Below, piece by piece: positions 1-64,000 of a stretch of DNA of 64,000 nucleotides; the first letter of the stretch is position 1, and each line of letters begins with the position of its first letter. The DNA comes from an uncultured delta proteobacterium. Lineage in GTDB: Bacteria > Desulfobacterota > Binatia > JACPRU01. The translations under genes were made by a program, and so were the position numbers. The notes below the pieces were generated by a model. That model had not been told where the DNA came from. It searched no databases and saw only the letters and a list, made by a program, of their open reading frames with translations. The stretch covers positions 1 through 64,000 of the forward strand of contig CAVUWD010000008.1 in NCBI GenBank assembly GCA_963745025.1. Reading direction: 5' to 3'.

Positions 1-165
1 GCCACGCTCGGCTGGGCGCGGTACGTCGGCCGGCACGGCCACAGCATCGGCATGGAGACCTTCGGGGCGTCGGCGCCGCTGAAAGAGCTGCAGAAGAAGT
101 TCGGGTTCGTCCCCGAGAACGTCATCGACGCCGCCAGGGCGCAGATCGCCCGGGCGAGGAGGTGA
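1..165 (+). CDS. tkt: Transketolase, C-terminal end (5' truncated by window)
   Basis: Frame 1 reads ATLGWARYVGRHGHSIGMETFGASAPLKELQKKFGF...; FGASAP is the transketolase C-terminal motif; TGA at 163-165. Confidence 0.9.
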   Translation, partial: ATLGWARYVGRHGHSIGMETFGASAPLKELQKKFGFVPENVIDAARAQIARARR

Positions 166-168
166 CCC

Positions 169-3100
169 ATGCGCGTGGCCATCGGCTCGGATCATGCCGG
201 CTTCGAGTTGAAGGAGGCGGTGAAGACGTTCCTGGCCGCCGAGCATCACGAGGTCGTCGACGTCGGGACCCACAGCCAGGATCCGGTGGACTATCCCGAC
301 TACGCGCAAGCCGTCGGCGCGGCCGTGCGGGAGTCGAGGGCCGAGCGCGGCATCCTCCTCTGCGGCAGCGGCGTCGGCGCGTCGATGGTCGCGAACAGGA
401 TCCCGGGCATTCGCGCCGGCCTGTGCCATGACACGTACTCGGCGCACCAGGGCGTCGAGCACGACGACATGAACGTGCTCGTGCTCGGCGGTCGCGTCAT
501 CGGCATCGAGCTCGCCCGCGAGCTGATTCGCGCATTCTTGAACGCCCGCTTCACGGGCGAGGCGCGTCACCTGCGCCGGCTCGCCAAGATGACCGCGCTG
601 GAGAACCGGCTGCGCGCGCTCGAGGTCTTCGGCCAGTCCGTGTGGCTCGACTACATCCGTCGCAGCCTGATCACCAGCGGCGAGCTGCGCCGCCTGATCG
701 CCGAAGACGGCTTACGCGGCGTCACCTCCAACCCGGCGATCTTCGAAAAGGCCGTCGCCGGGAGCTCCGATTACCGGGAGATGCTGGAGGCGCCGGAGGC
801 GCGGACGCTGGATGCGAAGACGCTGTACGAGAGGCTCGCCGTCCGCGACATTCAAGACGCCGCCGACGCGCTGCGGGCCGTGTACGAGGAGACCGGCCGG
901 CGTGACGGGTACGTCAGCCTGGAGGTGTCCCCGTTCCTGGCGCACGACACGACGGGCACGCTGAACGAGGCCCGGCGACTCTGGCAGGCGGTCGGGCGGG
1001 ACAACCTGATGATCAAGGTCCCGGCCACCGCCGAGGGCATGCCCGCCATCGAGCAGCTCATCGGCGAGGGCATCAACGTCAACGTGACGCTGCTCTTCGC
1101 CCTGGAGGCGTACGAGCAGGTCGCGGACGCCTACATCGCCGGGCTCGAGAAGCTCGTCGCCCGCGGCGGTGACCCGACGCGGGTGGCCAGCGTGGCCAGC
1201 TTCTTCGTCAGCCGGATCGACACCGCCGATCGATGCGCTGATCGCGACACGCGCTACAGGCATCGACGAACGCCAGAGAGCAAGGCCTGCTGCGCGGCCT
1301 GACCGGCCAGGTGGCCATCGCCAACGCCAAGCTCACCTACCAGCGCTACCAGGAGCTCTTCAGCGGGCGGCGCTGGCAGGCGCTGGCCGCCCAGGGCGCC
1401 CAGACGCAGCGCCTGCTGTGGGCCAGCACGGGCACGAAGAACCCGAGCTATCGCGACGTCGTCTACGTCGAAGAGCTGATCGGGCCCGATACCGTCAACA
1501 CGATTCCGCCGGCGACCTTCGAAGCGTTTCGCGATCACGGGCGGCCGCGCGCCAGCCTCACGGAGGACGTCGACGCCGCCCGTGACACGATGGATGCGCT
1601 CGCGCGACGTCGGAATCTCCATGAAGGATGTGACCGACCGGCTCCTCGCCGAGGGCGTGCAGCTCTTCGCGGACGCCTTCGCGAAGCTGCTGAAGGCCGT
1701 GGAGAAGCAAAGCAAGGAAGCGGGAGCGGGAAAGATCAATCGCCTGACGTACACACTACCCGAGCCCCTGGCCGCTGCGGTGAACGATTCGCTGGCGGAG
1801 TGGCGCGCGCAGGGCAAGGTCAGACGGCTCTGGGGCCGCGATGCGTCGCTGTGGACCGGCAAGGATGAAGCGCACTGGCTCGGCTGGCTCGGCGTCACGA
1901 ACGACCAGCTGGCCCACATCGAGCGGCTTGACCCGCCTCGCCGAAGTGGCCAGGGGCGCCGGCTTCTCCCACGTCCTCCTGCTGGGCATGGGGGGATCGA
2001 GCCTCGGCCCCGAAGTGATGAAGATGACCTTCGGGAAGATCACGGGCTTCCCGGAGCTCCACGTGCTCGATTCGACCGACCCGGCCCAGGTGAAGGCGTT
2101 CGAGAACAAGGTCGATCTGAAGAACACGCTCTTCATCGTCTCGAGCAAATCGGGCTCCACGCTCGAGCCCAACATCTTCAAGCAGTACTTCTTCGACCGC
2201 GTCGACGCAGCTCGTCGGCGCGAAGGAAGCCGGCAGGCGCTTCGTCGCCATCACCGATCCCGGCTCGAAGCTGCAGCAGGTCGCCGAGAGCGACGGCTTT
2301 CGACACGTCTTCTTCGGCTGGCCGGATATCGGTGGGCGCTACTCGGCGCTCTCCGATTTCGGCCTGGTCCCGGCGGCCATCATGGGCGTGGATGTGGCGA
2401 AGCTCCTGGATCGGACCGAGGCGATGGTCTCTGCGTGCATGCCGTCGGTTCCGGTCGAAGAGAACCCCGGCGTCGTGCTCGGCACCATCCTCGGCGTCGC
2501 CGCGACGCAATTTCGGCCGCGACAAGGTGACGATCATCGCGTCGCCCGGCATCTCACGATCTCGGCGCCTGGCTGGAGCAGCTGCTGGCGGAGTCGACGG
2601 GCAAGGACGGCAAGGGCCTGATCCCGATCGATCGCGAAGCCGCTCGGCACGCCCGATGTCTATGGCGACGACCGTCTCTTCGTCTATCTCCGATTGCGGT
2701 CGGCGCCCGATGCGGCACAGGACACGGCCGTCGCCGAGCTGGAACGAGCCGGTCATCCGGTCGTGCGCATCGCGGTCGACGATCCGTACGACCTGGGCGA
2801 GGAGTTCTTCCGCTGGGAGATCGCGACCGCCGTGGCCGGTTCCATCCTCGGCATCCACCCGTTCGATCAGCCGGACGTGGAAGCCAGCAAGATCGTGACG
2901 CGGAGGCTGACCGCCGAGTACGAGCGAACCGGGACGTTGCCCGCGGAGACGCCGATCTTCACCGGGGACGGGATCACGCTCTTCACCGACGAGAAGAATG
3001 CGACGGCGTTGACGGGCGCTGTTGAATGGCGAGCCGACGCTGGCCGGCTATCTCACCGCGCATCTGAGCCGGCTCGGCGCCGGCGATTACTTCGCGCTGC

Positions 3101-3483
3101 TCGCCTACATCGAGATGAACGAGGCGCACGAGCGGGCGTTGCAGGCGATGCGCGTGGCGGTTCGCGACGCCAGGCGCGTCGCGACGTGCGTGGAATTCGG
3201 GCCGCGCTTCCTGCACTCGACGGGCCAGGCCTACAAGGGCGGGCCGAACACGGGCGTGTTCCTGCAGATCACGTGCGACGACGCCGTCGACCTGCCGGTG
3301 CCGGGACAGAAGTACACGTTCGGCGTGGTCAAGGCGGCCCAGGCGCGCGGCGATTTCCAGGTCCTGGTGGAGCGGGACCGCCGCGCCCTGCGCGTTCATC
3401 TGGGCTCGGACGTCGCCGCGGGGCTCGCGACGCTGCACCGTGCCCTCACGGCCGCCCTGAAGGACCGTCGGTGGACGCCCTGA
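169..3483 (+). CDS. RpiB - transaldolase - glucose-6-phosphate isomerase fusion (several apparent indels)
   Basis: RpiB motifs (IGSDHAG, DYPD, CGSGVG) run in frame into transaldolase ([31 protein letters not shown]). PGI motifs ([41 protein letters not shown]) follow across frameshifts. Confidence 0.85.
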
Positions 3484-4688
3484 CCGACGTCGTCCTCGTC
3501 CTCAATGCCGGGTCGTCGAGCATCAAGTTCTCCACGTTCGCCGTGGAAGCGCGGGCGCGATCTCGCCCTGCGCCATCGCGGCGGGATCGAGGGCATCGGC
3601 TCCGATCCTCGGTTCTTCGCCCTCGATGCCGACGGCCGGCGCGTCGTCGGATCAAGCGGGTCGGCGGCGGGCGCGTCGGCGGCGGCGACCACGAGGACGT
3701 GCTTCCGGGGCTCCTCGGGTGGATCGCCCGCCAGACGGATCGATCGCGCGTCGTGGGGGTCGGCCACCGCGTGGTGCACGGCGGCGAGCGGTTCGCGGCG
3801 CCCGTCCTGGTCGACGCCGCGATCCTCGACCAGCTGGAGAAGCTGGTGCCCCTGGCGCCGCTCCACCAGCCCCACAACCTGGCGGCGATCCGAGCGATCG
3901 GACGGGTCGCAGCCCGAGGTGGCCCAGGTCGCGTGCTTCGACACCGCATTCCATCGCACGCAGGCGCCGATCGCGCAGCTCTATGCGTTGCCGCGTGATC
4001 TCTCGGCGGCGGGCATCAAGCGGTACGGGTTCCACGGCCTCTCGTACGAGTACATCGCGAGCGTCCTGCCGGGCACCGCCGGTGACGCCGCGACGCGGAC
4101 GGGTCGTGGCCGCGCACCTCGGCAACGGCTGCAGCATGTGCGCCATGCGGAACGGCACGAGCGTCGCGACGACGATGGGCTTCACGGCGCTGGAAGGGCT
4201 GCCGATGGGGACGCGGTGCGGCGCGATCGATCCCGGCGTCATCCTCTACCTGCTGACCGAGCGTGGCATGAGCGTCGACGACGTGACAGATGTCCTCTAC
4301 CATCGCTCCGGACTCCTCGGCGTGTCGGGCATCGGCAACGACATGCGCGCGCTCCTCGCGAGCCCGGCTCCCGAGGCCGCCGAGGCCGTCGATCTGTTCG
4401 TGTACCGCGTCGGCCGCGAGCTGGGCTCGCTCGCGGCGGCGCTGGGCGGCATCGACGCCCTGGTGTTCACCGCCGGCATCGGCGAGCACGCCGCTCCGGT
4501 GAGGGCGCGCGTGTGCGAGGACGCGGCGTGGCTCGGCGTCCGCCTCGACCCGGCCGCCAACCTGGGCCGACGGGCCGAGGATCAGCACCGCGGACAGTCC
4601 CGTCTCGGTCTGGGTGATCCCGACGGACGAGGAGCTGATGATCGCCCGGCACACGCTGGCCTGCATCCGGCGCGGAGGACCGCGATGA
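3471..4688 (+). CDS. ackA: Acetate/propionate kinase (frameshifted)
   Basis: [81 protein letters not shown]. Confidence 0.9.
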
Positions 4689-5413
4689 CGCAGACGTCAC
4701 AGTCGACGCGGCCGGACGTGATCAGCCTGGCCGACGAGGAACGCGTCAACGACGTCGTGCTCGGCGCCGTCCTCGGTCTGTGGGACGTGGTCAACAACCT
4801 GACCCGGCTGCGACCGTCCCGGCGAGACCGGTACCGGGTCACGATCTTCGGCTCGGCGCGCGCCACGCCGGGGAGCTTCGGCTACGAGGAGACCAGGCGC
4901 GCGGCCGCGATGCTGGCCGCCATGGGCTGCGACATCGTGACCGGCGGCGGGCCGGGCCTCATGCAGGCCGCCAACGAAGGAGCGTCGACCGCCCCCGAGC
5001 GGGCGCGGTCCATCGGCATCCGCGTCGAGCTGCCTTTCGAGCAGGACGTCAACGCCTTCGTCGCGCAGGCGTTCCGACACCGCACGTTCTTCACGCGCCT
5101 GCACCAGTTCGCGATCGCCTCCGACGCCTTCATCGTGGCCCCGGGCGGCATCGGCACAGTCCTCGAGACGGTGATGATCTGGCAGCTCCTCCAGGTGCGG
5201 CACCTACAGGAGACGCCGCTGATCCTCGTCGGACCAACGTGGCCGGCCCTGATCGAGTGGGCCCGGCAGGCGATGCTCGCCTTCGACCCGCCCCTGGCCG
5301 ATGCCGAGGACCTGGCGATCCCGCGCTGCGTGGCGAGCGCCGACGAGGCCCTCGCGATCATCCAGGCCCATCACGCCACGTGGCTCCGCGCTCAGCCGGC
5401 AGGAGGTCCTTGA
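4685..5413 (+). CDS. LOG-family Rossmann-fold nucleotide phosphoribohydrolase
   Basis: [23 protein letters not shown] and PGGIGT motifs; ATGA overlap with the ackA stop. Confidence 0.85.
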
Positions 5414-5711
5414 TGAAGAGAGCCCGGGCGGAGGCCGCGGCGTTCACGGCGCAGCAGCGCGGTCGCGCCGAGCCGCTCGAGAACCGCACGCTCGTCGTCG
5501 CGAACCTCGACTCTGGCGGGCGTCGCCATCGAGGCGATCTCCCTCCCTCGTCGAGACCGGAGTGATCGTGCCGCGCCACCGCCGGGTGGGCCAGAGCGAG
5601 ATCCGTGCGACCGGGCGGGTCCGATGCTCCCACGATCGCCTGCGCCACCGTCTGCCCGTTGACCACACTGCAGCGCATCCTCGTGGCAGGGGCTCGTTTT
5701 GATCCCGATCT

Positions 5712-6020
5712 GATGAAGCCGAAGGCCGAGGAGATCCCGCTCGACCGCTTCACATGGAGGCGCTGGCGCCTGGCGATCACCACCCCTCCTGGCCTCCGAG
5801 GTGGGCGGGCGCGTGAAGATGATGTTCGGGGCGCTGCTCGTCCTGCTGCTCGGCATCAATGCTCTCAACGTCGTGAACAGCTACGTCGGCCGGGACTTCG
5901 ATGACGGCCATCGAGCGGCGGAGCATGTCGGGATTCGTGGGCAAGGGCCTCCTGTACCTCGGCGTCTTCGTGGCTTCGACGATCGCCGCGGTGATCTACC
6001 GCTTCACGGAGGCTGGCGAA
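5712..6020 (+). pseudogene. N-terminal remnant of an ABC transporter permease/ATPase (YddA/BacA-like)
   Basis: LLVLLLGINALNVVNSYVGRDFMTAIE...YLGVFVASTIAAVIYRFTE across frameshifts, after which homology stops. Confidence 0.6.
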
Positions 6021-6120
6021 CGAGTCGGCTCCCTGGAGCCGCGGACGTTGGGCCAATGGCGCGAAATGCCAAGCCGCCACCCGAACGGCGGACTACTGTC
6101 GAGTGGACCTGGGGGAAGGC

Positions 6121-7081
<961 letters not shown>

Positions 7082-7157
7082 GGATCGACGTGAAGCTCCC
7101 GGTGCGCACCATGACGGAGCAAAGCCGGATCGGGGTGGAACGCCCGAGGACCGAGCG

Positions 7158-8473
7158 ATGAGCAACGAACCACCGACGGACGTGTATCCAAAGGGTCTCT
7201 TCGACCGAAGAGGAGCTACTTCAGGCGACGACGCTGCTCTACTATCTGCACGAGACGAATCCCGTCACGGGCCTGATCCGCGACAAGACCGACCCGGCGG
7301 CGCCGGCCAGCATCGCCGCCGTGGGGCTCGGCCTCGCGAGCACCCCCATCTTGGTCGAGAAGCGGCGTGATCTCCCGCGAGTTCGCCCCGGAGCTCGTGC
7401 TGCGTCTACTGCGCTTCTTGCGCGACAGCCCGCAGGGACCCGAGCCGGATGCAACCGGCTATCGGGGCTTCTACTATCATTTCCTTGACATGAAGACGGG
7501 GCGCCGCGTCTGGAACTGCGAGTTGTCCACGATCGACTCGGCCTTCCTCTTCGCCGGGATGCTCACCTGCGCGGCCTACTTCGACGCCGACACCGAGGCG
7601 GAGGCCGAGATCCGCCGGTTGGCGGTCGAGCTCTATCAGCGCGCGGACTGGCAGTGGATGCTTGCGGGCGGCACGACCGTGTCGCACGGCTGGCGGCCCG
7701 AGACCGGTTTCATCCCGCATACCTATACCGGCTACGACGAGGCGCTCCTGCTCTACCTGCTCGGCCTCGGCTCGCCGACGTTCCCGCTGCCGCCCGAGAG
7801 CTATGCCGCCTACTGCTCGACCTACCAGTGGAAGCGGATCTACGGCCGCGAGGTGCTGTACTCGGGACCGCTGTTCACGCACCAGCTCTCGCACCTCTGG
7901 ATCGACTTCCGCGGCATCCAGGACGCCTTCATGCGCGAACACGCGAGCGACTACTTCGAGAACACGCGCCAGGCGACCTACATCCATCAGGAGTACGCGC
8001 GACGCAACCCGCTCGAGTTCGCCGCCTACGGCGAGCACTGCTGGGGCATCACCGCGAGCGACGGGCCCGGCTTCGAGACGCGGCGGGTGAACGGGATCGA
8101 GCGCGAGTTCTATGGGTACCACGCCCGCGGTGCGCCCTACGGTCCGGACGACGGCACGGTGTCTCCCTGGGTCGTGGTCGCCTCGCTGCCGTTCGCGCCG
8201 GAGATCGTGATCCCGACCTTGCGCGCCATGGCGCAGCTCGATCTCGGCGCGACGAAGCGATACGGCTTCAAGCCGTCGTTCAACGCGACGTACGCGGTGC
8301 CGGACAGCCCGACGGGCTGGTGGGTCGCGCCCTACCATTTCGGCATCGACCAGGGTCCGGTCATCCTCATGGTCGAGAACTACCGCACCGGCCTGATCTG
8401 GGAGATCATGCGTCGCTGCCCGTACGTCGTGGCGGGGCTGCGGCGGGCGGGCTTCCAGGGTGGCTGGCTCTGA
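7158..8473 (+). CDS. GH144-like / glycoamylase-domain glycoside hydrolase, copy 1 (5' frameshifts)
   Basis: [64 protein letters not shown]. Confidence 0.8.
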
Positions 8474-8513
8474 CCCCGCTGCAGGGCGAGCCTCGGTCAC
8501 GGACGACGCGTCG

Positions 8514-9125
8514 ATGACCGAAGCCGCGCAGCAGCATGTTCGCGATCTGGTGAAACTCGATCGACGGGATCGTCCGGGAGGCGGACGCCCGGACGTTCGC
8601 GTTCCTCTTCGTGAGTCAGCGGGCGCCGAGCGCATGTTGGGATATCCGCTCGAGCGGTGGCTGCACGAGCCGACGTTCTGGAGTGATCGGCTGCACGCCG
8701 ACGACCGCGACCGCGCCGTCGCGATCAGGACGACGGCGACCGCCGAAGCGCGGGGCCACGAGGGCGAGTACCGCATGGTATCCGCGGACGGGCGGATCGT
8801 CTGGCTACGGGACATCGTGACGGTGGTGTGCGAGGGCGACCGGCCAGCCCGGCTGCGTGGGGTGATGGTCCACATCACCGAGCAGAAGCTCGCGATGGAG
8901 CGAATGCATTCCCAGCAGGAGCTCCTCGCCCTGGCACAGAAGGCGGCCGGGGCCATGGCCTTCGACTGGCATTTCGATCGGCCGATCAACACGTGGTCGG
9001 TCGAGCAGGAAGCCTTGTACGGGCTCGCGCCGGGGAGCTTCGACCCGCCGGCCGACTGCGCGATCGAGCGCATCGGCGAGCTGCTCCAATACGACCTCGA
9101 GACACTGGTGAGGAGGAAGACATGA
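8514..9125 (+). pseudogene. PAS/PAC sensor-domain fragment
   Basis: AERMLGYPLERW..FWSDRLHADDRD..EYRMVSADGRIVWLRD..LRGVMVHITEQK; no output domain follows. Confidence 0.65.
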
Positions 9126-9612
9126 AGGCAACGCAACGCGTGCACGACGCGGACTGCCGAATTATGCACGATAGAAGCCGTAGGATTCGAATCACGGGGC
9201 TGGCGTGTCGCCTCTCCGCGGCCGCGATCGGGGTCCTGATCGCCGGCGTGCCGGTCGCCGCGGCCGACGCGGCCGACGACCTGCTCCACCAGGCACACGT
9301 CGCGGCGGGGCGTGTCTGGTACGATAAGTACTGCACGCCGTGCCACGGGCCGGGAGGCGGACCCGGCTCGGCGGTCTATCGCGTTGGGGACAAGCCGGTG
9401 GACCTTCGCCGCTACGTCGCACGGCACCAGGGCCAGCTTTCCCGCCCACGAGTGGATCGCCGTCGTCGAGCACGTCGACCTCTCGTCCCCGCACGCCGAC
9501 GTGTGGGAGCGGATCCGTAGCTGCCCAGGCGGGCACGCGCTGCGCAGGCGGGCGGCGCGCGGGAATCGTCGTGCTGATCGCCGACTACATCATCTCGGTC
9601 CAGACGAAATAG
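9122..9612 (+). CDS. Periplasmic mono-heme c-type cytochrome (frameshifted)
   Basis: Signal-like hydrophobic segment, GRVWYDKYCTPCHG (CxxCH), C-terminus IADYIISVQTK. Confidence 0.75.
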
Positions 9613-9892
9613 CCGCCGATCTTCGGCGTCTGCGTCGCCGTCGGGGAGCGCCGCGTCGACAACGACGCGGTCCGTGGTGCGACTGGTAGGTCCGCCACGG
9701 TGCGCCGTTGCCTCCGTCGAGTGAGGCGGGTCCCCTCATGAAACGCTGGGGCGGCTCTGGCGCCTGATGACAAGCACCGCACGGCCCCGGTCCCATAGAA
9801 TCGGTCCACGACTGCGGAATACGGGCGGTGTGCGTCCGCGTGCATCCCGGGCATCGGGCCATCGGCGGAGTGACCGCAGAGGAGCAGCGCCA

Positions 9893-10390
9893 ATGACGAT
9901 CAGGGTCGGCATCAACGGCTTCGGACGGATCGGCCGCCAGGTCTACCGTGCAATTCGCGAGCACTATCCGAACCGGATCGACGTCGTCGCGGTCAACGAC
10001 GTGGGCAACCGGAAGATCATGACCCACCTCCTCAAGTACGACACGAACTACGGCCGTTTCCGCGGCGACGTGCGCGCCACGGCCGAGGGATTCGTCGCGG
10101 ACGGCGACGACGTGCAGATCCTCGCCGAGCGCGACCCGGCGCGCCTGCCGTGGAAGCAGCTCGGGGTCGAGGTGGTGGTCGAGTCGACGGGCTTCTTCCG
10201 CGAGGCCTCGAAGGCGCGCGCCCATCTCGAGGCCGGGGCGAAGAAGGTCATCATCACCGCGCCGGGGAAGAACGAGGACATCACCATCGTCCTCGGCGTC
10301 AACGAGCGGAGCTATGACCCGGCCCGCCACCACATCATCTCGAACGCCTCGTGCACGACCAACGGCCTGGCGCCGGTCGCCAAGGTGCTG
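9893..10390 (+). pseudogene. gap: Type I GAPDH N-terminal half, truncated just after the catalytic Cys
   Basis: [42 protein letters not shown], then homology ends. Confidence 0.85.
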
Positions 10391-10394
10391 TCTC

Positions 10395-10733
10395 CGCAGC
10401 CGCAACTACGTGAACGTGATCGTCGCCGGCAAGCAGCCCGCGCCGGTGTGGCTCACGATGAAGCAGGCGATCGAGCACTGCACTGCACGGCCGGCATCGG
10501 CATCTGGGAGTGGGCGAGCAACGACCGGGGGGGCAAGCCCGACGTGGTGATGGCCTGCTGCGGCGACGTCCCGACGCTCGAGACGCTGGCGGCGGTGGAC
10601 ATCCTGCGGCGGCACGCGCCGGACCTCAGGATCCGGGTCATCAACGTCGTCGACCTGATGAAGCTGGAGCCGCCGGGCGAGCATCCGCACGGGCTCCCCG
10701 ACCGCGACTTAGACGTGCTCTTCACCCGGGACA
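10395..10733 (+). pseudogene. xfp: Internal phosphoketolase fragment
   Basis: [51 protein letters not shown], matching 21278-21610. Confidence 0.85.
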
Positions 10734-10774
10734 CCGACGCGGCCCACGGCTTCCCGGCCAATACGCGGAGGTCG

Positions 10775-12097
10775 TCATGAGAGCCAGCCGCCCCGGAATC
10801 CGGCCCGGCGCAATCCCGCGGTCACATATGCGCTCCGGCGCATGATGTCCCAGAGCAGGCCGGTGCGGTAATTCTCGATCATGAGGGCCACCGGGCCTTG
10901 ATCGATGCCGAAGTGGTAGGGAGTGACCCACCAGCCCGTCGGACTGTCTGCGATCGTATACGTCTGGTTGAACGACGCCTTGAAGCCGTAGCGATCTGTC
11001 GCGCCGAGATCGAGTCGAGCCATCGCCCTGATGGTCGGGATCACTATCTCGGGAGCGAATGGGAGCGAACCAACCACCACCCACGGCGACAGCGTACCGT
11101 CATCGGGGCCGTAGGGCGCTCCGCGCGCATGATAGCCGTAGAACTCCCGCTCGACGCCGTTCACCCAGCGCTTCTCCGATCCCGGGCCATCGCTCGCGGT
11201 AATGCCCCAGCAGTATTCGCCGTAACCGGCGAACTGGCGCGGGTTCCGGCGCGCATACTCCTGGTGGACGTACGTCGCCTGCCGAGTGTTTTCGAAGTAG
11301 TCGCTGTCGTGGTCGCGCATGAACGCGTCACGGATCCCGCGGAAGTCGACCCAGAGGTGCGAGAGCTGGTGCGTGAACAGCGGCCCGGAGTAGAGAAGCT
11401 GGCGACCGTAGATTTCCTTCCACTGGTAGGTTGAAGTGTAAGCGGCGTAGCTCTCGGCGGGCAGGGGAAACGTCGGCGAGCCGAGGCCGAGCAGGTAGAC
11501 CAAGAGCGCCTCGTCATAGCCGGTCCAGGTGTACGGGATGAACCCGGTTTCGGGCCTCCAGCCGTGGGAAACCGCCGCACCGCCGTTCAGCGCCCACTTC
11601 CAATCCGCCCGCCGGTAGAGCTCATCCGCAATCCGACGGACCTCGGCCTCTTCCTCGGTGTCGGCGTCGAAGTAGGCAGCACAGGTCAACATCCCCGCAA
11701 ACAGGAAAGCCGAATCGATCGTGGACAGCTCGCACTGCCAGACACGGCGGCCGGTCTTCATGTGCAAGAAGTGGTAGTAGAAGCCCCGATAGCCTGTCGC
11801 ATCCGGCTCTGGTCCCTGCGGGCTGTCGCGGAAGAACCGCAGCGTTTGAAGGGCGAGATCGGGCGCGAACTCGCGGGAGATCACGCCGCGTTCGACGAGC
11901 ACGGGGATGCTGGCCATGGCGAGACCCACCGCGGCGATGCTGGCAGGGGCGCCTGCCTCCGTCTTGTCGCGCATCAGACCGTTGGCCGGGTTGGCCTCGT
12001 GCAGGTAGTACTCGAGCGTCGTCAGCTGCAGGCGGTTCAGGTCGTCCTCGGTCGGAAACCGGCTCGGATCTTGACCGGTCAGCGGCACATTGCTCAT
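10775..12097 (-). CDS. GH144-like / glycoamylase-domain glycoside hydrolase, copy 2
   Basis: Uninterrupted ORF with the same motif series as 7158-8473. Confidence 0.85.
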
Positions 12098-12337
12098 CGT
12101 GGTCACCTTCCGACTCTAATGCGGCTCGCAGCCGCTTCATAGACCAGCGGGGAATGTTCGCCTCGTTCGCCTCCGGACCCGGCTACGCAGCTGGATACGG
12201 GTACGTTGAACGTGCTCGCTTACTACCGCGGCATACCCGCCGTGAGAATCTGGAACGCGCCGCTCCTCGCTGAATGTGCCCATGTCCGACGCCATCGTCT
12301 TGCTGGTGCGAGCTCTCACTGGCGGCGAGAGGGGCGC

Positions 12338-12565
12338 TCAGTGAACGCGGAGTCCGACCGATTGGAACATGCCCGCCGCGGACTCCATCTGCGCCGGCGA
12401 CGGCGGTGGCGTGTTGCCGAGCTCGTACGCGATTCCCAGCCGTTGCCACTTGAAACGACCGAGTTGATGAAACGGCAGCAGCTCGACTTCCTCGACGTTC
12501 CCGAGACCGGCCGCGAAGGCGGCGATACGCGCGATGTCGGCCGCGTCGCTCGTGCCCGCGGTCAC
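12338..12565 (-). pseudogene. pflA: C-terminal remnant of pyruvate formate-lyase activating enzyme
   Basis: IAAFAAGLGNVEEVELLPFHQLGRFKWQRLGIAYEL..PPP matches the PflA C-terminus; no radical-SAM Cys motif upstream. Confidence 0.7.
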
Positions 12566-12689
12566 GAATGATCTCCGCGGTCGACATTCATTCAGCGGAA
12601 CTACGCGCCATACGACGGCGACGGCGCGCTCAAGATCGACGAATGCGGATCGCCCTTCAGGTCGCTCGAGACGAGCGGCTCGTCGCTGT

Positions 12690-13055
12690 ATGCCCGATGA
12701 CCTTTCGCGCTCCGACCTCCAGATGCGCGCGTGTCTTCGACGCTTCGCGGAATAGCCCGGTCGACTCGACGACGACATCGACCTCTAGCGCTTTTTACGG
12801 GAGCCGCGCGGGATCGCGCTCAGCGAGCACGCGCACCTGCTCCCCGTCGGCGAGAAAGCCCTCCGCGGTCTTTCGCACCTCGCCCGGGAAGCGGCCGTAG
12901 TTCGTGTAGTACTTGAGCAGCTGCGTCATGACTGCGGGGTCGCCGACGTCATTGACGGCGACGACCTGGATGTGACCCGCATGATGCGCGCGCGTGGCGC
13001 GGTAGACCAGCCGCCAGATTCGTCCGAATCCGTTGATGCCGACCCTGATCGCCAT
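12690..13055 (-). pseudogene. gap: Second, degenerate GAPDH N-terminal remnant
   Basis: [23 protein letters not shown], in-frame stop at 12795-12797, then VVVESTGLFREASK. Confidence 0.8.
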
Positions 13056-13286
13056 AGCGGTACCTCCTCGCGTCACGCTGCTGACGTTTGGTACGGCATC
13101 CATCGGCTCCGCTACTTGTCCCTTCGCGCCAACGTCCGGGCGGTCGGCGGAGGCCTCGAGCTCCGGCGCCCTGACCGCGTTTTCTGGCGCATTTTGACAA
13201 GATTGATGGTCGATCGTGCGCCTAAGTATTGGTGATGCACGATTCCGATCGCGCCGCGCGACCGCGATCGTCTCGAGGACGTCTGG

Positions 13287-14459
13287 ATGCGTGACGCCCC
13301 AACCGAGCGCAGCACCAACGGGCCCGCGAACGGGGCCGAGATCGACGTCGAGCTCGGCGCCGATCGGACGTTGCGCGTTCACGTCGCCGGCCGATGGGAG
13401 CTCCGGGGCGGGCTGCCGTCGACACGGTTCGTCGAGCAGGCGCTCCGAACCTCACATCCGCCGCGTCGCGGTGAGCTTCGAGGCCGCGCGGCTCGTCTCG
13501 TGGGACAGCTCTGTGCTCCTCGTCCTCCGGAGGATCGACCGGCTGTGCCGCGGCCTCGGTGTGCCCGTCACGCTGGAGCGGCTTCCCGTAGGCGCACGGC
13601 GACTTCTCGAACTCGCAGATACCGTACCCGAGCAGGCGAGCGCGCCCACGCCGGGCACGCGTCCGCCATGGCTGGCACGTGTCGGGGAGACCGTGACGAC
13701 CGGGTGGAACGGCGCCAGGGAGTCGATCGGGTTCCTCGGCGAGACGACACTCGCGTTCGCGCGGGTTCTCACCGGTCGCGCGACGTTTCGCCTGCGCGAC
13801 CTCGCCATCGTCGTGCAGGACTGCGGGCCGCAGGCGCTCGGGATCGTGACGCTCATCAACTTCCTGGTCGGGATGATCGTCGCGTTCGTGGGCGCCATCG
13901 AGCTGCGGCGGTTCGGAGCCGCCGTCTACGTCGCGGACCTGGTCGCGATCGCGACCGTCCGCGAGCTCGGCTGCATCATGACCGGGATCATCATGGCCGG
14001 ACGCACCGGCTCGGGATTCGCGGCGCAGCTCGGCACGATGAACGTCAATCAGGAGATCGAGGCGTTCGTGACGATGGGAATTCCTCCGATGGAGTTCCTC
14101 GTCGTCCCGCGCGTGCTCGCGCTCTGCGTGATGATGCCGCTCCTCTGCCTCTATGCCGATCTGATCGGTATCCTCGGCGGTGCGGCGGTCGCGGTCGGCA
14201 TGCTGGGCCAGTCGCCGCTGCAGTACTGGGTGGAGACGCGGCAGGCGATCGGGTTCACGAGCATCGGCCTCGGAATCGGAAAGAGCGTCGTCTTCGGGGC
14301 GCTGATCGCCGCTCGCGGGCTGCCTGCGCGGGATGAAGTCGGGGCGCGACGCCGCCGCCGTCGGCGAGGCGGCGACGTCCGCCGTCGTGCTCGCGATCAC
14401 CTGGATCATCGCGACCGATGGCATCTTCGCCGTCATCTGCGAACGCAGTCGGGATCTGA
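13287..14459 (+). CDS. mlaE: MlaE-family ABC permease with N-terminal STAS-like domain (frameshifted)
   Basis: VRELGCIMTGIIMAGRTGSGFAAQLGTMNVNQEIEA, FLVVPRVLAL. Confidence 0.85.
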
Positions 14460-14460
14460 C

Positions 14461-15246
14461 GTGGCGGAAGAGCGTGCGGTCCACGTTCGCGTGAAGAACC
14501 TGACGATGGCGTTCGGGGACCGCGTCCTCATGCGAGACCTCGACTTCGACATCCGTCGTGGCGACATCTTCTTCATCATCGGCGGGAGCGGATGCGGGAA
14601 GACGACGCTCCTGCGGCATCTCATCGGCCTGCAACGAGCCGGCGCGCGGCGAGGTCTGGTACGGCGACGTCAATTTCACGGCCGCCTCGGACGAGGAACG
14701 CGAACGGATCCAGCGCCGCTTCGGCATCCTGTTCCAGCGGGGCGCGCTCTGGAGCTCCATGACCCTTGCCGAAAACGTCGGCCTGCCGCTCGAGCAGTTC
14801 ACGCCGCTCGCGCCAGCGGAGATCGGGGAGGCCGCGACTCTGAAGCTGTCGCTCGTGGGACTGCAGCGGTTTCGAGGACTACTTCCCGTCCGAGATCAGC
14901 GGTGGCATGCAGAAGCGCGCGGGTCTCGCACGCGCGATCGCACTCGACCCGGACGTGCTCTTCTTCGACGAGCCGTCCGCGGGTCTCGATCCGGTCACCT
15001 CGCGGCTGCTCGACGACCTTATCCTGTCGTTGCGAGACAGCCTCGGAGCGACCGTGGTGATCGTCTCGCACGAGCTGCGCGAGCATCTTCGCGATCGCCG
15101 ACGACTGCGTCTTCCTCGACACCGAGATGCACACGATCAGCGCGCGCGGCAACCCACGCCAGCTGCTCGAAGCGCCGCCGAACGAGAACATCCGTCGCTT
15201 TCTCACCCGCGGGCGTATCGATGGCGGGGCCGGAGTCACGCCGTGA
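14461..15246 (+). CDS. mlaF: MlaF-like ABC ATPase (frameshifted)
   Basis: GGSGCGKTT, SGGMQKRAGLARA, LFFDEPSAGLDP, VSHE. Confidence 0.85.
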
Positions 15247-16185
15247 GCCGCGGTCGCCGGGCGAACCCGGTAATCATCGGCGCGTTCGTTCTCGGCGCGC
15301 TCGCGCTCGGTGCAGGCGGTCGTCGTCGTGTGGGGATCGGGGCGGTTGTTCCGCCACACCGCGACGTTCGTCTCGTACTTCAGCGGGTCGGTGAACGGCC
15401 TCAACCTCGGAGCGCCGGTCAAGTTCCACGGCGCCCAGATCGGTTCCGTGACCCAGATCCGGTCCCGGCTGGTGCAAGCCGCCAAGATCAGGCCGGAAGA
15501 GTTCCGAGTCCCTGTGTGGTTCGACATCGACCTGCAAGAGCTTTCCGAGCTCGGCGCGCCGGTCGAGCTGGACCGCGCGCAGCATCGACGAGCTGATCTC
15601 GCTGGGCCTCCGCGCCAAGCTCGAGCTGGAGAGCTTCGTCACCGGCGTCCTGTACCTCAGCCTCGAATTTCTCCCTGACTCGCCCGTCGTTCTGGTCCAC
15701 GCGGATCGGCCCGAGATCTTCGAAATCCCGACGCGTGCCGACCACGCTCGAGCGGGCGTCGGAGGTGATCGCGAAGTTCATGGCAGAGATCGAGAAGAGT
15801 GACATTGACGCGGCCGTCCACTCGATCACCGCGGCCGTTGACGGCGTGAACGAGCTGGTTCGTTCTCCAGAGGTCCACCGGGCGGTTACCGCGGCTCGCG
15901 AGGCGCTCGAGTCGATCCGACGCCTCAGCGACACTGCGGAGCCACGGGTCCAGCCGATGATGCAGAAGCATCGAGGCGACGGGCGCGGGCGCCCGAGACT
16001 CGCTGCGACATCTCGATGCGGCGCTCGCCGATGTGCAGACGCTCATCGACAAGGAGGGACCGCTCAACGTCGAGCTCACCCGGACGCTCGCAGACCTCGG
16101 TGACGCGGCCCGCAGCGTCAGGGATCTCGCTGGCTATCTCGAGCGCAATCCCAACGCGCTCCTCGTCGGACGGCCTAGACCGTGA
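15243..16185 (+). CDS. MCE/MlaD-family protein (frameshifted)
   Basis: ANPVIIGAFV, FSGSVNGLNLGAPVKFHGAQIGSV, helical tail ending YLERNPNALLVG. Confidence 0.8.
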
Positions 16186-16814
16186 GGCATCGTCCCTGCC
16201 GGTCTCCCGCGGCCGCATGGACCACGCTCGCCCTCGCCGTTCTCGCTTCGTCGTGCATGCTTGGGCCGCGTTCGGACCCGACCCGGTTCTACGTCCTGGC
16301 AGCGACCGCTCCCGACCACCCGCCCGCTCCCGGCTCGCTCGTCGTCGGTCTCGGCCCGATCACGATGCCCGGCTACTTGCAGCACCCCATGCTCGTAACC
16401 CGGCCGGACGCCACGCAGGTCCGCTACGCGGATTTCGATCGCTGGGCCGAGCCGCTCCCGACGCTCTTCGGCCGAGCACTGGGCCAGGACCTCTCCGCAC
16501 TACTCGGCGCCCGCATCGTGCCGCACCCGTGGTACCGCGGCACCCCGCTCGATGTCGTCGTGCGCGTCGACGTGACCTCTTTCGAGTCCGACGCCGCCGG
16601 CGACGCGAGGCTGAATGCGTGCTGGACCGTTCACGAGTCGCCCACACGGTCGGCGTCCCGGGACGAGTGCTCGTCGATCGTCGAGGTGGTCGACGAGCGT
16701 GACACGCAGGCTCGCGTCGCCGCGCTCAGCCGTGCCGTCGGCGAGCTGGCCCAGCGGCTGGCGAGCGCGATCCGCTCATGTCCGCGGAGGGAAGCGTCTC
16801 CAGGTACGGAGTGA
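16182..16814 (+). CDS. PqiC-like ABC auxiliary lipoprotein
   Basis: Lipobox LASSC, TRFYVL, MPGYL, RWAEPL; last gene of the MCE operon. Confidence 0.8.
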   Translation: MRHRPCRSPAAAWTTLALAVLASSCMLGPRSDPTRFYVLAATAPDHPPAPGSLVVGLGPITMPGYLQHPMLVTRPDATQVRYADFDRWAEPLPTLFGRALGQDLSALLGARIVPHPWYRGTPLDVVVRVDVTSFESDAAGDARLNACWTVHESPTRSASRDECSSIVEVVDERDTQARVAALSRAVGELAQRLASAIRSCPRREASPGTE

Positions 16815-16974
16815 CTGCGGCGAAGGTGGGTATCAAGTACGATGTTGCTTCGCACGCTGTGTCAGAGGCGTGGTGGCGTGAAAAACCCAAGAAGGGATGC
16901 AAAGCGACCCGGTATGAGGGTGATAGCCGTCGAATGGCTCGACGCGATCCAAAACTCAGAAGGAGGAGAAGCGT

Positions 16975-17403
16975 ATGAAACGGATGGTAGGAATCGCAGC
17001 GATTGCCGCGCTCGGTCTCTGCATGACGATGGCCCGGGCGGAGGACAAGCCGGACGCAACACTCAAATTGAGCGGAGGCTCGATCGCGGCGGGCGTGGGC
17101 ATCGTCTGGGAAAAGGGGACGTTGAGCTTTCAGGGCAAGGATTGGCCTGTCGAGGTGAGGGGGCTCAGCGTGGGTGACGTCGGCGTCACTAAGATCGACG
17201 CCACTGGCGAGGTGTACGGCCTCAAGAAGGTCCCGGACTTCAACGGGACCTACGCGGCCGCCGGTGCTGGTGGGACCGCGGCCGTAGGCGGGACCGGGGT
17301 GGTGATGACGAACGAGAACGGCGTGACCGTCAAGCTGGTTTCGGCCACCCAAGGCATCAATATCGGCGCGGGCGTTGGGGGTGTCGTGATGAAGATTCGC
17401 TAG
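16975..17403 (+). CDS. Small secreted Gly-rich beta protein, DUF1134/EipA-like
   Basis: [10 protein letters not shown], signal peptide, GGSIAAGVG..GTLSFQG..GEVYGLKKVPDFNGTY..MTNENGV. Confidence 0.7.
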   Translation: MKRMVGIAAIAALGLCMTMARAEDKPDATLKLSGGSIAAGVGIVWEKGTLSFQGKDWPVEVRGLSVGDVGVTKIDATGEVYGLKKVPDFNGTYAAAGAGGTAAVGGTGVVMTNENGVTVKLVSATQGINIGAGVGGVVMKIR

Positions 17404-17689
17404 TGAAGCGCTCCACCACGTGCTGACCTGGTCTGCATCGCGCGCGCATGTCGACCGTCGTGGGCTCGCGAGCTCTTCCGCGGTGGTGGACCCCTCCGGG
17501 CGCCCCGGGGGCTTGACGGTTCGGCGCGTCCAGTCTTCGCGCAACAGAGATCCCTCGCGCGCGCCGCGAAAGCGCCGACCAGACATCGAGGGACCGTCGC
17601 TCCTCTGGCCGTTGCGTCGCTCTCCGGTCTCCGCGGCGCGACGGCTCCCACGGCATCCGGGAGCAAGCGAACAAGAGGGACCCGGGAAG

Positions 17690-17930
17690 ATTCTCACGCT
17701 CGGTCTTGCCCTCGCCGGACTCGCGCTCGGAGCATGCAGCGCCGAAAAGAAGGTCTGGTCAGCGGTTCCGCGACCGAACGCCGAGTTGATGATACCCGAA
17801 TCCGTCGTCGTCGTCGGGACGCTAAGCGAGAAGATCGTGACGGTGACCGGGACGGTGCAGCAGATGGACTTGGAGACGCGCCAGGTCACGCTCCTCACGT
17901 CCAGCGCGCTCGGATCAGGCGCCTTCACCA
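17690..17930 (+). pseudogene. Lipoprotein gene fragment
   Basis: LALAGLALGAC lipobox followed by VTVTGTVQQMDLETRQVTL; no clear start. Confidence 0.35.
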
Positions 17931-18064
17931 CCGACCATGGGCGCCGACTTCCGGACCGTGATCGCGAGCCTAGAACACGGGAACATCCATCTGCGGTAGC
18001 GCGGCAGTTTCGTCCTTGGACTGTTTGTTAGCGCTGAGCAGGAAGATTTGCGTGCCGGTACTAA

Positions 18065-18260
18065 TGAGCGCGCAGGCAGCTCTGGCGCCAGATGACAAGC
18101 ACCCCAGCTCGGTATGCAGTAGACGCGCTTAGTGAAGATGCGTTTCTCCTGTACTCCGAAACCTGAGCGGGAACAAGGAGCGAAACGACTTCAAACTCGA
18201 TCGCTTGTGTCACCGGATCAGTCGTTCCATTCCGGGGCGTATCATACGACCCGCGCCGAT
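18065..18260 (+). pseudogene. Highly degenerate remnant of the glycosyltransferase found at 26100-26600
   Basis: acctgagcgggaacaaggagcgaaacgacttcaaactcgatcgcttgtgtca aligns with acctgagcgggcacgaagagcgaaacgacgttgagctccatcgctggtgtca (~26234). Confidence 0.65.
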
Positions 18261-18353
18261 GGCCTAAACCTCTCGCGCGCGCTTCACGACGGCGCTGAAC
18301 ACGCACTTGTAACAATACATTAACCTGCTCGCAAACAACGGGAGAACGTCACC

Positions 18354-19451
18354 ATGGCTCTTGCTTCGCTTGCTGCTCGTGCACCGCAATGCCGCGTCGA
18401 GGGCCTCGAAGACATCGCGCTTGGAATGGTCAGCGGTGGCAGGGGAATTCTTGCCGCCGACGAGACGTCCCCGACCCTGACCAAGCGATTCGACGTGCTC
18501 GGCATCCAGTCGACCCCGGACAGTCGTCGCGCGTATCGCGAGATGCTCTTCACGTCTCCCGGTGTGGCTGAGTTCATCAGCGGTGCTATCTTGTACGATG
18601 AGACGATTCGCCAGAAGAGCGCCGGCGGAACTCCGCTCGGCGAGGTGCTCTCGAGCCGAGGAATCCTCCTCGGCATCAAGGTCGATAGCGGAGCGAAGCC
18701 GCTCGCCGGCTGTCCCGGCGAGAGCGTGACGGAAGGGCTCGACGGTCTTCGCGGCCGCCTCTCCGAGTATCGAGAGATGGGCGCCCGGTTCGCGAAATGG
18801 CGCGCGGTCATTCGCATCGACGACTCGCTACCGACCTCGACGTGCGTGAGTGTCAATGCACACGCTCTCGCTCGCTACGCGGCGCTCTGCCAGGAAGCGG
18901 GTCTGGTGCCGATCGTCGAGCCTGAAGTGCTGATGGACGGCGCACACGGGATCGAGCGTTGCGAGGAAGTGACCGGCGAGGTCCTCCATACGGTGTTCGA
19001 CGCTCTCTTCGATCAGCGCGTCTCGCTGGAATCGATGCTGCTCAAGCCCAACATGGTCATCGCGGGGCAGAAGTGCTCTTGCCAGGCCTCCGTTGAGGAA
19101 GTCGCGACCTCCACGTTACGCTGCCTCCGCGAGCACGTTCCCGCGGCAGTCCCCGGCATCGTCTTCCTGTCGGGCGGCCAGAACGATCGCATGGCCACCG
19201 CTCACCTGAATGCGATCAATCGACTCCCCGGAGACAAACCGTGGAAGATCGGCTTCTCTTACGGGCGCGCCCTTCAAGACCCGGCACTTGCAGCGTGGCG
19301 CGGAAACGACCAGAACTCGGAGGCCGCACAGGATGCCCTGTACCACCGGGCAAAGTGCAATGCTGCGGCCGCCCGCGGCGCCTACTCCGACGAGGTGGAA
19401 CTGGCATCAACAACGGCCAGTGTGCCCGTATACCACGGAGAAGACGACTAG
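18354..19451 (+). CDS. fba: Class I fructose-bisphosphate aldolase
   Basis: GILAADE, GIKVDSG, FAKWRAV, GLVPIVEPEV, LLKPNMV, FLSGGQ, FSYGRALQ. Confidence 0.95.
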   Translation: MALASLAARAPQCRVEGLEDIALGMVSGGRGILAADETSPTLTKRFDVLGIQSTPDSRRAYREMLFTSPGVAEFISGAILYDETIRQKSAGGTPLGEVLSSRGILLGIKVDSGAKPLAGCPGESVTEGLDGLRGRLSEYREMGARFAKWRAVIRIDDSLPTSTCVSVNAHALARYAALCQEAGLVPIVEPEVLMDGAHGIERCEEVTGEVLHTVFDALFDQRVSLESMLLKPNMVIAGQKCSCQASVEEVATSTLRCLREHVPAAVPGIVFLSGGQNDRMATAHLNAINRLPGDKPWKIGFSYGRALQDPALAAWRGNDQNSEAAQDALYHRAKCNAAAARGAYSDEVELASTTASVPVYHGEDD

Positions 19452-19562
19452 CTGTTTCGCGAAGATCGTCCGGCCGACGCCTTCGGCGACCGCAGCGAGA
19501 ATGCGAACGTTTGCTCGAGATTGGCGGGAGCGGCCGGATGCTAGCACCGGAAGGAGAGATTC

Positions 19563-21981
19563 ATGGCGAAAGCTCTGTCTGACAAGGACCTCGCTCTCAT
19601 CGATGCGTACTGGCGGGCCGCTAACTACCTCTCGGTCGGCCAGATCTATCTGTACGACAATCCGCTGCTGAAGCAGCCTCTGACCAAGGAGCACGTCAAG
19701 CCGCGGCTCCTCGGTCACTGGGGAACCACGCCGGGTCTCAACTTCATCTACGTCCACCTGAATCGGCTCATCAAGGAGCACGACCTCGAACATGATCTAC
19801 ATCACGGGTCCGGGCCATGGCGGGCCGGGCCTGGTCGCCAACGCCTACCTCGAAGGCGACGTACAGCGAGGTCTATCCGAACATCTCCCAGGACGAAGAG
19901 GGCATGAAGCGGCTCTTCAAGCCAGTTCTCTTTCCCCGGCGGCATTCCGAGCCACGTCGCGCCCGAGACGCCCGGCTCGATCCACGAGGGCGGCGAGCTC
20001 GGCTACGCTGTCTCGCACGCCTACGGCGCCGCTTTCGACAACCCCGATCTGATCGTTGCGTGCGTCGTCGGCGACGGCGAAGCCGAGACCGGGCCGCTGG
20101 CGACCAGCTGGCATTCCAACAAGTTCCTGAACCCGGTCAGCGACGGGGCGGTCCTGCCGATCCTTCACCTCAACGGCTACAAGATCGCCAACCCCTGCGT
20201 ACTCGCCCGCATCAGCCACGAGGAGCTCGATCAGCTCTTCCGGGGCTACGGCTACACGCCCTATTTCGTCGAGGGCCACGAGCCGAAGGCGATGCACCAG
20301 CTGATGGCGGCAACGCTCGACACGATCGTCAAGGACATCCAGCGGATCAAGGCCGACGCGCGTCAGCACGGCTTCAAGAAGCGCCCACTCTGGCCGATGA
20401 TCGTCCTGCGCACGCCCAAGGGATGGACCTGCCCGAAGGAGATCGACGGCAAGCGGACCGAGGACTACTGGCGCTCCCACCAGGTGCCGATGGGCGAGAT
20501 GCACGAGAAGCCCGAGCACGTGCGCATCCTCGAGCAATGGATGAAGAGCTACAAGCCGGAGGAGCTCTTCGACGGCAGACGGCCGGCTCAAGCCCGAGCT
20601 CGCCGAGCTGCGCACCGAAGGGCGACCGCCGCATGAGCGCCAATCCGCACGCCAACGGCGGCGCCGTTCTGCGCGACCTGCGCCTGCCGGACTTCCGCGA
20701 CTACGCCGTCAAGGTGCCCAGCCCCGGCGCGGCCAATGCCGAGTCGACGCGGGTCATGGGCAAGTTTCTCCGCGACGTGATGAAGCTCAACATGGAGGCA
20801 CGAACTTCCGGCTCTTCAGCCCGGACGAGAACAACTCGAACCGCTGGCAGGACGTGCTCGAGGTCACCAATCGCGCCTGGATGGCCGAGACCTACGCCTG
20901 GGACGACCATCTCGCCCGGACGGCCGCGTGATGGAGATGCTGAGCGAGCACCAGTGCCAGGGCTGGCTCGAGGGCTATCTGCTGACCGGCCGGCACGGCT
21001 TCTTCTCGTGCTACGAGGCGTTCATCCACATCATCGACTCGATGTTCAACCAGCACGCCAAGTGGCTGAAGGTGTGCGACGCACATCCCGTGGCGCCGGC
21101 CGATCGCCTCGCTCAACTATCTGCTCTCGCTCGCACGTCTGGCGGCAGGACCACAACGGCTTCAGCCACCAGGACCCGGGCTTCATCGACCACGTCGTCA
21201 ACAAGAAGGCCGAGGTCGTCCGCGTCTACCTGCCGCCCGACGCCAACTGCCTGCTGTCGGTGACCGATCACTGCCTGCGCAGCCGCAACTACGTCAACGT
21301 CGTCGTCGCCGGCAAGCAGCCGGCCCCGCAGTGGCTTGACCATGGACGAGGCGATCAAGCACTGCACCGCCGGGCTCGGGCATCTGGGAATGGGCCAGCA
21401 ACGACCAAGGCGGCGAGCCCGACGTGGTGATGGCCTGCTGCGGCGACGTGCCGACGCTGGAGACGCTCGCGGCCGTCGAGCTGCTGCGCCAGCACGCTGC
21501 CCGAGCTGAAGATCCGCGTCATCAACGTCGTCGACCTGATGAAGCTGCAGCCGCAGAGCGAGCATCCGCACGGGCTGTCGCGACCAGGATTTCGACGCGC
21601 TGTTCACCACGGACAAGCCGATCATCTTCGCCTTCCACGGCTACCCGTGGCTGATCCACCGGCTGACCTACCGGCGGACGAACCACAAGAACCTGCACGT
21701 GCGCGGCTACAAGGAAGAAGGCACGACGACCACGCCGTTCGACATGGTGCGTGCTGAACGACCTCGATCGCTTCCACCTGGTGAGCGACGTGATCGACCG
21801 CGTGCCGCAGCTCGGCGCCCGGGCCGCCTACGCCAAGCAGGCGATCCGCGACAAGCTGATCGAGCACAAGCAGTACATCGCCCGGCACGGCGACGACATG
21901 CCCGAGATCACCGGCTGGAAGTGGGGGCAGGCGGCCGGTCGCCGGCCGACGGGCAGCTCGACCGAGGCCGACAACGTCTGA
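19563..21981 (+). CDS. xfp: Xylulose-5-P/fructose-6-P phosphoketolase (many apparent indels)
   Basis: [83 protein letters not shown]. Confidence 0.92.
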
Positions 21982-22028
21982 GCCGAGAGAAGGCGGCTGC
22001 GGGTTCATGAGGACCGAGTCTTCCGATC

Positions 22029-22310
22029 ATGGCGATCCGACAAGGTCTGCACAGGCACGGGGAGACCGCGTGGAGCCTCACCGGGCAGCACACGGGCACG
22101 ACGGACATCCCGTTGACCGACAACGGGCGTCGGCTCGCCGAGCGGATCGGCCCGCGCTGAGCAAGGAGAAATTCGCGCTCGTCCTGACCAGCCCGTTGCA
22201 GCGGGCGCGGACTGCGAGCTGGCGGGTCTCGGAGCCGGCGCCGTGATCGACGCGGATCTCGTCGAGTGGAACTACGGGGACTACGAGGGACTGACCCCAC
22301 GAGCAGATTC
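22029..22310 (+). pseudogene. Histidine phosphatase (PGM-like) N-terminal remnant
   Basis: [42 protein letters not shown]. Confidence 0.75.
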
Positions 22311-22314
22311 GCCG

Positions 22315-22513
22315 CTGTCATCCGCGAGCGGGTGCTGCCGTGGCGCCGCGTGGCGCGGACTGGAGCTCGCCCGAGGCCGCGAACGAACGCGTGGCGGCCG
22401 CCTCGATTAGCCGACGGGTGCTGCTCCCGTCGCGGCGTCGGGTGATACCGACGAACGAGGAGCTGATGATCGCGCGACACACACGGCGGGTGATCGAAGG
22501 GCGGTCTTCCTGA
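22315..22513 (+). pseudogene. ackA: Acetate kinase C-terminal remnant
   Basis: IRERV..AW.GLEL and [18 protein letters not shown], compared with [14 protein letters not shown] at ~4615-4655. Confidence 0.7.
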
Positions 22514-22569
22514 CGAGAGGTCTACGCGGCGCTGCTCCAACGAGTGGCTCCGAGGGAAGGAGAAAGCAA

Positions 22570-25088
22570 ATGAGCAGGACCAGCGAACTCGCCTCCGTGA
22601 CGTCGCCGGACATCGATCCGACGCTCCTCGAACAATACGGGTGCGGCCCGATCCGGTTCTCGGGCACGGACGACGGTCTCTACGAGCGGCATCTCCTCTT
22701 CGACAACGTCGTCGACCCGGCCGACGGCCGGCCCGCGCGAGCAGTTCGAGGCCTTCGCCCGCTCCGTGCGGGACGTCCTCTCGCAGCGCTGGGTGCGCAC
22801 GGAGCAGACCTACGAGCGCGAGAACCCCAAGCGCGTCTACTACCTCTCGATGGAGTTTCTCATCGGCCGCTCGCTGGCCAACAACGTCACCAACCTCTTG
22901 CTCGATCCATTGCGCAAGGCAGGTCGTCGAGACAGAAGAGCCTCGACTGGCTCGAGCTTGCTCGAGCAGGAGCCCGACGCGGGCCTCGGCAACGGCGGGC
23001 TCGGCCGCCTGGCGGCCTGCTTCCTCGACTCGATGGCGACGATGCAGCTGCCGGCCATGGGCTACGGCCTGCGCTACGAATACGGCATTTTCAGGCAGTC
23101 GCATCGAGGACGGCTGGCAGCACGAGCAGCCGGACAACTGGCTGCGGCGACCCGGATCCGTGGGAGGTCGCGCGTCCGCAGCGAGCAGGTCGAGGTCAAG
23201 CTCAACTGCTCGTTCGAGCTGCGCGGCGGGAGCCTGCGCCGGTTCCCGGCCGGCCGTCCACGCTGATCGGCATCCCGTTCGATCGTCCGGTCGTCGGCTA
23301 CGGCGGCAAGACCATCAACACGCTGCGGCTCTGGGCGGCCGGCCGCGCCCGATTACTTCGACTTCCAGCAGTTCAGCAGCGGCGACTTCGTCGGCGCGCT
23401 GGCCGAGACGCTCGCCGCCGAATCGCTCACGCGGGTGCTCTACCCGGACGACTCCACGAGCATGGGACAGGGACTGCGCTTCGTGCAGGAGTACTTCCTC
23501 GTCGCCTGCTCGCTGGCCGACCTCGTGCGGCGCTTCCGCCGGAGCAACGCCGATTGGAACGCGCTGCCCGAGAAGGTCGCCATCCAGCTCAACGACACGC
23601 ACCCGACGCTGGCCGTTCCCGAGCTGATGCGGATCCTGCTCGACGAGGCAAGCTCGGGTGGGACGAGGCCTGGGATCTCACGCAGCGCACGCTGGCCTAC
23701 ACCAATCACACGCTGCTGCCCGGAGGCGCTGGAGAAGTGGCCGCTCGCCGTGGTTCGAGATGCTGCTGCCGCGCCATCTGGAGATCATCTACGAGATCAA
23801 CCGCCGCCTGCTCGACGACGGTCCGCGAGCCGCTTCCCGGGCGACGAGGGCCGCGTCGCGCGCGTGAGCCTCATCGAGGAAGGACGCGAGCGCAAGATCC
23901 GCATGGCCAACCTGGCCATCGTCGGCTCGCACAGCACCAACGGCGTGGCCGCGATTCACTCCGAGCTGCTGCGCACGCATGACGGTCAGGGACCTGGCCG
24001 AGATGTTCCCCGAGCGGTTCAACAACAAGACCAACGGCGTGACGCCGCGCCGCTGGCTGCTGCTGGCCAACCCGGCGCTCGCCGCACGATCACCGACGCC
24101 ATCGGCGACGGCTGGATCACCGACCTCGCCCAACTCGCGCAAGCTCAAGCCGCTCGCCGACGACGACGGCTTCCGCGACGCCGTTCGCAAGGCCAAGCGC
24201 GAGGCGAAGACGCAGTTTGCCGATTGGCTCAAGGCCACCTCCGGCCAGACGGTCGACCCGGACACGATCTTCGACTGCCAGGTCAAGCGCATCCACGAGT
24301 ACAAGCGGCAGCTGCTGAACGCGCTGCGCATCGTGGTGCTCTACAACCGGCTGCGCGAGAATCCCGGGCTCGACGATCGCGCCGCGCACGTTCTTCTTCG
24401 CCGGCAAGGCGGCGCCCGCCTACCACCTGGCCAAGCTCATCATCAAGTTCATCAACAATCTGGCCGGCACGATCGACGGCGACCCGGCCGTGCGGGATCG
24501 GCTGAAGGTCGTGTTCCTGCCCGATTACTGCGTCTCGCTCGCCGAGCGGCTGATCCCGGCCAGCGACGTCTCGAACCAGATCTCGACCGCCGGCTACGAA
24601 GCCAGCGGCACGAGCAACATGAAGTTCATGATGAACGGGGCGCTGACGATCGGCACGCGCGACGGCGCGACCATCGAGATGGCCGAGGAGGCGGGCGAGG
24701 AGAACTTCTTCCTGTTCGGGCTGACGGCCGAGCAGGTGGCCGGCGAGCCGCGGCTGGTACAATCCGCACTGGCACTACGACAACGAGCCGGAGACGCGGG
24801 CGGCGCTCGACCTGATCTTCTCCGATCACTTCAGCCGCGACGAGCCGGGCGTCTTCGCGGCCGCTGCGCGACACGCTGCTGACGCACGGCGACCACTACA
24901 TGCACCTGGCCGACCTCCGCTCCTATCTCGAGGCGGACGAGCGCTTGGGCGAGCTCTACGCCGACCCGCAAGCGTGGACGCGCAAGGCCATCCTCAACGT
25001 GGCCGGCTCCGGGAAGTTCTCCAGCGACCGCACCATCGCCGAGTATGCCGCCGAGATCTGGAACGCGAAGCCCTGTCCCGTGAAGTAG
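22570..25088 (+). CDS. glgP: Glycogen/alpha-glucan phosphorylase (many apparent indels)
   Basis: [71 protein letters not shown]. Confidence 0.93.
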
Positions 25089-25108
25089 GACGGAAGATCG
25101 TGTCCAAC

Positions 25109-25183
25109 GTTTGTGTGGCAGACGCTCGCGAAGACCTTGATCAAGATCTCTCCCAGCCCGGGCTTAGGAACCGGCACGCCTTC
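25109..25183 (-). pseudogene. Tiny remnant of a Zn-dependent alcohol dehydrogenase N-terminus
   Basis: EGVPVPKPGLGEILIKVFASVCHTN resembles the AdhP pattern VPVPxPGxGE(I/V)LxK..GVCHTD. Confidence 0.55.
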
Positions 25184-25193
25184 AGGGAGCACC

Positions 25194-25649
25194 ATGGATA
25201 TGGCGTATTTCTCCGCTTTCGCCGCATTGGCCGGCTCGGTGATCGGCGGCCCCACCTCGTTGGCGGCATCGTGGCTGACGCAACGCGAGCAGGCCATTGC
25301 CCAGCAGCGCGCCCATGAAATCGGGAGGCGGGAAGAACTGTACAAGGACTTCATTGAAGAGGCCTCGAAAACGCTTGCCGATGCCATCGAACACAGTGAG
25401 GTGGATGCCGCGAAACTCGTCCGCCTCTACGCGCTAGTCAGCCGGATGCGGGTCTTGTCGTCGCAACGAGTGGTCGAGCAGGCCGACGCGGTCATGCGAC
25501 GGCTCATGGAAACGTACGAAGCCCCGAACAGGACGATTCGCGAAGTGGCGGACAGTCTGAAAGACAACGGGCTCGACCCCCTGCGCGATTTCAGCGAGGC
25601 GTGCCGGGACGAATTCAAGAGGCAGTTGGCCGTTCGAAAACGTCTTTGA
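25194..25649 (+). CDS. Hypothetical protein with N-terminal membrane anchor
   Basis: SD GGGAG, clean 151-aa ORF, hydrophobic N-terminus followed by a helical charged domain. Confidence 0.7.
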   Translation: MDMAYFSAFAALAGSVIGGPTSLAASWLTQREQAIAQQRAHEIGRREELYKDFIEEASKTLADAIEHSEVDAAKLVRLYALVSRMRVLSSQRVVEQADAVMRRLMETYEAPNRTIREVADSLKDNGLDPLRDFSEACRDEFKRQLAVRKRL

Positions 25650-26099
25650 AGCCTGGATAGCAACCGGTGCTCATCGCCCGCTCGAGGCCGTGAAGCGGTC
25701 TGCCGCCGCTACACTCTAGACCTTTCGTGTGGCGGCTCGGTTAGGTCTTTTTCTATCCCACCACCAAACATCTCGCGTTGACCCGTGCGCGAGGCTTGCG
25801 TCCGACCTTGACGCTGGACGAGTTGCCCGAGAGTCCGCCGAAGATGTCAACGAGGGCATTCGCTCCTCGAGGAGCTCGCCGCGCTTATGGCGCCGGATGA
25901 CAAGAAGCGCACGTCGCCACGTAGTAGACGCGCTTGGTGATCCCCGTGATCGACCGGAGCAGATAGCGGAGTACGGGAACGCTTCTTCACTCTGGCGCTC
26001 CGCGCGCGCCCTACCTTTGCGCTCGTAGCAATTGCTCGCGGGGCTCGACGCATACCCGGTTCCGCCGAGACGTTCGATGACGAGAGCATCTTGATGCGG

Positions 26100-26600
26100 T
26101 TTCACGTAATGTCCTTCGAAGGACCCGACGCCTACTCGCGTGCAGGCGGTATTGCGACGCGTGTCTGCGGATTGACCGAGAACCTCGCGAAGCTTGGGTT
26201 TCGCACGCACCTCTGGTTTGTCGGCGACCCCCGACCTGAGCGGGCACGAAGAGCGAAACGACGTTGAGCTCCATCGCTGGTGTCAATGCAATGGATAAGC
26301 CGTTACCATCCCGGCGGCGTATACGACGGCGAGGAGGCGAAGCGTCGGAACTACGCGTCATCGCTACCGCCATACATCTTCGAAAAGGACTTGCTCCCCT
26401 GCCTTCGCGCGGGCGAGCGGGCCGTAGTACTCGCGGAGGAGTGGCATACGGTCGATGCCGTCCTTCATCTCGATTCGCTTTTGCGTACGGCCGCGCTCCG
26501 CGATCGGGTGAATATCTTCTGGAACGCCAACAACACCTTCGGCTTCGACCGAATCGATTGGAAACGACTCGAGCAGGCCGCCGTCATCACCACGGCTTGA
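26100..26600 (+). pseudogene. Glycosyltransferase (GT4-like) N-terminal fragment
   Basis: MSFEGPDAYSRAGGIATRV..HLWFVGDP..LAEEWHT..FWNANNTFGF; stops before the C-terminal Rossmann domain. Confidence 0.65.
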
Positions 26601-28156
26601 TGACCGGAAGGCGCTTCTGGTCAAGCATGGGCGGGAATGGCAACTCCGTGCAGTTTTCCTTTTCGTTCCGGCGAGCCGCCCTCGCGATCCGCCAGCCAAG
26701 GTCACTCCGCATCAAAGCGCGCTTTCTGGCAAGCGCGCTTGCGACGCTCGTCATGGTCGGCTGCGCCGTCGGCCCCAATTACGAGCGTCCCTCGATCGAC
26801 GCGCCCGAGGTGACGCGCGGTCAGATCGGACCCGCCGAAGCGGCGTCGCTCGCCGATCTGCCGTGGTGGCAGGTATTCGAGGATCCGGTCCTGCGGCGAC
26901 TCGTCGAGGAAGCGATCCTCGACAACCACGACCTCAAGACCGCGATTTCCCGTATCGAGCAATACCGCCAGATGATCGGGGTAGCGCGTGCGGACCTCTT
27001 ACCGCAGGTGCAGTACGAGGGTGAGGCGACGCGACAACGCGCGTTCCTGTTCCCGGGCCTGCCGAACGAGACCTTCAACATGTTTCTCGGTGACTTCAAC
27101 CTCGCGTGGGAGATCGACATCTGGGGCCGCATCCGGCGCGCGACCGAGTCGGCTCGAGCCGACTACCTCGGCGCGGAGGCCTACCGGCGCGGCGTGCTGC
27201 TCACGCTCGTGAGTCAGGTGGCGCAGGCCTACTTCGAGCTGCTCGAGCTCGACCGCGAGCTGGAGATCGCCCAGCTCACGACCAAGACGTTCCAGAACAC
27301 CCTCGATCTCTTCACCCGTAAGTATCAGGGCGGCGTAGGATCGCTGCTCGAAGTATCGCGCGGCGAAGCCGCGCTCGGCGACGCGGCGAAGAAGATTCCT
27401 GACGTGGAGCGCGCGATCGTCGCCAAGGAGAACCAGCTGAGCTTTCTACTCGGTCGCAACCCGGGAAGCATCCCGCGCGGGGCGGCGCTCCCGGCGCAGA
27501 CCACTACGCCGGAAGTACCCGCGGGGCTGCCCGCGCAACTCCTCGAGCGCCGCCCAGACATTCTCCAGGCCGAGGAGGCGATTGTCGCCGCCAACGCGAA
27601 CGTCGGCGTCGCGGTCGGCAACTTTTTCCCGCGCGTCGGCCTGAGCACTCTCTACGGCGGGCAGAGCTCCGAGATCGAAAACGTCGTGAAAAGCGCCGGG
27701 AACGTCTGGGCTATCGCCGGGTCGCTCACCGGGCCGATCTTCCAGGGCGGTCGCCTGGTATCGAGTTACCGCGCGACTGAGGCGGCATGGGAACAGACGG
27801 TGCAACAGTACGTGGCGACGTCGATCAGCGCATTCGGCGAGGTGTCCAGCGCACTCGTCTCCTATGACAAGCTGAAGGCCATCCGCGCCGTGAGCGAACG
27901 GACGGTGAAGGCGCTCCAGCAGGCGGTCGACCTGTCGCTCGAGCGATACAACGAGGGCGTATCGACCTACTTCGAGGTGCTGGAAGCGCAGCAGCAGCTC
28001 TTCCCAGCCCAGCTCGATTTCGCGCGAACGACGCGTGACCAACTCACGATCGTGGTGCTCCTTTACCGCGCACTGGGCGGCGGGTGGAACCTCGACGTCG
28101 AGCGTTGGGCGGCGAGCAACGCGCCCGCCACGACCACAGGAGGGTCCGTCCCGTGA
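26600..28156 (+). CDS. Outer-membrane efflux factor lipoprotein (NodT/OprM family); start uncertain
   Basis: Lipobox VGCAVGPNY, WWQVFEDPVL, WEIDIWGR, LLERRPDI, LYRALGGGW. Confidence 0.9.
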   Translation: MTGRRFWSSMGGNGNSVQFSFSFRRAALAIRQPRSLRIKARFLASALATLVMVGCAVGPNYERPSIDAPEVTRGQIGPAEAASLADLPWWQVFEDPVLRRLVEEAILDNHDLKTAISRIEQYRQMIGVARADLLPQVQYEGEATRQRAFLFPGLPNETFNMFLGDFNLAWEIDIWGRIRRATESARADYLGAEAYRRGVLLTLVSQVAQAYFELLELDRELEIAQLTTKTFQNTLDLFTRKYQGGVGSLLEVSRGEAALGDAAKKIPDVERAIVAKENQLSFLLGRNPGSIPRGAALPAQTTTPEVPAGLPAQLLERRPDILQAEEAIVAANANVGVAVGNFFPRVGLSTLYGGQSSEIENVVKSAGNVWAIAGSLTGPIFQGGRLVSSYRATEAAWEQTVQQYVATSISAFGEVSSALVSYDKLKAIRAVSERTVKALQQAVDLSLERYNEGVSTYFEVLEAQQQLFPAQLDFARTTRDQLTIVVLLYRALGGGWNLDVERWAASNAPATTTGGSVP

Positions 28157-28314
28157 CAAGCCCGAAAGAGCCGGTTCCCGATGTCCAGCCTCGGTCCGAT
28201 CGGGTCGCCCCCGATCCGAACCGGATGGTCGCGGCCGCACCGTCGGGTGGACGGGAGCCGACTCGTCCAAAGGAGGTGCTTTCCGCCGGGGTCGCTTTGG
28301 CCACGAAGAAGCCG

Positions 28315-29385
28315 ATGAAACGGTCGTCGGTGGCGATTGCGATCGCCGTGGCCGTCGCAGTTGCCGCGGGCGTCGGATGGTGGCTCCTGAAGCCGAAGGG
28401 GTTGCCGAAGGGTTTCGCCAGCGCCAACGGTCGCATCGAAGCGACGGAGATCGACATCTCTCCGAAGATCGCTGGACGGATACGCGAGATTAACGCGCGG
28501 GAGGGCGACTTCGTCACGGCCGGACAGGTCCTCGTCGTCATGGACACCGACACGCTGCAGGCGCAGCGGCGGGAAGCGGAGGCCAACGCGCAGCGCGCGC
28601 TCAGCAGCATCGACACCGCAAACAGCAAGGTAAGGCAGGCGGAGGCGGACCGCACAGCAGCGATCGCCCTCACGGCGCAGCGGGAAGCGGAGCTCGACGC
28701 CGCCCGCAGCCATCTTGCGCGCTCCGAGCGGCTCGCGCCGCGAGGCGTCGTGCCGGAGCAGACCTTGGACGACGATCGCGCCCGCGTCCGTGGCGGGGAG
28801 GCGGCCGTCCGCGCGGCGCAGGCGCAGGTGGCGGCGGCCGACGCCGCGTTCGCCACGGCGCAGTCCGAGGTGATCGGCGCGAAAGCGGAGCTGGACGCCG
28901 CACGCGCGACCATCCAGCGCATCCAGTCGGACATCGACGATAGCCTGCTGCGCACGCCGCGCGACGGTCGCGTGCAGTACCGGCCGGCGGAGCCGGGCGA
29001 GGTGCTTGGCTCGGGTGGCCGCGTGTTGAACCTCGTCGACCTCGGCGACGTTTACATGACGTTCTTCATGCCGACGGCGTTCGCCGGCCGCGTGACGCTC
29101 GGTGACGAGGTACGGCTCGTGCTCGACGCGGCCCCTCAGTACGTCATTCCGGCGCGCGCCACGTACGTCGCCGATATCGCGCAGTTCACGCCCAAGACCG
29201 TGGAGACGGCCGAGGAGCGGCTGAAACTCGTCTTCCGTATCAAAGCGCACATCGAGCCCGAGCTGCTCCGGAAGTACGTCCGCATGGTGAAGACAGGGCT
29301 TCCGGGCATGGCATACGTGCGGCTCGACCCCCACGCCGAATGGCCGCCGGAGCTGCAGGTGCGGCTGCCCGAGCCTCCCCGATGA
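28315..29385 (+). CDS. yhiI: HlyD-family membrane fusion protein (YhiI-like); alternative start at 28153
   Basis: [12 protein letters not shown], coiled coil, [24 protein letters not shown]. Confidence 0.88.
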
Positions 29386-32158
29386 CCGAGGCCCCGCCTG
29401 CCCCGTCGGTCGCCTCGCTGCGCGACGTCGGCCTCCGCTACGGCGCGACGCACGCGCTCGAAGCTGTCGCGCTCGACGTGCCACCTGCGTGCATGGTCGG
29501 GCTGATCGGCCCGGACGGGGTCGGAAAGTCGAGCATGCTCGCACTGATCTCCGGTGCGCGGCGGATGCAGACCGGGAGCGTCCATGTGCTCGGCGGTGAC
29601 ATGGCCGATGCGGCCCACCGCGGCGCGGTCGGCCCCCGCATCGCCTACATGCCGCAGGGGCTCGGCAAGAATCTCTACCCGACTTTGTCGGTTGCCGAGA
29701 ACATCGACTTCTTCGGCCGGCTCTTCGGGCATGACCGTGCGGAACGCCAGCGTCGAATCGCCGATCTCACGCGGAGCACCGGCCTCGCCCGCTTCGTCGA
29801 ACGTCCGGCGGGCAAGCTGTCGGGCGGGATGAAGCAGAAGCTGAGCCTCTGCTGCGCCCTCGTCCATGACCCGGACCTGCTGATCCTCGACGAGCCGACC
29901 ACTGGTGTCGATCCGCTCTCGCGCCGGCAGTTCTGGGAGCTCGTCGACCGCATCCGGGCCGAGCGGCCCGGCATGAGCGTCATGGTGGCGACGGCGTACA
30001 TGGAGGAGGCGGCGCGCTTCGACTGGCTCGTCGCCATGGACGCGGGGCAGGTGCTCGCTACCGGCACGACCGAGGAACTCCGCGATCGCACCGGGACCGC
30101 GTCCCTCGAGCAAGCCTTCATCGCGCTGCTGCCCGAGGAGAAGCGCCAGGGGTACGAGCCCGTGAAGCATTCCCGCCACGCATGGCGGGCGCCGACGAGA
30201 CGCCTGCGATCGAAGCGGACGGGCTCACGATGCGCTTCGGCGACTTCGTCGCGGTCGACCACGTGACCTTCCGCATCGCACGCGGCGAGATCTTCGGCTT
30301 CCTCGGCTCGAACGGCTGCGGCAAGACGACGACCATGAAGATGCTCACCGGCCTGCTACCGGCGAGCGAGGGACGCGCCTGGCTGTTCGGCCAGCCGGTG
30401 GATGCCACCGACATCGAGACGCGCCGCCGCGTCGGCTACATGACGCAGAGCTTCTCGCTCTACACCGAGCTGACGGTCCGACAGAACCTGTTGCTCCATG
30501 CTCAGCTGTTCTCGGTGCCGGCCGAGAGGATCGACGGCGCGTGTCGAGGAGATGGCGCGACGGTTCGATCTCGTCGACATCATGGACACCCTCCCGGACT
30601 CCCTGCCGCTCGGCCAGCGGCAACGCCTCCAGCTGGCGGTGGCAATGATCCACGGGCCGGAGCTCCTGATCCTCGACGAGCCGACCTCGGGCGTCGACCC
30701 GGTGGCGCGCGACGGCTTCTGGCGCATTCTCGGGGAGCTGTCGCGCCGCGACGGGGTCACGATCTTCGTCTCCACGCACTTCATGAACGAGGCGGAGCGC
30801 TGCGACCGCATCTCGCTCATGCACGCCGGCCGTGTGCTGGTGAGCGACGCGCCGGCGGCGTTGATCGCGAAGCGCGCGCGCGAAGACCCTGGAAGAGGCG
30901 TTCATCGCCTATCTCGAGGACGCCGCGGCGGAGGTGCACGAGCCGGCGTCCGCACTGGAGCCGGTCGCGCCCGGCAGTCCCGCGGTGGTGTCCGATCGCC
31001 GGGACGCCCGGCGAAGGTTCTTCGACGTCCGCCGCATGCTGAGCTACACGCGATCGGGAGCAGCTGGAGCTGCGCCGCGATCCGGTCCGCCTCACGATGG
31101 CAGGGCTCGGCACTGTCATCCTGATGTTCATCATGGGCTACGGGATCACGCTCGACGTCGAGCATCTCACCTTCGCCGTGCTCGACCGCGACGATACGAC
31201 GATCAGCCACGACTACGCGCTCAACATCTTCGGCTCGAACCGCTACTTCACCGAGCTCGCCGCCGATCACCGATTACGACGATCTGGATCGCCGTATGCG
31301 ATCCGGTGAGCTGAGTCTGGCGATCGAGATCCCGCCCGACTTCGGCCGCGACGTCGTCCGGGGGCGCCCGACGGAGGTCGCGCGCATGGATCGACGGCGC
31401 CATGCCGAACGCGTGGCGAGACCATCCGCGGCTACGTGCGGGAGATCCACGCGGCAGTGGCTGACGGGAGAAGGCGCGCGAGCTCGGTGTATCGATACCC
31501 GGCGGACGCGTTCCGGATCGAGCTGCGTTATCGCTACAACCCGGACGTCAAGAGCATCATCGCGATGGTGCCGGCGGTGATCCCGCTGCTGCTGATGTTC
31601 ATTCCCGCGATGCTCGACCGCGCTCAGTGTCGTGCGCGAGAAGGAGCTCGGCTCCATCGTCAACTTCTACGTCACCCCGACGACCCGGCTCGAGTTCCTG
31701 CTCGGCAAGCAGCTGCCCTACGTCGTGCTCGCAATGATCAACTTCGTGCACGCTGGTGCTGCTGGCGATCACCGTCTTCGGCGTGCCGCTCAAGGGCAGC
31801 TTCGTGACGCTGGCGGTCGGCGACGCTCCTCTACGTCGGCGCCGCCACCGCCAATCGGGCTGCTGATCTCGACGTTCGTCCGCAGCCAGATCGCGGCCAT
31901 CTTCGGCACGGCGATCCTGACGTTCCTGCCCGCCTCTCAGTTCTCCGGGATGATCAACCCCGTGTCGTCGCTCGCAGGGATTCGGTGCGCTCATCGGGGC
32001 AGTCTTCCCGACCACCTATTACCTGACCATCGCCCGCGGCACGTTCTCGAAGGCGCTCGGCTTCTATCCGCCTGCGACTGTCGTTCGTCCCGCTGCTGAT
32101 CACCGTGCCCGTGTTGCTCGCGCTCACCGGGGCGCTGCTCCAGAAGCAGGAGAAGTGA
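29382..32158 (+). CDS. rbbA: RbbA-like double ATPase + ABC-2 permease (frameshifted)
   Basis: [19 protein letters not shown], second [12 protein letters not shown], permease segment [16 protein letters not shown]. Confidence 0.88.
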
Positions 32159-32161
32159 ATC

Positions 32162-33290
32162 GTGCGGGCGTCGAACATCCTGCATTTGGGCGTCAAGGAG
32201 CTGCGGAGCCTCGCGCGCGATCCCGTGATGCTGGTGCTGATCGTCTGGGGCTTCACCTTCGCGGTCTACGCCGCCGCGACGGTGAAGCCGGAGACGCTGA
32301 GCAAGGCGCCGATCGGCATCGTGGACGAGGACCGGTCGCCGCTCTCGACGCGCATCTCGAGCGCCTTCTATCTGCCGTACTTCACGCCGCCGATCGTTGG
32401 TCACGCAGCAGGAGATGGACGCGCGGATGGACGTCGGGGCTCGACACCTTCGCGCTGGACATCCCGCCCGATTTCCAGCGCGATCTGCTCGCTGGGCGGC
32501 GGCCGACGATCCAGCTCAACGTCGACGCGACCCGCGTGTGACCAGGCGTACACCGGGCAGCGGCTACGTCCAGGACGATCGTCACGACCGAGGTGCAGGC
32601 GTTCGTCGAGCGCCACCGGGCCAAGATGGCGCTCCCGGTCGACCTGGCCGAGCGGGTGCGCTTCAACCCGCAGCTCACCAAGTCCTGGTTCGGCGGCATC
32701 ATGGAGCTGATCAACCAGGTGACCATGCTGGCGGTCGTGCTCACCGGCGCGGCACTGATCCGCGAGCGCGAGCACGGCACGGTCGAGCATCTGCTCGTCA
32801 TGCCGGTCACGCCCTTCGAGATCATGACGAGCAAGGTCTGGGCGAATGGGCTCGTCGTCCTCGTCGCCTGCGCCGTTGTCGCTCGTCGTTCGTCATCCAG
32901 GGCGTGCTGGCGGTGCCGATCGAGGGTTCGGTCGCGCTGTTCCTCGTCGGCGCCGCGCTGCATCTCTTCGCCACGACGTCGCTCGGCATCTTCCTCGGCA
33001 CGATCGCCCGCTCGATGCCGCAGTTCGGGCTGCTCTTCATGATCACGCTGATGCCGTTGCTGATGCTGTCCGGTGGAATCACGCCTCGCGAGAGCATGCC
33101 GGAAGCCGTGCAGATGGTGATGTTGGCGGCTCCGACGACGCATTTCGTGATGCTGGCGCAAGCGATCCTCTATCGCGGCGCCGGGCTGGACGTCGTCTGG
33201 CGGCAGTTCGTCGTCCTGTTCGCAATCGGCGCGGCGCTGTTCGGCTACGCGCTCGCGCGCTTCCGCGCGACGATCGGCACGATGATGTGA
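32162..33290 (+). CDS. yhhJ: ABC-2 permease YhhJ-like (frameshifted)
   Basis: LGVKELRSL, LTGAALIREREHGTVEHLLVMPV, ARSMPQFG, TPRESMP. Confidence 0.88.
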
Positions 33291-33330
33291 CCGTCCGGAT
33301 GAACCAGGCGCCGATGCGCCGGCTGGCCGG

Positions 33331-33415
33331 ATGCAGGGCACATCCGGCGATGCGCTGGCCCGTGGCATCGCGGCATCGATCGCTGAACTACGTCATCTCA
33401 GTGCAAGCGAAGTAA
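33331..33415 (+). pseudogene. C-terminal remnant of a cytochrome c paralogous to 9122-9612
   Basis: ALARGIAASIA / YVISVQAK* versus ARGIVVLIADYIISVQTK*. Confidence 0.55.
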
Positions 33416-33416
33416 G

Positions 33417-33890
33417 ATGCAGCACTATATAAACCTTCTGGTACCGTTGGACGGATCAAAGACGGCAGAAGCCGCGCTGCCGCACGCCATCGGCTTGGCA
33501 AAGATCGAACACGCAGCAGTGACGCTGCTGTTGGTCGTGCTGCCCATCGAGGACGTCATCGCGACCGGCTCTAGTGAGCCAATTTACGTCGACGAGCAGT
33601 GGGCGGCCAAGAAGCAGCGCGCCTTGTCGTACTTGGATGGCGTCCGTGAGCGACAGGAAGACGGCCTGCTCATCCGTACCGCAGTCGAGACCGGTCCCGT
33701 CGCTGCGACAATCATCGACTACGCGGTACGAAAATCCGTAGACCTCATCGTGCTCGCCACGCACGGACGCTCGGGGGTGCAGCGGTGGCTCCTGGGAAGC
33801 GTCGCCGAAAAGGTGTTGCACGCAGCCCGACAGACCGTCCTTCTCGTGCGGGCGTCTCCTGCTGCTGACAGTCCGCGCCCAAACGCGTGA
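33417..33890 (+). CDS. Universal stress protein
   Basis: LLVPLDGS, DLIVLATHGRSG..LLGSVAEKVL. Confidence 0.92.
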   Translation: MQHYINLLVPLDGSKTAEAALPHAIGLAKIEHAAVTLLLVVLPIEDVIATGSSEPIYVDEQWAAKKQRALSYLDGVRERQEDGLLIRTAVETGPVAATIIDYAVRKSVDLIVLATHGRSGVQRWLLGSVAEKVLHAARQTVLLVRASPAADSPRPNA

Positions 33891-33975
33891 GACAGACATG
33901 ACGAACCCCCTTCACGCTGTGCCGCGCGGAGTCCTCCAAGACGCGGCACATTGAGGATGGCCGAGGGGGAGAAGC

Positions 33976-34457
33976 ATGAGCCGCGAACAGTCCATGTCCA
34001 CCACGAGCGGCGACGAGCCCTTAGTTAGCCACCAATCCCGAGGTGTTTGCGGCGATATTTCAGCAGAACTGGGAAAACGTGCGCCATATCAAGAGCGAAC
34101 GCATGTGGTTCTTGAACACACACGCCATCACGAGCGCCGGCACCCTGTCGTTGCTCCAAACTATTCATGGCGAATTCGTACTTCAATTGTCGTTGCTCCT
34201 GTGCATGTGCGTTCTCTCGGCCATCGGAGTACTCATCAGTTTGCGCTTGAAGGCCGAGTTGGAGGAGTGCCTGGAGAAAATTCAGGCACATGGTCGCGCG
34301 GGCGCAGGTGGACGATTTCATGGCGCTCGGGCGGCTCGAAGGTCGTTGGTCACGTTACCCCGCCTTCCGGTGGGTCTTCCCGGTCCTCTATGCGTTATCG
34401 ATGGTGCTGTTCTTCGCACTCTTCGTGTATCGACTGGCACTCCGGCCTCAGCCGTGA
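33976..34457 (+). CDS. Hypothetical membrane protein (frameshifted)
   Basis: Joined frames give FQQNWENVRHIKSERMWF, two hydrophobic segments and FRWVFPVLYALSMVLFFALFV. Confidence 0.5.
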
Positions 34458-34491
34458 GGTTGCACCGTCGCGCGTCGCCCGGACCGCCGCC

Positions 34492-36610
34492 ATGACCGTT
34501 GCTCCAGGCCGGAGTTTTCCGCTCGGTGCCACCGTCGTCGACGGCGGCGTCAACTTTTGCGTCTATTCCGGGCGCGCGAAGCAGTTGGAGCTCCTGCTGT
34601 TCAATGGCGCAACCGACGCTGACCCAGCCCGCGTCGTTCGACTCGAGGCGTCCGACTCACCGGAGCTACCATTTCTGGCACGCCTTCATTCCCGGCCTTT
34701 GCCCTGGGCAAGTCTACGCATACCGGGCGGCAGGGCCCTTCGACCCCGCGCGTGGACGCCGGTTCGATCCGGCGAAGGTACTGCTCGACCCCTATGCCCG
34801 CGCCGTCGTCGTGCCGGACGCATACGATCGCGCTACAGCAAGCCGCCCCGGCGGGAACACCGCGAGCTCGATGCGAAGCGTGGTCGTAGATCCCGACACT
34901 TACGACTGGGAAGGCGACGCCCCGCTGCGGCGGCCTTTCGCCACCACCGTGATCTATGAGATGCACGTCGCCGGCTTCACGCGGCATCCAAACTCGGGCG
35001 TCGCACCCGCACGGCGAGGCACGTATGCCGGGATGATCGAAAAGATTCCTTACCTGCAGGATCTCGGGATCACCGCGGTCGAGCTCCTCCCGGTGTTCCA
35101 GTTCGACCGGCAAGATTGCCCGCCCGGCCTGGTCAACTACTGGGGGTATTCGCCGGTCTCCTTCTTCGCGCCGCACGCCGGCTATAGCTCACGCCGCGAT
35201 CCGCTTGCCCCCGTCGACGAGTTTCGGGATCTCGTGAAGGCGCTGCATCGCGCGGGCATCGAGGTGATCCTAGATGTCGTGTACAACCACACGGCCGAAG
35301 GCAACCACGAAGGACCGACGCTGTCCTGGCGTGGCCTCGACAACGAAACATACTACATCCTCGAGGCCGACCGCGCCCGGTATGCGAATTACAGCGGCAC
35401 CGGCAACACGTTGAACGCGAATGAGGCCGTCGTGCGGCGCATGATCCTCGACAGCCTGCGCTACTGGGTGGCGCAAATGCACGTGGACGGCTTTCGCTTC
35501 GATCTCGCGTCCGTCCTGTCGCGCGACGAGTCGGGTCGGTCGCTCCCGCGCCCTCCCGTCCTGTGGGACATCCAGTCGGATCCGGTCCTGGCCGGAACCA
35601 AGCTGATCGCGGAGGCGTGGGATGCGGCCGGCCTCTACCAGGTGGGCAGCTTTCCCGGCGACACTTGGCAGGAGTGGAACGGCAAGTTCCGCGACGACGT
35701 CCGGAGGTTCGTGAAGTCGGACAACGATACCGTGACGGCCTTTGCCTACCGCTGTTTCGGCAGTCCCGATCTCTATGCCGAAGAGGAACGCGGACCGGAA
35801 CAGAGCATCAACTTCATCACCTCCCACGACGGGTTCACGCTGAACGACTTGGTGAGCTACGACGACAAGCACAACGAGGCCAACGGGGAGGGCAGCCGCG
35901 ACGGGTCCGACTTCAACCTCAGTTGGAACTGCGGGGCGGAAGGGCCGACGGCCGATCCGGAAATCGAGCGGCTGCGCGAGCGCCAGGTGAAGAACTTCCT
36001 GGCCATCACGCTGCTATCGCTCGGCACACCGATGTTGCTGATGGGCGACGAGGTGCGACGCACCCAGCGTGGCAACAACAACGTCTACTGCCAAGACAAC
36101 GAGATCAGCTGGTTCGACTGGACGCTCCTCAAGACACACCGAGCTCTCCACCGCTTCGTGAAGACCCTTGTCCGCCAGCGGCTGATGCTCGGCGACGAGC
36201 TGGGCGTCCAGGGCGTGAGCCTGAACGAGATCTTGCGTGAGGCGGAGATCCAGCTGCATGGTGTCAAGTTGAACAGTCCCGATCTGAGCCCCGAGTCGCA
36301 CAGTCTCGCGATCACGGTGCGCGGCAGAGGGCGGACGGCGCTGTTTCACGCTATGTTCAACGCATACTGGGAGCCGTTGGTCTTCGAGCTGCCGCCCGTC
36401 GTGTCAGGCGTTCATGGGCCGTGGCGACGCTGGATCGACACGTACCAAGATGCGCCGCACGACATCTACGATTGGCCCGGCGGGCCTGCGGTGGAGGGAA
36501 CGAGCTACACGTTGCAAGCGCGCTCGCTCGTGGTGCTCTTCGCCGTGCGGGACTACGATGCATGTCGGACGGCGAATGCACGATCCGATAATGATCCACC
36601 GCCAAGCTGA
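34492..36610 (+). CDS. glgX: Glycogen debranching enzyme / isoamylase GH13 (one 5' indel)
   Basis: [57 protein letters not shown]. Confidence 0.95.
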
Positions 36611-36797
36611 CCCGGGCGCCCGGCAACAATGTCCCCATTGGAGGCCTAAAAGTGCTGGCGAGAAGCGGCTGGTTCGCGGCTCGCCCCTCGGCCACAGACA
36701 TCTACAGTAGAGCTTCAAGAGCAGACCTGAACTCCATCGTGGCTCAGGCCCAAGAGATACTGAACAACGCGTAGCGTTCAGCAGCAGCGGGTCAGCA

Positions 36798-38339
36798 ATG
36801 AACATCACCGGCAAGGTCGCCATGGTTCCACCGTTTCCGTCGAAATACCGGAGTTCCGGCATACTGCTACACGTTACGTCCCTGCCATCGCCTTATGGGA
36901 TCGGCGATTTGGGACCATCCGCGTTTTCCTGGGTCGACCGACTCCATGACAGTGGGCAAGGATGGTGGCAGGCATTACCGCTTGGGCCGACCGGTTATGG
37001 AAACTCACCATACCAATCTCTGTCTTCCTTTGCGGGCAATGGTCTGCTCATCAGCCCCGAGTCCCTAATTTCGGATGGACTGCTCAACGCGACTGACTGC
37101 GCGTCAGACTTCTCTTCAGATCTTGTCGACTACGATTCCGTTATTCCTTTTAAGGAGAAGCTGCTCGAGAAGGCATGGAGAAGGTTCGATGCTGGCGAGC
37201 GACGCGATCTCCGCTCTGCTTACGGCGAATTCTGTGCCAACCAACGAGGCTGGCTGGAAGATTACGCGCTGTTTCGAGCGCTGAAGAACAAGTTTGGCGG
37301 CTCCCACTATCTCGAGTGGCCAGAGGATTTGATGCAGCGCAAACCCGCTGCTTTAGCGAAAGCCCGGCGCGATCTTGCCAATGAAATTGATCGCTTCCGC
37401 TTCGAACAATTTCTGCTGCTGAGGCAAGCAGAACAGCTCAAGGAATACGCGCACGGCAAGGGTCTGAGCCTGATTGGTGACCTTCCATTCTTTGTTTCAC
37501 CGGATTCCAGCGATCTGTGGGCGAACCCGGAGTTATTCCTGCTGGATGAGCGGCGGCGGCCGCGTTTCGTCGCTGGAGTTCCTCCCGATTACTTCAGCGC
37601 CGAGGGACAGCTATGGGGCAATCCCGTCTACAACTGGGATGCGCGTCGTTCTACCGGCTATCGGTGGTGTCTCGACAGGATTCGCACTCTGCTGGATCAC
37701 GTAGACGTGATCCGCCTGGACCATTTCCGAGGTTTCGCGGCTGCTTGGCATGTCCCAGCCGGGGCCAAGACAGCGCAGTCCGGCCAGTGGCTAGCCGGGC
37801 CAGGAGCCAACTTTTTCGAGGCGATCCAGCGAGACCTCGGGCGCTTGCCATTTATCGCCGAGGACCTTGGCACCATCACTACCGACGTAGGACTTCTGCG
37901 CGACCAATTTCAAGTGCCAGGCACGCGAGTTCTCCAGTTCGCGTTCGACGGCAATGTTGAAAATCCTCATCTTCCCCACAACTTTCTCAGCAACACCGTG
38001 GCGTACACAGGCACGCATGACAACCCGACAACTCGCGAATGGTACGAACAATTGCCCGATTCTCAGAGACAAACGTTATGGAAATATCTCAAGCGCCGGC
38101 TCTTGAATAGTGCAGAAGCTGCACCAGCGCTGATCGAACTGGCATGGTCATCCGTGGCAGCTCTGACGGTCGCGCCATTACAGGACGTTCTTGATCTCGG
38201 CGTTGGAAGTCGAATGAACGTACCTGGTCGTGTGGGCGGAAACTGGCGTTGGCGCTTGGTCGACAAGATGTTGTCGACAGCCGCCTTCCAATGGCTGTGC
38301 GAATTGACGGAGAAGTGTAAGCGTCGCGCGAACCCCTGA
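36798..38339 (+). CDS. malQ: 4-alpha-glucanotransferase GH77
   Basis: RSSGILLHVTSLP, GVPPDYFSAEGQLWGNP, RLDHFRGF, IAEDLG, YTGTHDN, MNVPG..NWRWR. Confidence 0.95.
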   Translation: MNITGKVAMVPPFPSKYRSSGILLHVTSLPSPYGIGDLGPSAFSWVDRLHDSGQGWWQALPLGPTGYGNSPYQSLSSFAGNGLLISPESLISDGLLNATDCASDFSSDLVDYDSVIPFKEKLLEKAWRRFDAGERRDLRSAYGEFCANQRGWLEDYALFRALKNKFGGSHYLEWPEDLMQRKPAALAKARRDLANEIDRFRFEQFLLLRQAEQLKEYAHGKGLSLIGDLPFFVSPDSSDLWANPELFLLDERRRPRFVAGVPPDYFSAEGQLWGNPVYNWDARRSTGYRWCLDRIRTLLDHVDVIRLDHFRGFAAAWHVPAGAKTAQSGQWLAGPGANFFEAIQRDLGRLPFIAEDLGTITTDVGLLRDQFQVPGTRVLQFAFDGNVENPHLPHNFLSNTVAYTGTHDNPTTREWYEQLPDSQRQTLWKYLKRRLLNSAEAAPALIELAWSSVAALTVAPLQDVLDLGVGSRMNVPGRVGGNWRWRLVDKMLSTAAFQWLCELTEKCKRRANP

Positions 38340-38660
38340 TCATGCCGCTGCAGACCCTTCCGGTGCTTTCACGCCACGGGCGAGCATGCCCTAGTGCATC
38401 CAGACCACCATGCTCGGCGCGCGAACACGGACTTCGTCACGGTCACGCAGACGGTGCTGTTCCGCGGTGCCGGCATGGAGGGCGTAGCCGCAATTCGCCG
38501 CGCTTGCGCTCATCGGCAGCGTTGATGTTCGTCGCGCTTTCGCAGGATCTTCGGATCGATGGCATGAGGGGCGACTCAGCGCGAGTTTGATGCGCGCGCA
38601 CGCTGCGAGAGAAGCGTGCAAACCATCCCGAGGGAGTGCTAGAGCGACGGAGGATCTGCG

Positions 38661-39074
38661 ATGAGGGAATCCAGAGAACATCTGAGATGGCTCCCGCTCG
38701 TGGCGCTGCTCTTCGTCGGCGGCGCGGTCCAAGCAGTGGCCGAGGAGCAGTTGCCGCCCCCGACTTGGGGGAAAAAGCTTTTTGTGCGGCACTGTTCGGC
38801 GTGCCACGGATCGGACGGGCGTGGGGCCGGCCCCGCAGCGGCCGCTCTGAAGACGGCGCCTCCCGACTTGACACAGCTCCGCCGAACCCATGAGGGCAAG
38901 TTCCCCTTCCTCCGGGTCGTGGAGTTCATCGACGGCGAACGCCCGGTCCCGGCGCACGGATCTCGTGAGATGCCGATCTGGGGACACGTCTTTCGCTGGA
39001 AGGAAAGCGACACCGGCGCGAGGGCTCAGGTCTATGCGCTCGCTCAGTACATCGAATCGATTCAACAAGAGTAG
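38661..39074 (+). CDS. Mono-heme c-type cytochrome
   Basis: Signal peptide, CSACHG, PPDLT, HGSREMPIWG. Confidence 0.9.
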   Translation: MRESREHLRWLPLVALLFVGGAVQAVAEEQLPPPTWGKKLFVRHCSACHGSDGRGAGPAAAALKTAPPDLTQLRRTHEGKFPFLRVVEFIDGERPVPAHGSREMPIWGHVFRWKESDTGARAQVYALAQYIESIQQE

Positions 39075-39643
39075 GCCGCTTCTGCGAAGACGCGGGCGAG
39101 GCCATGATCAACCTCTTCGTCGCCGGACTACTTCTGCCGGTCACGCATCTCGGAATTTCCAGCTCGGCGCTGCGAACGAGAATCGCCGCGAACGGGACGC
39201 TCGAGGTTTCGGCCGCGAACCGCCCCACTGCCGACCGCGCCGGCGTGCCTTCTTGGCGTCGAGCAGCGGCGCGCCGGTCAACCCGAGCGAGCCGACACTC
39301 CCGAACGAGAGCACGCTCGCGAGATCCCTCGTGACGGCGATGTGACCCACCGCCCAGAGGCCGACCTCCCAGAGAAAGGGGTTTCCTGTGACGCCATGAT
39401 TACTCGCCGACCGAACCGCGTCAAGGGGCAGCCGATTGATCCGGCGGTGCTGTTCGCGCGCCGCGGCCTAGGGGCCGAACGACCGGCGGTTGAGCGGACG
39501 GCGGTCACCACCGTTTGCATCAAGTAGGATGCTGCCCGCCGGTCGCTCATTGGTCCTATATCGAATGACGATCACGACTGTGCTGTAATTAACGAGGTGG
39601 CTGGAAACATCGAAGAGGAGCTCGCCGCTCAAAGGACCTCCGC

Positions 39644-40553
39644 ATGACTGCGCCGCGCACGCCACGCGTGGGACTTGCACTGGGCAGCGGCTCCGCCCGT
39701 GGCTGGGCGCACATAGGCGTCATCCACGCGCTGGAGAAGGCAGGCGTTCGTCCAGATATCGTGTGCGGAACATCGATCGGCGCATTGGTCGGTGCCGCCT
39801 ACGCGGCAGGTGAGCTGGATCGCCTCGAAAGCTGGGTACTTGAATTGAGAATCGGGGACGTGCGTCGGGTTCATGGACGTAAGCCTGAGCGGTGGAGTGC
39901 TCAAGGGCGATCGTCTGATGGGATTCTTCCGCCGCAATTGGGCAGACCGTTCGATCGACGAGCTCGGTGTGCCGTTCGGAACGGTCGCGACTTCGCTACG
40001 TACGGGGGCGGAAGTCTGGCTGCGCCACGGCTCGACCCTCGACGCCGTGCGCGCCTCGATCGCCCTGCCAGGGTTATTCGCCCCCGTGCGATGGGAAGGA
40101 TCGTTGCTGGTTGATGGCGGTCTGGTCAACCCTATACCGGTGTCGCTGGCGCGCGCGATGGGCGCGGATATCGTGATCGCAGTCGACCTCGGGTCCGACA
40201 TCCTGGGCCGCCGATTTCGCGCGGCCTCGGCACCGGAAGCGGCGGCCGGCGCCGTTCCCAACTGGATGCGCAAGCTAAAGGAACACCTCAGCGCGCTCGC
40301 ACCCGAGAAGTCGCCTGACGAACCCGCAATGCCCTCGATCCTCGACGTCCTGACCACATGCATGGACATCGTTGAGGTGAGGATTGCCCGCAGCCGCATG
40401 GCTGGCGAGCCACCGGAGGTGGTTGTCGCACCACGGTTGGCGCGCCTTCGGCTGCTCGATTTTCACCGGGCGAAGGAAGCGATTGAGGAAGGTCATCGCG
40501 CGGTGGAGCGAGTCGCTCACAATCTTGCTGTGCTCAACGATCATGCATTGTGA
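39644..40553 (+). CDS. rssA: Patatin-like phospholipase, RssA family (one indel)
   Basis: [26 protein letters not shown]. Confidence 0.88.
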
Positions 40554-40632
40554 CCGCGGCAATCCGGAACTGCCGCGTGCGATTTCGTGATGATCCTGAA
40601 ACAAGCGACCATCATCCGTGTCGGAGAATGAA

Positions 40633-40659
40633 ACCACGAAGAACGCGAAGTTCACGAAG
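40633..40659 (+). repeat. Three degenerate 9-bp units nnC(A/G)CGAAG
   Basis: accacgaag aacgcgaag ttcacgaag. Confidence 0.6.
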
Positions 40660-40668
40660 AGAACAAGA

Positions 40669-40735
40669 ACCTGCCCAGGGCGGAGGCCGGGCACGAAGGC
40701 GCGCCAATAATGGTACTTCGGCCCGACTCGTCGCG
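40669..40735 (-). pseudogene. glgX: Short glgX remnant
   Basis: KYHYWRAFVPGLRPGQV versus [17 protein letters not shown] in the full glgX. Confidence 0.6.
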
Positions 40736-40808
40736 CGATAGAACGGATCAAACCACTCGGGACCGGCCCGCGTAACCATGGCCTCTGCGCGGGCCAGCGC
40801 CACCTACG

Positions 40809-41633
40809 CTATCTCGAGTAATCGATCAGCTCGGTAGTCGTGACGGTGCTCATCCCGGGTGCGCCGCGTGTGCCAGTGCCCGCGCGATTCGTGCCGAGAT
40901 CGCTCATGCCACCCGTCTCAGCTTTCGCCTCCGCCTTCACCATCCCAATACCCTTGACCAGCCAGTATGTGGAAGTCGTGTGCGTTGTCATGCCGGACAT
41001 CGTCGCGGCCGGCTGGTTTCCGTCGTTTCTGTTCACCTCGGGTATCGGTGTGCCAATTTCGTTTTCGGCGGTGATCTTCAGCGCCTCGAACGTCCCGGCG
41101 GGAACAGTCACTGACTCTGTACCGTCCACCTTATGGCGCGTCTTTATGTCGAAGATCAACGGTTCCGTGCTGGCCATCTCGATCGTCTCAGTTGTCTTCC
41201 AGGTGTAGCCAGCCTTCAGCTTCAGCGCGGGCGGCAGGAACGAGCCGGAGTGCCTCACGAACTTCACATCCGTCCCCTCGCGATCCTCTCCTAGCTTCGT
41301 GAAGTCGAGTGAGATCGCTCCACCGTCGCAATCGACCTCCATTTGCAACTTCTTTGCCGGCTCGCTTTTGTCGTGCATCCACGCAATCGCGACAGTCGCC
41401 TTGTCCTTATTGACGCTCTCGACTTTCCAAATCGACTCGTGGCCATTGGAGGACTTGTAGTGACGGGTGAGGCCCTTCCTCAGCGGCAAGTAAGGATGAT
41501 CACAGGCGGCGTCTGCAGCAGGACCCGAGAAGAGCGCGGCGGTGACGAGAACAACGGACGTGAACAACAGTCGCACGATACCTCCAATCTTGCGTGTCCG
41601 AGGAGGGCGAGTGCGGGCCCGCGCTCCCGGCAA
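40809..41633 (-). CDS. Secreted beta-rich protein with VTVPAGTF motif (TapB/DUF3108-like); start uncertain
   Basis: Signal peptide, HPYLPL, ESVTVPAGTFEALKI, YWLVKGIGMVK. Confidence 0.7.
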   Translation of the reverse strand: MPGARARTRPPRTRKIGGIVRLLFTSVVLVTAALFSGPAADAACDHPYLPLRKGLTRHYKSSNGHESIWKVESVNKDKATVAIAWMHDKSEPAKKLQMEVDCDGGAISLDFTKLGEDREGTDVKFVRHSGSFLPPALKLKAGYTWKTTETIEMASTEPLIFDIKTRHKVDGTESVTVPAGTFEALKITAENEIGTPIPEVNRNDGNQPAATMSGMTTHTTSTYWLVKGIGMVKAEAKAETGGMSDLGTNRAGTGTRGAPGMSTVTTTELIDYSR

Positions 41634-42813
41634 AAGTGGTTGTAACTCGCTTGCGCGCGGGCGGCGTCTTGGGTCGCGAGCGCCGCGTCGCGCTGGACGG
41701 GGTCACGGCCTTTCTCATCTCAAGCTCGGCAACGTTTCTCCAGGTGCTTTTCGCGCCGTCTCGCGCGGTCGGCTATGTCCCTGAGTGGGTACCGAAAGCC
41801 TTGGCAGCTAACACGCATGAGCGCGTCGGCGGCATAATCCGAACCACAGGCTCCAAGCAGATCGCCTTGTGGCTGCGCGACGGCCTGTCTTCTCATCTTC
41901 GCTACCTGGCTTCTCGTGTTCGAGAGCTGACCCCCATTCGCCAACGGCATGATCGGCCATCATCCCCTTACGATTTCGTCCAGTATATACCGTGCTTGAT
42001 ATTTTCGACCCAAACGCGGCCAGCCGAGTCCTGGAATCGCCTATAACTCCATTGGCAGCCTTCATCGAGGAGTCGTCCGGTGACGGTACTTCCCAACCGT
42101 CCTGACACAGTCCGGTTTTGCGCAACTCCGGGTGAGTCGGCTGATCGGGAGTTCGGCCACTTGGCCAGATTGTAGCATTCCTGCTCTTTCGCTACTCGAT
42201 CAACGGACTGGGGATTGGTGGCAGAAGGTTTCGCCATCTCTTCGCTGGGTAATGCTGCGGGCAGCCGTGCCTGAGAACCGCGCCAGATCACCGCGTCAGC
42301 CGGGGGGCCTGGCCCTTGTTCCGCTGCCCCAGGCCGATCGACGGGTCGAACGCGGTGCGCCGCTCCTACTTCAGCGGCGAGGTGCAACAGCTGGACGAGC
42401 ACGAGCGTCTCGCCGCGCGCCAGTTCATGCTCGAGCAGCTCGAGCGCGCGGGAGTCACCGAGGTCGACCCGCCTTTTACCACGCCGGCGCGAAGCGAGTC
42501 GCTTGCTTGCCGTCGTCGTAGTGCTTCGTGATCGCGCCGATCGAGGTCTTGCTCGCCGAGGGAGCCCGAGCGCGAGTCGGTGCGCATGATCCTGCACGAG
42601 ATCGGGCACGCGATCTCAGATCTGCCGGTGCGCGAGTCCGGCAAGTCACTCGCTCGGCTCGAAGCGGACGGCACTGTTCCAGAAACCTCGGGGCGTGAGC
42701 AACACGCCGAGTCAAGGCGTTGTCCTGTCTTTGTCTACAAGAAACGAAAGAGGCACCGGGCGCTATCTGTTAAGATAGCGCCCGGCTCTTCTTGTTCCGC
42801 CAAGTCGAGATAC

Positions 42814-43029
42814 TTAGATCGTGTCATGGTCGGGACAAGGCGCATCGGGCCGATGGGCTTCCGGCGATCTCTGCCCACGGAGAACCTTCCGAACGTTCTC
42901 AAGCGACCACGGCCTCTGCTGGAGCGTCTGCCAGCCGTTCTCGTTGAGGCGGCTTGCGATATCGGCCGGGGACAATCCTGCGGCCCCGAGCTCGCGGATG
43001 ATGCGGTGAACGTATGCAGATAACAACCT
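42814..43029 (-). pseudogene. C-terminal tail of a second large serine recombinase
   Basis: IRELGAAGLSPADIASRLNENGWQTLQQRPWS versus ARKLAAQGLRPCEVGRRLNELELFTKTGRPWT in 46522-48375. Confidence 0.65.
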
Positions 43030-43687
43030 ACTGTTCTGGGTACTCTCCCCACGATCTATATGCGAAGTCCACGGTTACGTCATGCAAGTTGCTTACCCTG
43101 GCGGGCGTGCTGCGCAGATCCGGTGCCCCGGGCTGAACCTAAAGGGTGGGCCTACCTGCATTACGCTGCCGGCGGGGCCTCTTGAACGCAGCATCGTCCC
43201 GTTGGCCCTGGCGCATCTGACGCCGGTCGGCATCTCGATTCTTCGCCAGGAATGGGAGGATCGAAAGAGGGGGAACAAAGAGCTGGCGGGCCTATCGGCG
43301 GAGACGCTCCGCCTGGCGAAGGAGCGGCTCAAGCGGACACGGCTTCTCTTCCTCGCTTGTGATCCATCCCGATCATCGAGAAGCCAATGCCATCCTTGAA
43401 ACTGAGCTCGACAACCAAGCTGCCGAAGTAAGACGGCTCGAAGAGGCTGTTCAAGACGATCAAGGCGAGCGTCCCGATTCCTTCAACGGGGCGGTGTGGA
43501 ACGAGATCGAACGCTTGTGGTCTAACGTAGCCGCGATTTGGGCCGCGTCCACGACGACCGTTGCGGATCGAATCGAGTTACTCGCAGCAATAATGGAACG
43601 CCTGGTTGTGCGACGGGATCGAGAGCGAATTTGCGGCACGATCGTGTGGCGAGACGGCACAGCAGGGACGCCTTTCGAAGGCAGGTT
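43030..43687 (+). pseudogene. Zn-ribbon/coiled-coil part of a second large serine recombinase
   Basis: ICEVHGYVMQVAY..RC..PTC..LAHLTP..CDP..LETEL..IWAASTTTVADRIELLAAIMERLVV..IVW parallels the intact recombinase. Confidence 0.7.
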
Positions 43688-43768
43688 TCATCGTGACCGA
43701 AAAGCGTCGCCAACCCCTGTCCCACAAGGCTTTCAGCAACTCACCCGCCCTTCACGAGCACACACACT

Positions 43769-44570
43769 TTGGAGAAGACCCACTGCAGATGGGAGGATCC
43801 GGTGGGTCTGAAGGAAAAGAGCGCGGATGTAGGACGAGCGCCCGCGCCGAGAAGAGCCACAACAGGGCGTTCCGACCTGATTGAACGGCTATCGCGCGTC
43901 GGGGTCTTCGGCATTGGGTCAGCCGGTCCGCCAGACGCTTCTGAGCTGCAGGAGCTCATACGCGAGGTCGAGACGGCCCTAGTTGAGCAGCCGACCCTAG
44001 AACTCCGCTATCGGCTTGCGACTGCGATCATGACATACGTATTCTTTCACGTCCGAGGGGACGCACGAGTACTTTGGCTGAATCGCGCAGACGGACTCTT
44101 GCGACAGGCCCTCGCGGAGGCCGAGCGCCTCGGTTCAGCGTCGCCGGTTGCGCTGCCAGAAGTCCGCGCCGTGTTGTCGCGGCTTCTCGTGGAATCGCCG
44201 ACCGTCCGCGATCTGGCGACAGCGGAGAAGCAGCTGCGTGCGACCTGGAAAGAGACGACTGAGTACCGACCGGAATTGTGCTCGCTTGTAAGTGCCGTCT
44301 ATAAGCAAGGGCGCTATGCCGAAGCCGCGGAACTGGCGCTGGAACTGCACCAAAGAGCCACAAAAGACAGCGAGTGGTGCGACAACCCGCCGCCCGCCGC
44401 TACAGCTCGCAGTTAGTGCACTGCGAGCTGAGGTGAGACGACTGAAGAAAGCAAACGACGCGCGGGCTGCCCGAGCTGTCTCCGAGCGACTCTGTCGTCT
44501 GCCCTATGCGAGTGACAATGATCGGAGGATCCTCGAGCGACTTCGCGTGGAATCTCCGGCAACGGCCTGA
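43769..44570 (+). CDS. Hypothetical alpha-helical (TPR-like) protein, one apparent frameshift
   Basis: Amphipathic helices, VYKQGRYAEAAEL; continues in ORF 44292-44570. Confidence 0.5.
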
Positions 44571-44938
44571 ACGTGCCAAGTGGGTCGCGTGAAGCTTCGG
44601 AGCCACGCCCAGCCACGACCCGAGGCTATGACGCTCAAGCCTACGATACGTTTCGAGCGCACTTCAATTAGACCAAGCTCGCTGAGCTCGACATAAACCG
44701 CGCTTCTGGATGGTCGTCTCCAGGATGATTGACAGCCAGCGTTTTCTCTTCTGCTCGGCCGAGCGTGCGATTCGGTTCGATCGAGAGCCCGATGTGTCTC
44801 AACAAAGAACGTCCTCACTTGCCCGAGATGCCGACTGCGAGAGCCATTAGATCATTCGCAGTCAAACTGTGAGCATCGTTCATACTGAGTGCGCACTACC
44901 TCCAAAACCGCTCTTTCATTGCGCCGCGCAAACTTTAG

Positions 44939-44967
44939 TAAACAAAAACCATTCGCTGCGCCATAAT
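44939..44967 (+). promoter_or_regulatory. Putative sigma70 promoter
   Basis: TAAACA-17 nt-CATAAT in an AT-rich patch. Confidence 0.5.
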
Positions 44968-45002
44968 AGTAGATAGATAGGACCGAAGGCCGAGGTCTGT
45001 CT

Positions 45003-45046
45003 GAAGCCCCGGGAGGAATGCTCCTCTCCGGGGCTTTTTTTCTTTC
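45003..45046 (+). terminator. Intrinsic terminator/attenuator-like hairpin 1
   Basis: aagccccggga..tccggggctt followed by a T-run. Confidence 0.7.
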
Positions 45047-45095
45047 TCGGCCACAACAGGTCGCCGCCAGAGGGCGAGCGATCGGGAGGTGAGTC

Positions 45096-45251
45096 ATGTC
45101 CAGAGTCGTTTGGAAGAGAGTCGGAGAGGTAGTGCTGGATGTCCTTGTGGTGGCGGTGGTCATCGTGGCGACTGCCCTCGTAGAAAAGCTCGCACGAGCG
45201 GTGGGCGACTTCGGCTCCGGTGGTGAGATCGATGAAGGAGAGAGACCGTAG
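45096..45251 (+). CDS. 51-aa single-TM small protein (absent from the ORF track)
   Basis: SD GGAGGTG; MSRVVWKRVGEVVLDVLVVAVVIVATALVEKLARAVGDFGSGGEIDEGERP*. Confidence 0.6.
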   Translation: MSRVVWKRVGEVVLDVLVVAVVIVATALVEKLARAVGDFGSGGEIDEGERP

Positions 45252-45329
45252 GCCCACCAACCGTGCACCAACGTAGCAGCGACGATCGGTGAGCGCTCAC
45301 GCACTCACCGATTGCCAGGTCCACCAACC

Positions 45330-45371
45330 GAAGCCCCGCCGGGAACACCCCGCGCGGGGCTTCTTCTTTTC
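45330..45371 (+). terminator. Intrinsic terminator/attenuator-like hairpin 2
   Basis: gaagccccg..cggggcttc followed by ttctttt; same stem as hairpin 1. Confidence 0.65.
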
Positions 45372-45388
45372 GCAATCCGGAGGTGCGA

Positions 45389-46141
45389 ATGCGAGTAACC
45401 CTTGTTCGAAAAAGCGCGAACCGAAAAACCGGGTCCATCCCAGTCTCGATGAGCCCGAAATCGACTTGTCCTTTGACCTGTCCACTTCGGAGAAATGGCT
45501 GCTACGCCGAGCATGGCCCGGTCGGCTGGCATTGGAAGCGGCTCTCCCTTGGCGACACCGGCATCAGCTGGAAGGCATTTCTGGAGAACGTCCGACACCT
45601 ACCGAAAGATACGCAATGGCGCCACAACGTCGCAGGGGATTTACCCGGCCGCGGCGACAAGATCGACACGGAAAGACTCGCCGAGCTCGTCGAGGCAAAC
45701 CGCGGTCGGCGAGGCTTCTCGTATACGCACAAGCCTGCGCTCCCCGAGAACCTGGCGGCCATACGACGAGCGAACCGCGCGGGATTCACGATCAACCTAT
45801 CGGCCGACAATCTGGCCGAAGCCGACGAGCTCGCCAGGAAGAACGCGGGCCCGGTCGTCGTGATTCTTCCGGCCGACGCGGCTTACAACCACGTCGAGCG
45901 GACGCCCGCGGGGCGGAAGGTCATCATCTGCCCGGAGAGCTACCGCAACGACGTCACCTGTGCTTCCTGTCGGCTCTGCGTAGACGCGAAGCGCGAGACG
46001 ATCATCGGCTTTCCCGCCCACGGGCCAGGATTTCGAAAGGCCGAACGCGTGGCGCTCGCGGGGAAGGGAGGTGACAATGCCCTACGCGTCCGTTTACCGG
46101 ATTTCCCTGGTCCGCGACGGACGGCTACCGTACAAGACTAG
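45389..46141 (+). CDS. Cys-rich mobile-element protein (DUF7227/gp88-like, possible Fe-S protein)
   Basis: SD GGAGGTG; SANRKTG, CPLTCPLRRNGCYA, WRHNVAGDLP, FSYTH, GFTINLSA, CPE..TCASCRLC..IIGFPAHG. Confidence 0.7.
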   Translation: MRVTLVRKSANRKTGSIPVSMSPKSTCPLTCPLRRNGCYAEHGPVGWHWKRLSLGDTGISWKAFLENVRHLPKDTQWRHNVAGDLPGRGDKIDTERLAELVEANRGRRGFSYTHKPALPENLAAIRRANRAGFTINLSADNLAEADELARKNAGPVVVILPADAAYNHVERTPAGRKVIICPESYRNDVTCASCRLCVDAKRETIIGFPAHGPGFRKAERVALAGKGGDNALRVRLPDFPGPRRTATVQD

Positions 46142-46319
46142 GCAGTCGAATGACGTCGCGCACTGCGTGAGGCCGCCTTTGAAGGGCGTCGACCGGGAGC
46201 AAACCGAGATTACGCGCAGGCTTCGCCGGGGGGGCGACGTTATCGGCGTTCGCGTTTTGGACGACGTAATCATAGGCGCCGATGGCCATCGGAGCTTCGT
46301 TGGCGCGGGCTACTGCTAA
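46077..46319 (+). pseudogene. radC: RadC/JAB remnant with internal deletion
   Basis: YRISLVRDG..VDRE joined directly to EITRRLRRGGDVIGVRVLDDVIIG; the HNHPSG metal motif is missing. Confidence 0.7.
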
Positions 46320-46456
46320 TCCGAACAACCGAACGCAGCCGCAGACGACCGAGCTTCCGGTTCAGCATCAAAGTTTCCGCCTGAATCGATCAATCGATCC
46401 CGTCTCCGTCCCGCCCGCCACATCTCCAAGTCTCGTCCTTCGGCTTTCCATCCATG

Positions 46457-46500
46457 ACCGGCAGCAGCGCGAACTCTATACGGCTCGCGTTGCTGCCGGT
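46457..46500. repeat. 16-bp inverted repeat just downstream of the serine recombinase stop
   Basis: accggcagcagcgcga-12 nt-tcgcgttgctgccggt. Confidence 0.75.
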
Positions 46501-46521
46501 CCCTCCTTCTTTTTTTGCTTC

Positions 46522-48375
46522 TTACTGCAGAAGCGGACGGTCCGTATCGCTGCCTGGAGCGGCAACGCCGGTAGGTGGCTTTAGTGTGTTGACTTTCTTG
46601 TTCGTCACATGGCGCAGGAGCTGCGAGGCTGTCCCTGCCGTCCACGGTCGACCTGTCTTGGTGAAAAGCTCTAGCTCGTTTAGTCGACGCCCGACCTCGC
46701 AGGGGCGGAGACCTTGCGCGGCAAGCTTACGGGCCTTCCGTTGAGTGAACGGTGGAAGAAGGATTGTGAGTTCGTGGTCCGGCTCGTCGTCGACCCACTT
46801 GATCCGGAGGCGGATTGTCTCGTTCGTCCGCTCGAGGACTGTGACGCGCTCGACCAGAGCACGGATGACTTCCTTTCGCTCCTCATTGGTGGTCGTCTCC
46901 GCCATGAAGATCTCGAGGAGCTGGTCGGCGATCTCAAGAAGGCGGTCGAGAGCGGTGTCGTCAAATTTCAGGATCTCCTGTCGCTCATTCTCTACCGCCA
47001 GCTTGACCTGCTCGCGATTGTCTTTGACCTCTCGCAAGGCCTGCTCAAGCTCCTGGACCACCTCGACGTTCGTCGGGTCGACGATCCTCACTCTGTAGCG
47101 GAGCTCCTCAAGCTCCCTCTCGAGGGCGTTCATTTGCAACCGCCGCAGGTGCTCCCCCGCGGCGAGGTCTCGCCGTGCTCGGTCAAGCGCTTCGCGGAGA
47201 GCATTCAAGCGCGGAGCCGTGAGGCGTGCGAGAACGGCGTCTCGAATGGCCGGATCCACCCGTCGGGCGGGTACGCTGACGCAAGACCGGCGGCCGCGGT
47301 CTCGCTCGCCCTTACAGTAGTAGGCGGGCGCCCGGACGCAGTCAGTCCGAGCATCGCCGTAATGGATCATCATCCGCCTGCCGCCTTGCGTGCCGACATG
47401 AACGGGGCAGTCGATGAGCCTCTCTAGGAGGGCCGCGCCGCGGCCAGCGGGTCGACCGTCGCCCTTCTTTGTATTGTCGTCGAGGATCTTCTGTATCTCG
47501 AACCAATCCTCGGTCGAAACGTAAGCCTCGTGATGCCCTTCGATGACAATGCGCTCTTCCCGAGGGGTCGGGATGCGACGAACCCGCCCACCCGGCGTCT
47601 TTCTGGCCGGATCGATTTGCGATTTTCCGAATTCGTACGCGCCCGTATAGGAGAAATTGCGATAGATATCGAGCAACAGGGACTCATTCGCTTCTGTTGG
47701 CCCCTTCCTGCCAGGGAACCGCATACCGAGGTCGTTGAGCGCACGGATCGTTTTCCCCACGGAACGGAGCTTGAGGATCAACTGGAACGCGGTCCGCAAG
47801 GACAGCTGAACCCACGTTCTCGGATCCAAGGCCCAGGTCTTCTGCATGTAGCCCATCGGGGAGCGGGTGACTGACTTTCCCGCCTTGGCTTTCGCGACCC
47901 GCCCCCGGCGCATCGTCTCGGAGCGATAAGACGTGTCGATGTCCGAAACGACGGCCATGAGCTTCGCGTAGACCAGATGCCCCGACACGCGCATGTCGTA
48001 GACGCGGCCATCGAGGGCCACGAGCACGTCGAATGCGGCACAGATGTTGAGAAGGTGAAACCAATTTCCTGCTTCGCGTCCGAGGCGCGTGAAGTCGACG
48101 GCGATGAGGATCCCGACTTTGCCTTCTTGGATCAGCTGTATGATCCTCTGATAGCCCTCCCTCAGAGCCGTTGTTCCCGACACTCCGAGATCCTCGATGA
48201 CGAGAATCAGAGTCTCGATCCACCCCCAGAGGAGGGCGTACCGCTTTTGATTACGCTGTGCCTCCGTGCTGCCGGTATTATTTTGAACCTGGAACTCCGT
48301 GCTCTGCCGGACGTAGACGATCGCGAGACGATTCAGATGCTGGTCCTTGATTTCTTGAGGCCTCGATTCGGGCAC
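46522..48375 (-). CDS. Large serine recombinase (resolvase + recombinase + Zn ribbon)
   Basis: AIVYVRQST (catalytic Ser), EDLGVSG, TRLGR, YTGAYEFG, GHHEAYVS, CPVH..YYC..C, coiled coil. Confidence 0.92.
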   Translation of the reverse strand: MPESRPQEIKDQHLNRLAIVYVRQSTEFQVQNNTGSTEAQRNQKRYALLWGWIETLILVIEDLGVSGTTALREGYQRIIQLIQEGKVGILIAVDFTRLGREAGNWFHLLNICAAFDVLVALDGRVYDMRVSGHLVYAKLMAVVSDIDTSYRSETMRRGRVAKAKAGKSVTRSPMGYMQKTWALDPRTWVQLSLRTAFQLILKLRSVGKTIRALNDLGMRFPGRKGPTEANESLLLDIYRNFSYTGAYEFGKSQIDPARKTPGGRVRRIPTPREERIVIEGHHEAYVSTEDWFEIQKILDDNTKKGDGRPAGRGAALLERLIDCPVHVGTQGGRRMMIHYGDARTDCVRAPAYYCKGERDRGRRSCVSVPARRVDPAIRDAVLARLTAPRLNALREALDRARRDLAAGEHLRRLQMNALERELEELRYRVRIVDPTNVEVVQELEQALREVKDNREQVKLAVENERQEILKFDDTALDRLLEIADQLLEIFMAETTTNEERKEVIRALVERVTVLERTNETIRLRIKWVDDEPDHELTILLPPFTQRKARKLAAQGLRPCEVGRRLNELELFTKTGRPWTAGTASQLLRHVTNKKVNTLKPPTGVAAPGSDTDRPLLQ

Positions 48376-48554
48376 GATTGGTTCCTCCTTTCGTTCTCGA
48401 GCACCTTGACTGCGAGGCGAGCGAGGAGCCGCTCTGCTCGATTGAGCGCCTCGCTCCCCAGAGAGGGTTCTGCTGGTGGTGCCGGAGCGGAGCTCTTGGT
48501 CCGCGCCCGGGCTCGCTTGGATGGATCCATCGATTCACCTCCTGGAAGAAGCAA
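48333..48554 (-). CDS. Small hypothetical protein overlapping the recombinase start
   Basis: EALNRAERLLARLAVKVLENERR helix; contains the AGGAGG SD of the recombinase. Confidence 0.4.
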   Translation of the reverse strand: MLLPGGESMDPSKRARARTKSSAPAPPAEPSLGSEALNRAERLLARLAVKVLENERRNQSCPNRGLKKSRTSI

Positions 48555-48650
48555 AGAGCGGAAGGGTCGCGCGCCGACGCCGAGGCGCCAGGCGTACCTC
48601 TCCCGCCCGTGTTCACCGAGAGTATGGCGCGCGCGCCGGGGATCTTTAGG

Positions 48651-48702
48651 TTCCGGTGCATTTCCTAGGTAATTCTCGAATTAGGCCTGAGATGCACCGG
48701 AA
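48651..48702. other. 52-bp dyad resembling a serine-integrase attP site
   Basis: TTCCGGTGCATTTCCTAGGTAATTC-TC-GAATTAGGCCTGAGATGCACCGGAA; 25-bp arms, 19/25 positions symmetric. Confidence 0.6.
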
Positions 48703-48723
48703 TATTCCGCGGCTGTTCGACGC

Positions 48724-49311
48724 CTATGCATCCTTCTTCGCTGACGCTTTCAGCAGCAGGCGGGTGAAGGTCTCAGCCAGGGAACTCACGGCGTGCAGCA
48801 GATTAGGGTCCGGAGGTCGCATGGGTGTGGCTGCGACGTCGACATCCCCTGCCGCTGCATCCGCTGATGCTTCGCCGGTAGGGCGTGGCTGCTTTCTGGA
48901 AGGGCTGTTCGGTGTCGAACTCGATGGGGAAGGGGGTCGGCGCGACACGGCGCTGGGCGCCCCGCCGTCGCCGTTGTCCTTATTGGGAGGATTGGGCTCA
49001 GGGTGATGATCGCCGTCGGACGGGCGAGCATCGCCAACCGGATCGTCGGCATTGCTTGCCAGTGGTGACATGACGCGCTCGGCCACCGTGGTGGACGTCG
49101 TCGCCAGCGGCGGCGTCGTGGTGCTCGGCGAGAGAGGCTGGTCTGCTCTGGGCGGAGCTTCAGTTGCTTCCCTCACGTGGCGATGGACGTGCTCATGGTG
49201 CTGTTTTCCGCCGAAGGGGAGGGTGCCTTGGCGCTCGCGATGCTGATCACGCTGCGAATCGCCGATGATGCTCGAGCGAGTGAGAGAAGTACGGCGATCT
49301 TTAGCGGCCAT
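48724..49311 (-). CDS. Hypothetical, largely low-complexity protein
   Basis: ATG overlapping the end of the AlpA ORF; Pro/Ser/Thr-rich with a C-terminal helix. Confidence 0.4.
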   Translation of the reverse strand: MAAKDRRTSLTRSSIIGDSQRDQHRERQGTLPFGGKQHHEHVHRHVREATEAPPRADQPLSPSTTTPPLATTSTTVAERVMSPLASNADDPVGDARPSDGDHHPEPNPPNKDNGDGGAPSAVSRRPPSPSSSTPNSPSRKQPRPTGEASADAAAGDVDVAATPMRPPDPNLLHAVSSLAETFTRLLLKASAKKDA

Positions 49312-49903
49312 CGCCTACTCCGCCGTCCCCGCCGCCAACCTGACGGCGCTCCTGGACCCACCTATCGACCTCGGTCCGGAGCCAGCCGACGCTTCGGGAC
49401 GAGATCTTCCTCCTCGGAGGGAAGAGCCCGCGCTTCTCCGCCCTCCAGACGGTGCTTCTGGCGAGCCCCGTTATGGTACGAAGTTCCTTGAAACGGACGT
49501 AGCGGTCCCCGTCACCATCTTTTGGATGAGGGTGGGCCGCCTCTGAGTCTCTCGCTACGTTCTCTGTGGGGAGGAGATTCTCTTTGGAGACAAGGTGGCG
49601 GACGTAGTCCTTCAGGGCGGTGATCGACCTCTCGAAGGCCTTGGTCAGCTCGCGTTGCTGCTTCGCGAAGAGACGCTCGACCTCTTCCAGCGAGACGGCC
49701 GTGGGGGACTTCTTCGGGGCGGGCGCTCCTAGTCGTAGGGCACGCGACCTGCCAGAAGCCGGCGGTACAGAAGCCGCGTCATAGACGGTACCCCCCCCGG
49801 CAGCGTCATGAACTCTACGGCGAGAGTCCGCTTCTTGTGCTGGGTTGCCGGGATTTACGCTTCCAAAGGAACAACCTGTGCTGGGCATTGAACGCTCCCA
49901 CAA
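49301..49903 (-). CDS. alpA: AlpA-family regulator/excisionase with N-terminal extension; start uncertain
   Basis: RYVRFKELRTITGLARSTVWRAEKRGLFPPRRKISSRSVGWLRTEVDRWV. Confidence 0.8.
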   Translation of the reverse strand: MWERSMPSTGCSFGSVNPGNPAQEADSRRRVHDAAGGGTVYDAASVPPASGRSRALRLGAPAPKKSPTAVSLEEVERLFAKQQRELTKAFERSITALKDYVRHLVSKENLLPTENVARDSEAAHPHPKDGDGDRYVRFKELRTITGLARSTVWRAEKRGLFPPRRKISSRSVGWLRTEVDRWVQERRQVGGGDGGVGDGR

Positions 49904-50093
49904 CAGGCGTCCTTCGGTTTTCCCGACCAGACGCGGATTTCAGCCCTTATCGGCGGCCGCTACCGTGTTGCTAATAATCAAATTACCCGCTGAGCGGAAC
50001 TTGGTCAAGGAAACGTGGTGCCGCTCGTGCGAGCGGACTCTTATGAGAGCGAGAGATACGAAGTGAACAAAAGGTAGACCTGATGTCTGATAT

Positions 50094-51305
50094 TCAGACC
50101 GCGGCCTCGAGCGAGATCACGTTCGACGGCGTCTTCGTCCGCGTCCCTGCGATGATCTCGCGGAGTTCCCGATCCCATCTTGTAAGGGCATCCCGCTTGT
50201 CCGCGTCGTAAGAGTGGCGATCGTAGATCGCGGTCACGCCCTGCTCGACGTGGTTGAGGATCTTGGCGACCACGAGCCGCGGGATCCCGATAGAGGTCAT
50301 GTAACTTGCGGCCGTCCGCCGAAGATCGTGCGGCGTGAAGTTAGGGATCCCAAGATCGTCGACACTGCGTCGAACGGCATGATCCGGCGCGGTGGCGCCC
50401 ATATGGTCCTTCTTCGGTGAGGGAAAGACCCACTGCGAGTCTTTGGCAAGCTCGCGCGCCTCGCGGAATAGCGCGATCGCTTGTTGGCCCAACGGAACAC
50501 GGTGGGGGAGTTGGTTCTTCACGCGCTCGGCGGGGATGGTCCACCATCCGTTTGCCAGGTCAATATTTTCCCACCGCGCTGATACGATCTCGCCCTTGCG
50601 CTGAGCGGTCACCAACATGAGCTTCAACACGATCCTGCTCGCAGGACTCATCGCGGCTTCATCGAGAGTTGCCCAGAACAGCCGGATCTCGTCGGGGCTC
50701 AACACTCGGTCGCGCCGATTCTCCTTCCCGGGCGGCTTGACCTGCGTGCATGGGTTGGCCGGGACAAGGTCGCGAGACAGCGCGAAGTTGAACATCCTCC
50801 TCACCACGGCGAGCGTGCGGTTGGCCGCGATGGGGGAGCCGCGATCGACGATTCGGTCGAGCAGCGCGATGACGTCCGACCGTGTGATTTCTTTCGCCTT
50901 GCTCCACCGCCAGAGTGGCAGAATGTCCTTTTCCAGAATCCGCTCGTCCTCTCTCCACGATCGCTTTCGCGGCTTCGCCCAGCGCTCGAGGTACTCCGTC
51001 GCAAGGTCTCCTACGGTTGGTGCGGTGCGATCTACCCGACGCTGCCGAACGATCGCGGCGCCGGGATCGAGGCCCTGCTCGAGGTCGGTGAGCGCTTTGC
51101 CGTGAGCTTGGTGAGCATGAGCGACCGTCATGGAAGGGTAGGTACCCAGTGTCATGCGGCGTGAGCGGCCTGCATGATGGTAGACGAACACCCACGACTT
51201 CGTGCCGTTCGGCGTCACACGGATGCCGAAGCCATTGCCCTCCCAAAACTCATAGCGAGCGTTCTTGACCTTTAGGTTCTTGATGGCCCTGTCCGTGAAC
51301 TTCAT
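50094..51305 (-). CDS. P4-like tyrosine integrase with arm-binding domain
   Basis: GFGIRVTPNGTKSW, LGTYP, TAQRKGE, VKN..HRVPL, HDLRRT, ILNH..TAIYDRH. Confidence 0.95.
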   Translation of the reverse strand: MKFTDRAIKNLKVKNARYEFWEGNGFGIRVTPNGTKSWVFVYHHAGRSRRMTLGTYPSMTVAHAHQAHGKALTDLEQGLDPGAAIVRQRRVDRTAPTVGDLATEYLERWAKPRKRSWREDERILEKDILPLWRWSKAKEITRSDVIALLDRIVDRGSPIAANRTLAVVRRMFNFALSRDLVPANPCTQVKPPGKENRRDRVLSPDEIRLFWATLDEAAMSPASRIVLKLMLVTAQRKGEIVSARWENIDLANGWWTIPAERVKNQLPHRVPLGQQAIALFREARELAKDSQWVFPSPKKDHMGATAPDHAVRRSVDDLGIPNFTPHDLRRTAASYMTSIGIPRLVVAKILNHVEQGVTAIYDRHSYDADKRDALTRWDRELREIIAGTRTKTPSNVISLEAAV

Positions 51306-51320
51306 CTTGGTCCGTTGGTC

Positions 51321-51343
51321 TGGGGTAGCAATTGGGGTAGCAA
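51321..51343 (+). repeat. Direct repeat TGGGGTAGCAA x2 (putative integrase arm sites)
   Basis: Perfect 11-mers at 51321 and 51333. Confidence 0.7.
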
Positions 51344-51484
51344 AATTGACGTTGCAATGCATGAATTTCTGTGAGACATCGTGAAACAAGAAATACCATA
51401 TAATTACCGATAATCAAAGGCAAATGAGTCTGTTCATTGACACCTATTGAATAGTCCTGAACGGCTAAGAAACAACGATGAGAT

Positions 51485-51530
51485 CTGATTCGTAATCAGC
51501 AGGTCGCCGGTTCGATTCCGGCGGGTGGCT
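51485..51530 (+). other. att core: 3' half of tRNA-Thr(CGT)
   Basis: ctga-ttCGTaa-tcag anticodon arm, gccgg-ttcgatt-ccggc T arm, gggtggc acceptor strand; no 5' half upstream. Confidence 0.85.
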
Positions 51531-51537
51531 CTTTCAA

Positions 51538-51550
51538 AATCAATGATTTA
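51538..51550 (+). promoter_or_regulatory. IHF consensus site
   Basis: AATCAATGATTTA matches WATCAANNNNTTR. Confidence 0.6.
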
Positions 51551-51581
51551 TGTTACAGCCACAGATCGGAAGGAGCTTTTC

Positions 51582-51600
51582 AGGTAGCAAATAGGTAACA
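51582..51600 (+). repeat. Arm-like repeats AGGTAGCAA / AGGTAACA
   Basis: Share the GGTAGCAA core of 51321-51343. Confidence 0.6.
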
Positions 51601-52028
51601 CGCAGCGAGTATGGATCTCGAGGTTGACGAAGGAGATTCCCTCCGATCTCGATCTCGAGTACCGATTCCTGTGCGCTCCCCGGCGCGCCCAGCATGCGCC
51701 GATGATCCCGATTACGAATCCGCAGGGTGGCCGTCCGCCGACGTCCATGGCGTCGCAAGCCCTCGGAAATCCCAAGGTCTTCAATCCGGTATTGTCCAGC
51801 TAGTCTGCTGGTGTCCATTGGCTTGGCTGTCAGCGTGGCTGTCAAACTACGCGGCTGATCTGGATGCGCCACCTCTCGCTACCTCGGCGCGAGCGCGCGA
51901 TGATGAGGAGCCGCTTTCCGCCGCGTCCACGTGTTCCAACGTTTGAAATCCAGGTGTTCGCGTTTCGCACATTCACTGCTATCGCCTGAATTCAGCGGCC
52001 TTGGCGGCCAACTTCCTGTACTGCTTGG

Positions 52029-52628
52029 GTGCGCGTCGATCGGCCCGCGGTCGCGCCGGCCGCGGGCACCCGCCCCTCCGCTTCCTTCGTCGAGCCGGAG
52101 ACGCTTGGCCGCATGCAGGGGCGGCGCCTGTTCGTGGCGGAGCGCGCGGACGAGCCGGTCGCGTTCTGCGTGCTTTCGCCGGTGCCGCGACGGAACGGCT
52201 GGCTCGCCGAACAGATTGTCCGCGGGCGACGCGCGCCGAACGGCACGGCGGAGCTGCTCGTGGATGCGGCGCTCCGGGCTGTCGCTGCGGAAGACGCAAC
52301 GTTCTTCACGCTCGGTGGTGCCTTCCTCTCGAAGCGCGCAGACGCCACGCAGCCGCCACCCGGCTGGCTCCGCCTCGCCTTCTTCTGGCTCCGCCGGCAC
52401 GGGAAGCGCTTCTACAACACCGGCGGCCTCGAGGCCTTCAAGGCCAAGTTCCGGCCGATCGCTTGGGAGCCGCTATACCTTGTGGCGAACGAACGCCGCA
52501 TGCGCCCGAGCGTCGTCTACGCCGCCGCGGCGGCGTTCACCGGCGGGTCACCGGCGCTCGTCGGCGCGCGCGGGATCGCGCGCGCGGCGCGGATCGAGCT
52601 CGGCTGGGCGCTCCGCGGCCGGTACTGA
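52029..52628 (+). pseudogene. Aminoacyl-PG synthase C-terminal (DUF2156) domain, 5' truncated
   Basis: RRLFVAER, APNGTAELLV, FYNTGGLEAFKAKFRP..WEPLYL. Confidence 0.7.
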
Positions 52629-52718
52629 CGACGCCGGCGGCGACGATTCGGGCCCACGAACGCTGTGGTTCGTCAAGTGCGCCTCGACGCTGATAACCGA
52701 TCGGCTGGAAAACATTAG

Positions 52719-53903
52719 CTAGAACCTGTAGTCGGGCAGCTTGACGTCGTCGCGCACTGTGCAACCGATGAAAAGATCGGCGATGAAAGGAATCCGCAAT
52801 AGTCGGCTGACAAGGTTGCGGAACGCGATGCCGAAGGCCCTCCTCGGCGCGAACGAGGAAGCGAATCTCACTGCCGACTCCTGCTTGCGCTTCAGAAACG
52901 GCATCATCCGCTCCTGATAGCGGGCGAAGGCTGCGATGTGATCGTCCCCGCAGCCGTGCAGTTCGCCTGCGAGAACATAAGCCTCGGCCATGGCAAGCCC
53001 AGTCCCTTCGCCGGCAACGAGGGAGACGCAGGCTGCAGCATCGCCGATCAGTGCTGTGCGGCCTTTTGTCCAGCAGTCCATGCGGATCTGGCTGACACGG
53101 TCGAAATAGACGCCTCTGGCATCGTCCATTGCCGCGAGAATCCGGGCGCATTCCCAGCCGACATCGGCAAAGACGTTTGTCAGCACCGATTTGCATTCCT
53201 GCTCGCTCGATGGACTTTCGGCGGTCAGGTACTCGTCGCGGAAGACGAAAAGAAACAGCGTCATGTCATCGCGCAAGGACAATCGCAAAATTTGTCTTCC
53301 CGGAACCGCGTGGCCGACAGCTACGAACTCATCGCGTGGCCGGTAACCGTCGACCTCGAACGCGGCGACGTGATAGCCGAGCGAGACTTCGAACTCTGAT
53401 TCAGGCCCGAACACTAGTCGGCGAACACGCGAATGCAACCCGTCCGCTCCAATGACCAGATCGACCTCGCGCGGAGCGGCATGATCGAAGTCAACCCGAA
53501 CGCGATTGCCCTCATCCTCGATCCTCGCTACGGAGTCGCCGAAAATCGTCTCGACCTGTCCGTCCAGCGCATCGTAGATCGTGGCGGCAAGGTCGGAGCG
53601 CCGCAGCTCGGTGAAGCGGCCGTTCGTCATACGGTGGAAGACGTCAACCGAGAAGCCGCCGCTCTTGCGGCCATGCCGGTTGACGTAGCGCACCTCCCTG
53701 ACCTGATAGCCCACCTCTCTGATTCGGGGGAGTAGACCCATCTTCTCGGCGATGTCGTAGCCGACCCCCCAGAAATCGATGGCATAGCCGCCGCTGCGAA
53801 GCTGTGGCGACTCTTCGATGAGCAGCACCTCATGACCGGATTCCCGCAGCCAGTATGCGAGTGTCGGACCGGCGATGCCGGCCCCGTTGATGGCAATTCT
53901 CAT
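52719..53903 (-). CDS. FAD-dependent monooxygenase/oxidoreductase
   Basis: GAGIAGPTLA, DLVIGADGLHSRVR, LIGDAA. Confidence 0.9.
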   Translation of the reverse strand: MRIAINGAGIAGPTLAYWLRESGHEVLLIEESPQLRSGGYAIDFWGVGYDIAEKMGLLPRIREVGYQVREVRYVNRHGRKSGGFSVDVFHRMTNGRFTELRRSDLAATIYDALDGQVETIFGDSVARIEDEGNRVRVDFDHAAPREVDLVIGADGLHSRVRRLVFGPESEFEVSLGYHVAAFEVDGYRPRDEFVAVGHAVPGRQILRLSLRDDMTLFLFVFRDEYLTAESPSSEQECKSVLTNVFADVGWECARILAAMDDARGVYFDRVSQIRMDCWTKGRTALIGDAAACVSLVAGEGTGLAMAEAYVLAGELHGCGDDHIAAFARYQERMMPFLKRKQESAVRFASSFAPRRAFGIAFRNLVSRLLRIPFIADLFIGCTVRDDVKLPDYRF

Positions 53904-54052
53904 GTACGCCCAGTCAGCCCGACTCCAAATTGACCTCAGATGTGCAACCATCGCGTAGAAGATGCAGTCCGAATATCATTCCATTCGTTCTCCTCACCGG
54001 CCTTGATCGTTCGGCGAGAGCAAGCGGACGCCCCTGCGGTTCGCACTCTCAG

Positions 54053-55870
54053 CTAACCATGAGAGCGGGCGTGCGCGGGCCCTTCTGACTTCGTAAGGTT
54101 CATCGCGGTGTTGATCAATGCCACGTGCGTGAAAGCCTGCGGGTAGTTCCCGAGTAGCCGCCGTTCCTCGGGGCTGTATTCTTCGGCAAGCAGGCCGACG
54201 TCGCTGCGCAAGGAGAGGAGTCGCTCGAAGAGCTCGATCGCGCGCGGACGGCGCCCCTGCAGCACGTAGTTGTCGACCAGCCAGAAACTGCACGGCAGGA
54301 ACACTCCGTCGCCCGGAGGCAGCCCGTCGGCGCTGCCTCCCGGGGAATACCGCAAGACCAGATCGTCGCGCAGCAGTTGGCTCTCAATCGCCTGCACGGT
54401 TCCCTTCACGCGGCGGTCGGTGGCGGGCAGGAACCCCACCAGTGGGAGCATCAGAAGGCTCGCGTCGATCTCCGCAGATCCGAAAGATTGTGTGAACGTG
54501 TTACGCTCGGCATCATATCCGGAGCGACAGATTTCCTCGTGCATCTGCGCGCGGACCTTGCGCCAATGAACCGCGGATCCCTTGAGGCCGTATCTTTCCA
54601 CGGCCTTGACCGCGCGATCGACGGCGACCCACGCCATCACTTTGGAATGAGTGAACTGACGGCGCCCTCCACGCATTTCCCAGATGCCCTCGTCGGGCTG
54701 CCGCCAACGAGCGATAACGTGGCGCACGACCGCACGCTCGAATTCCCAGGCTGCCCTTTCGGGCTCGATGCCTGACTGCCGTGCGGTGTGCATGCAGTCT
54801 AGCAGTTCGCCGTAGACGTCGAGCTGAAACTGTTCGACGGCGGCATTACCGATCCGCACCGGCCGAGACCGTTCGTATCCAGGCAGCCAGTCGAGGCAGA
54901 CCTCGGAAAGGCGGCGCTCTCCGCTCGGACCGTAGAGGGTTTGCAGCTCGGCGGGATCACCGGCGGCCGCGCGCAGAAGCCAGTCGCGCCAGGCGCGCGC
55001 CTCGTCGACGAATCCCGTCCGCATCAAGGCGTAGAGCGCGAACGTCGCATCGCGAATCCAGCAGAAACGATAGTCCCAGTTACGCACCCCGCCGAGCCTC
55101 TCCGGAAGGGAGGTTGTCGGCGCCGCAACCAAGCCACCCGTCGGCGCGTAGGTGAGAGCCTTCAGCGTGATCAGCGACCGAAGCACAGCTTCCCGCCAGG
55201 GACCTCCGTAAGTGCAGCTAGCCGACCAAGAACGCCACCACGTCTCGGTGTCTGTGAGAGTTGCCATCACGTCGATGGGAGGCGGTGGGGGCTCGTGCGA
55301 GGGATACCACGCGAGCACGAAGGGTATGCGTTCCCCAGCTCCGACCGTGAACTCCGCGACGGTGGTCATGCCTCTACCTTGAATCGGCGTGGGCGTCCTC
55401 AAGCAAAGGGCATCCGGTCCACCGACGGCCGTGAGTGCTCCACCGATGCGCCGAACCCACGGCAAGATCGAGCCGTAGTCGAGGCGCATGATTAGCTCCA
55501 TCGACATCGGCACACGCCCGCGAACGCCTTCGACAATGCGTATCACCTCGGGGAGGTGGTTTCGGGGAGACATGCAGTCGATGACGCGAACGATGCCGCC
55601 TCCGGACTCGAATTCCGTTTCAAGAACCAGCGTGTCACCGCGATAGCGCCGCCGGCTCGGACGATGCTCTACGGCAGGCGCCAACTTCCAACGGCCGTGC
55701 CGCGGCTCGCCGAGAAGCGCCGCGAAGCATGCTCCGGAGTCGAAACGAGGGAGGCAGAGCCAGTCGATCGACCCGTCTTTCCCGACCAGCGCGGCGCCGT
55801 GGGTGTCCCCGATCAACGCATAATCCTCGATGCGCAGCGCCACTCGATGACTCCTCTTCTCCGCGGCCAA
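54053..55870 (-). CDS. GH15 glucoamylase/trehalase-like hydrolase
   Basis: IEDYALIGD, AAPTTSLPE, RNWDYRFCWIRD, QLDVYGE, DEGIWE, LLAEE, GNYPQAFTH. Confidence 0.93.
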   Translation of the reverse strand: MAAEKRSHRVALRIEDYALIGDTHGAALVGKDGSIDWLCLPRFDSGACFAALLGEPRHGRWKLAPAVEHRPSRRRYRGDTLVLETEFESGGGIVRVIDCMSPRNHLPEVIRIVEGVRGRVPMSMELIMRLDYGSILPWVRRIGGALTAVGGPDALCLRTPTPIQGRGMTTVAEFTVGAGERIPFVLAWYPSHEPPPPPIDVMATLTDTETWWRSWSASCTYGGPWREAVLRSLITLKALTYAPTGGLVAAPTTSLPERLGGVRNWDYRFCWIRDATFALYALMRTGFVDEARAWRDWLLRAAAGDPAELQTLYGPSGERRLSEVCLDWLPGYERSRPVRIGNAAVEQFQLDVYGELLDCMHTARQSGIEPERAAWEFERAVVRHVIARWRQPDEGIWEMRGGRRQFTHSKVMAWVAVDRAVKAVERYGLKGSAVHWRKVRAQMHEEICRSGYDAERNTFTQSFGSAEIDASLLMLPLVGFLPATDRRVKGTVQAIESQLLRDDLVLRYSPGGSADGLPPGDGVFLPCSFWLVDNYVLQGRRPRAIELFERLLSLRSDVGLLAEEYSPEERRLLGNYPQAFTHVALINTAMNLTKSEGPAHARSHG

Positions 55871-55919
55871 GCTTTTTGGCTACGAAACGCCTCGTTCAGA
55901 CCCGGGCCAGAGGCAGCTT

Positions 55920-56288
55920 TCAGGTCGACTCGCTCACCCAGGCCAGCGCCAAGGCCAACTCTGCGTTCCGGTGAACGCGCACGCGTCCCGGCATCGTCAC
56001 GCCGATAAGCCGGCAGACACCGCGCACCCATTCGAGGTCCGATACGATGGCGATGCGTTCCCAGGCGCCGAAGTGTGAAAGACCGACCTTCGTGTCGTCC
56101 CACAGGGCGGCCGCGTCGAATCCGGCGAAGTCCGCACCCAAGTGGTACAGAACGCGGAGCTTCTCGTGCCTCGCAAGCTTCGACTCAACGGCCGGGATGA
56201 TGACCGACTCGTAGTCGGAGCCCGTGATGACACCTTTGCCGCGAATCGCAAGGACTTTGTCGGGCATACCTTCGATCAGCTCCACCAT
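55920..56288 (-). CDS. SpoIIAA-like (STAS/SEC14) protein
   Basis: GVITGSDY..IIPAVE, ALWDDTKVG, WERIAIVSD. Confidence 0.85.
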   Translation of the reverse strand: MVELIEGMPDKVLAIRGKGVITGSDYESVIIPAVESKLARHEKLRVLYHLGADFAGFDAAALWDDTKVGLSHFGAWERIAIVSDLEWVRGVCRLIGVTMPGRVRVHRNAELALALAWVSEST

Positions 56289-56317
56289 GACCTGTAGCTC
56301 ACCGATCGTACGCGCGG

Positions 56318-57139
56318 CTATTTCGCCGACCACAGCGAGCTGGAGATGACATTGGGGAGCTTCTTGGGATCGAAGACGTCGTCGGGGACCTGGACATCGT
56401 AGTGCAGGTCGTCGACTTTGTAGTCGCTCCAGTCCTTGGATTGCACGTCGTCGACGCGCACGTGCATCGGCGTCGGCACCGCGTCTACGATCGCCACGTC
56501 TTCGTAGACCTGTTTTCGCCACAGGGCGTTGCCGGCGTCATAGTGGTCGCGTTCCAGTGGCAGATCAGAATCTACGGCGATCCAATCGACGATCCGGCTG
56601 TAGTACCACGCTTGTCGCGGCTTCTCCTCGAGCTCGTATGCCTGCGTTCCTCCGTGTTCCTTCGTGCCGAGGAGCTTCAGCGACTTCTCATGGATTTCCA
56701 ACAGTCCCATGTCCGCATAGGTGAAGTCTGAATTGAGAAACGGCTCGAAGGAGCCGAGCCCCGAGATCCTGCGCACGCGGCGAAGGGCGGGAAGGTACAG
56801 ATACTGCTCGTGGGACTTCCCTTCATGCTCGACCACCAGGAAGGCCACGCCTTTCAGCGTGTCGGGACTCATCACAACGGTGACACTACGTTGGCCGCCG
56901 GGAAAGACCTTGCGGGCCTGTCGCGCCACCATCTGCGTGTTCTCGCCGAAGTCCGCGGAGTGGAAAGTAAGGGTCAGCGTACGAATGCTCGGCTTGGCCG
57001 GTTCCAGTGCGGCCTTCATCGTCTTCAAGATCGTCGCTCCGTCCGGCGCCGCCGCCCGCACGTGGCCTACGCACGCCAGCAGCAGCGCCATTGCCAAAAC
57101 CAACCAAAGCTGGCCTTTCGACGATGGTGGCTTGATCAT
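56318..57139 (-). CDS. Outer-membrane lipoprotein-sorting (LolA-like) protein
   Basis: Signal peptide, QYLYLPALRRVRRI, FLNSDFTYAD. Confidence 0.85.
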   Translation of the reverse strand: MIKPPSSKGQLWLVLAMALLLACVGHVRAAAPDGATILKTMKAALEPAKPSIRTLTLTFHSADFGENTQMVARQARKVFPGGQRSVTVVMSPDTLKGVAFLVVEHEGKSHEQYLYLPALRRVRRISGLGSFEPFLNSDFTYADMGLLEIHEKSLKLLGTKEHGGTQAYELEEKPRQAWYYSRIVDWIAVDSDLPLERDHYDAGNALWRKQVYEDVAIVDAVPTPMHVRVDDVQSKDWSDYKVDDLHYDVQVPDDVFDPKKLPNVISSSLWSAK

Positions 57140-57806
57140 TCCTCGTCCTCCTTCTCGGCTCTGCGCCTGTTCGGGGCTCGTCGGTAATCGTCAGAGCGAA
57201 TAGGCTCTCCTCCGACACTGGGTCCGTGAATTCCAGGACGAGCTCTGTGAAGTTGCTGGATACCACTCCCGCGACGACCTTCGCTCCCGGCGGGGGCGTG
57301 AAGTCGGTCCCCTTCCTAGTCGCACTCGGACGCGATGCGACATCTGCTGACTCATGGCAGAGCCGCTTCGGACGGCGGACCGGCGCAGAACCGAGGGGCG
57401 CGCCCCAAGAGCTGGCGCTACGGGTAAGAATAAGAACGCCCAGTTTGCACGCTCGGCGACCGGCGCGACCAAGGCGTGCTGATCGATCGGCTTGGTGAGC
57501 CGCACTCCTCAGCCGGCCCCGAGAGTGATCTTTTGATTGTGGAAGTCTGCGCGGTCGGCAACCACAGGGAAAGAAGCAAACCGCGCGTGCGGTTCGAGGG
57601 TCGCCTTGGTGTGGCAGCCGCGCTCAAAATAATGCGCCCAGTTACGGGGATTTTTTGCGGTAGCTCGGCGGTATGAGAATGCGTCACGCAAGTTCTCCAA
57701 TCGTTGGGACGAAACATACTTACCGCGGATTCAAACGATCGAGTCCCAACGCCTCTTTTTTTGGTGGCCACGAAGCTCCTGATCTTCGAACGATGGAAAT
57801 CACTAG

Positions 57807-57826
57807 ATAGTTGGTAGTCAAACGAT
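57807..57826. promoter_or_regulatory. Imperfect palindrome, candidate MarR operator
   Basis: ATAGTTGGTAGTCAAACGAT (ATnGTTnG-n4-CnAACnAT) in an AT-rich patch upstream of marR. Confidence 0.45.
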
Positions 57827-57897
57827 ATTGTGTTTCAATGGGCGACGATGCTTCGCACGGATGATTTCGTTAGGTTTCACAAGCCCAGGACGCGACT

Positions 57898-58482
57898 ATG
57901 GCCGCTCGACCGCGCGTAGAGCGAAGGCAGAACTGGGTAGGCATGAGGACCTCCGACGACTTCGGGCACGAAGCAGTGATCGCTGCTCTCGGCCCGGCAC
58001 TTCAGTTCATGAGACTCCTCTGGGCGGTCGATCATGCGCTGCAAAGGGCGTCCAAGCGCATGGCGAGATCACTCGGAGTCACGGGACCTCAGCGGCTTGT
58101 CATCCGCATCATCGGTCGGTCTCCAGGGATTTCGGCCGGTTTGCTTGCGAAGATTCTGCATGTCCATCCGAGCACGCTGACGGGAATCCTCGAACGCCTG
58201 GAAGGCCACGCGCTCGTCCGTCGGCGCCATGATTCCGCTGACGGTCGGCGGGTACTTCTCTCCCTGACGCCAAAAGGCCGCAATTTCGATGTCGCGGCCA
58301 GCGGCACGATCGAAGCTGCCGTGGCACGAGCACTCCGGAGAGTACCGGCCACCGAGGTCGTGATCGTTCGGGAGTTCATGGCTGGCCTGGCCCAAGCGCT
58401 GCAGGAAAATCGTCCGGGTTTGCGCCGACGGGCGAGGAGGTCGGCGGCGTTACGACACGCGGCTTCGAGAACCGAGACGTAG
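57898..58482 (+). CDS. MarR-family regulator (alternative start 57943)
   Basis: LGVTGPQRLV, HPSTLTGILERLE, DGRRVLLSLTPKG. Confidence 0.88.
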   Translation: MAARPRVERRQNWVGMRTSDDFGHEAVIAALGPALQFMRLLWAVDHALQRASKRMARSLGVTGPQRLVIRIIGRSPGISAGLLAKILHVHPSTLTGILERLEGHALVRRRHDSADGRRVLLSLTPKGRNFDVAASGTIEAAVARALRRVPATEVVIVREFMAGLAQALQENRPGLRRRARRSAALRHAASRTET

Positions 58483-58505
58483 CAAATCCCCAGATTGCGA
58501 CACCC

Positions 58506-60101
58506 TTGAGCACCCCCGAGAAATCGAGAGTAGTTCAGCGCGAGCTCAAAAGCTTCTTACGCTCCCACGAGCAGCGCCGCCGACAGCTTCCCCGAGCGCT
58601 GCTCGTCGGACTTTTCGCGGGCCTGGTTGCGGTCGCGTTTCGCGCCACGCTCACGGAAGTCGAAGCGCTTCGCGACCGGATCGTCGAGTACTCGCGTTTG
58701 CATTGGGCCTGGTGCTTCGGTTTGCCCCCCTTGATGGGAGCGCTCGGTGCCGCCGTCGCGGTCGGCCTGACGAGGCGCTTTGCTCCCGAAGCTTCGGGAA
58801 GCGGTATTCCACACGTCAAAGCCGTTCTGCACGGGCTCCGTGACTTACGCTGGGCGCGCGTGATCCTGGTCAAGTTCGTAGGAGGGATCTCGGGCATCGG
58901 TGGAGGTCTGGCCCTCGGTCGAGAAGGTCCAACGATTCAAATGGGCGCCGCCGTCGGAAAGATGGTGAGCGGATGGTTTTCCTCGACTCCGCGCGAGCGA
59001 CGCACGCTGATCGCTGCGGGTTCCGGGGCTGGTCTGGCCGCTGCCTTCAACGCGCCCGTCTCCGGGTTGATCTTCGTTCTCGAGGAGATGGAGCGCAACT
59101 TTTCTCAAGGCGTGTTCGCAGTCACCCTGATTGCCTCGGCGGTTGCAGACGTGACGACGCGCCTACTTCTTGGCCAGCTCCCCGTGTTCCACGTCGAGGT
59201 AGCCTCGATCCCCTCGCTGACCGCGCTACCAGTAGCCCTGGTTCTCGGAGCAATCGCTGGCGTCCTCGGAGTCGCCTTCAATCGCGGATTGGTATGGAGC
59301 CTGTCGAGCTTCGAACGCCTAGGGCACCTGCCCCCCGCTGTGGTCGGTGCGCTTGTCGGCTCGGTCGTCGGCGTCGTCGCTCTCGTCGCTCCTGGCTCGG
59401 TCGGCGGCGGTAACCGACTTATCGAACGCATCTTGGCCGGAGAAGTTCCTCTGTACGCCCTCATCGGCTTCTTCGTCCTTCGCTTCGCTCTGACGATGGC
59501 CAGCTATGGCTGCGGTGCGCCGGGGGGAATTTTCGCTCCGTTGCTCGTGCTCGGCTCGGCGATCGGTCTGGCGGTCGGAGGAGTCGCTGCAGGTCTCTTC
59601 CCTCAAGCGGTGGAGCATCCCGAGTCGTTTGCCGTCGTCGGCATGGCTGCATACTTTTCCGCCATCGTTCGCGCGCCGCTGACGGGAATCGTGCTGATCG
59701 TCGAAATGACCGGCAACTACTCGCTGGTGCTCCCCCTTCTCGTCGCCTGTCTCGTTGCCTATGGGGTCGCCGATCTCCTTGGTGACCGACCGGTTTACGA
59801 AGCGTTGCTCGAGCGGGACCTTCTGCGGGAGGAGCCTGCTAGCGGTGATGCGAACGGCACGATGTTGCTCGACCTCACCATTGCGCCTGGTGCGCGGTTT
59901 GCGGGGAAGCGGGTGCGTGAGCTCGGGCTGCCGGCCGGCTGCATTCTGATCCTGGTCAGACACGGGATTCACGAGCAGGTTCCGACGGCGGAATCCGTGT
60001 TGAATGCAGGCGACCACATTACCGCTCTCATCAGCGGTGAAGCCTCGACAGCAATCGTCGCGCTTCGGGAAGGAGCGGGCATCGACTCTGTGGTTCTATA
60101 A
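58506..60101 (+). CDS. clcA: ClC H+/Cl- exchanger with C-terminal TrkA_C domain
   Basis: GSGIP, GREGP, GGIFAP; tail AGKRVRELGLPAGCILILVRHG. Confidence 0.9.
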   Translation: MSTPEKSRVVQRELKSFLRSHEQRRRQLPRALLVGLFAGLVAVAFRATLTEVEALRDRIVEYSRLHWAWCFGLPPLMGALGAAVAVGLTRRFAPEASGSGIPHVKAVLHGLRDLRWARVILVKFVGGISGIGGGLALGREGPTIQMGAAVGKMVSGWFSSTPRERRTLIAAGSGAGLAAAFNAPVSGLIFVLEEMERNFSQGVFAVTLIASAVADVTTRLLLGQLPVFHVEVASIPSLTALPVALVLGAIAGVLGVAFNRGLVWSLSSFERLGHLPPAVVGALVGSVVGVVALVAPGSVGGGNRLIERILAGEVPLYALIGFFVLRFALTMASYGCGAPGGIFAPLLVLGSAIGLAVGGVAAGLFPQAVEHPESFAVVGMAAYFSAIVRAPLTGIVLIVEMTGNYSLVLPLLVACLVAYGVADLLGDRPVYEALLERDLLREEPASGDANGTMLLDLTIAPGARFAGKRVRELGLPAGCILILVRHGIHEQVPTAESVLNAGDHITALISGEASTAIVALREGAGIDSVVL

Positions 60102-60153
60102 TCTCGCTGTTTTCTACGCATTGGCTCGGGAATACCGCCTACGATGGAACGTG

Positions 60154-60830
60154 ATGAAGATGCGCAATCTCGCCGATCTCGATCTCCACATCGCTCGCGC
60201 GCGCATCTTCCTTTCACTTGCCACGCTGAGCTCAATCTACGTCGACCCGAACGTTCCCGACATGGACCCCATAGATCCGATTGACGGGCGATCCGATGCG
60301 CATTCGACCGCTACGCACTGGCGGCGTTGTGCACTCATCTGGCGTACAGCGGGGTCATGCACGCAACCGGGAGCTATCGTCCCTTCGGCCGGCGGCTGCG
60401 AATCACATCGACTGTCCTGGACATCTTCTTGGCGGTCGTCATCGCAGTCTTCACCGAGGGGAGGACGAGTCCGTCCTTCGTGTTCTTCGTCTTCGCGATC
60501 ATCGCCACAGCCTGCCGCGAAAGGTTTCAAGCGACGATCACTCTCACGGCGTGCAGCGCGATCCTCTCTGGCCCTGATCATCACATCGTCGCGCGGCGCC
60601 ACCCAGAGCGTCTATCTGATGCGCCCGATCTATCTCGCGATCGCCGGATACCTGATCAGCTCCCTAGGCGAGCAGCGCGTGGCGTTCGAAACCCGAGTTC
60701 GCGACCTCGAAAGCCGCTCACAGCGGCTAGCCATTGCCCGCTCATTGCACGACGGGTTCATACAGTCGCTCGCCGCGGTGAAGCCTCGTCTCGAGACTTG
60801 CAAGCAGTGGCTCTCCGAGGGGCTATGCGC
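60154..60830 (+). pseudogene. Membrane sensor histidine kinase remnant (HisKA_3-type)
   Basis: TM segments across frameshifts, IARSLHDGFIQSL H-box; no intact ATPase domain. Confidence 0.6.
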
Positions 60831-61160
60831 TCACATGGTTTCTCATCAACGACCTGGTGAACATCGAGGTTTACCGCATGATGCATCTGGGGACGGCACG
60901 CCATCAACGCCACTTGGCCAGAGTCAACGCCAGGCTTCATCCGGCCGCAGTCAAGGCGGTGGCTCCATCCACCAGCTAAGGAGGCGGACCTGACGCTGGA
61001 GCTCGATTCATAGGAAGAAACCCATGAAGGCGTCCAGTTCACCGCTTCCCGTACCGCACGCCTAATAAAACAGTGGAGAGGCGGTGAACCGTCGCTTCAA
61101 CCGCACGTCCGCCGGCCGGTGCCTGGGTCAAACATCCAAGCCATAGGAGAAGCCGCAACG

Positions 61161-62039
61161 ATGAATTACGGCAAGAGATTCGTCGTCGAGCCCGGCGCCA
61201 AGGTCAGGCTCAGCAGGATTGACCCGAAATTCAAAGACAAGCACCACGAATCGCACGACAGTGCGACGCCGGAGACCCAGAAACACGTCGAGCGCATGGC
61301 CAAAGCGCAGTATCTGCTGTACGCCGACGGCAGCCAGTCACTGCTGGTCGTCTTGCAGGCGCTCGACGCCGGCGGCAAGGATGGCGTGGTGCGCCATGTG
61401 TTCAGCGCCATGAACCCGCAAGGGACGTCGGTCGTTAGCTTCAAGCAGCCGAGTAAGTTAGAAGCGGCACACGACTTCCTCTGGCGCGCCCACCGGCACA
61501 CGCCGGGCAACGGGGAAGTCGTGGTCTTCAACCGGTCGCACTATGAGGACGTGCTGGTGGTGCGCGTGCACAAGTTAGTGCCGAAGGTGGTGTGGTCGAA
61601 ACGCTACGAGCTGATCAACGACTTCGAAAAGATACTCCATGATAACGGCACGCGCATTCTCAAGTTCTATCTCCACATCAGCCCGGAGGAGCAGCTCGAA
61701 CGCTTCAAACAGCGGCTCGATGACCCGATGCGGCACTGGAAGATCAGCGAGGCCGACTACTCGGAACGCAAGCTGTGGCCGGACTATATGGAAGCGTACG
61801 AGGACGCCATGGAAAAGACGAGCACCAAGCACGCCCCGTGGTATGTAATCCCGTCCAACCACAAGTGGTTCCGCAATCTGGTGATCTCGGAGATCCTGGC
61901 CAACACCATGGAAGACATGGGCCTGAAGCTGCCTCCGTCGCAGGTGGACATTGGGGACATTCGTCGCAAGTATCATACTGCGGCGGCGCGGCAGGCGCGG
62001 CGAGGCCACAAGCCGCCGAAGGCATCGCGCAAGAAGTAA
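61161..62039 (+). CDS. ppk2: Polyphosphate kinase 2 family (class III-like)
   Basis: LQALDAGGKDG, FNRSHYEDVL, KFYLHIS, APWYVIPSNHKW. Confidence 0.93.
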   Translation: MNYGKRFVVEPGAKVRLSRIDPKFKDKHHESHDSATPETQKHVERMAKAQYLLYADGSQSLLVVLQALDAGGKDGVVRHVFSAMNPQGTSVVSFKQPSKLEAAHDFLWRAHRHTPGNGEVVVFNRSHYEDVLVVRVHKLVPKVVWSKRYELINDFEKILHDNGTRILKFYLHISPEEQLERFKQRLDDPMRHWKISEADYSERKLWPDYMEAYEDAMEKTSTKHAPWYVIPSNHKWFRNLVISEILANTMEDMGLKLPPSQVDIGDIRRKYHTAAARQARRGHKPPKASRKK

Positions 62040-62135
62040 GCGCGCCTCAACCCAGCGAACTAGTCGACGTGGCGCTCCGGAAAGCCGCCAGGATAGCGAA
62101 CGCGAACGCCTGGATTTCTGACGCGTTGAAACACG

Positions 62136-62498
62136 GTGGACGCGGGCGGAAAGCGCCCCCTCTTCATGGGAGCCTTGCGCGCTCAGGACTTCGATGCTCT
62201 GGCGCTCACCGCAGACACCTGGATCGGGGCCCATGGCGATCTGCGCAGAATCGTGATCCACCCCCGCGAGTTTCCCGGCTGGGAGAACCCTGGGGCTTCC
62301 TCCGGTACGTGCGGTTTGCGCGATCATCATCGGAGGGTCCGGAGAATCGCCCTGGCGGCGGACAGCAAATTGGCCAGCCTGGCCTCCCGCGTCGGCGAGC
62401 ACTTCGTTCAGGCCGAGGTGAGGACCTTCGGATACGACGATCTCGCGAATGCGGTCGCGTGGGCGGGAGATGCGACCGCGCAGAGCGCAAGGCCCTGA
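62136..62498 (+). pseudogene. Second SpoIIAA-like protein, degenerate
   Basis: DFDALA..FPGWE..RDHHRRVRRIALAADS..AEVRTF..AVAW. Confidence 0.6.
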
Positions 62499-62632
62499 AC
62501 GGCTGAGATACCATGCTGCCATGCATCTCCGTTCATCGATTTTACTCGCCACTCTTTGGGGGTAACCGTCTTCCCCGCCGGCACACGGACATCATTGGAA
62601 TTGTTTTCACTTCATGATTTGACGCTGCTCAC

Positions 62633-63545
62633 TCACTCCGCGTTCCTATGTGCCTTCGCTTTTGATAGCGCTTCGAAGCCGGAGATGACGTCGAACAGTT
62701 CCTCGTCGATGCCACTCTGGCGCAAACGGTGGAATGTCCCGTTGAGGTTCTCCAGCAATTCGTCGATGTTTTTGTCGGCGCGTTGCATCGCCGCCAGGCG
62801 GCTCGCGTTCTCGCTCGCGAGGGATTCGGCGCACGCCCGGAAGAGCGAGACGAAAAGATATTCGCGGATGAGCGCCCGCAAGGTCGCGGTGCCGCCACCC
62901 ATGACCTCGGGCAAGTTTCTCGTCGGCCAGGGAAGTTCGGCCAGCTTGCGTCGCCAGTTGCTCGTCCAGCGGCAGCAGCCGCTGACTGACGGGCGCATAG
63001 AGCGCCCCGGACGTGCGGGCGGTTGTGGAAGAGGTGGAGCTCGGTGACTTCACCCTTGGCTCGTGGCGCGTCTCGCTCTCGACGAGAATCTGCCCGACGA
63101 GCGGGGTGATGGCCTTGACGGAATTCGGCACGGTGAAGAGTCCGATCAGCGGCAGGCCCGCGTCCGCCAGGCGCGCATGAACGCGCTCACCGACGGCCCA
63201 GACCTGGGGTTTGCCGGGCAGAGCGGCCAGGGTCTTGATCGCATAATCGGCCACCACGTCATTGAACTGGCCCACCAGTCCCTGGTCGGAACCGAACACG
63301 ACCGCGCCAATCGCACCCGCATCGGTTTGTCCTTTCCGTTCTGCCATCAAGGCCGCCGGCTCGCTTTCCCGAAAGCATGCGCCCAACCCCAGCTCCACGG
63401 TCCGATAGTAGTCGGCCAACGCGCGCACCGATTTCTCGTATTGTCCGATGCTCGAGGCGGCCAGGGCCTTCATCGTGCGGACGACGGATTGGAGATCACC
63501 GGCACTGCTGATCTTTCGGCGCAGGCTCGCCGTGGTGTCGCTCAT
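62633..63545 (-). CDS. atpG: Alternative (N-type) F1F0 ATP synthase gamma subunit (frameshifted)
   Basis: LQSVVRTMKALAA, FGSDQGLVGQFN, SLASENASRLAAMQRA, RQSGIDEELFDV. Confidence 0.9.
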
Positions 63546-64000
63546 GACTTCTCCTCGGGTTCACGCTTGGGCTTGGGCTTTGACCTCCGGTTTGGACTCT
63601 CCGGCTTGGGCTCGGGTTCCGGCTTGGGCTGGAAACGGGCGAGCGCTTTGCGGGCGATTTCGATGATCGTTTCACGATCCTCATCGCTCAATTTGTCGGC
63701 GGTTTCGAATCGCGCGCACACCTCCGCCGGGATGTTCGCCGCCGCCTCGCGCACGGCGTGCTCGGCGTCCGTCATCTGGTCAAGCGGCACGCGGTCGAAG
63801 AGTTCCGCGGTCAACGCCAGCAGGACGGCGATTTGTGCGGGCACGGACACCGGGGCGAATTCCGGCTGCTTGAGGCAGGCGCGGATTCGCCGTCCATGCT
63901 CGATGATCTTGCGGGTGTCTTCATCCAGGCGGGCGCCGAACCGGGCAAAGGTCTCGAGTTCCTCGAACTGCGCGTAGGCGAGCTTGAGGTCGCCCGCCAC
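63542..64000 (-). CDS. atpA: Alternative (N-type) F1F0 ATP synthase alpha subunit, C-terminal part
   Basis: AGDLKLAYAQFEELETFARFG..GRRIRACLKQ. Confidence 0.9.
   Translation of the reverse strand: MAGDLKLAYAQFEELETFARFGARLDEDTRKIIEHGRRIRACLKQPEFAPVSVPAQIAVLLALTAELFDRVPLDQMTDAEHAVREAAANIPAEVCARFETADKLSDEDRETIIEIARKALARFQPKPEPEPKPESPNRRSKPKPKREPEEKS

Follow-up and report, generated by a model that had tools for sequence, protein, structure and literature searches.

A 52-bp dyad-symmetric site upstream of a gene for a large serine recombinase (LSR) is, in the reading that we tentatively prefer and to which we give slightly less than even confidence, that recombinase's own attP-type site, which the enzyme is predicted to bind and which would be kept intact in a five-part module, where it is probably auto-regulatory. 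The window, by which we mean the whole stretch of 64,000 nucleotides that was analysed, carries the site and its neighbours as follows.

46456..46501, plus strand: intrinsic terminator, a GC-rich hairpin and then a T-run, between convergent plus-strand genes and the LSR gene (z -6.75 on the plus strand)
46522..48375, minus strand: LSR of 617 aa, with catalytic domain, recombinase domain, zinc ribbon with inserted coiled coil, and extra C-terminal helix-turn-helix (HTH)
48333..48530, minus strand: micro-ORF of 65 aa, counted from the ATG at 48530, with a strong Shine-Dalgarno sequence of its own and a conserved helix motif, ending 42 nt inside the LSR gene
48651..48702, strand not applicable: dyad-symmetric site of 52 bp, with 25-nt arms and a 2-nt centre (48676-48677); a homologous site is found in relatives
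48724..49311, minus strand: acidic low-complexity ORF, 195 aa as called, with a C-terminal helix that recurs in the relatives' small ORF in front of the site
49301..49903, minus strand: AlpA/excisionase-type HTH protein (Pfam PF05930, E 2.1e-15; PHROG excisionase/regulator)
50094..51389, minus strand: P4-type tyrosine integrase with arm-binding, central and catalytic domains (Pfam PF00589, PF13356, PF22022)
51485..51534, plus strand: 50-nt 3' fragment of tRNA-Thr(CGT), from anticodon arm to acceptor end, right-end attachment scar of the tyrosine-integrase island

The genes around the site all lie on the minus strand and follow one another, in the order of transcription, as tyrosine integrase, AlpA-type HTH, acidic ORF, palindrome, micro-ORF and LSR. 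The acidic ORF, whose stop is 21 nt from the site, belongs to no Pfam or PHROG family.

The arms of the palindrome (48651-48675 on the LSR side, and 48678-48702) comprise 25 nt each and are complementary at 19 of 25 positions (76%) around a TC centre. An earlier reading, made from the sequence only, had described the 25-bp arms, the central TC and the perfect symmetry of the outer 11 and inner 6 bp, all of which we recovered; its count of five unmatched base pairs should be six, located at arm positions 12 and 15-19 from the outer end, among the eight positions between the symmetric blocks. The site lies 276-327 nt upstream of the start of the LSR gene, in a region that is AT-rich against a genome of 66% G+C. 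Even with up to five mismatches allowed, neither arm has a further copy in the source genome (20 contigs, 5.65 Mb), and the outer 11-mer has one further exact match there (C11:253378), as expected by chance. Small errors within the site are possible, the source assembly being a metagenome bin of 92.65% completeness and 7.6% contamination with several split genes.

Palindromes with at least 19 of 25 complementary positions around a centre of 0-4 nt occur three times in the window, whereas 100 first-order Markov simulations averaged 0.28 and never exceeded 4. Since 18 of the 100 simulations contained at least one such palindrome, the site's symmetry by itself is only moderately unusual and cannot carry the finding; it stands out from chance because related recombinase loci carry such a site in the same position. 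A second 52-nt palindrome in the window (46453-46504), considered as a partner recombinase site, was rejected, its GC-rich stem and T-run being those of the terminator listed above.

By its domain set, the 617-aa enzyme is a complete integrase-type LSR with predicted recombination activity, in agreement with the sequence-only reading. The catalytic domain (Pfam PF00239, E 2.5e-16) has R23, S25, R97 and R100 invariant across 12 aligned sequences, and the recombinase domain (DBD1; Pfam PF07508, E 4e-17) appears in the structural model as a helix at 132-164 followed by the domain proper at 187-303. The zinc-ribbon (DBD2) ligands C323, H326, C354 and C365 are likewise invariant in the 12 aligned sequences; Pfam PF13408 has no match in this LSR and is present in many relatives. 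Two predicted helices (387-431 and 437-469) make up a coiled-coil insertion within the zinc-ribbon region; the model, with a mean pLDDT of 82 and low confidence over residues 304-362, ends in an extra C-terminal helix-turn-helix. In a fold search the best matches were the SPbeta, phiC31, Bxb1 and LI integrases, with full-length matches to SPbeta, phiC31 and Bxb1 at E 4e-18 to 1e-9, and the family profile aligned with the SPbeta integrase (9dxh) over positions 67-523 at E 7e-23.

Relatives of this LSR are sparse. The closest database relative (P0005) is 56% identical, and 31 proteins reached E ≤ 1e-3 among 8000 candidates scored against the enzyme. The clade that we compare here (E ≤ 1e-60, 31-39% identity) is represented in 10 of the 401 class genomes that were sampled, one of the 10 being the source genome. 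Wider sampling yielded no new locus, with hits in 2 of 8 genomes of the order, 2 of 18 and 2 of 19 genomes of two families, and 1 of 401 genomes of the phylum, namely the source genome itself. Closer relatives with DNA context were absent from pattern-based scans of genome and viral contigs, and a search of 50,697 phage records gave no relative at E ≤ 1e-30. A metagenome scan gave 35 loci, the longer matches mostly 24-31% identical, which were left out of the comparison. Plasmid-borne relatives are distant (27-32% identical), and the three examined all lack a strong upstream palindrome.

The layout shared with the clade consists of an excisionase-type HTH gene, a small acidic ORF, an AT-rich dyad of ~50 bp, a micro-ORF overlapping the LSR start, and a full-length LSR gene. 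The HTH gene is of the HTH_17 type in five loci by similarity clustering and in a sixth by eye, and its position is occupied in the window by the AlpA-type HTH gene. The small acidic ORF, with its terminal amphipathic helix, is present in 9/9 loci aligned. Outside the module, conservation is limited to one divergently oriented gene upstream of the HTH gene in four loci, which belongs to no Pfam or PHROG family; the flanks are otherwise wholly different from locus to locus.

Within this layout we located the site in eight relatives. An 8-nt core occurs as an inverted pair, 23-24 nt apart and 130-208 nt upstream of the LSR start, in 7 of 10 loci (7 of the 9 relatives). These pairs score 13-15 out of 16, a value matched by 0-4 of 300 shuffles in a test that is partly circular, the core having been read off the same loci. 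Pairs scoring at least 13/16 are unique within the 3.1-9.5 kb examined in five of the seven loci, the other two each having one extra pair inside coding sequence; that in G225, considered as a further site, was rejected because it lies within a coding region and lacks extended symmetry. The site in the window is a variant of the core motif, with the shared part one base closer to the axis on both sides, the site in G075 is weakly symmetric, and G050 has no site in the 245 nt of contig upstream of its LSR gene. Matches to the core pair in viral contigs (39 loci, with no relative of the LSR closer than 3 kb) were set aside as chance.

The two arms co-vary within a locus: in G066, G253, G225, G051 and the locus in the window, both arms share a variant or outer extension peculiar to that locus, and paired changes of this kind are the signature of a symmetric dimer that the locus itself encodes. 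Counted outwards from the axis, positions 13-25 are complementary at 12, 9, 12, 7, 8, 13, 9, 10 and 3 of 13 in the nine loci, and positions 1-12 at 6, 5, 6, 6, 6, 6, 4, 5 and 1 of 12, the latter amounting to 45/108, a modest enrichment. By dyad symmetry alone, three of the ten loci are significant, namely the window (12/13; 0/200 shuffles), G051 (12/13; 1/200) and G225 (13/13; 0/200); for the remaining seven, no top-scoring dyad reaches significance, and six of these top dyads lie elsewhere. At the axis set by the outer cores, the centre is TC in the window and non-palindromic in five relatives, a further relative having an odd spacing; G051 and G066 have a palindromic centre, a feature that a polar crossover site should avoid.

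The form of the site is that expected of an attP. In the LI integrase system, the ZD motif is placed at positions 16-24 of attP and 11-19 of attB, with the RD region at 1-12 (PMC3783163). Symmetry in the window and in seven relatives falls at 13-25/26 from the axis, that is, in the attP-type zone, this being a comparison of positions and not of contacts. The structural analogy to attP holds because the site measures ~50 bp and has its conserved block at 13-25; judged from this geometry alone, an LSR-type footprint of ~50 bp would fit. Like the attP sites of Listeria A118/LI, phiC31, Bxb1 and SPbeta, the site is an imperfect dyad of ~50 bp with a 2-nt centre, an outer block in the ZD zone and a place beside the integrase gene. 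It differs from the attP sites of serine integrases in that no attB, attL or attR was found and all chromosomal copies examined are unbroken, in that its outer core is common to enzymes only 31-39% identical, and in that the relatives' site overlaps the operon start. The attP likeness put forward from the sequence alone is thereby borne out in size, dyad form and position of the outer motif, the 2-nt centre being non-palindromic in the window and mixed among relatives, and is extended by the conservation of the site beside the LSR gene in relatives.

A different outcome awaited the proposal of an intact, apparently unrecombined attP, for we saw no sign that the site is poised to recombine. Where it was located, the site is unbroken in 8/8 relatives, flanked by the HTH and LSR genes, on chromosomal contigs that reach 90-855 kb in G001, G051, G059, G176 and G075. 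Ordinary chromosomal genes lie 0.4-3 kb from the module in G051 and G176, in both of which the module stands within 0.4 kb of a syntenic peptidyl-prolyl isomerase (PPIase) gene, in opposite orientations, and in four relatives no tyrosine integrase was found within ~10 kb. Integration by way of a site between the HTH and LSR genes would leave these genes at opposite ends of the element, each bordered by a hybrid site. Because the site is whole, and the HTH and LSR genes adjacent, in all eight relatives, none of the insertions seen has its joint there.

Searches for a recombined state or a partner site found neither. The check suggested along with the earlier reading, a search for half-sites split at the TC (attL/attR) from which attB could be derived, returned no split form among the eight relatives with the site, a small sample, no second copy and no attB-like candidate; for the last, the source genome was scanned with the outer block shifted inwards by 1-7 nt and up to 7/32 mismatches, a crude model. 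No engineering pair of integrase and sites, as had been envisaged, can therefore be named, the attB partner being missing. In an empty-site comparison, meant to define the element ends and an attB, same-genus genomes had nothing in common with the 20 kb of G059 apart from repeats. The flanking DNA of G051 has a match in one other family member only, downstream of the PPIase gene that flanks the element. PPIase orthologues occur in G176 and G249 only, no synteny is shared upstream of the PPIase gene, the two PPIase-proximal spacers do not align, and G051 has no convincing terminal repeats. The read data (eight runs, none of them RNA, the best containing 0.16 of the words) were uninformative: contigs from four runs cover 41500-53500 at low, patchy depth, and among the records listed none bridges the site and none has a joint there.

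For the copy in the window, chromosomal residence can be explained by the neighbouring tyrosine integrase at the tRNA-Thr scar, and because the module stands beside this P4-type enzyme and the tRNA-Thr fragment, the site is not the joint of the present insertion. ARAGORN detected no whole tRNA in the window; the whole tRNA-Thr(CGT) gene lies on another contig (C14:21439-21512), and the fragment has eight further partial copies in the source genome and many more in relatives. The G+C content drops from ~0.68 to ~0.61 in the second half of the window; the left end of the island was not found, and an Rfam search of 40000-54000 gave nothing relevant. With islands of the P4/CP4-57 type, the window shares an integrase, an AlpA gene and a tRNA 3' fragment; it differs from them in the complete LSR module that follows AlpA, and in that the other end and the whole tRNA lie outside the window.

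The site also stands at the head of an operon. Read by eye, 7 of the 8 relatives with the site have an in-frame ATG of the micro-ORF where the gene-proximal arm ends on its outer side, 22-26 nt from the axis. An extended-minus-10-like element, as judged by eye in the relatives, appears to be conserved 6-10 nt upstream of that ATG on the gene-proximal arm and not on the distal one. This suggests that in the relatives a leaderless micro-ORF/LSR message starts inside the site, in which case a protein bound there, whichever it is, would silence the operon. The window differs, its micro-ORF starting 146 nt downstream of the axis behind a ribosome-binding site of its own, and a consensus scan of 48200-49400 found no sigma-70-like promoter; for these reasons the promoter-overlap argument rests on the relatives.

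The micro-ORF is a real gene, since the codons of its ten-residue helix motif, which is present in 9/9 loci aligned, differ synonymously between loci. Its product has no sequence family in Pfam or PHROG and no usable match in the protein atlas. A model of the complex between the LSR and the micro-ORF product scored 0.69, against 0.02 for the best of three controls, with at least 92% of contacts common to the runs and a partner pLDDT of at least 57. Of 157 solved complexes 116 passed the mark applied, as did 2 of 215 mismatched pairs; these counts apply here only roughly, since the model was built with our own alignments, and the pass may partly reflect likeness, because solved integrase-factor complexes exist. 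In the model the conserved helix of the micro-ORF product (residues 24-49) packs against LSR residues 381-400, 467-507 and 527-529, which make up the coiled-coil base together with the neighbouring helices of the zinc ribbon.

Directionality factors (RDFs) whose sequences are otherwise unrelated are reported to bind a common place at the base of the coiled coil (PMC11722253). The model supports binding of the micro-ORF product to the LSR at the same base, and we infer that the micro-ORF encodes a candidate directionality-factor-like partner. Like the RDFs SprB of SPbeta and gp3 of phiC31, it is a small protein, here modelled on the coiled-coil base and zinc-ribbon domain; it differs from them in lacking a sequence family and in being encoded directly upstream of, and overlapping, the integrase gene. 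Because of this overlap, the micro-protein would be made together with the LSR and would not be separately switched.

These observations can be joined in a mechanism. The module would be carried intact inside chromosomal islands, and an LSR dimer would occupy the two arms, its zinc-ribbon domains reading the outer block 13-25 bp from the axis and its recombinase domains the inner part. Occupancy would shut the micro-ORF/LSR operon and so provide auto-control, because the site is at the operon's 5' end and the relatives' micro-ORF starts at the edge of the gene-proximal arm. The micro-ORF product, co-translated with the LSR, would clamp the coiled-coil base as directionality factors do and hold the attP-bound dimer locked and non-integrating, which would keep the site unrecombined. 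The LSR as binder, repression through binding and the RDF-like action of the micro-ORF are all steps that we infer. A related arrangement exists in the res sites of Tn3/gamma-delta TnpR, where a recombinase site at the recombinase's own promoter doubles as operator, occurs once per element and is unchanged by the reaction. The site described here resembles res in its single copy at the promoter of its own gene; it differs in that res serves small serine recombinases and has three subsites, whereas a single attP-type dyad is found here with a large coiled-coil enzyme. For the SPbeta integrase fused to its RDF, PMC11722253 reports dimers on attP, which underlie the block to integration.

Some of the same evidence would suit a working attP, through which the module or island leaves as a circle and integrates at an attB elsewhere, the copies seen not being integrated through the site. 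Size and motif position are of attP type, the TC centre is non-palindromic, the LSR is complete with its coiled coil, and the modelled RDF-like partner implies att-site logic. The tyrosine integrase at the tRNA-Thr scar can account for residence of the window's copy, and the site's place directly before the LSR gene is that of attP relative to the integrase gene in known serine-integrase phages. We consider this reading unlikely: the split state that is usual for an integrating element appears in 0/8 relatives with the site, and the four relatives without a nearby tyrosine integrase have none to explain their residence. Further, the source genome holds neither a second arm copy nor an attB-like site under the shifted-motif model at the mismatch limits given above, and the phage records contain no LSR relative at the E value stated earlier. 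More speculatively, the clade could form a resident docking platform, in which a chromosomal attP-type site, the LSR and an RDF-like micro-protein capture and release attB-bearing circles. Such a platform would be excision-biased, a serine-recombinase counterpart of the integron platform, and all copies seen would be its empty state; we think this distinctly improbable. An exchange or resolution site, at which the LSR recombines two identical copies in element dimers or in two elements and of which a single intact copy is the resting state because product and substrate look alike, much as with res sites upstream of resolvase genes, would account for one copy per locus, always intact, upstream of the recombinase gene and overlapping the operon start, and for flanks that differ fully between loci. 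It is a highly improbable reading, however, since no two-copy locus was seen, the 3/3 distant plasmid-borne relatives lack such a palindrome, and coiled-coil integrase-type LSRs are known to block recombination between like sites (PMC11722253).

The remaining readings dispense with the LSR as binder, and the earlier reading had itself named a regulator operator and an RNA hairpin as what would tell against it. An operator suits the site equally well, the relatives' site overlapping the operon start, and it need not be the LSR's. If it were an operator or promoter element of the excisionase-type HTH protein (AlpA here, HTH_17 in relatives), with no LSR binding, the well-kept 8-nt core would find an explanation. 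The core is more conserved than expected for LSRs 31-39% identical, and the HTH gene, the other constant neighbour, encodes proteins that are better conserved (52-60% identity by tblastx) and that could for this reason be the binder; the cores also lie about three helical turns apart. We nevertheless regard this as rather improbable, because symmetry extends over ~50 bp, out to 25 bp from the axis, whereas a small winged-helix dimer usually covers far less than ~50 bp, and because the window's AlpA-type HTH has no tblastx match to the relatives' HTH_17 proteins, yet a related site is kept. An RNA hairpin that terminates or stabilises the transcript of the upstream ORF at its 3' end would agree with a site that begins 21 nt past that ORF's stop, with co-varying arms, which also keep pairing, and with folding beyond that of shuffles (z -2.56 on the transcribed strand, 4/200 as good; z -3.45 on the other strand). 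The hairpin is disfavoured, and is the least probable of the readings considered: no U-run follows the site on either strand, the terminator scan of 48200-49400 was empty, the 24 nt between the relatives' cores are mostly unpaired, and the arm sequence itself, not pairing alone, is kept across loci. The AT-rich setting in a 66% G+C genome also looks unlike the real terminator 2.2 kb away.

For builders of recombinase tools, the locus indicates that a palindrome beside an LSR gene is insufficient to name an attP/attB pair, for here the partner is missing and the site was never seen recombined. For the bacteria themselves, the preferred reading of an LSR-bound, auto-regulatory attP-type site describes a compact module of soil and sediment bacteria, in which an integrase-type LSR would have its operon headed by an unbroken attP-type site and its gene preceded by a conserved micro-ORF, whose product is modelled onto the place of action of directionality factors. 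We found no description of such a module at the level of titles and abstracts, where absence is not proof, and it is apparently undescribed so far. If the micro-protein is indeed a co-made factor, the module would carry a built-in lock on integration, and its product of ~40-65 aa would be a very small candidate switch.

The island carries a single clearly recognisable cargo gene, encoding a DUF7227 protein and convergent with the gene for the 617-aa large serine recombinase (LSR). Features on the LSR's stop-codon side include:

42814-43026, minus strand: 70-aa ORF with a Pfam match (E 4e-06) to the helix-turn-helix portion of the Recombinase domain
45383-46141, plus strand: DUF7227 protein (Pfam, E 9e-88), falling in a PHROG of unknown function
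46453-46504: second 52-nt palindrome (18-19/25), directly beyond the LSR stop

The 70-aa ORF shares 38% identity with the C-terminal tail of the LSR (residues 539-588), and is either a stand-alone relative of the extra C-terminal domain of that enzyme or a gene remnant. On the plus strand, the GC-rich stem of the palindrome leads into a T-run, so this is an intrinsic terminator serving the convergent plus-strand genes. The window's third palindrome reaching at least 19/25 has a 3-nt centre and lies at 32243-32295, near an ABC-2 transporter gene.

Besides the tRNA-Thr(CGT) 3' fragment at 51485-51534 in the window, further 3'-part fragments are dispersed across five contigs of the same genome (C8:101608, C8:149678, C8:150319, C7:108191, C7:133285, C19:28546, C15:18130 and C14:19984), with many copies also present in G001, a genome of the same genus. 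This scatter suggests that islands targeting tRNA-Thr(CGT) have inserted and decayed repeatedly. The LSR locus of G001 (C2:112000-131999) lies in mosaic surroundings, where a TIR-domain gene and broken type I restriction genes are found together with transposases and tRNA-Thr fragments; this copy of the module lacks the HTH gene, and its dyad-symmetric site is degraded, with a spacing of 23.

Three genes in the window each appear as two adjacent ORFs that align with consecutive stretches of a single Pfam model:

32397-33287: ABC-2 permease
39644-40553: patatin
62636-63545: ATP synthase gamma

The splits are frameshifts or assembly errors in the bin.

Four relatives of the module share a conserved gene (330-470 aa) whose transcription runs away from the HTH gene:

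L072, 12384-13373, minus strand
L073, 12839-14227, minus strand
L074, 6533-7945, plus strand
L075, 11977-13275, minus strand

This gene, which matched no Pfam or PHROG family, is missing from our window, where the tyrosine integrase occupies the corresponding side.

Further afield, rhizobial and methanotroph plasmids (L124, L125 and L126) carry distant LSRs that are 27-29% identical. Reading by eye, we saw an apparent short reading frame approximately 100 nt upstream of these recombinase genes, with a leucine/alanine/arginine-rich helix seemingly similar to that of the micro-ORF overlapping the LSR start, so that the micro-ORF may have a far wider distribution than the palindrome.
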